Shown: in pieces, positions 1-64,000 of the stretch | How the letters are laid out: the number at the start of each line of letters is the position of its first letter | Numbering within the stretch: the first letter of the stretch is position 1 | Origin: Mustelus asterias | Taxonomy: Eukaryota | DNA: 64,000 bases | Direction of reading: 5' to 3' | Assembly: GCF_964213995.1 (NCBI RefSeq) | Contig: NW_027590123.1 | Span: forward strand, 2,418,001-2,482,000 | Notes under the pieces: model-generated | Told to the model about the DNA's origin: nothing | What the model saw: the letters and a program-made list of their open reading frames with translations, nothing else | The model's database searches: none | Translations under genes and position numbers: made by a program

Positions 1-429
1 TTTTACACATCTATAACTCAGCTGGAGCTTTGACAGAATCTCCCAAACCCTCAACTTCCACCACCTGGAAGGACCAGGATCACAAGTGTGAATGAACACC
101 TCGAAATTCACCTTCAAGTCTCACACACCAGGGGATTTTCACAGTAACTTCATCGCAGTGTTAATATAAACCTACTCGTGACATGATAAACTTTTAAAAA
201 AAACTTTAAACACACTGTCCTGACTTGTCTGCCATCCAGTACTGGATGAACAGATATTTTATATATTGGGAAGACTGAAGTCACTGGTTTCAGTCTTTGC
301 TACAAACTTCACTCCCCAGCCACCGACTCCATCTCTCTCCCTGATAATTGTCCGAGGCTGAACATGATTGTTCACAACCATGGTGACATGTTCCACCTCA
401 GGAATTAGGAGTCGGCCATTCGGTCCATC

Positions 430-592
430 AGGTCTTTCACCTCTGTCAATGTTTCAAGTCTGGATGACCCTTCTCCAAACAGTCATTCAGACTCGAAACG
501 TTGGCTCTATTCTCTCTCCAAAGATGCTGTCAGACATGCTGAGATTTTCCAGCACTTTGTTTTTGTTAAACATTCACTTGATTGCAGTTTGC
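430..592. mobile_element. Penelope-type pLTR palindromic fragment
   Basis: tcgaaacgttggctc…gatgctgtcagac…gctgagattttccagca, shared with 11515, 43770, 44170 and 53303. Confidence 0.55.
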
Positions 593-719
593 TGTGGGTA
601 AATCCTCCCCTTCTAACCCATGCAAAATAAGTTTCCAAAACCCATCACTCTCAGTCCAGGATAGAAATTCACAACATTGTGTCTGCCTGCTTTCCGGCTC
701 AGGATTACTTAAGCTGGGA

Positions 720-1080
720 CACATTTTCATTGGAAGCAGATGAGAAAATGTTCACTAGGCTGACTCCTGTGATGAGGGGGTTTGGCTTCTGAGGAAAGGT
801 GGAACAGGTTGGGCCTTGACCCATTGGAATTCAGAAGAATGAGAGGTGATCTTGGTGAAGCATATTAGATCCTGGGGGAGCTTGACCGGGTAGATTCTGA
901 GAGGATGTTTCCCCTCATGGGGTAATATCGAATTATGGAACAGTTAAAAAATAAGAGGTCTCTCAGTTTACACCATGAGGAGAAACGTATTCTCTATGAA
1001 GATCATTAGTCTTTGGAAATCCCTTCTCCAGTAAGTAGGAGGCTTGGTCATTGAATACATTTAAGGCTGTGTTAAGTTCA
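720..1080 (+). mobile_element. CR1 LINE 3' fragment, degenerate
   Basis: Similar to the FTRLIPG…RMRGDL region of other CR1 copies in the window. Confidence 0.65.
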
Positions 1081-1084
1081 TAAG

Positions 1085-1875
1085 ATATTGGAGCAGAATT
1101 AGGGCATTTGGCCCATCGAGTCTGCTCCGCCATTCGACCATGGCTGATATGCTCCTCATTCCCATTTTCCTGCCTTCTCCCCATAACCTGTTAAAAATCT
1201 GTCTAACTCCTCCTTAAACGTACTCACTGTCTCAGGATCCACCACACTTCGGGGTAGCGAATTCCAGATTCACAATCCTTTGGGAGAAGTAATTTCTCCT
1301 CAACTCTGTTTTAAATTTGCTGCCCCTTATCCTAAGACTATGAGCTCTCATCCAAGAATACCCCACAAGAGGAAGCATCCACTCCACGTCTACTTTATCC
1401 ATACCTTTTATCATCTTGTGTACCTCAATTTGATCTCCCCTCATTCTTCTAAATTCCAGAGAGTATAGGCCTATCTCTCTTCATACGACAAACCCCTCAT
1501 CTCTGGAATCAATCTAGTGAACCTCCTCTGAACTGCCTCCAATGCCACGACATCTTTCCTCAAATAAAGGGACCAAAACTATGCACAATACTCCAGGTGC
1601 GGCCTCACCAATGCCTTGTATAGTTCCTTACATTTATATTCTAATCCTTTCGCTATAAATGCCAACATTCCATTCACTTTCTTTATAATCTGCTGTTCCT
1701 GCATGCTGGTTTCCTGTGACGGGTGAATGAGGACACCCAGATCCTTCTGCACTGGAGCACCCCGAAGTCGCTCCCCATTTAGATAATAAGTCGCCTTCCC
1801 AACACTCCAGCCCAGGCAACATGCTGGTGACTCTCCTCTGCACTCTTTCTCGTGCAATCACATCCTTCCTATAGT
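1085..1875 (-). mobile_element. CR1 (HER1-like) LINE 3' fragment
   Basis: ORF pieces LYKALVRPHLEYCA and MRGDQIEVHKMIKG…HSLRIRG typical of the CR1 ORF2 C-terminus. Confidence 0.85.
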
Positions 1876-2131
1876 GTTCCTCAGTGTTACGTTCTGTCTG
1901 ATTCTGTCAGTTGATGTTTCTGAGATTCACCTTGGGACACTCTCCTACATTAAAGGTCTGATATAAATCAAAGTTATTTTTAAATCACATTGTAACAGAC
2001 TGGGGAAGTCAGGATTAAAACAATATCTGGGTAAATGAAGTTTGGTCACAGATCAGCCGTGACCCCAGTCAATAAGAGAACAGGCTCAAGGGGGATAAAT
2101 GATTTCCTCCTGTTCCCAATAAACTTGGGCT

Positions 2132-2680
2132 CAAACACCAGCTGATGAATGGAAAGTGATGGGTGAACTGGGGGGGAAGACACTTCACCAGAAACCAGCA
2201 CTGGAGCAGAGTTAGAGAGTGGGAGAGGCCCGGGGGGGAAACAACACAGGAAATGGAGTAGCTCATTCAGCCTTTTGAGTCTGCTCTGTCATTCAGTTAG
2301 ACTCTGGCTGATCAATTAGTCTTTCTGAACTTGAAGAACAAATAGCTGAACAGTTAACTCCAGCTGGTTATAGGGTTATTAACAGCAGCAGAAACACCAG
2401 CTGATAAATGGAAAGCCTGTTCCTGTGCTGTACTTTTCTTTGTTCTTAAGTGGGGAGAAGACACTTCACCAGGAACCAGCGATGGAGCAGAGTTAAAGAG
2501 TAGGACAGTCCTGTGGAGAGACTACTCAGGAAATGGAATAGGTTGTTCACCCCTTCAAGTCTGCTCTGTTATTCAATTAGACCCGGGTTGATCCATTAGT
2601 CCATCTGAACTTGAACAAATACCTGAATTGTTAACTCAAGCTGGTTACAGCAGTTATTAACAGCAGCAGAAACACACCAT
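2132..2680. repeat. Tandem duplication of ~260 bp in the ZNF-A 3' region
   Basis: gaagacacttcacca…ggagcagagtta…ttattaacagcagcagaaacac occurs twice. Confidence 0.85.
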
Positions 2681-2725
2681 AGCTATCAGAATGAACATGG
2701 GTCAGTGCAGGATGTGATTACCTGT

Positions 2726-3234
2726 TCAATAACTGGGGAATCTGCCTCCAGACTTGTGAACTCGCTGGTGTCTCATTAGGTTTTGTGACTGAGTGAATCT
2801 GTTCCCACATATGGAGCAGGTGAACGGCCTCTCCCCGGTGTGAACTCGCTGGTGTGTCAGGAGATCAGATGAGTTAGTGAATCCCTTCCCACACACGGAG
2901 CAGGTGAAAGGCCTTTCCCCAGTGTGAGCACGCTTGTGTTTCAGCAGGTGAGATGAACTGCTGAATCCCTTCATACACACAGAGCAGGTGAATGGCCGCT
3001 CCCCAGTGTGAAGTCGCTGGTGAGTGCGAAGGTTGAACATTCGACTAAAACTCTTCCCACACACGGTGCAGATGAACAGACTCTTCCCAGTGTGACTGCG
3101 CTGATGAGCTTCCAGCTGGGATGGAGAACTGAATTCCTTCCCACAGTCCTCACATTCCCATGGGTTCTCTATGGTGTAGATGTCCTCGTGTTTCTCCAGG
3201 TTGGATGATTTAATGTGTGTATATTTCAAATATC
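2726..3234 (-). CDS. C2H2 zinc-finger gene A, terminal exon with 5 intact fingers
   Basis: CxxC…HxxxH repeats with TGERPF linkers; open from the acceptor ccttttacag|G at 3234 to the stop; no in-exon ATG before the fingers. Confidence 0.8.
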
Positions 3235-3949
3235 CTGTAAAAGGAGTTTAGAAACATCATCACTGTCAGTACGGGATCGAAATTCAGAACAGACATTTCT
3301 ACTTTCTGTGGAACATCGTTTCCTCACTTGATCCTGTAAAGCAGTAAATCCTCATCCTGAACACTTTCCCACCTCCCTGTCCTGCAACCAACTCCCACAT
3401 TGAACAACCATCTCATATTTCAATGATTGTCCCGTGTTTGAGTCCAGTGTGCCAGGCTGCATGGCGTATGGGTGCTGTTTCACCCATAAGATGGAACTGT
3501 GCAGCACCCTCTTCCAACTGTTCTGGCTGCCAACCAGCCCATGCCCACCCTCGCAGTTCCAGCAGCACCGCACACAATACTGCTCACCTGCTCTAACAGA
3601 CTCGTGAAGGATGTCCTTTCATTTTCTCAGAGAGAGTTGGTCAGCCTGGCAAACCCAGTGTGAAATATCTTCACAAATCTTTTCTCCCACCCTCTATTCT
3701 GGCTGGGTTCAGTTCTTTTGTACAGAGTGAAAATAAAATCAATCAATTATTTTCTCTCCTGGTCACTGCTGGGAGCTGCAGCTTTTTACTGGGGGTGTTG
3801 GGGACTCCAGCGGGTGTTTGTGAATCCTCCCCGCCCACCTCCCAGGGTTTCCTTCCTTCCCAGAGATCAGAGTCCTCATTGATTTGAGGCCAAAGTGTAA
3901 CCTCTTATTTATTGTCCCCCTCCCCCATCCTCTGATGTGAACCATCCTC

Positions 3950-4640
3950 CAGTGGCTGAGCCAGGATGGGGCCGTTAACCTGGGCCTGTTCCCGGGAGGG
4001 AGGGAGGGAGAAGCCCCGCAGCTGCAAACCAGGGAGCTGACAATGATTCTGAAGGGTTTGCGGATCCTCGCAGCCACCGCCTAACGCTGACTCCGCTTCT
4101 CCGGGACAAAGGACTCTCGCTCCCGAGGCGAACAAAGGAATTGCGCATGCTCCACATTCAGACAGAGTGTCCCGCATGATCAGCCAGACCGGACTGCGCA
4201 TGTGCCAGATCGTGATGCCCCGGGGAGGGTGATTGACAGCGGCTCCGGACCAATAGGAGGGGCGGGTCTGGATGACGCGGTGGGGGTGGTGGGTGGGGTG
4301 GTTCGTCCTCCAACCAATCAGGGTGAAAAAGGGGCTCCAACTGAAGCATGCGCATTGCGGGTAATGGCGACGGCAAAGGCTTACTGCTTCGGATCCGTAA
4401 TTTGTCAGCGGAAAATCGCCGATCGGTGGGTACGATGGAACCGGCGAGTGGACGGGAAGGCTTCAGAAACCGGTTGTGCGATCTGTAAACTCCCCCCAAA
4501 ATTCTCCAATTACCCCATTTGCATCGAGCGGGTCAAAGATCCCTGAGATCGGCCCACGCGTTAACGACCTCCATCTTTATTGGGGGCAATGTGCGGCAGT
4601 GCGCATGGGTGATCGCCATCTTTGTAGGGGGCAATATTGT
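3950..4640. promoter_or_regulatory. CpG-rich putative bidirectional promoter (ZNF-A / ZNF-B)
   Basis: High CpG; NRF1-type TGCGCATG motifs at about 4142, 4195, 4346 and 4600; CCAAT boxes at about 4250 and 4314; GC box; YY1-type ATGGCG/GCCATCTT; lies between divergent ZNF exons. Confidence 0.7.
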
Positions 4641-4744
4641 CAATGACTGGGAGGAGCGGGTTCCCCATTGTTCAGAATGGAGACAACTTGTCCATCAAAC
4701 TGCATCAACCCTCTGAGTCCCAATGTCTTATTGATGAGGCAGAG

Positions 4745-5780
4745 CGGTGGCAGAGAAGGAAAGAAATCACAAGATGCTTTATAAATATTTTAAGGGCAAG
4801 AGGGTAATCAGGGAAAGAGTGGTTGGTAGATTAGGAATCAATTGCCCATTCGGCAACCTGGGTGTGGAGCCGGAAGATGTATTTGAAGCATTAAAGGAGT
4901 ATTTTGCATCTGTGTTCACTGTGTGGAAGGACAATGTAGGTACAGAAAGCAGGGATGGGTGTGTGATAGAATTGAACAGATTGTCATTGGTGGTGTGGTA
5001 AATAGCGAGGAGGACAACCTTGGATTGCAGGGTGATACAGACAGGCTGGTCAGACGGGCAGAACAGTGGCAAATGGAACTTAACCCTGAAAAGTATGAAG
5101 TGATGAATTTTGGGAGGACAAGGCCAGGGAATATAAAGGACCAGAGGGACATTGGGGAGCATTCCCAATTATCCCTGAAGCCAGCAGGACAGGTAGATAA
5201 GGTGGTTATGTTGGAGCTGTATAAACACTTGTTACTCATAACTCGAGTCCTGTGTGCTGTTCTGTTTGGAACACTATAGGAAGGATGTGATTGCATCAGA
5301 AAGGGAGCAGAGGAGATTCACCAGGATGTTGCCTGGGCTGGACCATTTCAACTATGAAGAGTGGCTGGTTAGGCTGAGGTTGTTTTCCTTAGAGCAGAGA
5401 AGGCTGAGGGGTGACCTGACTGAGGTGTACAAGATTATGAGGAATATAAATCAGGTAAATTGAAAGGAACTTTTCCCCTTTAGTAGAGGGGTCAATAACC
5501 AGGGAGATAGATTTAAGTTCAGGGGCAGGAGGTTTAGAGTGGAGTGGAGGAATAACCTTTCACTCAGAGGGTGGTGGGAATCTGGAACTCACTGTCTGAA
5601 AGGGTTGTAGAGGCAAGAACCCTCACAATATTTAAGAAGCATTTAGATGAGCAGGTGAAACACCATAGCATTCAAGGTTATGAACCAATTACTGGAAATG
5701 GGATTAGAATAGATAGGTGCTTGCTGGCCGGCACAGACATGATGGGCCAAAGGGCCTCTTTCTATGCTGTAAAACTCTAT
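4745..5780 (+). mobile_element. CR1 LINE fragment with internal deletions
   Basis: EYFASVFT, WQMELNPEK and RRLRGDLTEVYKIM motifs plus a CR1-type 3' end. Confidence 0.85.
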
Positions 5781-6203
5781 GCTGCTAAATGGAGGGAATT
5801 TCTGTTCATCCAGGACAAGATGTCAGATAAGTCAGGGTGATGTGTGACTTGAAGGGAATTTTGGAGGGATGATGTTCACATACACCTACTACCCTGGTCC
5901 TCCTCGGTGCTGGAGGTTGGTTTATTTGTAAATAAGTAAAATTCCCTCCCGTCACCCCATGTCGCTCCACTTCTCACCCTCTCCCTCCCCTCCCATAGAG
6001 AAGAGCCTGGTGTCAGTCCAGAAAAGGTGGTAGGTTCCCGTACCAGTGAACCAGTTAAGTTTTTCACAACAATGTCAGTTTTCATGGTCACATTTTTCTC
6101 GTATCTGCCCAACAAATTACCAAATTTGTTCAGCTCGATTTCACAGCCTGCTTTTGCGGCTTGTCTCTCATTCCCTTTTCTCGGTTTTGAAATAATTTCA
6201 CAG

Positions 6204-7225
6204 GGCAATTGGAAGGAAGGATTTGCAGTTGGAAAACTCAAACTAAACATCGCATCAGAATCTGATGGAGTCACTCAATTTATCCAAACCTGAAATCATT
6301 GTGTTGTAAACATGGAAGGAGAAAGTACCATTCACAGTGGGGAGAAAGCGTCCGTGTGTTGTGTGTGTGTGGATGAGGCTTCATCTGATTATAGAACCTG
6401 GAGAGACACAGGACACCCACAGCATGGAGAAACTGTGGAAATGTGAGGACTGTGGGAAGGGATTCAGTTACTCAGTTATACTGGAAACTCATCAGTGTGT
6501 TCACACTGGGGAGAGGCCATTTACCTGCACCGAGTGTGGGAAGAGCTTCGTGAATTCAACCAACCTGCTGAGACACCAGCTCGTTCACACTGGGGAGAGG
6601 CCGTTCACCTGCACTGAATGTGGGAAGGGATTCACTCATTCATCACATCTGTTGAGACACCAACCAGTTCACACTGCAGAGAGACCTTTTAAATACACAG
6701 ACTGTGTGAAGTGCTGCAAAACTTCTGGGAACTGAAGCACCATCAACATGTTCACACTGACATGAGACCATTCAGGTGCTCTCATTGTGGGACTGGGTTC
6801 ACACAATCATCTGACCTCACTGTCCACCAGTGGATTCACACTGGGGAGAGGCCACTCACCTGCAAAGAGTGTGGGAAGGGATTTGCTCAGATGTCCACTC
6901 TGCTGACACACCAGTGGATTCACACTGGGAAGAGACCATTCACCTGCCCTGAGTGTGGAAAGGGATTCATTAATTCATCCCACCTGCTAACCCACCAGCA
7001 GATCCACACTGATGAGACTGAACTGCGGAAAGTGCAACAAAAGTTCCAGGGAACTGCTGTCCCATCAACAAATCCACACTGACTAGAGACAATTCAAGTG
7101 TTGTCATTTTTGGTCTGAGTTCAGGTAACCTCATCTCACTGTACACCAGTGCATTGACACTGAGGAGAGAATGTTCACTCCCTCTGAATGTGGGAAGAGA
7201 GTCACTCATTCGTCCCATCCACTGA
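6204..7225 (+). pseudogene. C2H2 zinc-finger pseudogene B
   Basis: Acceptor tttcacag|G at 6203; finger array split over frames (ORFs 6337-6735 and 6711-7082); degenerate fingers at both ends. Confidence 0.85.
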
Positions 7226-8075
7226 GATCCAGTGATTTCAGAAATAACTACATTGATTGTATTTTACTTTTAATCACAGCCAGGACTGAATCCCATTCTT
7301 TGGGGTCTGTTTCTACTGCTGATGATAAACTCCAGGCCAGTTGTATGTTTTTAATCTTCTGGTTAAAAGTTAAATAAATCAGCTTTATGTTAAGCTGAGT
7401 GTCAATCTTTTTGATATCTCCAATATGTTAGGAGTTTTTGAGATGCCCTGCCCATTCCCTCTTTCCTCCATCCTCACTTCCAATAACAAGTGTAAGCAGC
7501 TCATAGAGCTTCTTTAAGATTGAGAACATCTGATGAATTACCTCTACTACTTCCAACAGCCCACCAGAAAAATACTGCTTCTAAAGTTCCTCATTGTCTG
7601 AGCTCTGAACCTGCATCTTCCTCTGGGTTCTGTCACCATTTAATTGGGACCATCAGTGGTGGTGTTTTTAACCCAGCATTCCCCATGGTTGAGAGTATCC
7701 CCTTTCCACAGCACAGGAGAGCAGTGGGCAGGCCTGGTTCTGCCCTGTGTTTGGAGCATCCGCAGTGTCAGCCATGACTATGAACAGACATTTCTCTCTC
7801 GGATCCACGATGGGTAAAAGGTGGGATGGCGGGAGGAATGGATTTGGTGGGTGGATAGAGATTCTCTGGAAATCTGTTGTGTAAACTGCAAATCCCAAAT
7901 GAGAAGTTACTGAGTGGACACAAGGGGAATTATCCCGGTGACAAACCTGGAGCAGGAGGAGAGAATGTTGTGAATTTCTATCCTGGATGGATTTCGGAAA
8001 CTCCTTTTACAGGGGGTTAGAAGAGGAGGATTTACACACGGCAATCTCAAACTAAAGAAAGGTTCATCTCTACAG

Positions 8076-8326
8076 GGTGGTACAGTGGTTAGCACTGCTG
8101 CCTCACTGTCTGTGTGGAGTTTGCACATTCCACCTGTGACTTCAGGGGTTTTCTCCAGGTGCTCTGCTTTCGTCCCACAGTCAAAAGATGTGCAGGTTAG
8201 AGGATTAGTGGGGTAAACGTGTGGAGTTGCTGGCGGTGGGCCTGGGTAAGATGCCCTATTGCAGAGTCAGCACAGACTCGATGGGCTGAATGGCCTCCTT
8301 CTACACTGTAGGGATTCTATGATTCT
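8076..8326 (+). mobile_element. HE1-like (V-SINE) tRNA-derived SINE
   Basis: ggtggtacagtggttagcactgctgcctca…gtggagtttgcac…CR1-derived tail. Confidence 0.8.
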
Positions 8327-8477
8327 TCGGATACAGGTCTTCAAATGGGATGGACAGGTAGATATGGACAAAATGTTTCCACTGAGACATGAATACACAG
8401 TAAATAGTAGTAAATCCAAACACTTAAACCCAGACACCAAATCCAGAGACCACTTAAACCCAGACACCAAATCCAAG

Positions 8478-8750
8478 TAATCCAGAAACCCAAAGTCATG
8501 TTCTGGGGACCTGGGTTCAATTCCCACCATGGCAGACGGTGGAATTTGAATTCAATAACAAAAAAATCCGGAAATAAACTTTTAATGAAACCATTGCCGA
8601 TTGTTATAAAAAACTCATGTCCTTTCGGGAAGGAAATCTGCCACCCTTTCCCGGTATGTTCCACATGTGACTCCAGATCTATAGCAATGTGGGTCTTTAA
8701 ATGGTCCAGCAAGCCATTCAGTTCAAGGGCAATTAGGGTTGAGCAATGAG
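8478..8750 (+). mobile_element. Deu-domain-like SINE (SacSINE1-like)
   Basis: gggttcaattcccaccatggcag…aatttgaattcaata…gaaggaaatctgcc; other copies at 28820-29130 (+), 54530-54850 (+), 42640-42930 (-) and 56430-56770 (-). Confidence 0.6.
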
Positions 8751-9095
8751 TATGGACAGAGTAAATAGTCAGAAACTGTTCCCACTCAAGAGAGCACCAA
8801 GAACTAGGGCACAGATTCAAAGTATTTAGCCAAGGAGTAAGAGTGATGTGAGTAAAAATGTTTCACTCAGAGGTTGGTTGGAGTCTGGAACAAATTCACT
8901 GAGGAGGTCGTGGAGGCAGGTTCTATTGAGGTATTGAAAAGAAAATTAGGTTGCTATCTGAAAAGAAAGAATGTGCAATGTTACAGGAATAAGGCAGGGA
9001 AGTAGGACTGGGTATAATGCCTTTTCAGAGACCCAGGACAGACTCAATGGGCTGAATGGTGTCTTTCTGCACTGTGAGGATTCTGTGTTTCTGTC
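8745..9095 (+). mobile_element. CR1 LINE 3' end fragment
   Basis: tttcactcagagg…tggaac and gggctgaatgg…ttctgcactgt CR1-type tail. Confidence 0.65.
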
Positions 9096-9564
9096 AGCAC
9101 AGACCCCACATCATCAGCATTGGAACTGAAACTCCCATCATTACATCAACACCAGAACCACGATGGAATTTCAGAAAACTGGGAAATCTTCCAAAAGGCA
9201 ATTGATACCAACAGGTGGTTTCACCAAGCACCCAATGTCTTCAATAGATTGATAGGATTGATGAAAGTTCAGAGTTTAATCCGGAGAAGATGAATCAGAG
9301 AACAGAAATAACCTTGAGCAAGAAAAGGCCCAAATAATGGCACTGTCAAAAACAGGAGATCAATCATTCTCCTCTTATTATTGGAGAAATCCAAAACACT
9401 GTGTTTGAATCAAAGCTGATTTAATCAACATTTACAAACAACATCACTGCACACACCAGCTTTCATGCTTATTAATATCAGCAGCAACAAACTCCAACTG
9501 TCAGAATGAACATGGTTCAGTCCTGGATGTCATTAACAGCAGATTCTAAATCCAATCCCTTCAG

Positions 9565-10541
9565 TTACTTGTGAACTCGCTGGTGCCTCAGCTGTGTGGA
9601 TGAACGACTGAATCTCTTTCCACACACTGAGCACGGAAATGGCCTCTCCCCGGTGTGAACTCGCTGGTGTGTCAGCAGGGTGGATGACTGAGTGAATCCC
9701 TTCCCACACACTGAGCAGATGAACGGCCTCTCCCCAGTGTGAACTCGCTGGTGATTAAGTAGGTTGGACATCCAAGTGAAGCCTTTCCCACAGAAAAAGC
9801 AGGTGAAGGGTCTCTCCCTGGTGTGAGTGAGTTGGTGCATCAGCAGATCCGTCTGGCTTTTAAAGCACTTCTCACAGTCAGGACATTTAAACAGTCTCTT
9901 ATCAGTATGAACAAGTTGGTGTGTCAGTAGGTCGAATCAACGGGTAAATCCCTTCCCACACACGGAGCAGGGGAACAGTCTCTCCCCAGTGTGAGTGCGT
10001 TTATGATTCAACAGATCATTTTTCCTTTTATAGTTTTTCTCACAGTCAGAACATTGGAAAGGTCTCTCCTCACTGTGGATTCGATGGTGTGACAGGAGGT
10101 GGGATGAGTTTGTGAAGTCTTTCCCACAGACGGAGCAGGTGAATGGTCTCTCCCCAGTGTGAACACGCCGGTGTCTTAGAAGGTGGGATGATTTAGTGAA
10201 TCCTTTCTGACACACAGAGCAAGTGAATGGCCTCTCCCCAGTGTGACTGCGGTGATGAATATGTAACTCAGATGGGTAATCAAATCCCTTCCCACAGTCT
10301 CCACATTTCCACGGTTTCTCCCCAGTGGGACAACACTTGTGTTTTGACAGGTTTGATGAGCGACTGAAACCTCGTCCATACACAGAACATGTAAACACCT
10401 TCTCCCCATTGTGAACGGTGCTTTTTGATTCCATGTTCAAAGGTCGATGATGTTCAGGCCCTGATGATTTGGGTGTCTGTCAGATCCTGATGTGATGTTT
10501 GATCTGAGTTTCCCACCTACAAATCATCCTCTTCTAATATG
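9565..10541 (-). pseudogene. C2H2 zinc-finger gene C (9 fingers) with one in-frame TGA; pseudogene or truncated allele
   Basis: ORFs 9937-10440 and 9565-9840 share a frame and are separated only by TGA at 9937-9939 plus 32 sense codons; ATG at 10434; acceptor at 10541. Confidence 0.85.
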
Positions 10542-10962
10542 CTGTAAAATTAATTCAAAAAGGAGAAAAAAACAGTGATAAACACAAAGGTAGGTTGTGA
10601 AATTGAGCTGAATGAATCCGGTAATTTGTGGAGCCGGCACAAGGAAAAAGTGACCACGAAAGCTGCTGGATTGTGATTAAAAACTCAAATGGTTTGCTAA
10701 TGTCCTTCAATTCAGGAAACCTGCCACCCAGTCCAGATCTACACAAGAATTCAACCTTAATGGGAGGAGAAAGATAGAGATGAAACAGGGAGGGAATGAA
10801 CGGTAAGGACTTTATACATCTACAACTGGACAAGAACTTTGACAGAACCTGCCAAACCACAACCTTCACCAACTCAAAGGATGCAGGAAAACTATCACCT
10901 CCAAATGTCGCTTTCAATCTCAAAACAACTTGTAATCCTGAGGTAACCTATAACCTCCTGCA

Positions 10963-11155
10963 TTTAAGGGGCAATTTAGCCTGGTCAATCCACCTAACCT
11001 GCACACCTTTGGGGTGTGGGAGGAAACCAGAGCACCTAAAGGAAACTCATGCAGTCACAGAGAGAATGTGCAAACTCCACACAGCCACCCAAAGCTGGAA
11101 TTGAACCCGGGTCCCTGGTGCTGTGAAACAGCAGTGTTGACCACTGTGCCACCGT
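10963..11155 (-). mobile_element. HE1-like SINE
   Basis: Reverse complement of the same consensus. Confidence 0.8.
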
Positions 11156-11989
11156 ACTATTGTTGCTCAGAAATAAGTTTTAGGATTTTGGCCGAGTGAT
11201 TGTGAAGGCAAAGCAGTAAACTACCAAGTCAGAATAGTGTGTGATTCAAAAGAGTAAATGCAGGTAGTGGGGTTTCCATGCACAAACTGCCCTAATCCAT
11301 GTTGTAGTTTTGGAAGGTGCTGTCAAAGGAGGTTTAGGCAATTGCTGGTAATTCTAGTAATGTCCATGTTCCAGTTACTAATTTGAAAATTTTCTAAATG
11401 TAAATTTAATGAAAATCCCCGACAGAACTACTTTTTCCTTACTTGAAACACAGCTTTAAATGGTCCGTTTGTTTCTAGACTCGGTTCTGTGAGCAATGCC
11501 TTCAACTAAACAAAATCAAAACACTGCAGCTGCTGGAAATCGGAAATGAAAAGAGAAAACGTTGTAAATACTCATCAGGTTAGACAGCATTTTTGGAGAC
11601 AGAAGCAGAGTTAATGTTTGCAGTCACTGATGCTCCTCTAATAAAACACATACCAATAGCTGCTGTTTAATGGGGCCGTTGATCCCACAATCCCCTGTGC
11701 CCCAGAAACAGCTCTATACCACACACATTTCCCATTATGACAGTTCTGTGTCAAGAGGGCGAGCTGTTTAAAAGTCATTAAGTTCCATTTTTGCGTGTTG
11801 ATGTTCATTAAAGATACGGATCGACTTCCCCCTCATTATGTATCAATTTCAGATACTTCGGTCGAGAATTTCCATTCCCCTACTTTCTGGTGGATAATGA
11901 ATGCCTTGAGTACTTATGTTACAGTATAATTTGATTCCTAATTTTATTGACTGCACCCCTATCCCTAATTTTCACATCACAGCAGAAAA

Positions 11990-12510
11990 AGTTCACTGTT
12001 CACAAATGAGGAGTTTCGATGGCGTGCGCTTTACCCACCATTCCTTGCGGTGGGGAATGTCCCCGATCCACAGCACGGGAGAGAGTTGCGTATGCGCAGT
12101 CAGGCAGTGTGTGTGTGTGCGCAGCGTGGATGATGGCAATGGGGAGAGACGTTCCTCTGTCTCATCAACAACCGGTAAGGATGCGGATACATGGAGGGAG
12201 GATTGGAACCAGCAGATGGACGGAGGGGGTTTCTAAATATCTGGTGAAGGTCTCAAACCTCTAATAGTAATCCGCAGGTCCCGAGTTCGCAGCTTTGGGT
12301 CTTTTTCGCAGGACGAGGCTCAGGTTAACAGCCGCCATCTTGATTCAGCAGGCGCTGGTGTTGGTGACGCAACAGTGAGTGGGTGGGGCTTCAGCGTTTT
12401 TTGCTCCCAACCGGGTCCTAGTGACCGGATCGCACAGCAATCTGAGCAACAGGTTTTAAACAGCTTCATCCACTCCCAGGCTGCAGCTAATGTTTGCAGC
12501 CTCGAGGAGT
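11990..12510. promoter_or_regulatory. CpG-rich putative bidirectional promoter (ZNF-C / ZNF-D)
   Basis: CpG enrichment, TGCGCA motifs, YY1 consensus GCCGCCATCTTG at 12331; lies between divergent ZNF exons. Confidence 0.6.
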
Positions 12511-12519
12511 CCATGGGCC

Positions 12520-14545
12520 ATGTATATACTCCAGAAGTTGTTTATTCCTGTTTGGCGCAAGAATGGTAAGGGAATTGTGGCCAAGCCATGGCTTACAAGG
12601 GAAATTAGAGATAGTATCAGATTCAAGGAAGAAGCATTCAAATTGGCAAGAAAAAGCAATAGGCCCGAGGATTGGGAGCAGTTTAAAATTCAGCAAAGGA
12701 GCTCCAAGGGATTGATTAAGAAGGGAAAAATGGAGTATGGAAGTAAGCTAGCAGGGAACATAAAAACTGACTGTAAAAGTTTCTATAGATATGTAAAGAG
12801 AAGATTGACAAAAACAAATGTTAGAAATGGGAGAATTCATAACGGGGAATAAAGAAATGGCTGAGGGATTAAATTGGTACTTTGCCTCAGTCTTCACAAA
12901 GGAAGACATGAATAATGTACCAGATGTGCTGAGAGAAACATGTTTTAGTCAGGGGCTGAAGGAAATCAGCATCAGTTGAGAAGTTTTTGGGGAAATTGAT
13001 GGGATTGAAGGTGGATAAATCTCCAGGTCCAGATAATCTTCATCCCAGAGTATTTCAGGAAGTGGTCCTGGAAATAGTAGATACATTGGTGGTTATTTTC
13101 CAAAATTCTTTGGAATCGGTAATAGTTCCTACAGATTGGAGGGTAGCTAATGTACGCCCACTGTTCAAAAAGGGAGGGAGAGAGAAAACAGGGAACTATA
13201 GACCAGTGAGCCTAACATTGGTACTGGGGAAGTTGCTGGTGTCTATTATCAAGGATTTCACAACTCGGCATTTGGAAGGCAGTGGTATAATCAGACAAAG
13301 ACAGCATGGATTTACAAAAGGGAAATCATGCTTGACGAATCCATTGGAATTTTGTAAGGATGTAAGTAGTAGAGTTGACCGAGGAGAACCAGTTGATGTG
13401 GTTTATTTAGACTTTCAGAAGGCTTTCGACAAGGTCTCACATAACAGACTGCTATGTAACGTAAAAGGACATGGTATTGCAGGGAATTCTTGAGATGGAT
13501 AGAAAGCTGGTTCGCAGATAAGAAGCGAAGCGTTGGCATAAATGAGTCTTTTTCTGATTGGCAGTCAGTGACTAGTGGGGTTTGGCAGGGATCTGTGCTA
13601 GGACCCCAACTCTTCACATTATATATTAATGATTTGGAAGAGGGAACTGAATGTATTATCTCCAAGTTTGCAGATAATACAAAGTTGGGTGGGAGGGTGA
13701 GCTGTGAGGAGGCTGCAGAGATGCTTTAGCGTGATTTGGACTGGCTGAGTGTGTAGGCATCTGCATTGCAGATGCAGTACAATGTGGATAAATGTGAGAT
13801 TATCCACTTTGGTAGCAATAATAGGAAGACAGATTATTACTTGAATAGGTAGGTGTAAATTGAGGGAGGTATTTACTCAACAAGATGTTGGATTCCTCGT
13901 GGATCAGTCGCTGAAAGTAAGCACGCAGGTACAATAGGCAGTAAAGAAGGCAAATGATATGTAGGCCTTCATAGCAAGAGGATTTGAGTATAGGGATAGG
14001 GATGTTTTGCTGCAGTTGTATAGGGCGTTGGTGAGGCCACACCTGGAGTATTGTGTACAGTTTTGGTGTCCTTATCTGAGGAAGGATGTCCTTGTTATAG
14101 AGGGAGTGCAGCAAACGTTTACCAGGCTGATTCCTGGGATGGCAAGTCTGTCATATGAGGAGAAACTAAATCGGTTAAGATTATATTCACTGGAGTTTGG
14201 AAGAGTGGGATCTCATAGAAACTTATAAAATTGTAACAGGGTTAGACAGGGTAGATTCAGAAAGAATGTTCCCAGTGGTGGGGGGAGTCCAGAACCCGGG
14301 GCATAGCTTGAGGATAAGAGGTAAACCTTTTAGAACTGAGGTGAGGAGAAATTTCTTCACCCAGAGGGTGATGAATGTGTGGAATTCACTGCCACAGAAT
14401 ATAGATCAAGGGATATGGAGGAACAGGAGTGGGGTGGGGGGGGGATTAGGATATTGAATTTGATGATCAACCATGACCATAATGAATGGCGGAGCAAGCT
14501 CGAAGGCTGAATGACCTACCCCCACTTCTAGATTCTATGTTTCAG
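12520..14545 (+). mobile_element. CR1 LINE ORF2 (RT) fragment, multiply disabled
   Basis: KSPGPD, NYRPVSLT, YLDFQKAFDKV, QGSVLGP and SKFAD motifs. Confidence 0.92.
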
Positions 14546-14614
14546 TGAGAGAAGTTGCCTGAAGCGGTGGCAAAGAATTTGGTTACACTTCAGCCCCAGG
14601 CTCCTCATGTTTAC

Positions 14615-15000
14615 ATAGAAACATACTAGAAAATATAAGTAGGGAGGAGGCTATTCGGCCCTTCGAGCTTGCTCCGCTGTTCATTCTGGTCACGGCTGAT
14701 CATCAAATTCAATATCGTAATCCCGCCTCCCCCCCCCCCCCCCCCCCCCCCCCCGTATCCCTTGATCCCCAAGAAATGTATCTAATTCCTTATTGAAATC
14801 AGACTCTACTACTTTTGAGGAAGGGACTTCCGAAGATTCAAGACTCTGAATGAAATAAAACCTTCTCAGCTCTGTCTTCAATGGGCAGCACTGTTTTTTA
14901 AACAGTGACCCCCAGATTCTCCCATAAGAGTAAACATCCTCTCCACATCCAAGACCTTTCAGAATCTCGAAGGTTTAAATTAAGTTGCCACTTACTCTTT
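14615..15000 (-). mobile_element. CR1 LINE 3' fragment
   Basis: Reverse complement of the tail at 14440-14540; KTELRR motif. Confidence 0.7.
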
Positions 15001-15054
15001 TAAAGTCGAGCAGAAGCTAAACTTGAGCAGAGAATGTCTCTGGTGTTATTATGT

Positions 15055-15200
15055 GGTCATGATGTGGAGATGCCAGCGTTGGACTGGGGTAAACACAGTA
15101 AGAGTTTTAACAACACCAGGTTAAAGTCCAACAGGTTTATTTGGTAGCAAATACCATTAGCTTTCGGAGTGCTGCTCCTTCGTCAGATGGAGTGGAAATC
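15055..15200 (-). mobile_element. Penelope-like pseudo-LTR fragment
   Basis: Hammerhead core followed by AATAAA; a degenerate homolog lies at 31400-31522. Confidence 0.55.
15154..15190 (-). ncRNA. Minimal type I hammerhead ribozyme motif
   Basis: CCAU-CUGACGA-A-GGAG-cagca-CUCC-GAA-AGCU-A-AUGG: catalytic core, stem II, palindromic stem III and stem I pairing. Confidence 0.6.
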
Positions 15201-15589
15201 AGATTTTCCAGTCATAGAGTCATTCCAGCACAGAAGGAATCCATTGGATAACTCGAGTCCATACCGACTCTCACAGTAACTTCATAGTTTTTCACAGTTT
15301 TTTTGTGATTTTCACAGTGAGTTCATTGCAGAGTTAATGTAAGCATCCTTGTGACACGAACTAATAAATTATCAAAAGTAAACTATAAATCCTCTGTCGC
15401 GCAATTCTGTCCGTCTGGAGTGGGTCCCATTCTGTAACCCTGCAGCACCCATCCAATCTCATTTATAAATTATTGATCATCTCTGCTTGACTACCCCCAC
15501 GGCACAAGTTCAAGATCATAATTAATCACAACCCCCTGTATCTTAACCAACTGGAGCCATCCTATCCATTAAATATATTTTTAGTTCAG

Positions 15590-16450
15590 TCATAGCAGAG
15601 ATATTTGTATCATCGATAGTCACAGGTGAGGTGCCTGAAGACTGGAGGGTGGCAAATGTTGTGCTTTTGTTTAAAAAGGGCTGCAGGGAAAAGCCTGGGA
15701 ACTGCAGGCCGGTGAGCCTCACATCTGTGGTGGGTAAGTTGTTGGAAGGTATTTTGAGAGACAGGATCTACAGGCATTTAGAGATGCAATATCTGATTAG
15801 GGACAGTCAGCATGGCTTTGTGAGTGGTGAAGAAGGCATTCAGCGTGCTTGGTATCATTGGTCAGAACATTGAATACAGGAGTTGGGATGTCTTGTTGAA
15901 GTTGTACAAAACATTGGTAAGGCCACACTTGGAATGCTGTGTACAGTTCTGGTCACCCTATTATAGAAAGGATATTATTAAACTAGAAAGAGTGCAGAAA
16001 ATAATTATTAGGATGCTACTGGGACTTGATGGTTTGAGTTATAAGGAGAGGCTGGATAGACTGGAACTTTTTTGTCTGGAGTGTCGGAGGCTTAGGGGTG
16101 ATCTTATAGAGGTCTATAAAATAATGAGGGGCATAGATCAGCTAGATAGTCAATATCTTTTCCCAAAGTAGGGGAGTCTAAAACTAGAGGGCATAGGTTT
16201 AAGGTGAGAGGGGCAATTTTTTCATACAGAGAATGGTGAGTGTCTTGAACAAGCTGCCAGAGGTAGTAGTAGAGGCGGGTACAATTTTGATTTTTAAAAA
16301 GCATTTAGACAGTTACATGGGTAAGATGGGTATAGAAGGATATGGGCCAAATGCGGGCAATTGGGACTAGCTTAGGGGTTAAAAAAAAAGGCGGCATGGA
16401 CAAATTGGGGCGAAGGGCCTGTTTCCATGCTGTAAACCTCTATGACTCTC
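15590..16450 (+). mobile_element. CR1 LINE fragment (internally deleted)
   Basis: PEDWRVANV…RPVSLTSVVGK joined to LYKTLVRPHLE…RGDLIEVYKIM. Confidence 0.9.
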
Positions 16451-16732
16451 GAGACTGTCTGGCAGTCTGCATGGAGATTTTCAGCTCTCTGTGTCCAGGA
16501 CAGGAAGCAGAGAGCATGGATCTGTCAATCAGCCTCAATCAGCACCTTCAGGAGAATTGGGAGGGTGAATATTAGATACAGCAGAGTGAGAATGGAGGGA
16601 GAGTGTGTGGGATGGAGATTTACAGCTTTTGGGGAATGAGAGAGGAAAGAATATTCCATAGAAACGAGAATTGTCTGTTCTGAATTTCGATCCTGTACTG
16701 ACTGTGATGACTTTTGTAAATTCCTTTTACAG

Positions 16733-17685
16733 GCTATCAGAAGGTGAGGATTTACAGACAGAATTCTTAAACCAAACGTCACATCAACATCTGACAGAGT
16801 CACTCAATTCAACGGGACCTGAATATCATCGGCCTTTGAATCTAGAAGGAGAAATGTTTTTCTGTTCTGTCTGCTTCAGGAGATTTTAAACATCAGTGTG
16901 ACTGGAAAAGCACCGAGGCACACACACACCAGAGTGAGAGTGTTCCAGTGCACTGCGTGTGGAAAACGCTTCAGTTGCACAGCCTGAAAGAACATCGCAG
17001 CATTCACAGCGGGGAGAGACTGTACCCGTGTTCTGTGTATGGATGAGGTTTCAACTGATTGTCCGACCTGGAGAGTCACAAGGACACCTGCACCATGGAG
17101 AAACGGTGGAAATGTGGGGACTGTGGGAAGGGATTTAGATACCCTTCTCACCTGGAAACCCATCGACGCAGCCACACTGGGGAGAGACCGTTCACCTGTT
17201 CTCAGTGTGGGAATGGATTCAGTCGATTATCCACCCTGCAGACACACCAGAGAGTTCACAATGAGGAAAGGCCATTCATCTGCTTTCATTGTGGGAAGAG
17301 ATTCACTCAGTCATCCGCCCTGCAGACACACCAGCGAGTTCACAATGAGGAGAGACCATTCATCTGCTCTCAGTGTGGGAAGGGATTCAGTCAGTTATCC
17401 AGCCTGCAGACACACCAGTGAGTTCATACTAGGGAGAAGCCGTTCACCTGCTCTCAGTGTGGGAATGGGTTCACTCAGTTATCCCATCTGAAGACACACC
17501 AACGGTTTCACACTGGGGAGAGGCCGTTCACCTGCCCTCAGTGTGAGAAGGGATTTGCTCAGTTATCCACTCTTCAGACACACCAGCGAGTTCACACCAA
17601 GGAGAGACCGTTCACCTGCTCTCAGTGTGGGAAAGGATTCACTCAGTTATCCAACCTGCGGAGACACCAGCGAGTTCACGAGTGA
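16733..17685 (+). pseudogene. C2H2 zinc-finger gene D (7 fingers from ATG 17095) with a CGA>TGA stop at 17419
   Basis: Acceptor ccttttacag|G at 16732; frame continues after the stop for 3 more fingers to TGA 17683-17685; upstream fingers are degenerate. Confidence 0.85.
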
Positions 17686-17959
17686 TTCCAGGGGTTGGAT
17701 TCTGCTGTTATTGTTTCTGCTCTCAATTACATCCAGGACTGCATTTTGTTCATTCTCACAGTTGGTCACTGGGGAGAATTGGAGGCTCTCTTTCTGCTGG
17801 ACTGGCCGGTCTCACCACTTTGCCTCCAGTGGCTGATAATCTTTTAACCTTGTTTCGAATATCTGGCTTTGCATTTCTCAAGGATCACAGAGTGAAAGGG
17901 TGTTGGGAAGTTTAAAGATATTTTGTTCGCAATTATGTTTGGAAGCCTCGCAAAGCACG

Positions 17960-18295
17960 CAGAGGGAGTAGTGAGCATGAGGAACTGAAAGAGATTAGTA
18001 TCAGTGAAAAAGTAGCACTGGAGAAATTAATGGGGTTGGAAGTGAATAAATCCCCAAAAAGCTGCTGATCTACATCCCAGAGTGTTGGAAGAGGTGGCTG
18101 TGGAGATAGTGGATACATTGGTGGTCATCTTTCCAAATTCTATAGATTGTGGAATGGTTGCTGCAGATTGGAAGGTGGTAAATGAAACCCCACTGTTTAA
18201 GGAGGGAGAGAGAAAACGGGGAACCACAGACCCATCAGCCTGACATCAGCCGGAGGGAAAATGCTACAATCTATTGTACAGGATGTGATAACAGA
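17960..18295 (+). mobile_element. CR1 RT fragment
   Basis: Similar to 12960-13260 (…EIVDTLVVIFQNS…DWKV). Confidence 0.75.
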
Positions 18296-18414
18296 TGAAT
18301 ATGCACATTCAGAACAGGGGTACGTCCCTCGAGCCTGCTCCACCATTCAATACATACACAGCTGATCTGATTGTAACCTCAACTTCACATTCCCACCGAC
18401 CCCCCAATGAGCTT

Positions 18415-19245
18415 CAGACTAAAACTCCCTCCTCTGGGCAACATCTGGAAGAAATCAATGTTTCCCCCTTTCCATTTCTTTTCTCATTCTGGGGGAAATT
18501 GGGGACTTGCAGCAACTGAAGGGAAAGGAAGTGAATCCAGGGAGGGTGAAGACTCTGGAAAGGTTGGCCCAGGTCTCTCTCTCTTAAAGACATTAACATT
18601 CTTTGCTCCCTCAGCTAGACACATTTATTTGTCTGGCTAAAAGGATGGTCTCTTTCTGAATGTTAACAATGAAAGGGTTGTTTCCCCAGGAAATGGCTGA
18701 CATTTCAGGGAACAGTGTAGTCAGGTAGGTGATGTCTCTGTTATGACTCGTGTTACATTTACATTCTCTATATTTATGATTTTCTGGTCCAGTAGGTTTA
18801 TTATATTTCTAATCTTGCAGTATACTACTCGTCCTGCACCTGAATGCAGGGCTGCCAGATGAGGGAGTGGTGGATGGAACTTTGCAAAATGTATTCTGTT
18901 TATTTTCTTACAAGTCAATACATTTTAATTTTTAACATCACAGGTTTTGTTTTTATCTTCACACAGGCCAAAACCTCCTCCTGTCTCCAACACCTGTGAG
19001 TAAAACACCTTATTTTTCTCCCCCTTTCCATTTCTTTTCTCATTCTGGAGGAAATTGGGGACTTGCAGCAACTGAAGGGAAAGGAAGTGAATCCAGGGAG
19101 GCTGCAGACTCTGGAAAGGTTGGCCCAGGTCTCTCTCTCTCTTAAAGACATTGACATAATTTCCTCTCTCAACTTGACACATGTATTTGTCAGGCTAAAA
19201 GGATGGTCTCTTTTCTAATGTTCACGGGCTGGTTTCCCCAGGAGA
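18415..19245. repeat. Tandem duplication of ~290 bp (18415-18710 and 18965-19245)
   Basis: ccatttcttttctcattctgg…gggaaaggaagtgaatccagggagg…ctaaaaggatggtctc nearly identical in both copies. Confidence 0.9.
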
Positions 19246-19249
19246 TAGA

Positions 19250-19502
19250 AACCTGCTCGACCATCCATTATGATCATGGCCGATCATCAAATTCAATATT
19301 CTGATCCCTCCCGCCCTCCCAATATCCCTTCAGCGCTGAGAACTCTATCTAATTTCTTCTTGAAATCACACAATGTCTTGGCTTCAGCTACTTTCTGTGG
19401 GAGTGAATTCCACACATTCACCATTCTCTGGGTGAAGAAATTTCTCACTTCAGTCCTGAAAGGTTGACCCCTTATCCTCAACTCCCCCACCATCAGGAAC
19501 AT
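19250..19502 (-). mobile_element. CR1 3' fragment
   Basis: PFRTEVRNFFTQRMVNVWNSLPQK. Confidence 0.8.
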
Positions 19503-20134
19503 CGAGAGATGGCTGACATTTAAGGGGACAGTAAATATAGGACAGACATCTGTCTAATGTTGTTACATGGTGCATAATTGGTTCTGTAACAAAATACATT
19601 TATTATTTCTAGTTTTGTAATATAGTACTTCAGCGACATTATATATTTCCATTATACATTCACAGCACAGGTGTCCATTCAGTAACTCGAGTCCATGCCG
19701 ACTTTCTGTCGGACAATACAGTCAGTCCCACTACCCCTCTATAGCCCTGTTCCCCTGCAAGTTTATTTCCTTCAGATGCACAACCCAATTTATTTTAAAT
19801 TATTCTTCTCCACTTCCACACTGGTGTGATTTTCTGATTATGCCCACTCGCTGTCTAAATAAAGTTCTTCCTCACACATCCCCTACTCTATCTCAAATTA
19901 AAAGATACAGTACTCTCGATCAAACATTTTCTGGACAGCTAATTGTGCATCTGGCGCGATATATGTACATTTACTGAATTAAAATGTTTGGGTATCTGAC
20001 TCCAGGACCTTGTATCGATAGATCAACATGACTCACTGATTCAGGAGAATTGGGAGGGTGAATATTAGACACATCAGAGTGAGAATGGAGGGACAGTGTG
20101 TGGGACGGAGATTTACAGCTTTTGGGATTTTTAA

Positions 20135-20329
20135 AAATGTATTAGTGTCACAAGTAGGCTAACATTAACACTGCAATGAAGTTACTGCGAAAATCCCCAA
20201 GTCGCCACACTGTTTGGGTACACCAAGGGAGAATTTAGCATGGCCAATCCACCTAACCCGTGGATTGTGGGAGGAAACTGGAGCACCTGAAGGAAACCCA
20301 TGCAGTCACGGGGAGAATGTGCAGACTCC

Positions 20330-20335
<6 letters not shown>
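20135..20335 (-). mobile_element. HE1-like SINE variant
   Basis: V-domain plus an aagcctacttgtgacactaata-type tail, as at 130-200 and 44758. Confidence 0.75.
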
Positions 20336-21205
<870 letters not shown>

Positions 21206-21394
21206 GGTGGATTCTGCTGTTAATCACATCCAGGACTGAACCATGTTCATTCTGACAGTTGGTAAAGTGGGAGAGTCGGAGGGTTCCTTTGAGCCTGGGA
21301 GAGCACATTTCCACTGAAATGATCCACAACAACTGATGAAGGACATTTATTTACTCCAGGAGAGTAAATAGTGTTTTCCCCCTACTACATGCAG

Positions 21395-21790
21395 CTCTAA
21401 AATGAACACAAAGAACTGGAAAAATGCAGCAGGTCTGGCAGCATCTGTGGAGAAGAATTTTGCAGAACAGAAGCAAAAGGCGAGGTAATGGTTGTCGTAA
21501 AGAAGTGAGTGTTCAGGACAGAATAATGAACATCGCTGTCTGAAACAAAAAACCATGAAAACAAGTTCAGGGGGTGAAGTTGTTGAACTCAATGTTGAGT
21601 CCAGAAGGCTGTAAAGTGCCTCATCGGAAGATGAGGGGCTGTTTGTCCAGCTTGTGTTGGGCTTCTCCGGAACATTGCAGCAGGTCGAGGACAGAAATGT
21701 GAGCGTGAGAGCAAGGTGGTGAACTCTGATGACAAGCAAGCGGAAGGTCAGGGTCATGCTTGTGGACTGAGCGGAGGTGTTCCACAAAGA
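21395..21790 (-). mobile_element. Penelope-like element 3' end (GIY-YIG endonuclease C-terminus plus pLTR)
   Basis: EHLRSV…DLPLACH…LLQCSGEAQHKLDKQPLIFR*GTLQPSGLNIEFNNF resembles vertebrate Penelope/Neptune endonuclease termini. Confidence 0.75.
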
Positions 21791-23306
21791 GGGCAGGGAA
21801 CAGGCGACAGAGGGGCTGAAGAGAAACCATTTGTGTCCAGAACATTGTGAACATCCTTTTACTCTGGTTGTCTTTGATCCTCAGGTCATTTTCTGTTTGT
21901 TTTAACCATGTTCTGTTTCATTAATAAACTTTTATCAGTAAAAATATTTGATTTTTCTGGACTTTTCCTGATTGTGAAGCTGAAATATCTGTATCAGAAG
22001 GCCCCAGCCTCGGAGAATAAGTAGTTAATTGTAACAAATGGGCCCCAGCTTTTTGAAACTTCTGTGTTTTTTTTTCCCTCTGGTCAATCGCAAAGATCTC
22101 AATCTAGTCATAATTTGAAAATTTGTATTCGATGATGTGCTTATCTTAAATACGACTGAAGGGGAAAATTATTAACCAATTTAGAGGGTTTTTGACAGAA
22201 TACATAAGACACTACAAACAAAGAGTTAAATGATTCTTGAAACAAGGATAATATGGGAATGAAACAAATATTTTACAAATATGTGGATGCAATAAGAGAA
22301 TTAAATAAATAACTATGATTATAAAACATATATGCTCATATTTTAAATGTAATTTATGTATTGAATGAATTGTTCATTTCAACCAAAAGCAAGTCACTGT
22401 AAGGTATGATGACAAATCGAAGAGTTGAGAGCCAATGGCCTGGGAACCTTAGTAGTTGCAGAATTAATATCTAAAAGTTCCTGGCGAGGGAACGCATTTT
22501 GCAACTTTATGAATGGGGACATTCAATGTTTAGACATAGAATAGATCGTACTGGGACTCAGGATCACGTGTCTATCCAGTTTTGGAAATGAGCCGGTAGG
22601 AATGTTCATTTTGACCTCCTCACACAGAGATACCTGCCTCGTGAGTTTTATATTGTCTGTAGTTAACGACAGTATTGGTCATCTCAAATTATCCCACAAC
22701 ACGAGTCATAATTTGGAAATTTGCAATCGATGATGTGCTTATGTGAAATACACCTTATTCTCTTGGTTTCACCCCATGGTTTGCACATCTGTTCTGTATG
22801 TGTTCTCTATCTAGCTTGTGGTTTGCCTGCCTGGGAAGTATTTCATCGGACAATATATAGAGAGATACACTCTGTTAACCCACGCTGCAGCTACACTGAT
22901 AGTGTTTTTAAGGGACAGTGTATAGGAAACTATCTTCTGCCACACACTGTCCTGCATCGGCCTCTAATGAATGAGCCTTTTGCTGTTTAGAATTACCTGA
23001 AACTCGTCAGTGACAGACCAGTTTATGCGTGAAATCACCGCGGTTCTCCTCATTATTCATTCATTCTGTATCTGGATTTTATCATAAAAAGGCAGAGATG
23101 GAGGTGTATTTACACGGATGGGTCACTGGGTGGCGCAGTGACTCTCACTAAAGGGCATTGAGTTCAACCACATCCCACATATGACTGGGAAAAATCCCTG
23201 TCTGGGAAAGAGGGGAAACCGTATAATAGGGAAAATGGGGCGGAGTTGATGTGTTTTGGAGAACGGAATTAAGCCAAGCCAGAGATGGTTAAAATTTCAT
23301 TCAATA

Positions 23307-23312
23307 TTTATT
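23307..23312 (-). terminator. Probable polyadenylation signal for membrane mu mRNA
   Basis: AATAAA on the minus strand about 450 nt after the TM2 stop. Confidence 0.55.
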
Positions 23313-23765
23313 TTAAAAATTCAGAGAATATTTTACAGCAACATTATTTTTTTAAAGTTAGAAAAGTGAACATAACGATCGAGCTTCACATTGAGAACAG
23401 AACAGATGCACAGGGAATCCGTCAGTATCTGTACATCTGTTACATACACCAGAAAGAGAAAACAGGACCTTAATAGAAAGAGGAATTATCAAATGTGAAT
23501 AAGGAATGAGAAAAGTTTCTTATTTATACATGATCTTTAAACTACGGGGAAACTATTAACCACAATTACATTATAACAAAAAATGCCTCGTACATTTCAC
23601 ACTGAAAACTGAATGAACGTCTATAATTGCCTCAGTTACAGATTCAGAATGATAAACTGAGAGAATTTTACTGATAGAGTCACCGAGAGCAGATATTGTA
23701 TTTGATCCACACAGAGATCTTGATAATCAGCTGCGGGAAATCTGCAGCTTCCAAAATTCAACCCA

Positions 23766-23774
23766 TCATTTGAT
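23766..23774 (-). CDS. IGHM: IgM TM2 exon (IK*), giving cytoplasmic tail KIK
   Basis: ttattttacag|ATC AAA TGA, 140 nt after the TM1 donor. Confidence 0.85.
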   Translation of the reverse strand: MK

Positions 23775-23914
23775 CTGTAAAATAAAGATACAATAATGAA
23801 GCAGATGTTGATGATGCGGGACATTAATGTTAGAGTTTTTAATCAGCGAAACATTGAGAATTTTTTCAAATCCATTCTGCCAGTTTGAAATGTGAGTGAA
23901 TTGAATCATCTCAC

Positions 23915-24042
23915 CTTCACCAGAGTGACTGCAGTGCTGTAGAAAATGCTCAGGAAGAACAGCACGATGAATGTAGAAGCGGTTGTCCAGATGTTGCTGT
24001 TATCATCCTCATTGTCGTCAATCCAGACGCGGTCGGTGGAGT
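23915..24042 (-). CDS. IGHM: IgM transmembrane exon TM1 (DSTDRVWIDDNEDDNSNIWTTASTFIVLFFLSIFYSTAVTLVK)
   Basis: Acceptor cccctag|AC in phase with the Cmu4 internal donor; acidic spacer and CART motif (WTTASTF..LF.LS..YS); donor AAG|GTGAG. Absent from the ORF track, translated by hand. Confidence 0.95.
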
Positions 24043-24599
24043 CTAGGGGACGGAGACCAGGAACTAAAATTAGATTACTTTATTTATCCAAGTGATCTTA
24101 TTGTTATTTTTATGTTCCCCGTTCTCCTTTTTAGGCTGTTCATTTAATCTCGAATTCAATTTTCAATGTATAACTACTGTTAAATTCAGGACATTCAGTA
24201 ACCGATCTCCGTAACTATTTTCACACCTGATCTTTATTGACATTCCTTGGACAGTCCATGTCAGAAAACACTGAAGATGTTTAATTGAGTATCAGTTCAT
24301 TTTTGAACTATTTGCCACTATCCCTTATTGAACAATGTTATGACTGATATCGTTCACTGATCAATGATTGTTTTCACAGATGGTTACTGATCTATAAACT
24401 GTAAATGTTGTTGTTTAAGAGTTGGGATGTAATTTCCGATCTGTGCTTCTTTATGGTGGAAATAGATCATGAGCTTAATTCAGCTTCTCAACGTGTTTGT
24501 CTGTTCATTGTACATTTGGATAGTTAATCTGTGGATATGTGCATTAAAAAATCACCTTTAAATGTTACATTCATCATTTGCCTCCCGTTTGTATTTAAG

Positions 24600-26000
24600 A
24601 TCTTGCGTTTGTGTGCGTGTGCATTAATCTTTGGCTTTGAGTTAATATGTGTGCAACAGTGTTAATGTACGTGTTCATTTGCCTATGGTTGTTGATTTGT
24701 GTAGTTGTGTGTCTGCATCTGTGTGTGTATTTTATTCTTGTGTCATTGTGTATGTATGACTCTATTATTGTATGAAGTCTATGAATATTTATTAATGCCA
24801 TTCTTAATGGGTGTACATGTGTTTATGCCTATTGCTATGTGTTAATTTCTGTCACTCTAGTAATGTTTGTTTCCCTTTCTGTGTGCGTCTGTTTCTCCGT
24901 GTGTCTGTGTGCATGTCTGTTAGCAGGTCAGTATATGTATATACATGTTGATAGTTCTTTATAACGGTGTGTTGATGTATGTTTGTGTTTCGATGTGTAG
25001 TAATGTGTGCTATGGTGTTCTGTTCTGTATGAGCATGTTAATGTTTGCGTCTACATGTTTGCGTGTAAATGTTTTGCAGTCTGTTCATCTATATGTAGTC
25101 TGCTAATTTGTTTATATATATTTCCATGTGTGTTTGTTAATGTGTATAACATTGTGCGTCTTTATATCTATATTCCTGTCAGCGTGAATGTGTGCTGATA
25201 TATATATGTACTTATTTGAGTCTATGTATTTGCTTGTGTATTTATGTAGCTCTGCATGCGTGTGTATCTGTCTGTATTGTGTCTCTGCATGTATGTGTTT
25301 GTGTTTGGGTCTGTGTACCTACTCACATATGTGTCTGTGTATGTACCTGTGTGGTTTATGTGTATATGTGTACGTTAATACATATTTGATTATCTACATA
25401 TGTTGTTGTTTTAGTGCCTGTTTGTACAAGCGCGAGTCTATGTATCCGTGTGTGTGTGTGTGTGTGTGTGTGTGGAAGGGGGGGGGGAGAGAGAGAGAGA
25501 GAATGTGTGTGTGTGCCTATGTATATTTGTGTACGGATGTATTTATGTATGGGTATATTTTTGTGTGGGTGTATTTGTGTGTGTATTTTTGTTTGTGCCT
25601 GTGTTGTCCATGAGTGCATTTGTGTGCGCATTCTTGTTTCTCTGCATGTGTGTTCGTTTGTGCAAGTATTGCATGTACCTATGGTGTGTGAAAGTGTATC
25701 TGTGTGTATGCATGTATCTGTGTGTTTTTGTGCATGTGTATGTGCTGTGTATGTGTGCTTCTGTCTGTATTTGAATGCGCCTGTTCGTATTTCTGTATAT
25801 GTGCATGCATTTGTGTGTGTATTTACATGTGTCTTTCTGCATTTGTGTGCATTTTGTGAGTATGTGTATTTGTGCATTTGTGTCGATGTGTCTGTGTGTG
25901 CGTGTTTGTGTGTGTGTGTGTGTGTGTATATATATGTACGCCTATGTGTGTATTTATAATTGTGACAGTTTTGTGCGGTATTGTCAGTGTGTGTATTTTT
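24600..26000 (+). repeat. Degenerate (TG)n tract between the secretory and TM exons
   Basis: About 1.4 kb of TG-rich sequence; (TA)n at 26295-26375. Confidence 0.9.
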
Positions 26001-27126
26001 TAACCGTTGCTGCAAGTTTAACCGGCAATCATTAACTGAACGTGATCCAAACAATATGAATAATGGAGCATATTTTCAGTGTTTGATGTAGAAATTTCTT
26101 TTATGTGAGTGGCACGGTGATATCAGGAGAGCGAATGAAATAATTCATTGATGCATCTCAGAAACCTCAGTGACAGAACAGTGAAAACCGGGGAGGATTC
26201 TATTATTTGTTTAAATTTGTATCATGGGAAATCAATGCCAGCACATGATTAACAGGAACAAGAGTGTTGAAACATTTTTAAACTATGTTGCATAAGTATA
26301 TATGTATATAAGTATACATTCATATATATATATATATATATAAGTATATATATATAAGTATATGTGTATTATATACTTCAATGACACTTTGATAATGATA
26401 CTTCAAAATCTGCAGCAAGTAAACGGAAGCTAATTTGTACTGTTGACAACTGAGTCCTTATAGTAGAGAGCCGTTCCCTTCCAAACACGCTACTTGGGGA
26501 GAGGGAGGAGAGTGAGCTCATAATTTCCCTCTCTCTACCTGGTGAAGCAATGTCCCTGATGGTTCTAACCACTGAGGAGGTGGAGGTGAATGGATTAAAT
26601 AATGCCATTCCTCCTGCTTTCATTGAGGAAGTGGTGGTACATGGGTTAGCTACTGCTCCTCCCCTCTCTTTGTTGGGTGAGTAGGAATCCGGTATGTTCA
26701 CAATTTCACTCTCCCTCTCTCTGATGGGGGGATTGTTGCTCCATGTTTCTGTGTGACCCTCACTCCAGTTCCCAGTGAGTGTGGTGCAGCAGCTTAAATA
26801 TGACATCAATGCGTAAAGGCATGGACAACGAGAGAAGCAGGAACACCGAGATCTAAATGTTGTGTTTGTTTGTCAGAAATGTTGAAATTGTCGGAGTTTT
26901 CCTCAGGAAGGAAAGTCGGTGAAGATATTTTGCAGAATCCTGTAATGAATGCGCTCCACTCTGTCTCTAACACAGGGTGTGTCTGAGCTGGGCGCACTGG
27001 TTCAACAAGACTTGAACCTGAGACCTGAAAATATCTGGGTCAAACCAAAGATAGCTAATGGAAGTAAAACTGAAAAACAATCAATTAAGCGTTTGGCTAT
27101 TCCATTTGTTGTTAGAGGAAAAATAT

Positions 27127-27141
27127 TTTATTATTTTTATT
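27127..27141 (-). terminator. Polyadenylation signals for secretory mu mRNA
   Basis: Two AATAAA hexamers on the minus strand (27127-27132, 27136-27141), about 30 nt after the stop. Confidence 0.8.
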
Positions 27142-27168
27142 GAAGTTTTTAATGTTCGCGAATGATTC

Positions 27169-27560
27169 TCATTGACATGAATTAACGGTGTCCATCAGAG
27201 CAAGGGAAATGTTCACAAAACTGGGTTTACCGCTGGATTTGTCAACTGTTCTGTTGATGATCTTCAAGGGGATGGCTTCATGTCCCACCACACAGGAGTA
27301 AGAAGCGCCGCTGGACCATTCCTCTGCAGCAATGGATAACAGGCTGTACATGAAGAAGGAGCTATTCCCGCTCTCCGCGACCACCTCGGTGTTCTTATAG
27401 TTCCCAGGATTCACCGGCTTGTCGTTGACGGTCCACTTGACGAAGATCTCTCGAGGGGAGAAACGTCTCACTAAGCAGCTGAGGGAGACGAATCTCTGAG
27501 CGGAGACTTCTTCTGCCGAGGGCAGGAGGACAGAGACGAACGGTTCCCGCGGATTTGGAT
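27169..27560 (-). CDS. IGHM: IgM Cmu4 plus secretory tailpiece (…[43 protein letters not shown])
   Basis: Acceptor ttctgcag|AT; tailpiece with an N-glycosylation sequon and penultimate Cys; internal donor G|GTAAAC at 27230 for the membrane form. Confidence 0.96.
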
Positions 27561-28061
27561 CTGCAGAAAATGTACAATAAATGTCAATAAACTGGAGAAT
27601 TCTGGGGATAATGAAACTGCTGGCTAGATATCAGAAAAATGTGCTTCGTTTCGATTTTAAATGTTTCCATTTTTGACTTCCAGCTTGGAGCAGAGGTGAA
27701 CACAATTATTTTCTCAAATAACTCAGGGGGCTGGACTGGGAAGTTTCAGAAATTTTACAGCACAGAATCAGGCTATTCGGCCCAACTGATCGACTTTATT
27801 TTTGGTTTTCTGGATTTTATGCTCCACATCAGGCTCCTCCCTCGTTATTCGATCTAAACCCAATAACATCGCCTTCAGTTCACTTTTCATTCATCAACAC
27901 ATCAAATTTCCCCGTAAAAATATCTACAACCCCCAGTTTTTAGTTAGTAGAGTTTCCACTCAGGGAACACCATTAATGCACTGAATACTGAATATTGACC
28001 AGTCCACTGACACTGGAAATAGACATAGTGACGCATTTATTGCTTCAATCTCTCAGCTCAC

Positions 28062-28370
28062 CTGTTTCCTTGTGGATGGATTTTCTTAAAGGAGTCGGTA
28101 GATCCTGATGGCTCACCACGCAGTCAAACACAGCCGCACTCAGCCAGGCTTGTGTCGAGATGTTTAAGTTGCTGACCACGCTGTCAGGATCCGCTCCAGG
28201 CTTTTCAGCAATCTCTGATTTCAAATACTTCCTGTCTCGGATCCAGGACACGTTGACTCCATAAGGAGCATGAGAAATGATGCAGGTTAAGGTCACGGTC
28301 GCCTCCAGTAAGACCTGTTCTATTGGTGGTGGCTGTATCGTCACTGTGGTATCAGGGCACTGGGGAGGAT
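28062..28370 (-). CDS. IGHM: IgM constant exon Cmu3 ([30 protein letters not shown]...[22 protein letters not shown])
   Basis: Acceptor ttcacag|AT, donor G|GTGAG; open C1-set domain with the HxDLPxP motif. Confidence 0.95.
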
Positions 28371-28819
28371 CTGTGAATGAAAAATGAAAATCAACCCTAG
28401 TTCCCTCTTCAGAAGCAGGACAGCAGTCTTCAGCCTGAAGGAGACGAAGTTGCCTTCGATATATCAACCTCTAACTATCACCTTTCAACCTCTCTGGAGG
28501 ATGGAAAACCAGCCTGCTCTGTGAAATTATTCTCTTTTTGTTCAAGTATTTTAGCAGCGGTATCATTCTCATGAATCAACATTGCAGTATTCCCCAACAA
28601 ATATACCATTCCTGAACTCAGGAACCAAGTACTGGCAGTTAGTTTATAAGTAGGGTGGATGCACTTCCCAATATTTTACCCCTATGCTGTGACCGGTGAA
28701 ACAGTCCGACACCGACTGTCTCTCCAAATCTTACCAGCTGTCTCAGGAAAAAGCTGACATCAAAACCACCTCGCTCACTATGTTACTTCAAAATGGAAGG
28801 GAACACTATTTCAAGGGGA

Positions 28820-29130
28820 GGCAGTGGCATGGTGGTGTTGCCAATGGGCTTGTAACCCAGGGCACGACTCTGGGGACACAGATTCGAATCTCACCACTGC
28901 AGATGGTGAAATTTGAATTTAGTAAAAATCTATGATTAAAAGTCAAATGATCATCATGAAGCCATTGTTGCAAAAGCCCACCTGGTTCACGAATGCCGTT
29001 TAGAAAAGTAAATCTGCTGTCTTTATCTGGCCTGGCATGCATGTGACTCCAGATCCACAGGAACGTGGTTGACACTTAAGTGGCCTCAGGGATGGGCCAC
29101 AAATGCACATCTCATGAAGGAATAACAAAA
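28820..29130 (+). mobile_element. Deu-domain-like SINE in the Cmu2-Cmu3 intron
   Basis: Same family as 8478 and 54530. Confidence 0.6.
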
Positions 29131-29287
29131 ATTGATGTTGTGATGAAGTTCTGAATGGGGCACTGTCCTAATGCAGCAAACCACAGGACAATAACTTAGA
29201 AGTTATTCTATGCTTTGTACTAACTTTAATAGATCCCTAATTTCCAGTAACAGCGGAATAATTTTTTTCTCGGTTTGAGTCTCTTAC

Positions 29288-29599
29288 CCAGAGATCCGCT
29301 GATGTTCTGACTCTGAGTGAATCCTTGATGAGTGACCTGGCAGGTATAGACTACTTTGCTGAACCATTCCTGAGCGGAGACTGTCAACCGACTGCTGGCC
29401 GAGAATTTCCCGTTCACTTCACAGGCGGGAGAGGTGACAATTCCTGAATCCATGGGTTGTCCATTCTTCAGCCACTTCACCGTCATTGACTTTGGCTGGA
29501 AATCGATGATTGAACAGACGATGGTTGCAAATTTTCTGCTGGTGATTTCTTCACTGGAACTCACGGTGAGGATAACGGTTGCCGGGGGAACGGGTGAGC
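29288..29599 (-). CDS. IGHM: IgM constant exon Cmu2 ([11 protein letters not shown]...VCSIIDFQP...W...YTCQVTH...SL)
   Basis: Acceptor gttgaag|GC, donor G|GTAAG; open C1-set domain. Confidence 0.95.
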
Positions 29600-29689
29600 C
29601 TTCAACAAACAAATGTTCAGACGTTACTTGAAGATTCAATTGACACCAATTAAAATTAGTTCTTTTATTTTAGCACCATAGCTGCCGAT

Positions 29690-30425
29690 TTGAGAATTAT
29701 ATCCATGGTTTGGTTGAATTGGCAGGGAAATAGCGAATGGAATTCAACCGTCAAAAGTGCCATACAATGCATTTGGGGAGGGAAAACAAAGCAAGGCAAT
29801 AAACTGGAATGTTCAGAGGGATTGAGGAAATGCAAGACCTTGAGTGCATGTCCACAGGTCCTGGTAGATGGTAGGGCAGCTGGAAAAGTTGATCAAGAAA
29901 GCATATCGGATTAGTTCCTCTATTATGTGAGATATTGAATACAAAAACAGTGATGCAATGATGGAGCTGCTTAAAACAGAGTTAGGCCACGTTTGGAGTT
30001 TGCTGTACAGTTCTGGTCACCACGTTGCAGGAATAACGTAATGACTCTGGAGAGAGATGAGGTTTACAAGAATGTTGCCAGGGACTGAAAATTCCCGCCA
30101 TGAGGCGAGATTGGATAGACAGGGTTTGTTGTCTTTAGGAAAAGAGGAGGCTGAGGCGTGACATAATTGTGGTTCACAAAATAATAAGGGACGTAGGCAG
30201 AAATAATTCATTCCCCAAGTGGAGGGCTCAATTACCAGGGAGCATGGTCATTTAAAAGGCATCTGGGTCTACATCTCAAGTGCTTTAAGCTGCAATGCTA
30301 CGGAGCAAGGGCTGGAAAATAGGCTTACTTTGTCAGGCTAGTTTATTTGTTCTCCCTTTTGGCCAGCACAGACATGATGGACTAAATGGCCTCATTCTGC
30401 ACAGTAACATTTCTGTTGTTCTTTG
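29690..30425 (+). mobile_element. Degenerate CR1 fragment in the Cmu1-Cmu2 intron
   Basis: gttaggccacgtttggagt…gtacagttctggtcacc…aggtttacaagaatgttgccaggg. Confidence 0.7.
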
Positions 30426-30569
30426 GTTCTGAGCAACTTTTCAGTCAGTAGGCACTTACCTGGATTTTGCATAATTCAATTTTTCAGAGTGCTACAGATC
30501 AGTTATAACTAAAGCCTTATACAGTTCAATCAGAGCGTTCCTGTCTTGCCCAGGTTCCACAACACTTAC

Positions 30570-30869
30570 ATTGCATTTCAATGCTCTTGACTGAGTCGCT
30601 GTGTCGAACCTCACACTTGATTTTGCTGCACTCTCCCTCTGACTGGGTGATGGTTAACTGGCTGCTCAAGGTGTAAGTTCCCTTTGCGTTTCTCACTGAT
30701 GGATAAGTCTTAAATCCAGTGGCGATCAGCTGCCCATTTTTCTTCCAGGTCAGTTTGGAGACATCTGGAGAGTAGTCCATCGCCAAACAGCCGTAGGTGA
30801 TGGAGCCAGCGGAGTTGTGTTGCTGACAGGAAGAGACGAGGCTGTAGAGAGTGGGCGGAGACGGTGTCG
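30570..30869 (-). CDS. IGHM: IgM constant exon Cmu1 ([17 protein letters not shown]...[10 protein letters not shown]...W...CEVRH...EMQ)
   Basis: Acceptor ttcccag|CG, donor T|GTAAGT, 300 nt open; C1-set Cys/Trp/Cys plus the N-terminal Cys used for the light-chain link. Confidence 0.95.
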
Positions 30870-31837
30870 CTGGGAAAGAACAGTCGATTCAACAAGTTAG
30901 ACTCTTACCTGCGTTTATTAATTAATCAAACATATTTATACAAGTAAGTTTCTATATTAGGTATAACTCTTGGGGCTAAAGGGATCAGTGGATATGGGTA
31001 GTAGGCGGGGTCAGGATATTATTGAGCCATGATCAAAATGAATGGTGGAGCAGGGTCAAAGGGCCGAATGGCCTCCTCCTGCTTCTATTTTCTATGTTTC
31101 AACGTCACGATTTGACTAGAATTATGAACTTAAGTTAATATTTCCCGATTAAAACCTACGCACACCTTTGAGCTGCTGTTACTCCTATCAGTTGGGAATC
31201 GCCATTTTTGTAGAAACTCACATCACTGTCACCACCTCTATCAGATTGGAAAGACAAAAACATTTTGAGGTCATCGTAATGACATACCATTCATTGGATT
31301 AACAGAGAAGAGTAAAGACTTTCTCCATTATTTCAGGCACTACCTATTTCTCAAACAACAGCACGTTGTGATGAAGAAGTTGTCTCTTCATTCATATCAG
31401 CCACTCACCTGATGAAAGAGCTCCAAAAGTTCGCAATTCCAAATAATCCTGTTGTACTTTAACCTGGTGTTGTGAGACTCCTTACTGTGCCCACCCCAAC
31501 CTAACGTCGGCATCTCCACATTGTAATTTTTGGATATTGCCTGTGTTCAAACTGACTGAAGCCCCTTCCTCTCTCCAACTCTCACTCCACAAAACGAAGA
31601 TTAGTGACTTTCGTTCAGAAATACCTTCGGAATGAATACTTACTGAATGACCAGGAAACTGGAAATGTGATTTCAAATTCAAATAATTGCAACATTGACT
31701 AATTTAAGGGTCGTACATTAATAGCAAGAGTTGGCCATTCGGGCCCTGAAGTCTCCTCCATAGTTCACTGAGATTACAGATGATCTGGTTGTGGTGATAG
31801 CTCTATTTTGCACCTCCTCACTCCGCCCGTCGATCAC

Positions 31838-32500
31838 CCACTCTCTGCCCATTTTCCCTGGCTCTCTGCCCTTTCCCCTGGCTCTCTGCCATTCCCTGTG
31901 GCTCCTTTCCCCTTTCACCCGGCTCTCTACACTTCCACCTGGCTCTCGACACTTCCCTCCAGCTCTGTACCCTCTCCCCCGGCTCTCTGCCCTTTCCCTC
32001 AGCACCCTACCCTTTCCCCCGGCTCTCTGCCCTCTGTCCCTGCTCACTATTCTCTTTCCCCTTTCCCCTGGCTCTCTGTCCTTTCCCCCGGCTCTCTGCC
32101 CTTCCCCCCTGACTCTCTGTCTTTCCCCCTGACTCTCTGCCCTTTCCCCAGGGCTCTTTTGCACTTTTCGTCGGCTCTCTGTCCTTTCCCCGGCCTCCCT
32201 GCCCTTTATCCTGGCTCTCTCCTCTTTCCCTGATCTCCCTGCCATTTCCTCCATCTCGCTGCCTTTTCTCCTGTTTCTCTGCCCTTTCACCTGGCTCCCT
32301 GCCCTTTCCATTGGCGCTCTTTCCCATTTCTCCTGGCTCTCTGCCCTTTCTCCTGGCTCTCTGCCCTTTCCCCCGGCTCTCGGCCCTTTCCCCAGACTCT
32401 GTGCCCTCCCCCCCCCCCCCCCCGCCCGCCCCAGCTCTCTGCCCTTTACCACGCCTCCTGTTCTCCCCGGCTCTTTCCCATTGTCTTTGGCCCTGAGCCC
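31838..32500 (-). repeat. Degenerate ~20-bp tandem repeat (sense GGGGAAAGGGCAGAGAGCC)
   Basis: Roughly 30 copies of ggctctctgccctttcccc on the plus strand, plus a long C run at about 32405. Confidence 0.9.
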
Positions 32501-32609
32501 CCAAGGATTCCCCCCAGCTCTCCACATTCGCAGGGCAGCTCCCACATTTGAACACCAAACTGCCACTTGAGATCTTTCTTCTCTCTCATTACAGACCTCC
32601 ACACACAGG

Positions 32610-33800
32610 TTTAGCGAGTGTGAGTGAGAGAATGTGAGTGCGTGAGGGTGCGTGATTGAAGGAGTGAAAGTGGATGAGTGATGGTGTGTGAGTGATGGAA
32701 GGTGGGTAAGTGAGGGTGAGTGATTGAGTGTGAGTGAGTAAGTGTGGGTGAGGGTGAGAGAACGTGAGTAAATGAGGGTGTGTGAGAGAGGGTGGGTGAG
32801 TGAAGGTGGCTGAATGTGTGAGTGAAGGTGGGTGAGTGAGTATCGGTAAGAGAGAATGAATGAATGAGGGTGAGCGAGTGAGGATGCGTGAAGGTTAGTG
32901 AAGGTGGGTGAGTGAGAGCGAGTGAATGAGGGTGAGGAGTGAATGTGACTTAGTAAGTGAGGGTGAGAGAGTGAGTGAGTCAGGATGTGTTATTGAGGGT
33001 GGTGTGAGAGTGTGTGAGGGAGAATAAATGCGGATGGGTGGATGAGTGAAGGTGAGTGAGTGAAGGTGTTTGAGTGAGGATGAGTGATTGAGGATCTGTG
33101 AGTTAGGGTGGGTGACCTTGAGTGATGGTGAATATGTGAGGGTGTGTGAGTGAATGTAGGTGCGTGAGTCTCAGTGAGTTTGAATGGGTCAGGTGGCATA
33201 CGTGAGAGAGAGAGGGTGATTGAGCTTGAGTGTGTGGGGGTGAGTCTGGGTAAGCGAGGGTGGGTAAGTGGGGAGAGTGAGTGAGGGCGAGTGAGAGGGA
33301 GTGAGACTGGATAAGTGAGAGAGGGTAAATGCGGTGAGTGAGTGAGAGTGATTGAGACAGGATGAGTGAAGGTGGGTAAGTGGGGTGAGTGAGGGTGAGT
33401 GAGAGTGAGTGAGACTGGATAAGTGAGGGTGGGTCTGTAGCGTGAGTGAGTGAGAGTGAGTGAGACTGGGTAAGTGAGGGTGGGTAAGTAGGGTGAGTGA
33501 GTGAGAGTGAGTGAGACTGGGTGAGTGAGGGTGGGTTAGTGGGATGAGTGAATGAAGGTGACTATGAGTGTTGGTGAGTGACTGAGGCTCTGAGTGAGTG
33601 ACTGAGGGTTAGTGAGTGAGGTTGAGTGAGTGATGGCGCGTGAGTGTGGGTGACTGAGTGACAGTGAGTGAATGGGGATGAGTGAGTGAGGATGTGTGAG
33701 GGTGAGTGGGTGTGAGTGAGTGAGTGCTGGTGAGTGAATGAGGGTGTGAGTGTGAGTGAATGAGGGTGAGTGAGTGAATGCGAGTGAGTAAGTGGGGGGG
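32610..33800 (+). repeat. (GAGT/GGGT)n low-complexity repeat
   Basis: gtgagtgagggtgggt iterations. Confidence 0.9.
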
Positions 33801-33811
33801 CGGGGGGATGG

Positions 33812-34118
33812 TGGCACGGTGGCACAGTGATTAGCGCTGCTGCCTCAGAGTTGGATTCCCGACTTGGGTCACTGTCTGTGTGGAGTTTGCAAGTTCCCCC
33901 CATGTCTATTTGGATTTCATTCGGGTGCTCCTGTTTCCTCCCACAGTCCAAAGATGTGTGGGTTCGGTGGATTAGCCGTGCTAAATTGCCCCTTAGTGTC
34001 AGGGTGACTAGTTAGGGTCAATACATGTGGTTATGGGGATCGGGATTGCTGTTGGTGCAGACTCGATGGGCTGAATGGCCTCCTTCTGCACTGTCGGATC
34101 CTATGATTCTATTCTATG
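33812..34118 (+). mobile_element. HE1-like SINE in the J-C intron
   Basis: Near full length, with (attct)n tail. Confidence 0.85.
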
Positions 34119-34129
34119 ATGTCAAGGAC

Positions 34130-34992
34130 AGACACTCTGACGTATGTGAGATGGAAAGTGTGTGAGAGGGTGTTTGGGTGTGTGTGTGAGAGAGAGAGAG
34201 AGAGTGAATGTGTGGGAGGGTGCCTGTGTGTGATAGACTACGTTTGCACGTGTGTAAGACAGTGGGCTGTGCGTGCAAGAGGGGAGAGTGTGTGTGCGAG
34301 AAAGTGTGTGTGAGATAATGTGTGTGTGTGAGAGAGCATGTGTTTGAAGAGTTATTCTTTGTGTGTGATAGTGTGTCTCACCTTGAAAGTGTGTGTGTGG
34401 AGGAGCGGGGAGAATGTGTGTGGGGAGTCTGTATGAGAGAGTACTTCTGTGTGTGATTGAGTGTGTGTTTATGTGAAAAGAAGTGTGTCTATATGAGATA
34501 CAGGGTGTCTGTGAAAGAGAGTGCGTGTGCTTGAGAAGGAGGGTCTGTGTGTGTGGGAGAGAGTGTTGTGTTCATGTGAAAGACAGTGTGTGCGAGAGGG
34601 AGTGCCTATTTGAAAGCAAAATAGTAGGTTCATGAGTGTGTGAAAGTGTGCATGGGATTGCGTGTGAGTGAGAAAGATGTGTACAATGTGTGTGGGCGAT
34701 AGAAGCAATATTTTTGAGTGTGTGTGTGTGTGTGTGTGAGCGTGTGTGTCTGTGACAGAGAGAAAGAGTTTTTGTGTGTGAGAGAGAGACGTTGTGTGTG
34801 GTTTATGTGGGTGAGAGTGTGTCAGACACATGAGTGCTTTTGCACGTGTGTGAGACAGTGGTCTGTGTGTGCAAGAGGAGAGAGTGTGCGTGAGAGAGAG
34901 GATATGTGATATCGCGAATGTGTGTGTGTGAGAGAGAGAGTGTGTGTTTGAAGAGATATTCTTTATGTGTGTGAGAGTGTCTCTGTTCTTCA

Positions 34993-35028
<36 letters not shown>

Positions 35029-35460
35029 GTGGAGGGGCGGGGAGAGTGTGAGCGAGAAAAAGTGTGAAAATTAGACAGAGTGGATGTGTGAGTGTGTGTG
35101 AGTGAAATAACGATTGAGAGAAAACGTGTCTGTGATAGGTGGAGTGTTTCAGAGAGATACATTGTGTATACATGTGTGTTCGTGTGTGAGAGACGGAGAG
35201 ACTGTGGGCGTGTGAGAGAGAGTCTTTGTGAGAGACAGGGTTTGAGAGCAAGATTGTGCGTATGTGAGATAATGTGTAAGGGAGTAAGCGTGTGAAAGAG
35301 AGAGAAATATGTGCCTGCGTGAGAGAATGCGTGTGGAAGTGTTCGTATGAGAGAGGGAGCATGTGAATGAGTATGAGACGAAGTGAGAGTACGGGAATGT
35401 GGGAGGGATAGTGCATGTGTGTGTGTGTGTGTGTGTGCGTGTGTGTGTGTGTGTGTGTTT
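34130..35460 (+). repeat. (GT/GA)n low-complexity region with internal duplication (34240-34420 similar to 34840-35050)
   Basis: TG and GA dinucleotide tracts. Confidence 0.9.
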
Positions 35461-35534
35461 CCTGGCCCCAACACTGTGACCACGCGCACAGAAACAGAAC
35501 AGACATAAACGGTGCAACAATCGAGTGCCCAGCA

Positions 35535-37115
35535 GATAGATCTGTTCAATCTGTCAATTTCATTCAAACTGTTGGATTCTAATTGATCAATGGCCAACTT
35601 ACAACAACAGAAAATTAATAACCTATTTTAAATTAAACTGAGATTCATTTCAAAACTCCTTTCGACTGTTAATTATTCCTCTGTCTCACTTCTCGAAAAC
35701 TATGTAAAAATGTAATTTCGCCGAAAATGAGCAATCAAAAATAACAGATTCAGGACAGTTCAATGTCCCTAACAGAGATGCAGTGACACAGCAAGAAGTA
35801 ACCAAATCAAGAAACATTTAGATTGAAAATCATTACCTGATTAGATCTAATTTCTTAATTAAATGTACTCAACAAATTAATCAAAGCAAAACACTTTATC
35901 GAGTGAGCACAGCTGAGTAAAGTAATGTTTTGTTTCTGAATTCATTTCCGATACAATTGAATATTCTCTAAAACGGATTGTATTTTGCACGCCTGTACAA
36001 TATTCAAGGTAGTTTGTTTTGAATTAATCAGCAGCAATATTATATTTTAAGTTATTGTTAATTACTAGTTAGTTCTCCTGTCAGCTCATTTGTACTCTGT
36101 AATAAAGTGAGTTTTCAATCATTCAAAATGTGCTTCTGCCTCCAACATTGTTAAATAATTAGGTTACAATTAAATCTTAGACAATGTTAAATATAATTTC
36201 AAATTACTGAACAGAAACATTCAGACATCTGTCATTCATTTACTTAAACCTAATCACATTGTAATATTTTACTTTTTCACTTTTACTACAAATGTCTTAT
36301 TATAACCTGCAAACGTGTTAAAATTGCATACTGCTGAATATGTATAGACTGTAACGGCCTGGCAGTTTGAAATCAATAATACTGCTTCCTCGATTTAGTA
36401 ATTTAGAACATCCATATAACTTAATTACTGAGCACATTGTTTAATTAAAGAAGATCTGAATTAAACCGTGCAAACACAAAGAGGACAATTGATTCAAATC
36501 CTCTGTAACACTAAAACATGATGCAGAATGTAAGTCCAGACTTTTTCTTCATTATAATATTTAATAAGAATTTAACATAAGGTTCAGATAGAATCAATTC
36601 TTCTACTGTGTCATTTATTCTTCCCATAATTCTATCCTGTGTTCAGTAGTAATGGGAGACATGATGTTATTATCAAGTGCAGAGATAAGAATATTTTTAT
36701 AGTATTTATAATAGTATAATATTTTTATTTAAATTAATCTTTTTGAATTTCAAGCATTAACTTGCCTATCTCTAGCGAGTTTCTGTTGACACTTTACTCC
36801 AATTCAAACACAATTATGTGAACAATTGCTTGAGTGTCAGCGAATTCCACCTGTCAGAAAACTCTGTTCGCTCTGTCAAATTTATTCAAACTGTTTGATT
36901 CTAATTGATCTAAGGTCAAATTACAACTGCAAAAAAGTCAATAAAAAATTTAAATTAACCTGATGTTAATTTCAAAACTCCCTTCGCCTTTTAACTATCT
37001 CTCCTGTCTGTCTCAAATCATGAAAACTGGGCAAAAATGTATTTTTTCTGAAAATGAGCACCTCAAATATAACAGATTCAGGGTAGTGTAATGTCCCTAA
37101 CAGAGATACAGTGTC
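35535..37115. repeat. Direct repeat pair of ~255 bp (35537-35790 and 36860-37113)
   Basis: ctgtcaa…ttcaaactgtt.gattctaattgatc…aacagattcagg…aatgtccctaacagagat.cagtg in both copies. Confidence 0.85.
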
Positions 37116-37129
37116 TCTGTAAGAATTGT

Positions 37130-39290
37130 AATTCATGATTTATTTTAATATGTAAGCATCAGTTAACATGAATAAAAGCCTAAACATCTAATTATTTTAT
37201 CTTTCCGAAACCTTTTTCCTTTATCCCTGCAAGAATTTTCAAACGCAGTTTTATTTTCATTGAGCCAGAAAACGTGTAACCGCTCAGTATCACAGAGTTG
37301 AAACAATACGGAAACAATTGAGAAACACCAAACCATTTCACAAATTTTGAGATGAGATAAGTAATTAATTATCTCGGTATACAATTACAAATTACTTGGA
37401 AGGAATAATCTGATTGCGACTGCACAGAAAAAAAATGTAATAATCGGATACAGAAATTGCCAAAAAACAACGTCTTATTCTGCAAAACTCGTATTCCAGT
37501 GAGTGCGAACTTAATCTGGGATATAACGACTAATGCAAAGTATCTTGTTGAATTGGGCGCTGCTTTGGAAACAGCACGTTATCATTGAAATAGTTTCTGG
37601 AATTATCACAAAATATTTCCAGCCCAGAAACTTTTCTGGTCATTTTAATTGTGTGCAAAGCACAACAGAACTATTAGAGGTGATTAATGAATAATGATAT
37701 TAACATTTAAAAAATCTTTGGTGAATATGGAGTTATATTACCGATCAATAATTGTTTGATTTATCTTAATTTTATGATCAAATCTGTTAATGAGAAGTTT
37801 GTGATTGCAGCAATGACTTAGTGTCCAAATGAACTTTGTAAGTCATGATTTATTTTAATTTGTAAACATTAGTTAAAATTTATAAAAATGTTGTGATATC
37901 TTTATTTCATTTTTTTCCAAAACCTGCCTGTTTTCTACTACAAGGACTTTCAAACTCATAGATTCTTTGCATTCAACCAGAAAACGTGTAACCGCTCAGT
38001 GCTGCCGAGTTTAAACAATGCAGAAACAATGCGGAAACACCAAATCACTTGCAAATTTTAAACTATCATAGTGGCCGAACCACAGATCCTCCTGAACATA
38101 AACACTCCAAAGCACATCACTGAGGGAATTATTCCGCTTCATGAAGAAGCAGCTCAATTATTCCTTCAACATAATCAAATGTAACATTGCAAGAAAATCT
38201 CAATATCGAATCCAGCAAAACAGCTCGTCACCAAATGTGTGAATTATTAAACAAAACAGAAATCTGGAATAATAGCAGTAGCATTGTGAAGAGATAGAAT
38301 ATATCCAACACATTAATATGGAAACTTTACCACATTTTATTCATATTGGATCATATTTCAAACATATTTAAATATTTGGATGGTAAAAGCTGCAGCAATC
38401 ACTGAGATTTAACATTGCAGGTTAACCAAATAGTGAATGCAGTGGCAAACTATATTCTGAACAAACAGCGTAAACTGTGATTTAGTTTAACCTGCAATTA
38501 TCAATTATGATTTTCAAAAATACCAATGGAATAAAGCCTGCCTGATTTCAGCATATAATCATGCGTCAAGCAGTTTCAGACGCGAAGACTGTTTGTATTC
38601 AATCACAAAGTGTGTAACAGCTCAGTGTCACCGAGTTTAAATAATGCAGAACCGCCAAACCATTTCAAAATTTTTACTTATTCAAAGTCACCCAGACCCA
38701 CAATCTCCTCAACAGAAAAAATATACATCACTGAGCCCCGCATAATGCAGAAGCAGCTCAATTCTACAAACACTTTCAACAGAATCAAATGTAACTTTGG
38801 TCGCAAATCTCAAATTTAAATCCAGCCAATCCGCTCATCACCAAACTAATCAATAATTAAATGAACAGAAATATGTCAGAACCACACCAGCATTGCGAGT
38901 AAGCGGAATATGATCACTCAATTAATACAGAATCTTTAACACACTTTTAAAATATTGGGTTTGATTTCAAATGCGTGTGCAGCAGATGGTACAACCCGCA
39001 GCCACTAGATGTCACCGAGTTTATACACTGCAGAAACGTCTAACTGTTTAACAGAAGTTAGACAGTAACTTTTAAAGTAACCCAGCCACACAATGTCCTC
39101 CGCAGATAAACACCAAAATGCCACAACCAAGGATTGAATCCCTCAGCATCGCCTTGTCAATTAACAGTAGAATTTTATAACCCCCATTTTAAGCAGAGTC
39201 ACATGAAACATTGTTAAGATTTTTAGTACAGAATCCACCAAACCACATTTCAGTGAACGAATGAATTAATAAAATCGATAAAAAATATAA
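37130..39290. repeat. Degenerate tandem array of ~400-700-bp units just 3' of JH
   Basis: Core gtgtaacc/agctcagtg…ccgagtttaaacaatgcagaa at about 37275, 37985, 38612 and 39010. Confidence 0.8.
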
Positions 39291-39338
39291 AATAAAAGCT
39301 CAAGTAAAACAGTTACTAAATAATTGCATGGTTCTTAC

Positions 39339-39387
39339 CTGCAGTCACCGTCACCATGGTCCCTTGTCCCCAAGTAGTCAAAGTAGT
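39339..39387 (-). CDS. IGHJ: JH segment (TTLTTWGQGTMVTVTA)
   Basis: WGQG motif; donor G|GTAAG at 39338; preceded by a 23-RSS. Confidence 0.95.
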
Positions 39388-39426
39388 CACAGTGTCACAT
39401 TCGCTTGGCTGGGTCATACAATAACT
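39388..39426 (+). other. JH recombination signal sequence, 23-bp spacer
   Basis: Plus strand CACAGTG, 23 nt spacer, ACAATAACT abutting the J coding end. Confidence 0.93.
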
Positions 39427-39752
39427 GGCCCTGCAAAAAATAGACAGAAAAGCCGCCATTATTTTAAATATTCACAAACCTGAGGAAAAGCAAAGTCAAT
39501 TAATATTCATGAGATTATTATTGTATTTGTGGATACCGTTCGCTCTACATAAATAACCCTTATGTTTTGTATTTCACCGGGTATCACATGAACATGTTAT
39601 TGAAAACACCAAATGATAATTGAATAGTTATCATAAATTTTCCATTTGATTCTCGCTGTTTGTACAGAGCTGGACATAAATAATACAGCACTGCAAATAA
39701 TGTTGGATGGTAAAACAGAGCACTGACCCAGTCTCGGTCAATTAGTGCTGAG

Positions 39753-39818
39753 GGTTTTTGTATTGACAGTAACTGATGTGCCACCCCTATCACAGTGACA
39801 CACACTCGCACAAAAACT
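39753..39818 (-). other. DH segment (coding 39781-39790, ATAGGGGTGG) flanked by two 12-bp-spacer RSS
   Basis: Minus strand: AGTTTTTGT-12-CACTGTG | ATAGGGGTGG | CACATCA-12-ACAAAAACC. Confidence 0.92.
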
Positions 39819-40190
39819 GCACTTACTCTCTGTTCAGTATTGCCGCTCAATATTCACTTCAAATAGACCATTATTCGTGATGTAAATTACACTTCATGCA
39901 ACAGTTTACAAAACACAATCTAAAAACATCTCCTCCAAGTATCAGAAATATTAAAACGAGCGTTATATCCAGGTGTGTAATTGCTGAAACTGTTAACAGT
40001 AAATATAAACAGAGTGAAAAGCTCAGCCCATTATGTCTGTGTGTTTTCTTGGTTTAATGTTTAATTTTCACTAAGTTGGGTTTGTCAGAAGCAGTTGGTG
40101 TTTTGCTTCTGATCACTGTCGTTAGTGTTATATTTAAAACAGATACTGACCTTCAGGTTATGATGAAAGTTGCAGAATTCCCTCTCGAGC

Positions 40191-40229
40191 TGTTCTTGTT
40201 CGGGTCCATCCCTGGTTCCTCTCGCTGTG
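40191..40229 (-). other. VH recombination signal sequence, 23-bp spacer
   Basis: CACAGCG, 23 nt spacer, ACAAGAACA immediately 3' of the V coding end. Confidence 0.93.
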
Positions 40230-40534
40230 ATCTCCTGCACAGTAATAGATGGCGGTGTCTTCGGTCTTCAGCCTTGTCATGTCCAAAGAGAAGATGTTGG
40301 TTGAAGTGTCTTTGGACGCAGTAAATCGATCCTTAATTGCTGGGGCGTAGTTGTTGCTGGATGAAGTATAGTACCACACCAGCCACTCCAACCCCTGTCC
40401 TGGAACCTGCCGGATCCAACCCATGCCATAGCTGCTAAGATCGAAGCCGCTGGTTTTACAGGTCAGTTTCAGGGAGCCTCCTGGACGCCCGGTCTCTGCC
40501 TCTGGCTGAGTCAACACAACCTCCGACTGGACAC
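40230..40534 (-). CDS. IGHV: Ig heavy-chain V segment exon, intact ([42 protein letters not shown]...[10 protein letters not shown])
   Basis: Acceptor ttttacag|GT; both canonical Cys, WIRQ, GLEW and YYC motifs; open frame; followed directly by an RSS. Confidence 0.97.
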
Positions 40535-40666
40535 CTGTAAAAATCGATCAAAAAACCCGAGGATTAATCCTGGTGTAATGATTTTTGACTCTGGAATATT
40601 ACAGAGATGGACTAAAACTGAGACAGTAACTGTGGGAGACTTAGACAATGAAAAATAACTACTCAC

Positions 40667-40712
40667 CGGATAAGAAAGTCAGCAACAAACTGAGAGAAAT
40701 CGCCGACCTCAT
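40667..40712 (-). CDS. IGHV: IgM VH leader exon (MRSAISLSLLLTFLS-G)
   Basis: ATG at 40712; 46-nt hydrophobic signal-peptide exon ending in a phase-1 donor G|GTGAGT; short intron to the V exon. Confidence 0.95.
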
Positions 40713-40794
40713 CCTTCTGGTAAATTGGGGGAAATGGTTGTGTCAGGAACTCAGTGAACAAACCAACTCCCGGACTGTTGGATTCCGGTCCCAG

Positions 40795-40870
40795 TGAGCG
40801 GTATTTAAATACCCGGCAGAAGGGGGCGGCTTTCCAAGCGCCGCCTGTTGATTCCCTGCTGGAGGCGGTA
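40795..40870 (-). promoter_or_regulatory. VH promoter: TATA-like GTATTTAAATAC and GC box
   Basis: Palindromic TATA-like box at 40801-40812, about 90 nt upstream of the leader ATG; GGGGGCGG just upstream; no octamer seen nearby. Confidence 0.7.
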
Positions 40871-42159
40871 ACTGGATCCAGGTCCCACCTTCCACACCCC
40901 AACAGAATGGACTCCCAGATTTACAATAGGTTAATATTAAAATGGACATTTTGTCTGTGTCGGGATATTTGTTTGGCTGAATATGTCCATTGTATTGTCT
41001 CCATTATTGCTGATGGTGATATTGCAGTTCATCATTTCTTTATTTAAAATAACTAATTCCATTGTAAATATGGTGATTTTATTACCACGCCCCCAAGAAG
41101 AACACATCTAAAAATGATGAAATAACATTTCGGAAAATAAAGAGACCGTCAGTCTGACAATTCCGGGTCTCTGTCACATTACAAAAATAAAGCATAATTT
41201 ATCAGAAGAATTTTTACCGATTTCTGTAACTAAATGAGGAGTATAAACAAAGTGATTGCATTTACAGTGCGGATGGCTATCACTGTACAATTTGGGTTTG
41301 GAGATGAGAAGAAACTCTCACACAATACATTGTTTCTCCTTATATTTGTCAAACTGCCCCAATCTCGAAGACAGCCCTTTGAAAATAATAAGAATCGCGC
41401 CCTCCTGATAATTAAATAGTGAGTTGACAGAGAAACATAAAATTAACATCGACTTTTGACAGAGAAGTTAATGAATGGAACGGACACGGAGATCACTAAA
41501 GTTTTCCTTCAGCATCCAGATCATTGCAGGTCACTCTATCGGCCACCGGCTGTCTAACATTCGCTGGTATTGCGAACACAAGATATCAGGGCTTTGCGGC
41601 ACATTGCACAATATCACAAGAATAAATGTTTTATCTTCCATTGAATCAGGTTATGAACTGATCATTTCTCCACTCATTGGCAGCTATGATTGAAACTCTT
41701 CAATAACAGGAATCAGATTATACTGTACAATAGAATAGGGTGTTAATCAGGTATAAGAGACGCTGCTGTTTAAGTGTGATACAGAACGCTCAGAATATTC
41801 CAGGAGTTCCCGCTGTTCATGTCAGTTTTATGATGTTCCCTTAATATTATTTCGATGCATTTTATGCCATTGCACTGATTTCAATTGACTGGGGAATTGG
41901 GACCATCAGCATCTCTCTCTCGCATTTCATGAAGTGGTTAATAAACTGACTTTAATTTGTGGAATGGCATTTACTTGGAAGTTATACAAATGAAAAAGCA
42001 TCTGGTCACTTTATTGTTTTGCGATACTATTTACTCACATAATGAAGAGGCCATTGAATGAAAATATTTGATTAGAATGATTACGATTTAAAATGTGTCT
42101 TTCTTGTGGGAATGAAACAATTATTGTTTAAATGCTGAATCGCATTTTGTCCATTTAGG

Positions 42160-42385
42160 TTCACGCTAATCTGTCCCACACAGTATTTGGCAGCAATCCA
42201 GCCTTCTGCCAAATGCTCAAAGTTATTGACAGGAAGCATCTGGGGGTGTTGCGCAGCAGAACAAAGATCTGTTTCCTCAGTACTGACCGCTTGGCTGCAA
42301 GCCAACTTAAAACCCTTCACATTGTCAATGAGGCCTATTTATAAACAAATCTACCCAGCAACAGTACTGGAGGCACTTTAATTTT
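42160..42385. promoter_or_regulatory. Candidate IgH upstream enhancer (copy 1)
   Basis: ACAGGAAGCATCTG (Ets plus E-box), perfect NFI site TTGGC-N5-GCCAA at 42291-42305, MEF2-type CTATTTATAA, FOX-type TAAACAAA; 44-bp exact identity with the paralog. Confidence 0.5.
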
Positions 42386-43764
42386 TAAAAGTTGTAAATC
42401 TAGATGAATTTTTCCCATCTCTAATGAAAGGAAAGTTATGCAGCTTCTCGGGCACCCTGTTAGCAACAATGATGATTTTTCCAACACATCAGGATATGGT
42501 GTTAGATGGATAGAAAGAATTACAGGCAAACTGAGAGATGTCTCAGAGAGACGATACATGAACATGTTTGTTTGTATTTTCTTTCCCTTTATCTTTCCAT
42601 GGGATGTTTGGTTGCAAAGACCGGCACTTTTTGTCTGTCCCAAATTCCCTTGAACTGACTGGTTTTCTAGGCCACTTCTGAAGATATTAAAGAGTCAGCT
42701 ATTTTGCTGTCCATCTGGAGTCACATCCTTGTGAGACCAGGTAGCGATGGCAGATTTCACTCATTGGGGAATCAGAGAGGGTCCGATGGTCGCCATTAGC
42801 ATCTGTTCCATATTTATTAATTGAATTCATATTCCACCAGCTGCAATGCTCCGATTTAAATCCCTGTCCCCACATCATTGTCCTGGGTCTCTGGATCACT
42901 GGGCCACTTCAATTAATATTACGTCACCATCTGTGCAAACAATAAATGAATGACTGTGTTGATGAAGGAATGAATGACCGTTGAATGAATGATATGAATA
43001 TCAGTTGGATGGCTGAATATTTTGATTGAGGAATCAGTGAACGGATTGATGGATGCATTGTTAAATGGTACTGAAAGATGCTGTTCCACATTCCCAGATT
43101 TGTACTTGACTGGTTCATAAATTGAAACAGTTCCTTGATTCCATTTCTGTCAGTCTAATAACTTCAATAACTTCCAGAGGGTCTGGGTGAAATCAAACCC
43201 GATTTTCTCGGGAGTTAGCAAGCTGATCCTCATGAAAAGAAGAGGGGATTTTCCTGCGGCACGGATGGTTCATTTCTCTGCTGATGCTGAATATTCATAT
43301 CCAAGATCGAAAGAGGGAACATGATTTGGCTGAGGAGGGAGGATTGTAATATTTGAAACATGTGCAGCAAATCACTCAACATGCCCTCACCCAAATTAGT
43401 GAAGGTAACAAGCTGTAAAATAAATAATGTGGCAACAGATATATTGTGAAACTCACTGGACAACTACAAGGTTTACAATGTTTCCCAAAACAGTGTAATA
43501 ATGAATCGGGATTTAAAAATTCAGTAAAATAAGGTGCAAGGTAGTTTAATTTATATAATCACTTTGGAAATCATCACACCAGTTATGTATCAGGAGTTTA
43601 AAGCGCAGAGACTGCTGGGTAGCGACTCATGATCCTCAGTCTGAATTCATTCAATTTCCCACTGCATTCTGGGACAGGTTTCTATCCTTGGTGACAAAAA
43701 GGCCAATACAATGTCAAGAAATGTTAATATCAATAAATTATTCAAAGCAAAATTGTATAGAACG

Positions 43765-44295
43765 AAATACTGAAAACAAACAGAAAATGCAGGAAAATCT
43801 CAGCAGATCTGACAGCATCTGTGCAGATAGAGTGGACCCAACGTTTCGAGTCTGGATGACGCTTCGGCAGAGTGTTCCTAATGCGTTGGAGAGATTATCA
43901 TTGTATCCAACAAGGTGTCAGACAAGCTGCATAACTTTCTTGTGAGATGTGAATAGTTCAAATAGGCACTGTTTAATTATATGCACTATTTCGAGCCACA
44001 CACAAGCTGCATCAACTTACATACGGATCCCAAATATCATAATCAACTGATCCATGCTAACTGACCTAATCAACGTCTCAATCACGAACTATATCCTAAA
44101 GAAACTTCCTAATCCCTTTCCACCCTCATCATTTCCCAATGCCATCGCCCTCTTCAATTTTCTCGAAATAAAAAAGGGTCATCCTGATTCGAAACTTTGA
44201 CTCTATTCTCTCACCACAGATGCTGTCAGACCTGTTGAGATTTTCAGAATTTATTATTTTTGTTTCAGTTTCCAGAATCCGCAATGTTTTTCATT
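43765..44295. mobile_element. Penelope-type inverted pLTR arms (43765-43870 and 44170-44295)
   Basis: aaatctcagcagatctgacagcatctgtg and its reverse complement about 300 nt apart. Confidence 0.55.
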
Positions 44296-44757
44296 TATTA
44301 AAATGCTGAATATAATTGGTGAAATAATTGTTTATCTGTATTAATTGATGTTAATTGGTGAATTGGAATTACCCCGCCTGGATATTTCCCTCCAGACGCT
44401 CATAAACCTGACTTGGACATATATTACCGCTCCTTTACTGTCGCTGGGTCGGAATCCAGGAGAACCCTTCCTAACAGCACTGTGGGTGTACCTACACTGC
44501 AGGTTGTGCAGCGGTTCAAGAAGGCGGCTAACCACCAGCTGACCGAATGCACTTAGCAATGTGAAATAAATTATAGCTTAGACAGTCACCCACCTTCCAT
44601 AAAGTAATTTTAAATAGACTAACCTTTGTGAATGAATGAGAATTGGTGAATGCATTTATTAAATTGTGAATGGACGGTCATTAGTGAAAATAATTACTAT
44701 CTTTCTGAACATTTATGACATTCTCCTTATTTGCTGGAAGATTTAAGGTTTGTAGTT

Positions 44758-45053
44758 CATTTATTAATATCACAAGTAGGCTTACATTAACAGTGCTTTG
44801 AAGTCACTGTGAAAATCCCCGAGTCGCCACACTGTAGCGTCTGTTCGGGTACACTGAGGGAGAATTTAGCCTGGCCAGCGCACATTACCAGCATGCCTTT
44901 TCGGACTTGTGCAAGAAACTGGACCACCCAGAAGAAATCCACGCATAAACGGGGAGAATGTACAGACTCCGCACAGACACTGACCCACGCCGGGAACCAA
45001 ACCAGTGGCCCTGGCACTGTGAGGCAACAGAGCTAACCACTGTGCCACCATGG
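44758..45053 (-). mobile_element. HE1-like SINE variant
   Basis: tRNA-like head and V-domain on the minus strand. Confidence 0.8.
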
Positions 45054-45059
45054 CACCCA

Positions 45060-45450
45060 CAATTCCATAAGGCATGCATGATTCAAATTTATCACACATT
45101 TTTGCAAACTAAACCGATGGAAGAGACTGTTACAACTACAGGCATATCTCAGTCATAACATCACGGGAAAGATCTTTGCTGGGGTCACACTTGAAATACA
45201 TCATCTGCTTGCAGACCGGGTATATCTGATGTGCAGTTTAGTGATTGTATAGGAAGATTTACTCCACCCAACAACTTCTCCATGTTCCATATATGTCCAT
45301 ATCTTTAACGTACTTCGGTCAATCTCGCTAAGACATTCATCACCGTCAGCAGGGCAAGGAATACAGGATTTTGGTGATAACTGGTTCTACACCAAAGCTC
45401 CTAATATCCATTCATGATACAAAAACAATAACACACAATGACGAATGGTA
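45060..45450 (+). mobile_element. Ancient RTE-like RT relic (paralog at 61740-62120)
   Basis: The paralog translates …TFVNLIKTFNTGSRAG…, resembling the RTE motif FVDLTKAFDTVSR. Confidence 0.4.
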
Positions 45451-47089
45451 GCTTAATGTGGCCGAACTAACTTTTCAAAAATTGGCTTCCTCAATCATCA
45501 GAAAAGGTGACATATGTAAAGGAAGCCAATCTGAATTGGATGTGTTTATTGTGTGTCCGTCGTGTAGTGTAAATGGAAGGATGCACGTGATCATTGTGGA
45601 ATTAATTTGTATCAAACACGATGTATTTCACACAACACACACACACACCAAGATGCTCAATTTGGGTCCCGCAAGGAGCACTCGATTCCAGAAATGATTT
45701 GGAAAGAGCCCAAATATGGATTTTTAAAAATAAATTAAAAAGGTGAATAGAGAGTGCCTGCCCTTGACATGGACACAGCGTCTGACCGTTTGTGGCATCA
45801 AGGAGCCCGAGCGAAACTGCAGTCAATGGGAATCAGGGGGAACAGAGTCCACTGCCTGAGTCATACTGAGCACAAAGGAAGATGATTGTTGATGGCCAAT
45901 CTTGCCAGTCACACGCATTGCTGCAGGAATTCTTCAGGTTAGTGACCTAGCCCCAAGCTTCAGCCTTCATCAAATTTCAGAAGTGGGATTTTCACTGATG
46001 ATTGGACATAGTTCAGCACCAGTCGCGGCTCCTCAGATACTGAAACAGTCTGTGCCCATATGCAGTAAGACTTCGAAACATTTAGTGTTTGGCTAATGAA
46101 TGACAAGGAACATTAATGCACAACAAGTGGCAAGCAATGACAGTCTCCAATGAGGGAGATTCCAAACCACTCCCCATGACATTAAATGGCATTGCCCATC
46201 GCTGAATTCGCCCACTATCAACATCCTATGAATTGTAATTCGTGAAAATCTGAACGGAGACAGACGTTTAAATCATGTGGCCACAGGAGCAGGTCAGACG
46301 CTCGGAGTTCTGCAGTGAACAACGCACCTCCTGAATTCCAAACTCCTATCCATCATCTACAAGGCAAAAGGCTGGAGTATGAACAGATATCACAGAACAG
46401 TAAAGCACAGGAACAGGCCCTTCGGCCCACCAAGTCTGTGCCGACACAAATGATTGAATATTCTCTACTTGCCTGACTTGTGCCACTCAAAAGCTCAATG
46501 CCATTCTAGATAAAGTAGCTGCCTCGAAGAACACCCCACCCACCAGCTTCCCAAAGCTTGCCACCACATTCTCAAAGGAATTCATGGTTTGACAACAAAA
46601 GCTGACTTTCCCAGTGACATCAAAATCACATGAAACGATTTTAAACATACCATATCTCTGCCTATATTCAGCTAGCCTCTGCCTCTGTCTGTATTACAGT
46701 AGGCTGTGCCTGGATCATATTCCAGGAGGTCATGTCTAAGCTATTTCCTGCACTTGGCTCAATATCAGGTGTTCGTATATGAGACACAGGCCCTGCTTAT
46801 ATTATAATTTCTAAGTTATGGCGGTACTGAGCCATGCTTCTGCTGATCTGACAAGAGGCCGTGTCTCGATTCTTACTGCCTCAGAACATTTGCCACTGCA
46901 TACTAAACTGGAGCAACTGCTTCATGCATGACACATGGTTCTGTCACAGTTATTATGCGAATAGTTCATTAGATTTTGATAAACTAGATCTTGTTTACGT
47001 GAATGCTGCACTAGTCCATGTATTTATTTTTTTAAGACTATGTCACGTCTCAGCTATAATTGCATTTTGCAATACCTCCTAATTGCTGC

Positions 47090-47410
47090 ATTGTCCGTAT
47101 CTCAGTGTGTATCAGTCTAGGCCCTGTACCAGTAATTATTACAAATAAACTGGGCTCTGTCTCAGTTTACATCAGTCTGGGTACTGTATCAGTAATCATT
47201 ACTAATACACTGGACTCTGTCTCAGTTTACACCTGTCACTGTCCGGTATCTATTAGTAATTATTATTAATGCTCTTGACTCCATCTCAGTCGAAAGAAAT
47301 TTAGGTCCTGTATCATTAATTACTGGGCTCTGTCTCAGTTTATATGCAGAAGCTCCTATGTCCAGTAAAACTGCACTAGACACTGTCTCAGTTTTATTTT
47401 CCTCGACATT
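47090..47410 (+). repeat. Degenerate ~60-bp tandem repeat
   Basis: Recurring ctgtctcagtttacatcagtct…gtatcagtaat.attac. Confidence 0.65.
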
Positions 47411-48001
47411 GTCATATATATTTGTAATGTTTGTTTCATGGGATGTGGGTGTCACTGAAAAGATCAGCATTTGGCCTTTGACCATCCCTACATGGCACTC
47501 GGAACGAACCCATTTCTATTTTGCTGGATCAGGACCCCGTTTATGTTAAATTAGAGTCTATCTCTGTTAATACACTGCTAGACTAGAAATCAGTTTATAT
47601 TGCACGAGCCACACTCTCTGGTTCAGTCATATTTGATCCTGACCCTGTGCATATTTCACTCGACTGTGTTAATGTTATGCCTGCACTTAACTTTGCCTCT
47701 ATTTGAATGATGTCTGCATTTCCCCGCGGTTCTACGAGAAGAAGAGATATTATGTTGGATGAAAAACAGTGGTCTCTGGCAGGATTCTGAAACAGGCAGT
47801 ATTGGATCGACAGTATTTGGTCGGTGCGGGCTTCCAGTGCCGAAGGGCCTGTTCCTCTGCAGTAAATTTCCTTGTTCTTTGTTCTGTGTTGACAGTGCAT
47901 GCTATAGAGGTCTTAGTATCCATTTTCAATGCAGTCAGCAGAAGTAGATTTCAGATAACACAGCTTCTTTTCCTTGTTTAAGAGGATGTTCCTTGTTTAA
48001 G

Positions 48002-50218
48002 AAGATGGTCCTCGGGTTGAAGTTCTGAACTGGAAAAAGGCCAAATTTGATGAAATGAGAAGGGATCTGGGAAGTGTGGATTGGCACAGGCTGTTCTCTG
48101 GTAAGGATGTAAATGGAAAGTGGGAGGCCTTCAAAGGAGAAATTTTGAGAGTGCAGAGTTTGTATGTTCCTGTCAGGATTAAAGGCAAAGTAAATAGGAA
48201 CAAGGAACCTTGGTTCTCGAGGGAGATTGTAACACTGATTAAGAGGAAGAGAGAGTTGTATGAAATGTACAGGCAGCAAGGAACACATCAGATGCACGAG
48301 GAGTATAAAAAGTGCAAGAAGCTCCTTAAGAGGGAAATCAGGAGGGCTAAAAGAAGACATGAGGTTGCTTTGGCAGACAGAGTGAAGGAAAATCCAAAGA
48401 GCTTCTATAGGTATGTTAGGAGCAAAAGGATAGTGAGAGATAAAATTGGTCCTCTTGAAGACCAGAGTGGTAGACTGTGTATGGAACCAAAAGAGATGGG
48501 GGAGATACTAATTGGTTTTTTTGCATCCGTATTTACTGAGGAAACGGGCATGGAGTCTACGGAAATAGGGCAAACTGGTAGGGAGGCCATGGAACCGTTA
48601 CAGATTAAAGGGGAGGAGGTGCTTGCTGTCTTGAGGCAAATCAGAGTGGATAAAACCCCAGGACCGGACAGGGTATTCCCACGGACCTTGAGGGAAGTGT
48701 TGAACTTGCAGGGGCCCTGGCAGACATATTTAAAATGTCAGTATTCACGGGGGAGGTGCCGGATGATTGGAGGGTGGCTCATGTTGTTTCGTTGTTTAAA
48801 AAAGGTTCCAAAAGAAATCCAGGAAATTATCAGCCAGTAAGTTTGACGTCGGTGGTGGGCAAGTTATTGGAAGGTGTGATACGGGATAGGATCTACAAAT
48901 ATTTGGATAGACAGGGACTTATTAGGTAGAGTCAACATGGCTTTGTGCGTGGTAGGTCATGTTTGACCAATCTATTAGAGTCTTTCGAGGAGGTTACCAG
49001 GAAAGTGGATGAAGGGAAGGCGGTGGAAGTTGTCTACCTGGATTTCAGCAAGGCCTTTGACAAGGTCCCTCATGGGAGGTTAGTTAGGAAGGTTCAGTCG
49101 CTAGGTATACATGGGGAGGTAGTAAATTGGATTAGACACTGGCTCAATGGAAGAAGCCAGAGAGTGGTTGTGGAGGATTGCTTCTCTGAGTGGAGGCCTG
49201 TGACTAGTGGTGTGCCGCAGGGATCGGTGTTGGGTCCATTGTTGTTTGTCATCTATATCAATGATCTGGATGATAATGTGGTCAATTGGATCAGCAAGTT
49301 TGCTGATGATACAAAGATTGGAGGTGTAGTGGACAGTGAGGAAGGTTTTCAAAGCTTGCAGAGGGATTTGGACCAACTAGAAAAATGGGCTGAAAAATGG
49401 CAAATGGAATTTAACGCAGACAAGTGTGAGATATTGCACTTTGGAAGGACAAATCAAAGTAGAACGTACAGGGTAAATGGTAGGACTCTGAAGAGTGCAG
49501 TTGAACAGAGGGATCTGGGAATACAGGTACAGAATTCCCTAAAAGTGACGTCACAGGTGGATAGGGTCGTAAAGAGTGCCTTTGGTACATTGGCCTTTAT
49601 AAATCGGAGTATCGAGTATAAAAGTTGGAGTGTTATGGTAAGGTTACATAAGGCATTGGTGAGGCCGAATTTGGAGTATTGTGTACAGTTTTGGTCACCT
49701 AGTTACAGGAAGGATGTAAATAAGATTGAAAGAGTGCAGAGAAGGTTCACAAGGATGTTGCCGGGACTTGAGAAGCTGAGTTACAGAGAGAGCTTGAATA
49801 GGTTGGGACTTTATTCCCTGGAGCGTAGAAGATTGAGGGGAGATTTGATCGAGGTGTATAAGATTTTGATGGGTATAGATCGAGTGAATGCAAGCAGGCT
49901 TTTTCCGCTGAGGCTAGGGGAGAAAAAAAACCAGAGGGCATGGGTTAAGGGTGAAAGGAGGAAAGTTTAAAGGGTATTAGGGGGGGCTTCTTCACGCAGA
50001 GAGTGGTGGGAGTGTGGAATGAGCTGCCGGATAAAGTGGTAAATGCGGGGACACTTTTAACATTTAAGAAAAACTTGGACGGGTTCATGGATGAGAGGGG
50101 TGTGGAGGGATATGGTCCAAGTGCAGGTCAGTGGGACTAGGCATAAAATGGTTCGGCACAGACAAGAAGGGCCAAGAGGCCTGTTTCTGAGCTGTAATTT
50201 TCTATGGTTCTATGGTTC
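48002..50218 (+). mobile_element. Young 5'-truncated CR1 LINE (ORF2 RT nearly intact)
   Basis: ORFs of 261, 64 and 341 aa in tandem with few disablements; YLDFSKAFDKVPH, GVPQGSVLGP, FADDTK; (ttctatgg)n tail. Confidence 0.95.
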
Positions 50219-50604
50219 AGAGAATTGTGTCCCCCTAAACACTTTCCTCATTACTGGCATTGTCCAGTGCAGTAAAAACTGAGACCATGTTCAATGCAAT
50301 ATAAACGTGGATAGGGTCAAATGCAGAAATAAGACTCCATCTAGTTTAATACAAACAGACAGGTCTAAATTAATACAAACCGATGCAGCGTCTAGTGGTA
50401 TGAACTGAAACATGTTGATGCATAATATAAACAGGGAGACGGTCTAATTTAGTATAATCAGAGAAAGCATCTCGTTTATTATGTGTAGAGATAGGGTTGA
50501 GTGCAACATGAACCGAGGCACGACCTTATATAATAGAAGCTGACACAGGGTAAATTTACTGTCTAATAAAGAGACTGGTTCAATCCCCATGAAATCTGGA
50601 GAGA

Positions 50605-51200
50605 CGGCCTACTGCCCCATCAAAAATTCACAGGACAGGAGTAACATGGGGTTAGCTGTAAAGTTCCCCCATGCATTGCCAAATTTAACACTCCCAAGTC
50701 AGGAATAGCATGATTTCGATACAAAGTGAACCTTCATCACACTATCAAAATAAAACATTCCTGGAAAAGGGAGACTGTCTAGAAACAGAGTGAAACTCCC
50801 TCTACAAAGTCTGCTCAAACACAATGAAGGCATACAGACCAGAGGCTCTCTTCGAGGTAAAACCACTTCTGCATTTTTCCTTCAGAGAATCGGGAGGCAA
50901 GTTTGAATTGGTGTTCGGTAGAGGGGGAAGATCCCTCGACACAGTCCCATAAAATACACCCAGGTCAGGTACAGCAGAGATTAGATACGGATTAAATATC
51001 CCTCTACAAGTAATATCAAACATTCAAAGGGCAGGTATGTGAGTTTAGATGCAGACTAAATATTCCTCTCCACTGTCCAGTCAAACAGTCCAAGGGCAGG
51101 GATAAATACAGGGAAAATTTCTTTGGTACTGCCACATCGAATCCTTGTTACGAGGTACAACACAGGTTCGATACAGAGGGAAATGTATAAAATATCCCAA
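50605..51200 (+). repeat. Degenerate ~65-70-bp tandem repeat
   Basis: Recurring caaacac.cccagg.caggtacag…ttagatacagagtaaa…cctctacactgtc. Confidence 0.7.
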
Positions 51201-52074
51201 GATCATAGAATGCTCAAGAGATCTTTTAGAGTAAATCTCTCTCATGGATTCCAATTCATTGCGTTGCATTCCTTACTACTCTGGCAGAGAGAATACATTG
51301 GGCAACATTGAATTCAGATTGTGGAGGGAAGACGATGAACTATCGTGAAGAGACAAGACACAGAACCAGAAGGAGAAAGACAGAGAGAGAGAGATGAAAC
51401 ACAGGGAATTTCCACGAACACATTTGCCGTGTTACGACATTTCGGGATCAGAGGGATTATTTGCTAATTCTTAACATAGATATTGTCATGATATTTTTTC
51501 TTCATATAATTGATGAATAACTAATGTATAAAAACAATCATTTCTGGAATCCGTTGATCAATTTGCATGTTTGTCTATTTTTCTGTGCTGTGTTGGTGGG
51601 GAAATATTTGTTGTCTCTTTGTCAGTCAACAATCTAATCTGGGATTTCTATTTCTGTGTTTATTTACATAAGCACCTCACTGTTTACAATGAAATGTTCA
51701 TGGCAGCAAAAACAGATAAACCGTCACTTATTCATTCGTTTCAACTCAAAATAGCGGTTATTTTAAGAATATTAACAGTTGGTTCAAAATGAATAGAAAC
51801 CTTTTTAACATACATTACACCAGATGCTATTTAATTAAATGAATAAATACATTCTATTTCAGAATTTGTTCTGAAAGTTCTGATGTCACAATAAATAAAG
51901 TATCTGTGAGCAGGCTGGTATTCCACTGAATGTTAATTTGAGTGATGATCTAAATTGCTTCAACTAGACAAGTTAAAACAAAGAGAACTGATGTGTGAAA
52001 TATTCCTGTCATAATTAGTGATCAGACTCACACGAGGGAAGAATAAAAAATCCAGTGTGGTTATCACTAAGTGA

Positions 52075-52560
52075 TACAAGTAGCATTGCTGCGTCACAGT
52101 GACAGGGAAGCGGGTTCGATTCCAACCTTGGGTGACTGTGTGTGGTTTTTCACATTCGACCATGTCCATGTGAGTTTCCTCCGGTGCTCCGGTTTCCTTC
52201 CACAGTCCAAGGATGTACGGGTTAGGTGGATTGGTACGATAAATTGCTCCTTTGAGTCCAAGGATGAGCAACGTAGAATCACAAAATCCCTACAGTGCAG
52301 AAGGAGACCATCGATTTATCAAGTCTGAACCAGCTGTCCAGCAGAGCATCATTCCCAGGCCCAAGGTGGATTGGCGATTCTAAATTGCCCCTTAGTGTGC
52401 AACGATGTGTAGGTTAGAGACATTAGCCTCTGAATATGTGAGGTTGTCGGGATAGGGTGAAGGCTGGGCCTGGATAGGATGCTCTGCTGGAGAGCAGCTG
52501 CAGACTTGATGGACCGAATGGCCTCCTACTGCACTGCACTGGATTCTATGATTCTATGCT
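52075..52560 (+). mobile_element. HE1-like SINE fragments (nested or rearranged)
   Basis: Head and V-domain at 52075-52275, inverted tail piece, second tail at 52365-52560. Confidence 0.75.
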
Positions 52561-53254
52561 GCTATGATCAGCAGAGGAATGAATATATTCGCATTAATCT
52601 CTCAGCACTTCCAACGTATTACAACTTTCATTTTGGTAGAGCTTACATTTATAGAACCCTTTACCCGACTTCATGTAGTCCCAAAGTTCTTAAAACTCAC
52701 TGATGTACCTTTGCTGAATTTAGTCACTGCTATCATGTTGCAAATACAACAGGTAATGTACGTACAACAAACTCCCACAAACCGAGATGTGATAAATTGC
52801 CAGTAAATTTGTGATTTTGTTTGAAGAATCAGTATTAAGGTAGGATATTGGGGAGAGCAGCCTTGCTCTTTAGAACTATATCAATGAGATTTTGCATCCT
52901 GGCATCGATTTTAAATGTGAATCTGGTTCTCTATCTGCTGATGTACACTGACCTGCTGAGTAGCATTTGTGTTACTTTAGTTTTAGATTTCCAGAATCGG
53001 CAGCACTTTACACTGTTGTTATTGATCCTCTGGATGTGAGCATCACTGACAAAGCCAACAGTTAGTTGTCCCTGCTGAGAAGGCTGTTGTGAACCAGCTT
53101 GTTGAAACCTGCCCTCTGGATGATTTTATTATTTGTTTTTCCATAGCAGCTTTGATACAACAGGATGGCCTGCCCGGCAATTTCAGTAGTGGCTAAGAGT
53201 CATTTTCATCATAGTGGAATTGGTGTCTAGGCAGAACAGACAGGGTAAAGATAG

Positions 53255-53776
53255 GAATCTTCGGTTTTCAGTTATTTCCAAAGAGACGATTTCGTTTGAA
53301 GTATAAAAGCAAATTACTACGGATTCTGGAATTGAAACAAAAAGAGAAAATGTTGGAAAATCTCAGCAGGCCTGGCAATATCTGTGAGGAGAGAAAATAG
53401 CTGACATTTCGAATCCAGATGACCTTTTGACAAAGTTTTGACAAAGGGTCATCTTTAATCGAAAAGTAAGCTCTTCTCTCTCCTTCCAGGTGCTGCCAGA
53501 CTTGCTGAGATTTTCCAGCATTTTCTCTTTACTTTGTTTGAAGTGTCTTCGGGTGGAGTAAATTGATTCTGTATCCTGGGGCGGAGGAATTGTAGGCTGA
53601 CTCAAGACTATCGTCCTGAAGAAGAGACTTTAAACACTGTTCAGGGACCTGTCGGACCCAGACCATCCAGTTACTGCCAACATTGAACGCGTTGGCTTTG
53701 CAGGTCAGTCTCAAAGAGTTTCAGGGACACCCAGTTTCTGCCTCTCGCTGAGTCAACACAACCTCCGATTCGACAC
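53255..53776 (-). pseudogene. IGHV: VH pseudogene ([40 protein letters not shown]…), interrupted and truncated
   Basis: Clear FR1/FR2 homology to the functional VH; acceptor AG mutated to AA; in-frame stop; FR3 (…SNEIVSLEI…KTED) resumes at about 53255-53300 after an insertion; no YYC or RSS seen. Confidence 0.9.
53303..53535. mobile_element. Palindromic Penelope-type insertion in the VH pseudogene, 9-bp TSD
   Basis: Flanked by GTTTGAAGT at 53294-53302 and 53536-53544; long internal inverted repeat. Confidence 0.75.
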
Positions 53777-53804
53777 TTGTAAAAATATCTAAAATCCTAT
53801 GAAA

Positions 53805-54120
53805 ATAAAACGCCACGCACTCCGGACATACTCGCTCACCTTTTTCCATCGGGAACAAGATACAAAAGTCTGAGGATACGTATAAACCGACTCAAAAACA
53901 ATTTCTCGCCTGCTGCAATCGGACGTTTGAATGGACCTACGTCGCATTAAGTTCATCTTTCTCTACACCCCACCTATGACTGCAAAATTACATTATTCAC
54001 TCTCTCCCTTCCTTCCCTATATACGTTATGCTCTGACTGTATCGTGAGCAAGAAACAATATTTTGCACTGTGCACTAATATGTGCGATAATAATAAGTCA
54101 AATGAAATCAAATGAAATAT
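53805..54120 (+). mobile_element. Rex1/Babar-type LINE 3' end inserted in the leader-V intron of the pseudogene
   Basis: Translates to PSGTRYKSLRIRINRLKNNFSPAAIGRLN-like C-terminus; (aaatg/aaatc)n tail; intron homology resumes at 54121. Confidence 0.7.
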
Positions 54121-54529
54121 ATCAAAAACACCAAGGATTATTCCCGGTGAATTGATTGCTGGCAATGGAACATTCCAGAGACAGACTAACACCGAGGGAG
54201 TAACAGTGAAATCCATTGTCATGTCTCTGCTAGTCCAAGAGGTGAAATTGCATTTGAGCATCTGTTAGAGAAAAGAAACAATTTCATTGTAAATTAAGTG
54301 CCTTTATTTCGTCACCCCTTCACAAGGGAATGGACATAAACAGATGACATTACATTATCAGGGTAAAGATGTCAGTCTGATTTGCAATAATTCTGTGTCT
54401 CTAACACATTACAGCGAAATATAATTCATTAGAAGAATTATTATCGATTTATGTAACTTAATGCTGGGATGATTGTGTTTCAGGTGTGGATAGCTATCAT
54501 TGTAATTTGGGACTGGATATAAGAAGAAG

Positions 54530-54850
54530 GGAAGCAGTGGCCTCGCGTTATTATCGCTAGACAATTAATCCACAAACTCAACTAATGTTCTCAGGACCCG
54601 GCTTCGAGTCCCGCCACGGCAGATGGTGGAATTTAAATTCAGTAAAAACGTCTGGAATTAAGAATCTACTTATGACCATGATATCATTGTCGATTGTGTA
54701 AAAACCTATCTGGTTCATTAATGTCCTTTCAAGCAGGAAATATTCCGTCCTTACCTCATCTAGCCGACATGTGATTACAGAGCCACAGCAATGTGTTTAG
54801 CTCTCAACTGCCCTCGACAATGAGTGGGCAATAAATATTTATCAGCCAGA
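54530..54850 (+). mobile_element. Deu-domain-like SINE
   Basis: Same family as 8478; absent from the paralogous flank at about 41300. Confidence 0.6.
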
Positions 54851-54864
54851 GGCACCCATATCCA

Positions 54865-55140
54865 TAGAATCCCTGCAGTGCATTAGGAGCATCTCGGGCC
54901 CACACCGACAACGCTCCCACCCAGGCCCTGTTCCCATCCCTGCTAATTAACTTGATTCTATGGGACAATTCATCATCGCCAATCAACCTAATTGGCATAT
55001 CTTTGGACAATGGGAATAAACAGGCAGACAATTGGAGAATGTGCAGACTACACACAGACAGTGATCCATTCCGGGAATTGAAGCACGGTCCCTGATGCTG
55101 TGAAGCAGCAATGGTAACCACTATGCCACCGTGCCGCCCA
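54865..55140 (-). mobile_element. HE1-like SINE
   Basis: Minus-strand head gggcggcacggtggcatagtggtt. Confidence 0.8.
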
Positions 55141-55982
55141 CTAATAAATTAACAAAATAAACTCCTTATCTGATACAATGTTACACCATATATTTTCCCA
55201 ACAGCTCCTTAACCCTGTGAAAATTAACGGTGAAAGAAAACTTCTTGACTTACAATTAAGCATTGAGTTGACAGAGAAACACAAATTTGACATTGACTTT
55301 TAACAAAGAAGCTAATGAATTAGAACGGACACGGCAATCAGGAAAGTTCTCCTTCAGCATCCAAATCATGACAGTTCATTTTATTGGCGAGCAGCTGGTA
55401 TTGGGAACACAAGATATCAGGACTTTGCGGCATAATGCACAATATCACAAGAATAAATATTTTATCTTTCACTGAACCAGGTTATGAACTGGTCATTTCT
55501 TCGCTCATTGGCAGTTATGAGAGGGACTGTTAAATAATCGAAATCAGATTATGCTGGACAAAAGAACACGTTATACATCAGGTATAAGTTTTTAATTAGG
55601 TTCAGAACATTGAGAATATTCCAGAAATTCCCGCAGTTCAAGGCAGATATATGATTTTCTTTTACTTTTAATTATTTTCATTTTTGTGCCTTTACACTGA
55701 TCTCATGGGACTGAGGGATTGGGGACATCAGCATATTTTTCTTGCACTTCATGAAGTTGTTCATAAAGAGGCTTTAATTGTTGGAAGGACATTTCTTTGG
55801 AAGCTATACAAATGAAATAGCATCAAGTCAATTGACTAGTTTCCGATACATTTTAATCACATAATGAAAAGTGCATTCATTTAAAATATTTGTTTCGAAG
55901 GAAAAACATTTAAAATGTGCCTTCCTTTTGGGAATAAAACATTTATTGTATAACTGACGAAGTCCCATGTTATCCTTACAGA

Positions 55983-56210
55983 TTCACGTTAATCTGTCCT
56001 ACGCAGTATTTGGCAACTGTCCAGGCTGCTGCCAAATACCCAAAAATATTTACAGGAAGCATCTGAGGGTGTTTGTTCAGTAAATCAAAAACCTGTTTCC
56101 TCAGTACTGAACACTTGGCTGCAAGCCAACTTCAAACTCTCAGCATTGTCAATGGGGCCTATTTATAAACAAATCTACCCAGCAACAGTACTGGAGGCAA
56201 TTTAATTATT
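55983..56210. promoter_or_regulatory. Candidate enhancer (copy 2, upstream of the VH pseudogene)
   Basis: Same motifs retained: NFI at 56115-56129; identical block at 56156-56199. Confidence 0.45.
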
Positions 56211-56974
56211 TTTAAGTTGCAAACATCTATGAATGTTTCCCATTTCTTCGGAAAAGAAAGTATTCAGCTTCTCTGGCACCTTGTTAGCAACAATAATGAT
56301 CTCTCCAACACAAGAAAACATTGATGGATGGATATTAAAAAAATACCGGCAGATTATGAGAGGTGATTCAGAGAGGTGATATATTTTATACTAGATAAAC
56401 ATCTATGCTTGTGTTTTCTTTCACTTCATTCTTCCATGGGACGTGAGAATCTCTGGAAAGGCCAACATTTATTCCCTTTGCCTAATTTCTTTTGAACTGA
56501 GTGGTATGCTAGTGCATCTCAGAAGGCATTGCCCAGTTAGTTATATTGCTGTCCGTCTGCAGTCACATCCTGATCAGACCAGGTAGGGATGGCAGATTTC
56601 CTTCATTGGGGAATCAGAGAGGTTTATCTGGTCGCTGTCAGGACGTATTCCAGATTTATTGATTGAATTCAAATTCCAACAGCTGCCAGGGTCGGATTTA
56701 ATCTCGTGTCTCCACATCATTGGCCTGGGCTTCTGGATTACTGGTACACTGGCATTAATATTACGCCACCATCTACTCAGCAATAAAGGAATACTTGCGT
56801 TGATGCAGGGATGAACGATAGTTGGATGCCTGAATGTTTTGCTTGAGAAATCAGAGAGTGGAGGGATGGATGGGACGATAGCTGGTCCAAATATTTGCTG
56901 TTCTACATTCGCATATTTGTGATTTACTACTTCAAAAATCGAAGCAGGTCCTTTATTCCAAGTGTGTCAGTATA

Positions 56975-58975
56975 TAAGACCATAAGTCCATAAGACATAA
57001 GAAATAGGAGCAGAATGAGGCCACTCGGTCCATCGAGTCTGCTCCCGCCATTCAATGATGGCTGATATTTTTCTCATCTATATTCTCTTGCCTTTTCCCC
57101 ATAACCACTGATCCTCTTATTAATCACGAACCCATCTATCTCTGTCTTAAAAACACCCAATGACCTGGCCTCCAACCTTATACGGCAAGAGATCCACAGA
57201 TCCACCACACTCTGGCCGAAGAAATTCCTCCTCAGCTCTGTTTTAAACGATCGTCCCTTTAGTCTGAGGTTGTGCCCTCTGGTTCTAGTTGTTCCTACGA
57301 GTGGAAACATCCTCCCCACGCCCACTCTATCCAGGCCTTGCAGTATCCTGAAAGATTCAATAAGATCTCCCCTCATCTTTCAAAACTCCAACGAGTACAG
57401 ATCCAGAGGACTCAACCGTTCCTCATACAGCAAGCCCTTCATTCCAGGCATCATTCTTGTGAAACTCCACTGGACCCTTTCCATGGCCAGCACATCCTTC
57501 CGAAGATATGGGGCCCAAAACTGCTCACAATACTCCAATTGGGTCTGACCAGAGCCTTGTACAGCCTCAGAGGTATATCCCTGCTCTTGCATTCTAGCCC
57601 TCTCGACATGAATGCTAACATTGCATTTGCCTTCCTGAACCTGCACTTTAACCTTAAGAGAATCTTGAACAATGACTCCCACGTCCCTTCGTATTTTTGA
57701 TTTCCTCAGCATTTTCCCATTTAGAAAATAGTCTATGCCTCCATTCCTCCTTCCAAGAGCATAACCTCACATTTTTCCAAATTGTATTCGAGCTGCCACA
57801 TCTTTGCCGACTCTGCTAACCTGTCCAAGCCCTTCTGCAGCCCCCCTGCTTCCTCAATACTACCTGTCCCTCTACATATCTTTGTATCATCTGCAACCTT
57901 AGCAACAGTGCCTTCAGTTCCTTCCTCCAAATCGTTAATGCATACTGTGAAAAGTTGTGGTCCCAGCACTGACCCCTGAGGCACACCACTAGTCACCGGC
58001 TGCCATCCTGAGAAAGACCCCTTTATTCCCACTCTCTGCCTTCTGCTAATCAACCAATCCTCTATCCATGACAGGATCTTACCCTTAACACCATGTGCAC
58101 TTAACTTATTTAACAGTCTCTTTTTCGGCACCATGTCAAAGGCCTTCTGGAAATCTAAATAAATCATGTCCACTGGCTCTCATTTATCTAACTTCCTTGT
58201 TACCTCCTCAAATAACTCTAACAGATTTGTCAGATATTACCTCCCCTTCAGAAAACTGTGCTGACTCAGTCCTTCTTTATCATGCACTTCCATGGACTCT
58301 GCGATCTCATCTTTAATAATGGAATTTAAAGTCTTGCCAATGACCGAAGCCAGGCTAACCGGCCTATAAATTCTCGTCTGCTGCCTGCCTCCCATCTTAA
58401 ACAGTGGTGTTGCATTCGCTACTTTCCAGTCCTCTGGTACAGTCCCTGCCTCCAGTGATTTCTGAAAGACCACCACCAATGCTTCCACAATTTCCTCAGT
58501 TATCTCTTTTAGAAACCTGTGGTGTAGTCCTTCCGGTCCAGGTGAATTATCCACCTTCAGACCTTTCATTTTCCCCAGAACCTTCTCCTTAGTGATGGCC
58601 ACTGCAGTTACCTGTGCCCCCGGACTCTCCTGGAGCTCTGGAATTCCACTGGTGTCTTCCACCGTGAAGACTGATGCAAAGTAACTATTCAGTTCCTCTG
58701 CCATTGCTTTGTTTCCTATTATTACTTCTCCAGTCTAATTTTCCAGTGGTCCAATGTCAATGTTTGCGTCTTTCTTACCTTTTTTTAGATTGAAAAGAAC
58801 TCTCCCTGTCTTATTTGATATTACTAGCTCGCTTACACTCATATTGCATCTTCTCCCCCCTTATTGCTTTTTTAGTTGTCCTCTGCTCGCTTATAAATAC
58901 GTCCCAATCCTCTGGCTTCCCACTAATCTTTGCCGCTTTGTATGCTTTAACTTTTGCTTTAATGCTGTGCTTGAC
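56975..58975 (-). mobile_element. CR1 LINE ORF2 fragment with (cataaga)n tail
   Basis: YLDFQKAFD, GVPQGSVLGP, ADDTK and MRGDLIE motifs on the minus strand. Confidence 0.92.
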
Positions 58976-59099
58976 CTTTATGCTGTGCGACAACCTTTAG
59001 TCCTTCCAGATTTTCTCGGTGAATTCAATCCCCGAGATATCGGGAACAAATGAACTAAGAGCAGTCTGATTTTTTTTCCATCTGCTGATGGTGACTCGA

Positions 59100-59680
59100 G
59101 TCATAGAGTCATAGAGGTTGAGAGCATGGACACAAGCATTTCGGCCCTACTTGTCCATACCGCCCTTTTTATTAACCGTTAAGCTTGTCCCAATTTCCCG
59201 CGTTTGGCCCATAACCCTCTGTACCCATCCTACCCATGTAACTGTCTAAACCCTTTTTAAAAGACAAAATTGTACCCGCCTCTACCACTACCCCTGGCAG
59301 CCTGTTCCAGACACTTGCCACACTCTGTGTGAAACAATATCCCCTCTGAACCATTTTGTATCTCTCCACTCTCATCTTAAACCTATGCCCTCTCGTTTTA
59401 GACTCCTCTACCATTGGGAAAACATATTGACTATCGAGCTGATCTATGCACCTCATTATTTTATAGACTTCTATAAGATTCCCCCCAAGCCTCCTACGCT
59501 CCGGAGAAAAAGTCCCAGTCTATCCAGCCTCTCCCTACAACTCAAACCATCAAGGCCTCGTAGCATTCTAGTAAAACTTTTCTGCATTCTTTCTAGTTTA
59601 ATAATATCCGTTCTATAATAGGGTAACCAGAACTGTACACAGCATTCCAAGTGTAGCCTCACTGATGTCTTCAAAATCTT
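59100..59680 (-). mobile_element. CR1 3' fragment (same subfamily as 15590-16450)
   Basis: HLECCVQFW…DIIKLER and DQLDSQYVFP. Confidence 0.88.
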
Positions 59681-59894
59681 CAAATCCAAGATGGAAAGAG
59701 GGATTAGGTTGAGGGGGAGGATTGTAATGTTTGTAACATATGGCCCTTTCTAGCGCAATAAATCACTCAACATATCATCACCTAAATTAGCGAAGGTAAC
59801 AGGCTAAAAAACTAATGAGGCAATTGAAATGTTGTGAAACTCACTGGACAGATCCAAGTGGTAAATGACTTTCCAGTACTGTGTAAGTGTGCAA

Positions 59895-60220
59895 GGGCGG
59901 CACGGTGTCATATTGGCTAGCCCTGCTGCCTCACAACGCCAGGGACCCGGGTTCAATTCCGTCCTCAGGTCACTGTCTTTGTGGAGTTTGCAGTTTCTCT
60001 CCTTGTCTGTGTGGATTTCCTCCGGGTACTCTAGTATCCTCCTGCAGCCCGAACATGTGCAGCTCAGGTTGATTGGCCATGCTGAATTAACCCTTGTGTC
60101 AGGGGCATTAGTGGGGTTAATATGAGGGGTCACGGGAATAGGGCCTGGATAGGATTGAGGTCGTTCCAGACTCGATGGGCCCAATGGTCTCACTCTGCAC
60201 TGTGGATTCTTTGTTCTATG
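59895..60220 (+). mobile_element. HE1-like SINE
   Basis: gggcggcacggtg…gggttcaattcc…gtggagtttgca…tail. Confidence 0.85.
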
Positions 60221-61027
60221 AATAATTAATCTGCATCTTAAGATTCTATACCGTCAGATTAGATATTATAAATTATATATAACATTAGATACAGGTCCTT
60301 TCAGTTATACAGTCACTTTAAAAATGGTTACACACTCCAGTTATATATCAGGGGTTTATGTGTGATGATGAGGTGATTACGTGTCAATAAAGCGCAGAGG
60401 CTGCTGGGTAGCTGCTCATTATCCTCGGTCTGATTTAATTCAACTTCCCAGTGAATTCTGGGACAGATTTGATTCTTTGGTGACGGAAAGGCCAAAGTGA
60501 CCTCAATAAATTTGAATCTCAATAAACTACAATAAATAAACTGCAATTATATTTGTACCAAATAAAATGCTGAAAATAATTTGTTGAATATTTATTTATT
60601 TTTGTGATTTGCATATTATTAGTAATATTAGCGCCAGGAAATGACCATCTCCAAAAAGAGAGAATCTACCCATTGCTCCTTGTCATTCAATGATATTACG
60701 ATACTGAATCACCCACTATAAACATCGTCGGGGTTACCATTGGCTAATCGCTGAATTGACTAGATATATAAATGCTCCGGCTGGAATATCAGGTCGCTTG
60801 CTGTGAGTAACTCACCTTCTGACTTCCCAACCCTGTCCACCACCTACAAAAAAACAACTCAGGAGTGTAATAGAGTTCTTTCCACTTGCTTGAATGAGTG
60901 CAGCTCAAACAACATTCAAGAAGCTTTATAGCATTCAGGAAAACGCAGGCGGCTTGACCAACATAGCATTTGCAAATGCTCACTCCCTCCACCACCGACA
61001 AACAACAGCAGCATTATACACCATCTA

Positions 61028-61262
61028 CGGTTTCCTCCGGGTGCTCCCGTTTCCTCCCACAGTCCAAAGATGTGCGGGTTAAGTTGATTGGCCATGCTAA
61101 AAATTGCCCTTAGTGTCCCGGGATGCGTAGGTTAGAGGGATTAGTGGGGAAATATGTAGGGATATGGGGGTAGGGCCTGGGTGGGATTGTGGTCGGTGCA
61201 GACTCGATGGGCCGAATGGCCTCTTTCTGTGCTGTAGGGTTTCTAAGTTTCTAAGTTTCTAA
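61028..61262 (+). mobile_element. 5'-truncated young HE1-like SINE
   Basis: Close to consensus; (ttctaagt)n tail. Confidence 0.85.
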
Positions 61263-62317
61263 GTATCTACAAGTTTCACTTCAGGAACTCACCAAGACTC
61301 ATTAGGCAGCACCTTCCAACCACAGGACTGTTACCATTTGGAAGGACAGGGGTAAAAGTTACCTGGGAATATCACCTGTAAATTCCACTCCAAATCAGTC
61401 ATACAACTGACTTGGAAAAATATCGCCCTTCCTTCACTGTCGCTCGATTGAAATCCTGGAACACCCTCTGTAACAGCACTGTGTGAGTACATACGCCACA
61501 GGCTTCGCATCAATTCACGAGGGTAGCTCACCACCAGCTTACTAAGGGCAATTAGAGATAGGCAGCAAATGTTGACCGAGCCAGCAACGATCACATCACT
61601 TAAATTAAAACGTAAATATATTAATGTCTATGAATGGTTGATAACTGGTGAACAAAATTATGCAACTTCGTGAATGGATGGCAATTGGTGAAAATAAATA
61701 CCAATTCTGTGAGCATTTATGATCTTCTCTTTCTTAATGGAAGATAGGATGCGCTCCACAGGAGATGCATGATTCAAAAGCACAACACGACCGGGGAAAA
61801 AAGCCGCCGGAGGACACTGCAACAACTACAGATATATATACATCATTGCCAGTGACACATCTGAAAACATTCATCTGTTTGAAGATCCGGATTATCCTGA
61901 AGCACAATGTTGTGTTTTTAATGGAAGATTGACTCTGGAAAATATCTGCTTTATATGCCCTATGTACTTATCTTTACCTTCGTCAATCTCATCAAGACAT
62001 TCAACACCGGTAGCAGAGCAGGGACTACCATACTTGGGAAAAAGTCGCACTCCATCAAAACTCCTCGGTCTCATTCATGACACAGAAAACGACAACATAA
62101 AACCACAATTGTAGCTTCATGGGCAGCATTTGTAACAGAGCCAACCTCTCAAAAATTGTCCTTCTCAGTCATCAACAAAGGTGACATTTGGAAAAGAAAC
62201 CATTCTGAAATTGATGTGTTTACTCTGCGTCTATTTTTTTATTTTAAATGGAAGGACGCCGGTTATCATTGTGAAATTGATTTGTAAACAATATGACGTT
62301 TTTCAGAAAACGCACAC

Positions 62318-62348
<31 letters not shown>

Positions 62349-62394
62349 TTTTCCTTCAACTTAAGACTCCATCTTTGCTTCCTGGGGGGCTTAA

Positions 62395-62846
62395 GAGACA
62401 ATTACCCCAGCTATCTTTCAGATGGAATGAAGAACAATTACATTTTCCCCAGCACCATGTTTGCTGAGCTGAACATTAAAGGCCCCATTGTCTCCAACAG
62501 CGCTCTGGTCAGCATTCCTCCTTCTAACCAAAATGAACAAATATACATTACCATGGATTGAGGCATTATGCTCTGATGCTGACCTGGCATCATAGGAACA
62601 GAGGAGCAGAATTTCCCCTCCAAGTCACTCACCATCCTGACTTGGAAATATGTCGCCGTTCCTTCACAATCGCTGAGTCAAAATCCTTAAATTTCCTCCC
62701 TAACGGCATTGTGGGTCTGCCCACAGAACATGTGCTGCAGCGATTCAAGAAGGCAACTCACCATAACCTTCTCAAGGGCAACTAGGTATGGGGAATAAAT
62801 GTTGACCAGCCAGCGAAGCCCATGTCCCAAGCATGAATAAAAAAAG
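62395..62846 (+). mobile_element. L2/CR1-clade LINE 3' end
   Basis: ccatcctgacttggaaatat…ttcaagaaggc…aagggcaactagg…aataaatg; related pieces at 44380-44610, 45840-46640 and 60640-61610. Confidence 0.55.
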
Positions 62847-62849
62847 CAG

Positions 62850-63600
62850 ACGCAGGCCATTCAGCTTCTCGAACTCGCCCCCCCCCCCCCCCATTCATAA
62901 GATCATCGCTGATCTGTGGCCAAACCCTATGTACCTGCCCTTGGCCCATATCCCTTGATACCCCTGTTCAATAAAAAAATCGATCTCATACATAAATCTA
63001 ACAATTGAACCAGCACCCACTGGCCTTTGCGGAAGAGAGTTCCAAAAGTCCACCACTCTCTGTGTGTAGAAATACTTTCCATCAACTCTCCTGAACGGCT
63101 TGGCCCTGTTTTTTTTTAAAATTATGGCCCTTTATTCTAGAGTCTGCAACTGTTGGAAAAAATTATTGATCCGCCCGATCCTACCCGTAAAAATGTTGTA
63201 GATTTCTGTAGGAGCACCCCTCAACCTTCTGAATTCGAGAGAAAAATTCCCAATTTGTCTAATTTCTCCTCGCAACTTAACCCCTGAAGGCCAGGTCTAA
63301 TTCTTGTGAACCTGCGTTCAACTCCCTCCAGGACCAAAATCTTTGCAAAGGTGTGGTGCCCAAACCTGTGCACAGTACTCCAGGTGGGCTCTAACCAGGA
63401 TTTTGCATAATTGCAGCATAACATCTGCATCCCTATACTCCAGTCCTTTAGATACAAAGGCCAGAATTCCGTTGACCTGCTTGACTATTTTCTGCATCAG
63501 TTCGTGGCATTTTAAGAAGCTATTCACTTGAACACCCAAATCTCGCTGGGCATCCACTAAATTTTACTTTGTGCCTTCTAAAAACTACCTTGATCTATTA
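62850..63600 (-). mobile_element. Degenerate CR1 3' fragment
   Basis: QRDLGVQV…LVRAHLEYCAQVWAP. Confidence 0.8.
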
Positions 63601-64000
63601 TTTGGATTATTTGACTTTTTGTGTCATTATCTAAGCCGTTATGAATATTGTAAATAATTGAGACCTCAAGACAGACTCCTGCGGGACACAACTTAACCTG
63701 TATTATTCAGCAACGTACATCTAATCTATAATTCGTTGCACCTTAAATTTGGGGAGTTTCCGCAGAAGGGGATATGGTATTACATTTATGAATGTGAATT
63801 ATTTGTATATTACTATCATAAATCATACCTGACAGCGATATATTTACACTAACTGTAATTGCAGAATTTTGCCAGCAGATGGAATTGGCATCTTGATGGT
63901 TTACATTACATGAAGAAGGCACTGCCTCAATAAATACTACACTGGACCCTAACTTTGCAGTTCTGCCACATACAGTCCTGGATGGTGATGGACATTTAAA

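What the first reader, a model, noticed from the sequence alone, without database searches (positions are those of the whole stretch)
39339..40229. IgM cluster with a single 12/12 D: possible germline D1-D2 fusion
Seen: V(23), about 400 bp, 12-D-12, about 400 bp, (23)J. I found no second RSS-flanked D in either spacer. Known: the horn-shark and nurse-shark IgM cluster pattern is V-D1-D2-J, with D1 flanked 12/23 and D2 flanked 12/12, and RAG-like germline joins (VD, VDD, VDJ) occur in cartilaginous fish. Inference: joining D1 to D2 in the germline would leave exactly a 12-D-12 segment, with a D1-type 5' flank and a D2-type 3' flank. This would be a DD-joined, still rearranging cluster with a tetrapod-like V-D-J layout and shorter CDR3s.
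Basis: partly seen in the sequence, partly recalled or inferred. Interest (0 to 1): 0.8.

Follow-up and report, generated by a model that had tools for sequence, protein, structure and literature searches.

The report
Shark IgM gene with pre-fused Ds
This intact shark antibody gene has one diversity piece made of the fused ends of the usual two, likely joined in the inherited DNA by the immune cut-and-paste enzyme, so it would need two joins instead of three and is predicted to give shorter binding loops.

Summary
Confirmed. The minus strand holds an IgM cluster with open exons and canonical splice borders, laid out V(23)-(12)D(12)-(23)J with a 10-nt D. The fusion predictions hold. The V-side spacer aligns without gaps (439/439, 98.6%) to the V-D1 spacer of two-D paralogues, and the J-side spacer (393/393, 98.7%) to the D2-J spacer. 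The whole D1-D2 spacer and both inner signals (394-396 bp) are gone, and the breakpoints lie inside the coding ends (3 nt D1 + 7 nt D2, 0-1 added base). Two Ds are the norm (46 of 96 loci), but the layout is not unique: 11 of 96 loci are V-DD-J, with six different junctions, and two have near-identical relatives that went on to VDD-J. Best reading: a RAG-type join in the germ line (0.8). This junction is single-copy, so a somatic join caught in the assembly is not excluded. Expression and the variant D 3' signal are untested. Germline joins are known in sharks and D1-D2 fusion in IgNAR type III; eight searches found germline V-DD-J IgM nowhere explicitly. The scan noted similar clusters before, in this and another genome.

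The parts
40667..40712 (-). Leader exon (start codon to GT donor)
   Evidence: exon borders; an AT-rich TATA-like box lies about 90 bp upstream
40230..40534 (-). VH exon, open frame, both cysteines
   Evidence: paralogues 79-99% identical
40191..40229 (-). V RSS, 23-bp spacer
   Evidence: identical to the V RSS of 12 of 45 unjoined clusters
39791..40229 (-). V-D spacer, homologous end to end to the V-D1 spacer
   Evidence: 439/439 nt, no gap, 98.6% to L031
39791..39818 (-). D left RSS, 12-bp spacer, D1 type
   Evidence: identical to the D1-left RSS of 6 of 45 unjoined clusters; at least 7 mismatches to any D2-left RSS
39781..39790 (-). Fused D1-D2 coding segment, 10 nt: first 3 nt of D1 plus last 7 nt of D2, 0-1 untemplated base; 2 of 3 frames open
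   Evidence: found once in the assembly
39753..39780 (-). D right RSS, 12-bp spacer, D2 type, variant heptamer
   Evidence: identical to the D2-right RSS of 1 of 45 unjoined clusters (L002); same heptamer in L038 and L039
39388..39780 (-). D-J spacer, homologous end to end to the D2-J spacer
   Evidence: 393/393 nt, no gap, 98.7% to L031 and 99.0% to L038
39388..39426 (-). J RSS, 23-bp spacer
   Evidence: identical in 1 of 45 unjoined clusters
39339..39387 (-). JH, 49 nt, one extra base before the Trp codon; FR4 frame has no stop; GT donor
   Evidence: extra base shared with L002, L038, L039
30570..30869 (-). C-mu 1 exon, open
29288..29599 (-). C-mu 2 exon, open
28062..28370 (-). C-mu 3 exon, open
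27169..27560 (-). C-mu 4 exon with secretory tail, open
   Evidence: 96% identical to a protein named IgM heavy chain of Triakis scyllium, 87-88% to nurse shark mu chains
23915..24042 (-). Transmembrane exon 1
23766..23774 (-). Transmembrane exon 2 (two codons and stop)

Best explanation
This is an intact shark IgM cluster whose single 12/12 D is the 5' end of D1 fused to the 3' end of D2, likely made by RAG cutting and end-joining in a germ cell, and predicted to finish assembly in B cells with two joins (V to D, D to J) instead of three. Shown: the layout, the origin of both flanks, the loss of the D1-D2 spacer with both inner signals, the breakpoints within the coding ends, and open exons. 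Inferred: RAG paired D1's 22-RSS with D2's left 12-RSS and deleted about 395 bp; the ends were trimmed (D1 by 11-12 nt, D2 by 6 nt) and joined with little or no TdT addition; the product was inherited. Predicted: the outer signals still obey the 12/23 rule, so the cluster rearranges like a one-D mammalian unit, with 34 instead of 50 untrimmed templated bases between the V Cys and J Trp codons and one fewer N region.
For: Both spacers align end to end without gaps to the V-D1 and D2-J spacers. The left RSS is D1-type (6 of 45 exact, at least 7 mismatches to D2-left) and the right one D2-type. 394-396 bp are missing relative to 8 of 8 unjoined subfamily members. Both breakpoints fall in the 14- and 13-nt coding segments; a rough chance figure for a random deletion in the V-J interval is 2.4e-4. 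The junction has 0-1 untemplated base, as in germline joins with little TdT activity (PMC2193156 passages), whereas somatic shark IgH joins show N/P addition (PMC2435157 section 10). The class is heritable here: one DD junction is in 4 loci whose flanks differ and another in 2 diverged pseudogenes. The DD label needs 6 changes on a tree of 81 rows, 5 of them forced by starred branches. DD segments appear to recombine further: L043 and L079 (VDD-J) carry the DD junctions of L042 and L080/L082 and are 99.8-99.9% identical to them over 5 kb. No unjoined twin of this cluster was found: best other hits are 96-97% on both flanks.
Against: This junction occurs once in the assembly, so inheritance is shown for the class, not for this copy. 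V-DD-J is a normal somatic intermediate in nurse shark lymphocytes, especially thymocytes (PMC2435157), and near-identical sets in different join states (L051/L042/L043, 99.7-99.9%) are also what somatic reads could leave in an assembly. D1 and D2 start with the same 3 bases, so only the flank, not the coding part, proves D1's share, and D1 lost 11-12 of its 14-15 nt. Of the six DD junctions, one is too decayed to parse (18 nt unexplained) and one has a changed left heptamer. The D 3' heptamer has 3 changes from consensus and no D-to-J join through this variant was seen; J's extra base shifts its usual 5' reading out of frame.
Confidence: 0.8

Rival explanations
1. A somatic D1-D2 join from a lymphocyte (or a local assembly path through such reads) was built into the contig; the inherited cluster has two Ds.
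For: [quoted passage not shown] The junction is single-copy. 50 of 96 loci lack at least one spacer, some next to near-identical less-joined copies. One locus shows an IgM-to-TCR-type join of the kind described as somatic (L028).
Against: 0-1 added base here and 0 in the four other DD junctions that parse, unlike somatic joins. Identical junctions recur in several loci, some with diverged flanks. No unjoined version of this cluster was found, and a junction private to one cell should lose to germline reads in a 2.5-Mb contig (inference).
Confidence: 0.11
2. An inherited deletion without RAG: slippage or repair between the 11-bp repeat that D1 and D2 share at their left borders (heptamer plus first 3 coding bases), followed by loss of 3 more bases.
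For: The repeat exists and the product would also have a D1 left flank and a D2 right flank. L021 carries a D1-like sequence in its D2 slot, so non-RAG exchange between D slots seems to occur.
Against: Such a deletion leaves a whole 13-nt D2; the segment is 10 nt. None of 9 DD segments found by pattern is a whole D2, and no D2 allele with this 10-nt core was found elsewhere. It needs two events where a RAG join needs one.
Confidence: 0.07
3. A primitive or separate single-D IgM lineage, or a cluster with a decayed second D.
For: None beyond the layout itself.
Against: The locus nests in a 100/100-supported set of 14 rows with 8 unjoined two-D clusters; both spacers are gap-free matches to two-D spacers; no second RSS pair.
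Confidence: 0.02

Closest known systems
Nurse shark IgNAR type III cluster with germline D1-D2 fusion (PMC4622739, passages)
   Same: D1 and D2 fused in the germ line, one somatic join fewer, restricted CDR3 diversity
   Different: IgNAR has three Ds and keeps two units after fusion; here it is IgM and one 12/12 D is left. Type III is known to be expressed in neonates; expression here is untested
Germline-joined IgM clusters of horn shark and little skate (listed as V DD-J, VDJ, V D1-D2J in PMC2193153; VD-J, VD-DJ, VDJ in PMC5192425)
   Same: Same cluster type, same inferred germ-cell RAG origin, mixed with unjoined clusters
   Different: In those forms V or J is already joined; here V and J are both free. 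The printed form 'V DD-J' is ambiguous and the 1988 source paper was not held, so an earlier V-DD-J report cannot be excluded
Somatic V-DD-J intermediate of nurse shark IgM (PMC2435157)
   Same: Identical segment layout and RSS geometry
   Different: Somatic, unique per cell, with N/P additions, absent from red-cell DNA; here in an assembly with 0-1 added base
Germline-joined NS4 light-chain genes of nurse shark (PMC2193156)
   Same: RSS removed, ends trimmed, little TdT, several independent events nested among split genes
   Different: Light chain V-J joins, dated 0-49 Myr and judged infrequent; here heavy-chain D-D joins, some with 99.8-99.9% identical less-joined relatives
Mammalian IgH V(23)-(12)D(12)-(23)J (recalled, textbook)
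   Same: Same RSS geometry
   Different: Translocon with many V, D and J; here one of each in a cluster, and the likeness is a derived convergence

Membership tests
Elasmobranch IgM cluster | One V, D segment(s), one J and C-mu 1-4 with secretory tail and TM exons in one unit | tested here: met
Elasmobranch IgM cluster | Canonical V-D1-D2-J with D1 12/22-23 and D2 12/12 | tested here: not met
   One 12/12 D only; 46 of 96 loci have the canonical form
Germline-joined Ig cluster | Intervening DNA and both inner RSS removed, breakpoints in coding ends | tested here: met
Germline-joined Ig cluster | Derived from unjoined relatives (nested among them) | tested here: met
   100/100 set of 14 rows with 8 unjoined
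Germline-joined Ig cluster | Trimmed ends with little or no N addition | tested here: met
   0-1 added base; benchmark PMC2193156
Germline-joined Ig cluster | Present in non-lymphoid DNA and in other individuals | tested here: inconclusive
   Single copy in the assembly; no run holding this cluster closely was listed; class-level inheritance shown by multi-copy junctions
Functional rearranging IgH cluster | Open exons, splice sites and 12/23-compatible RSS | tested here: met
   D 3' heptamer is a rare variant (1 of 45)
Functional rearranging IgH cluster | Rearranged transcripts from this cluster | not testable with these tools
   No RNA holder listed
IgNAR type III | NAR-type V and IgNAR constant domains | tested here: not met
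   Constant region is mu; it works like type III only in the D1-D2 fusion

The most novel reading that the evidence does not exclude
Germ-line RAG activity in this shark is frequent and ongoing, not rare: it has made D1-D2 fusions at least six times, left stepwise series (unjoined, DD, VDD) at 99.8-99.9% identity and even an IgM-to-TCR-cassette join, and this locus is the one fully intact product, a working single-D IgM gene with mammalian RSS geometry that feeds short-CDR3 antibodies into the repertoire.
Probability: 0.3. Interest if true: 0.65.

Novelty: new variant of a known kind. Interest (0 to 1): 0.42.

Why it matters
It fills a missing state in the known series of germline-joined shark IgH clusters and shows how a 12/12 single-D layout can arise from a two-D cluster in one step. 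Because it sits among 96-98% identical two-D relatives, it is a natural control for how D number sets CDR3 length and diversity. The near-identical clusters in different join states make the old question of how often RAG acts in shark germ cells testable by PCR on sperm and pedigrees. If they prove somatic, that is a warning about shark Ig loci in reference assemblies.

Tried and rejected
Sequencing runs: 20 listed, best share of words 0.51, no RNA holder listed, so nothing on expression. Contigs of 4 of those 20 runs were laid on 39560-40000: none of the 32 pieces shown (102 not shown) bridged the junction, and pieces broke there into D1- and D2-type loose ends; the runs differ from the window at many sites and seem to be other individuals or species, so this is no evidence either way. 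No further runs were laid, so presence in other animals stays open. A formal count of untemplated bases was made for the six DD junctions only; for the VD, VDD and DJ joins I only read the printout by eye. A shared origin with L041, whose D1 starts with the same 5 bases as this D and would give a 2-base microhomology join, is weak: its V-D spacer differs at 44 sites against 6-11 for the nearest relatives. Shared descent of this join with L038/L039 is rejected: they keep 2 more D2 bases. The variant heptamer and J base are shared with L002/L038/L039, but the tree does not group the window with them, so exchange between paralogues blurs the parent and I did not date the join. Papers: PMC2191167 gave no passage for my terms; PMC454840 and PMC7909615 are not held. 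The junction figure of PMC2435157 (Fig. S1) was seen only as its legend, so somatic N lengths were not compared numerically. A look-up of look-alike stretches in other scanned genomes returned nothing.

Full report
What is there. The window holds one IgM cluster on the minus strand: leader, VH, one D, JH, four constant exons with secretory tail and two membrane exons, all open and with canonical splice borders. The fourth constant exon is 96% identical to a protein named IgM heavy chain of Triakis scyllium and 87-88% to nurse shark mu chains, so the isotype is IgM and the animal is likely a shark near the houndsharks (inference). Between V and J lie four RSS: 23 after V, 12 and 12 around a 10-nt D (39790-39781), and 23 before J. 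A matrix from 45 unjoined paralogues scores them 19.7-26.3 (true range 12.4-28.0); the best interior sites score 8.6 and 5.9, near or below the 95th percentile of shuffles (8.4, 9.1), and the higher one also lies in two-D relatives.

Census of paralogues. A search of the genome with the V protein returned 150 hits, the cap, from 1335 candidates. I fetched 95 of the 149 other hits: the best 92 and 3 from lower ranks; the 54 left out are mostly below 58% identity or broken. I classed each locus by which of the three spacers of a two-D reference it keeps. Of 96 loci including the window: 46 unjoined, 9 VD1-D2-J, 15 VDD-J, 11 V-DD-J, 3 V-D1-D2J, 4 with only the first spacer (two V-DDJ, one cut by a satellite, one joined to a TCR-type D) and 8 with none (two of these not examined). 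Many rows are identical over 1 kb and may be uncollapsed haplotypes, so these are loci, not gene counts. Two Ds are therefore the norm, and single-D is a minority state.

Test of the fusion. The V-side spacer matches V-D1 spacers over 439 of 439 nt without a gap (98.6% to L031) and ends at the D1 left heptamer; the J-side spacer matches D2-J spacers over 393 of 393 nt (98.7%) and starts at the D2 right heptamer. The left RSS is identical to the D1-left RSS of 6 of 45 unjoined clusters and at least 7 mismatches from any D2-left RSS; the right RSS is identical to the D2-right RSS of L002. Against eight unjoined subfamily members 394-396 bp are missing, and the D1-D2 spacer has no trace in the window. 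The 10-nt segment parses as 3 nt of D1 plus 7 nt of D2 with no added base, or 3 plus 6 with one, depending on the D2 allele. A random deletion in the V-J interval would put both ends in these two short coding segments with a rough chance of 2.4e-4. This is the footprint of a 12/22 coding join.

It happened repeatedly. A pattern for a D1-type left RSS facing a D2-type right RSS found 9 places with 5 junctions and no control hit; the census adds a sixth in two pseudogenes. On a tree of 81 loci built from the D2-J spacer, J and intron, the DD label needs 6 changes, 5 forced by well-supported branches; the bootstrap had not fully settled. The window sits in a 100/100 set of 14 with 8 unjoined, 2 VD and 3 VDD loci. 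Two DD types have VDD-J counterparts with the same D-D junction and 99.8-99.9% identity over 5 kb (L042 to L043; L080/L082 to L079), which is best read as a later V-to-DD join. The other five DD types each show a lesion or weakened signal: lost J Trp codon (L080-L082), broken V heptamer (L072, L073, L076, L077), stops in V (L090, L095), a J heptamer with two changes (L042). I did not check their constant exons. The window's cluster is the only one of the 11 with none of these, though it has a rare D 3' heptamer (1 of 45) and one extra base in J.

Germline or somatic. V-DD-J is a known somatic intermediate in nurse shark lymphocytes (PMC2435157: passages; section 10). For a germline origin: 0-1 added base, as reported for germline light-chain joins (PMC2193156: passages), against N/P additions in somatic joins; other DD junctions recur in loci with diverged flanks; and no unjoined twin of this cluster was found, the best other hits being 96-97% on both sides among 40 scored candidates each. 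Against certainty: the junction is single-copy, I have no reads of this animal, and near-identical sets in different states (L051 unjoined, L042, L043) fit either recent germ-cell events or somatic reads. Lee et al. judged germline joining infrequent in nurse shark, so such sets need checking. I put the germline RAG join at 0.8, somatic capture at 0.11, and a homology-driven deletion at 0.07; the last would leave a whole D2, which none of the 9 pattern hits shows.

How it would work (predicted). V(23) can pair with the D left 12-RSS and the D right 12-RSS with J(23), so two joins complete the exon. Untrimmed templated length between the V Cys and J Trp codons is 34 nt here against 50 nt in L031 (arithmetic), with two junctions for N addition instead of three; nurse shark B-cell junctions of 24-78 bp are quoted in PMC2435157. 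Two of three D frames are open. J's extra base puts its usual 5' reading out of frame but adds no stop in the FR4 frame. Whether the variant heptamer is used, and whether the gene is expressed, is untested.

Prior knowledge. Germline-joined IgH clusters are known from horn shark and skate (PMC2193153: passages and first third of the text; reviews PMC5192425 and PMC4279169: passages). A germline D1-D2 fusion is known for nurse shark IgNAR type III (PMC4622739: passages). Eight full-text searches found V-DD-J named only in PMC2435157, as a somatic form. The library lacks most subscription papers and the 1988 source, and one review prints an ambiguous 'V DD-J', so novelty in print is probable, not shown. 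The scan's own notes report a similar single-D cluster in this genome and a broken V-DD-J in another; I did not test those loci.

Verdict. It is a new variant of a known kind: a D1-D2-joined IgM cluster, recurrent in this genome, with this copy the best preserved. Interest 0.42.

Noticed in passing
L028 (G000:C138:215673-218960, minus strand): An IgM V with its V-D1 spacer and whole D1 is joined, with no added base, to the trimmed D of a TCR-type (NAR-TCR-like) cassette, followed by that D's 23-RSS and TCR-type J segments. The unjoined cassette D has a 12-RSS on its left (L112). The D-J region has about ten 94-96% paralogues and no full-length twin. This looks like an IgM-to-TCR join fixed in the assembly; such joins are described as somatic (PMC12227049 passages).
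   Followed up: partly
L051, L042, L043 (C127, C306, C667) and L080, L082, L079, L081 (C104, C773, C110): Sets of 99.3-99.96% identical clusters in different join states (unjoined, DD, VDD); L081 has a different DD junction from L080/L082.
   Followed up: partly
L021 (G000:C166, D2 slot): The D2 slot holds an 11-nt D1-like sequence, the same as the DD segment of L042, between D2-type signals; possibly short gene conversion.
   Followed up: no
window 39372-39374; L002, L038, L039: One extra base in J before the Trp codon always goes with the variant D2 3' heptamer in these four loci.
   Followed up: partly
window 40233-40523 vs L001 (G000:C242): The V is 99.3% identical to that of a VD1-joined cluster whose downstream intron is only about 96.5% identical, a sign of exchange between paralogues.
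   Followed up: partly
L010 (G000:C91:1125988-1129280) and L096 (G000:C444): One cluster is cut in its V-D1 spacer by a long satellite array; another has J truncated by unrelated GC-rich sequence.
   Followed up: no
L111 (G000:C850:34500-38200): A TCR-type cassette with V already joined to D.
   Followed up: no
window 6693-7079 (+), 9568-9936 (-), 48001-49970 (+), 57074-59519: C2H2 zinc-finger reading frames downstream of the cluster and LINE-type reverse transcriptase fragments upstream (names from recall of the motifs).
   Followed up: no

Follow-up and report, generated by a model that had tools for sequence, protein, structure and literature searches.

The block analysed here is most readily explained as a putative cis-regulatory module of a shark VH upstream unit, kept under constraint and duplicated together with that unit, which would make it a candidate upstream activator of the VH; we give this reading a probability of about 0.5. 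In the window, by which we mean the whole 64-kb stretch of DNA, the block occurs at both of the two VH flanks and nowhere else. The placement of substitutions between its two copies supports the conclusion that they avoid transcription-factor motifs. The feature is real and probably constrained, and it likely functions in cis in one way or another, a neutral or repeat origin, taken jointly, being rather unlikely.

The earlier note on this DNA had placed the block in an immunoglobulin heavy-chain setting, and protein matches bear this out. The VH exon shares 87% identity with a VH-like protein of Chiloscyllium punctatum and 83% with one from Scyliorhinus torazame, and the best 8 of the 26 matches listed are all from sharks (71-87% identity). 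Four constant exons were recognized as open frames at ∼30.9-27.2 kb, the last of them having its best structural matches mostly among IgM constant regions. Because the last constant exon and the VH matches point to IgM and to a shark, we assign the locus to a shark IgM cluster, a single minilocus on the minus strand.

A consensus scan found no octamer near the functional leader and TATA region, the window's matches lying only at 4517, 51561, and 60607. The VH promoter itself (40800-40850) has a palindromic TATA-like box with a GC box further upstream, again with no octamer. Only one D, with 12/12 signals, lies between V and J (39753-39820 and 39840-40190), and a permissive RSS scan gave nothing convincing as a second. 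In the JH, the YFDY codons (39372-39373) stand one base out of frame relative to the WGQG motif, which would be either a true one-base insertion or an assembly error; in-frame joining is still possible. The J-C intron (35533-39110) contains internally duplicated units with 68-79% identity, in which a 15-base motif is retained at 37274, 37986, and 38612, and these repeats are a rival candidate location for an intronic enhancer. Immediately downstream of the transmembrane exons, at 2.7-21.2 kb, sits an array of C2H2 zinc-finger genes, several of them interrupted by stops.

The VH and ∼5 kb of its upstream flank have a collinear duplicate, a chain of segments pairing ∼40.3-45.65 kb with 53.5-62.3 kb. 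The VH beside the second copy had been described as a promoterless pseudogene, and both parts of this description hold: the VH is dead, and copy-1 sequence 40635-40985, which carries the leader exon and TATA box, has no counterpart there, a leader query matching only itself. We read this as deletion of the leader exon and TATA region of copy 2. Among the tblastx matches listed, no D, J, or C belonging to the pseudo-VH was found in the window. Over 53613-53765 the pseudo-VH has W33, K46, and L49 in common with a Chiloscyllium VH (P0006), residues absent from the neighboring VH, and it may therefore come from a different VH family rather than being a simple tandem copy.

Several other features of the duplicated region were recorded. 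A SINE-like repeat present in both copies is 76.8% identical between them over 311 columns and was used as the neutral control level. Reverse-transcriptase-like LINE copies lie at 48.0-50.2 kb and 57.0-59.7 kb; a long, well-preserved LINE separates the pseudo-VH from copy 1 of the block, and other insertions interrupt the copy-2 flank. Another conserved flank patch, at 41575-41690, reaches 86-90% identity in 100-column windows with an HMM posterior of 0.76 and retains a GATA site and an NFI half-site/CCAAT.

Table 1. Coordinates of the locus, of its duplicated upstream unit, and of the motifs in the block (window positions)
Feature	Position	Strand	Evidence or remark
C-mu 1-4 with secretory tail and transmembrane (TM) exons	23890-30865 (boundaries approximate)	-	Open frames; TM exons read from sequence
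Single D (core 39781-39790, 12/12 RSS) and JH with 23-spacer RSS	39339-39820	-	RSS scans
VH exon, intact open frame; 23-spacer RSS at 40229	40230-40534	-	Protein matches and RSS scan
Functional leader exon and palindromic TATA-like box	40667-40813 (ATG 40712; box 40800-40813)	-	Translation and promoter sequence
Core of duplicated upstream unit	41410-43157 (partner 55254-56974)		79.1% identity over 1693 ungapped columns
Block, copy 1	42160-42385		30 mismatches in 226 columns; K2P 0.148, against 0.276 outside
Inverted NFI half-site pair (TTGGCA 42187, TGCCAA 42207)	42181-42217		Conserved arms, variable loop
Ets core CAGGAAG adjoining CATCTG E-box	42229-42242		0/14 mismatches
GGAAA core (minus strand, Ets/NFAT-like) and first CAGTACTG palindrome	42269-42286		0/18 mismatches
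Perfect NFI/CTF palindrome TTGGC-N5-GCCAA	42291-42305		Consensus scan, both copies
Near-palindrome CATTGTCAATG	42320-42330		1/12 mismatches over 42320-42331
44-bp invariant run: overlapping MEF2/TATA/FOX-like site, then second CAGTACTG	42332-42375		Exact match
Old dispersed SINE-like repeat, in both copies	42620-42930		Matches at 8.5-8.7, 28.9-29.1, and 54.6-54.8 kb
Pseudo-VH fragment	53534-53776	-	Acceptor AG changed, FR1 stop, indels after FR2, FR3 truncation, no RSS
Copy-2 leader-intron remnant	54115-54208	-	75.5% to 40541-40634
Block, copy 2	55983-56210		∼2.3 kb upstream of pseudo-VH, ∼15.4 kb upstream of functional ATG

Identity over the block is 86.7%, compared to 77.0% over the 3058 other aligned non-coding columns, with a K2P of 0.079 for the sub-block 42269-42375. 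The 44-bp match reported earlier (42332-42375 = 56156-56199) is exact and maximal, and the distance of "about 1.5 kb" from the leader corresponds to 1448-1673 bp upstream of ATG 40712 on the minus strand. On the full alignment, scan-corrected permutation gave p values of 0.029-0.068 for identity windows of 50-226 columns and of 0.006 for a run of at least 44; restricting the test to the core duplicate gave 0.034-0.093 and 0.011. Given the block's own mismatch rate, the run has a p of ∼0.05. The 50-column bins of the core were not significantly overdispersed (p 0.099), and a two-state HMM on the 1693-column core gained +1.8 lnL for 3 parameters, which is not significant, and was flat in the constrained-state rate. 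The sliding-window comparison proposed in the earlier note showed a peak, but one that lies near the variance of the duplication, which that note had itself named as grounds against its reading. The identity peak by itself is moderately above chance. As a check on constraint above the neutral flank, library-free tests gave p values from 0.006 to 0.19 and motif-aware tests from 0.001 to 0.01.

The first alternative to be weighed is that the block is a neutral remnant, simply the stretch of an old duplicate that has survived best, left so by chance or by short gene conversion at the 44-bp run, with the motifs chosen afterwards. We consider this unlikely. It is consistent with window p values of just 0.03-0.09, with the lack of significance of both the bins and the HMM, with the modest p of the run at the block's mismatch rate, and with an unremarkable motif density. 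The last of these had been considered as evidence for the element and was rejected, as the block reaches no higher than the top 2-8% of windows, a level that several LINE or zinc-finger windows equal. Against it stand the unbroken state of the perfect NFI palindrome and of both NFI half-sites, the motif-retention tests (p 0.001-0.01), and the diverged spacers that flank every kept site, which are described below.

All five motifs quoted in the earlier note are present in both copies (42229/56052, 42269/56093, 42291/56115, 42335/56159, and 42342/56166). None of the first four recurs elsewhere in the 64 kb, and the FOX-like 8-mer has 8 occurrences in all. The inverted NFI half-site pair at 42187/42207 is absent from that list; its arms show 0/12 and 0/9 mismatches and its loop 5/13, and it forms an inverted repeat in both copies. 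The CAGTACTG palindrome occurs twice in the block, 84 bp apart, and the near-palindrome CATTGTCAATG contains a putative SOX-like core. A perfect TATAWAWR lies on the minus strand at 42336-42343, overlapping the MEF2 site. Matches to the MEF2 consensus are common, with 12 in the window compared to 4.1 expected, and the NFI palindrome is rare, with 2 matches compared to 0.04 expected from shuffles.

Not all of the labels given to these sites fit well. The "PU.1-like" label is too liberal, as neither GGAA core fits the PU.1 consensus RRGGAAS. The CATCTG E-box is not of the CASSTG subtype, which E12/E47 prefer (PMC3972084). The full dyad corresponds to the NFI consensus TTGGC(N)5GCCAA given in PMC3610271. 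A consensus scan of 42160-42385 found no EICE, NF-kB, octamer, EBF, RUNX, PU.1 consensus, or CASSTG E-box. In copy 2 only, an EICE consensus follows the block at a distance of 50 bp (56250-56260), its copy-1 counterpart (42425-42435) having one mismatch, at the first consensus base.

The position of the substitutions was compared with a list of 30 consensus motifs, which was fixed after reading the earlier note and includes its motifs and is thereby biased; motif columns were defined from copy 1 alone, and the comparison involves two copies only. Inside the block, 3 of 68 motif columns are mismatched, compared to 27 of the 158 other columns (Fisher p 0.0096), and no such protection of motifs is seen outside the block (74/338 versus 629/2720, p 0.63). 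Copy 2 keeps 11 of 13 motif instances in the block and 19 of 68 outside it, although overlapping motifs inflate this count, the non-overlapping kept sites numbering 7. A simulation that preserves the overlaps gave a scan-corrected p of 0.0007-0.0013 for motif retention, and moving only the block's own 30 mismatches gave 0.006. The real list outperformed all 600 of 600 letter-shuffled lists.

Seven kept segments have 1 mismatch in 128 columns and the five spacers between them 25 in 67, with boundaries that were drawn post hoc. Since the spacers between the kept sites have diverged, selection on the sites is favored over conversion of the whole tract. Without the motif library, clumping of mismatches in the block is borderline, with a p of 0.02-0.19 over five statistics; a grid HMM gave 0.067, and a test of run lengths within the block 0.06-0.19. 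Clumping is absent from three flanking segments (p above 0.4), the corresponding range for the SINE-like control being 0.08-0.49.

The backbone of the retention signal is the NFI sites, given that one dyad and the half-site pair are intact and that leaving the NFI motifs out raises the scan-corrected p to 0.097. The corresponding p is 0.18 for the motifs not named in the earlier note and 0.10 for the Ig-enhancer motif set taken from PMC3972084 alone. This opens a second alternative, that the block relies on NFI to act as a chromatin barrier or a priming site, shielding the minilocus from repeat-rich silent chromatin, or that it is a module used outside B cells. NFI is associated with chromatin boundaries and positioned nucleosomes (PMC3610271), LINEs lie nearby (48-50.2 kb and 57-59.7 kb), and either copy could do such a job with no gene of its own. 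NFI is also widely expressed (PMC3610271), and in the mouse Nfix falls as B cells commit while its ectopic expression blocks early B-cell development (PMC4363787); a reading of the block as a B-cell activator is weakened by both facts. A pure barrier, however, would have no need for the Ets, E-box, and MEF2/TATA sites, which are equally invariant here, and we regard this alternative as decidedly doubtful.

A third possibility, which we hold to be improbable, is that the block serves as the TATA promoter of a non-coding or sterile transcript lying upstream. Read on the plus strand, Ets, GGAAA, and NFI (the last at about -70) are followed by the TATA-like box, and the invariant run ends ∼40 bp later, so that the layout has the span of a core promoter directed away from the VH; on the minus strand, the perfect TATAWAWR is directed towards the VH. 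The 44-bp run comprises the TATA match at 42336-42343 and the next 32 bases, which exceeds the recognizable motifs. Sterile shark IgH transcripts are reported in PMC5192425, but according to the same review promoters appear to be tied to V segments only, and the block has no conserved reading frame, stable fold, or Rfam family.

That the block is a piece of an old dispersed repeat, a palindrome-rich transposon relic within the duplicated flank, is very improbable: it does carry a number of short palindromes, along with an inverted repeat of 10-12 bp, and the neighboring sequence from 42400 onward matches dispersed repeats, but a search of the 64 kb with word size 7 finds no third copy, unlike the SINE- and LINE-like families, which recur many times in the window. 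Three further candidates were rejected. A coding exon was set aside because the copies have no shared reading frame, owing to a one-base indel at 42248, and a tandem repeat because no tandem array crosses the block. A structured RNA was set aside for want of an Rfam match or unusual stability: Rfam gave 0 matches at gathering score, the 2 seen at chance level falling outside the block, and fold stability had z scores of 0.58 and -1.06 (minus strand only).

The pseudo-VH provided a clock for the history of copy 2. Nine shark VH proteins, two chimaera sequences being excluded, defined codons unchanged in functional genes, and codons were dropped where the residue of the pseudogene occurs in a relative. 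Of the 70 non-degenerate sites in codons common to at least 8 of the 9 relatives, 14 are changed in the pseudo-VH (0.20, CI 0.11-0.31), with 10 of 59 in codons 1-51 under the same criterion; fully invariant codons give 5 differences in 42 (0.12, CI 0.04-0.26). Half of the flank divergence is 0.138, and since the pseudo-VH rates are close to this value, the death of the pseudogene would date back over much or all of its branch. If copy 2 were neutral, its 68 motif columns should then have accumulated ∼8-12 changes, compared to the 3 observed, a deficit with a p of 0.005-0.14 depending on the clock and of 0.026 using half the flank rate; these values come from a block selected for its preservation (a winner's curse) and from two copies only. 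The deficit weakly suggests that copy 2 remained constrained after its own VH died. Short gene conversion from another cluster could also produce the 44-bp run, and the HMM, being flat and not significant, gives no library-free proof of constraint on copy 2.

The clock has its own uncertainties. The high G+C content of the VH exon may speed up its decay. Between VH and pseudo-VH, 7 of 14 four-fold sites differ, exceeding the divergence of the flank, which makes the clock uncertain and points in the opposite direction to constraint on copy 2. If neutral divergence were as high as dS, much of the flank itself would be constrained or converted. The dN/dS of VH against pseudo-VH (0.18/0.72 over FR1 and FR2), which would suggest a long shared function, was rejected in favor of the invariant-codon clock, as it involves few sites and is inflated by transitions. 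There is no excess of tandem substitutions in the pseudo-VH (15 observed, 15.3 expected).

Returning to the constrained module as the preferred reading, we propose the following mechanism. NFI, at one full site and two half-sites, would keep a region of positioned, open nucleosomes, in which Ets, E-protein, and MEF2 factors could then bind. From a distance of 1.4 kb, the bound factors would switch on or prime the VH promoter, which has no octamer, the block acting as an upstream, promoter-distal enhancer for its own minilocus. Both copies would have been selected for at least part of their history, and copy 2 perhaps beyond the death of its own VH, the weakest step of the proposal. We infer this mechanism from the motifs shared with vertebrate Ig enhancers, whose core parts include E-box, MEF2, and Ets sites (PMC3972084), and from the promoter-enhancer model for sharks: shark IgH genes are octamer-less, and a lineage-specific promoter-enhancer holocomplex has been proposed for them (PMC2435157). 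The E-box, Ets, and MEF2 sites all lie in the block and are invariant in both copies. The use of only two copies and of a post hoc list of consensus motifs counts against the enhancer reading, and so do the missing EICE, NF-kB, octamer, EBF, RUNX, and CASSTG E-box consensus sites and the intronic or 3' location of known Ig enhancers. A more far-reaching version, in which the block is an octamer-independent enhancer present once per cluster, its infrequent assembly underlies heavy-chain exclusion, and copy 2 is a shadow enhancer 15 kb upstream, strikes us as distinctly speculative.

Shark IgH genes are organized as many small independent clusters, of which only one to three rearrange per B cell. 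The block offers a concrete sequence, a ∼200-bp element with base-level footprints, for the question of how a shark minilocus is activated, and makes that question testable; if it were neutral or a general NFI module, it would be ordinary duplicated flank. It is best filed as a candidate Ig-locus cis-regulatory module of an already known type. In its Discussion, PMC2435157 invokes an enhancer in its model without naming an enhancer sequence, the word "enhancer" is absent from the available text of PMC5192425 and PMC7677710, and in the part of PMC9936319 that was available cartilaginous fish are mentioned for gene organization only. Among the literature matches listed, no title or opening of an abstract describes a shark IgH enhancer and no shark B-cell ATAC study appears; as most of the subscription literature lies beyond this search, novelty is provisional.

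Compared to known systems, the block is closest to four. As in the nurse shark IgM minilocus (PMC2435157), it belongs to an octamer-less V-D-J-C cluster for which the model requires cis elements at the level of the cluster; the functional nurse shark IgM genes have two D segments, whereas the cluster described here shows one (PMC5192425). With promoters and boundaries bound by NFI/CTF (PMC3610271), it shares the perfect TTGGC-N5-GCCAA dyad and half-sites near the edge of a gene, but it combines NFI with Ets, E-box, and MEF2/TATA sites. Like the mammalian IgH intronic enhancer E-mu, it has Ets sites beside E-boxes and could be a candidate for opening the locus to recombination; E-mu sits in the J-C intron and carries octamer, YY1, and PU.1 sites (PMC3972084), and the block contains none of these consensus sites. 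With the Ig-lambda enhancer/DIVAC of chicken, mouse, and human (PMC3972084), it has in common a compact module of E-box, MEF2, and Ets-family sites with poorly conserved spacers. In contrast to that element, the block, still a candidate at the level of sequence, has no NF-kB or PU.1-IRF4 composite site, is rich in NFI, and lies 5' of V and not 3' of C.
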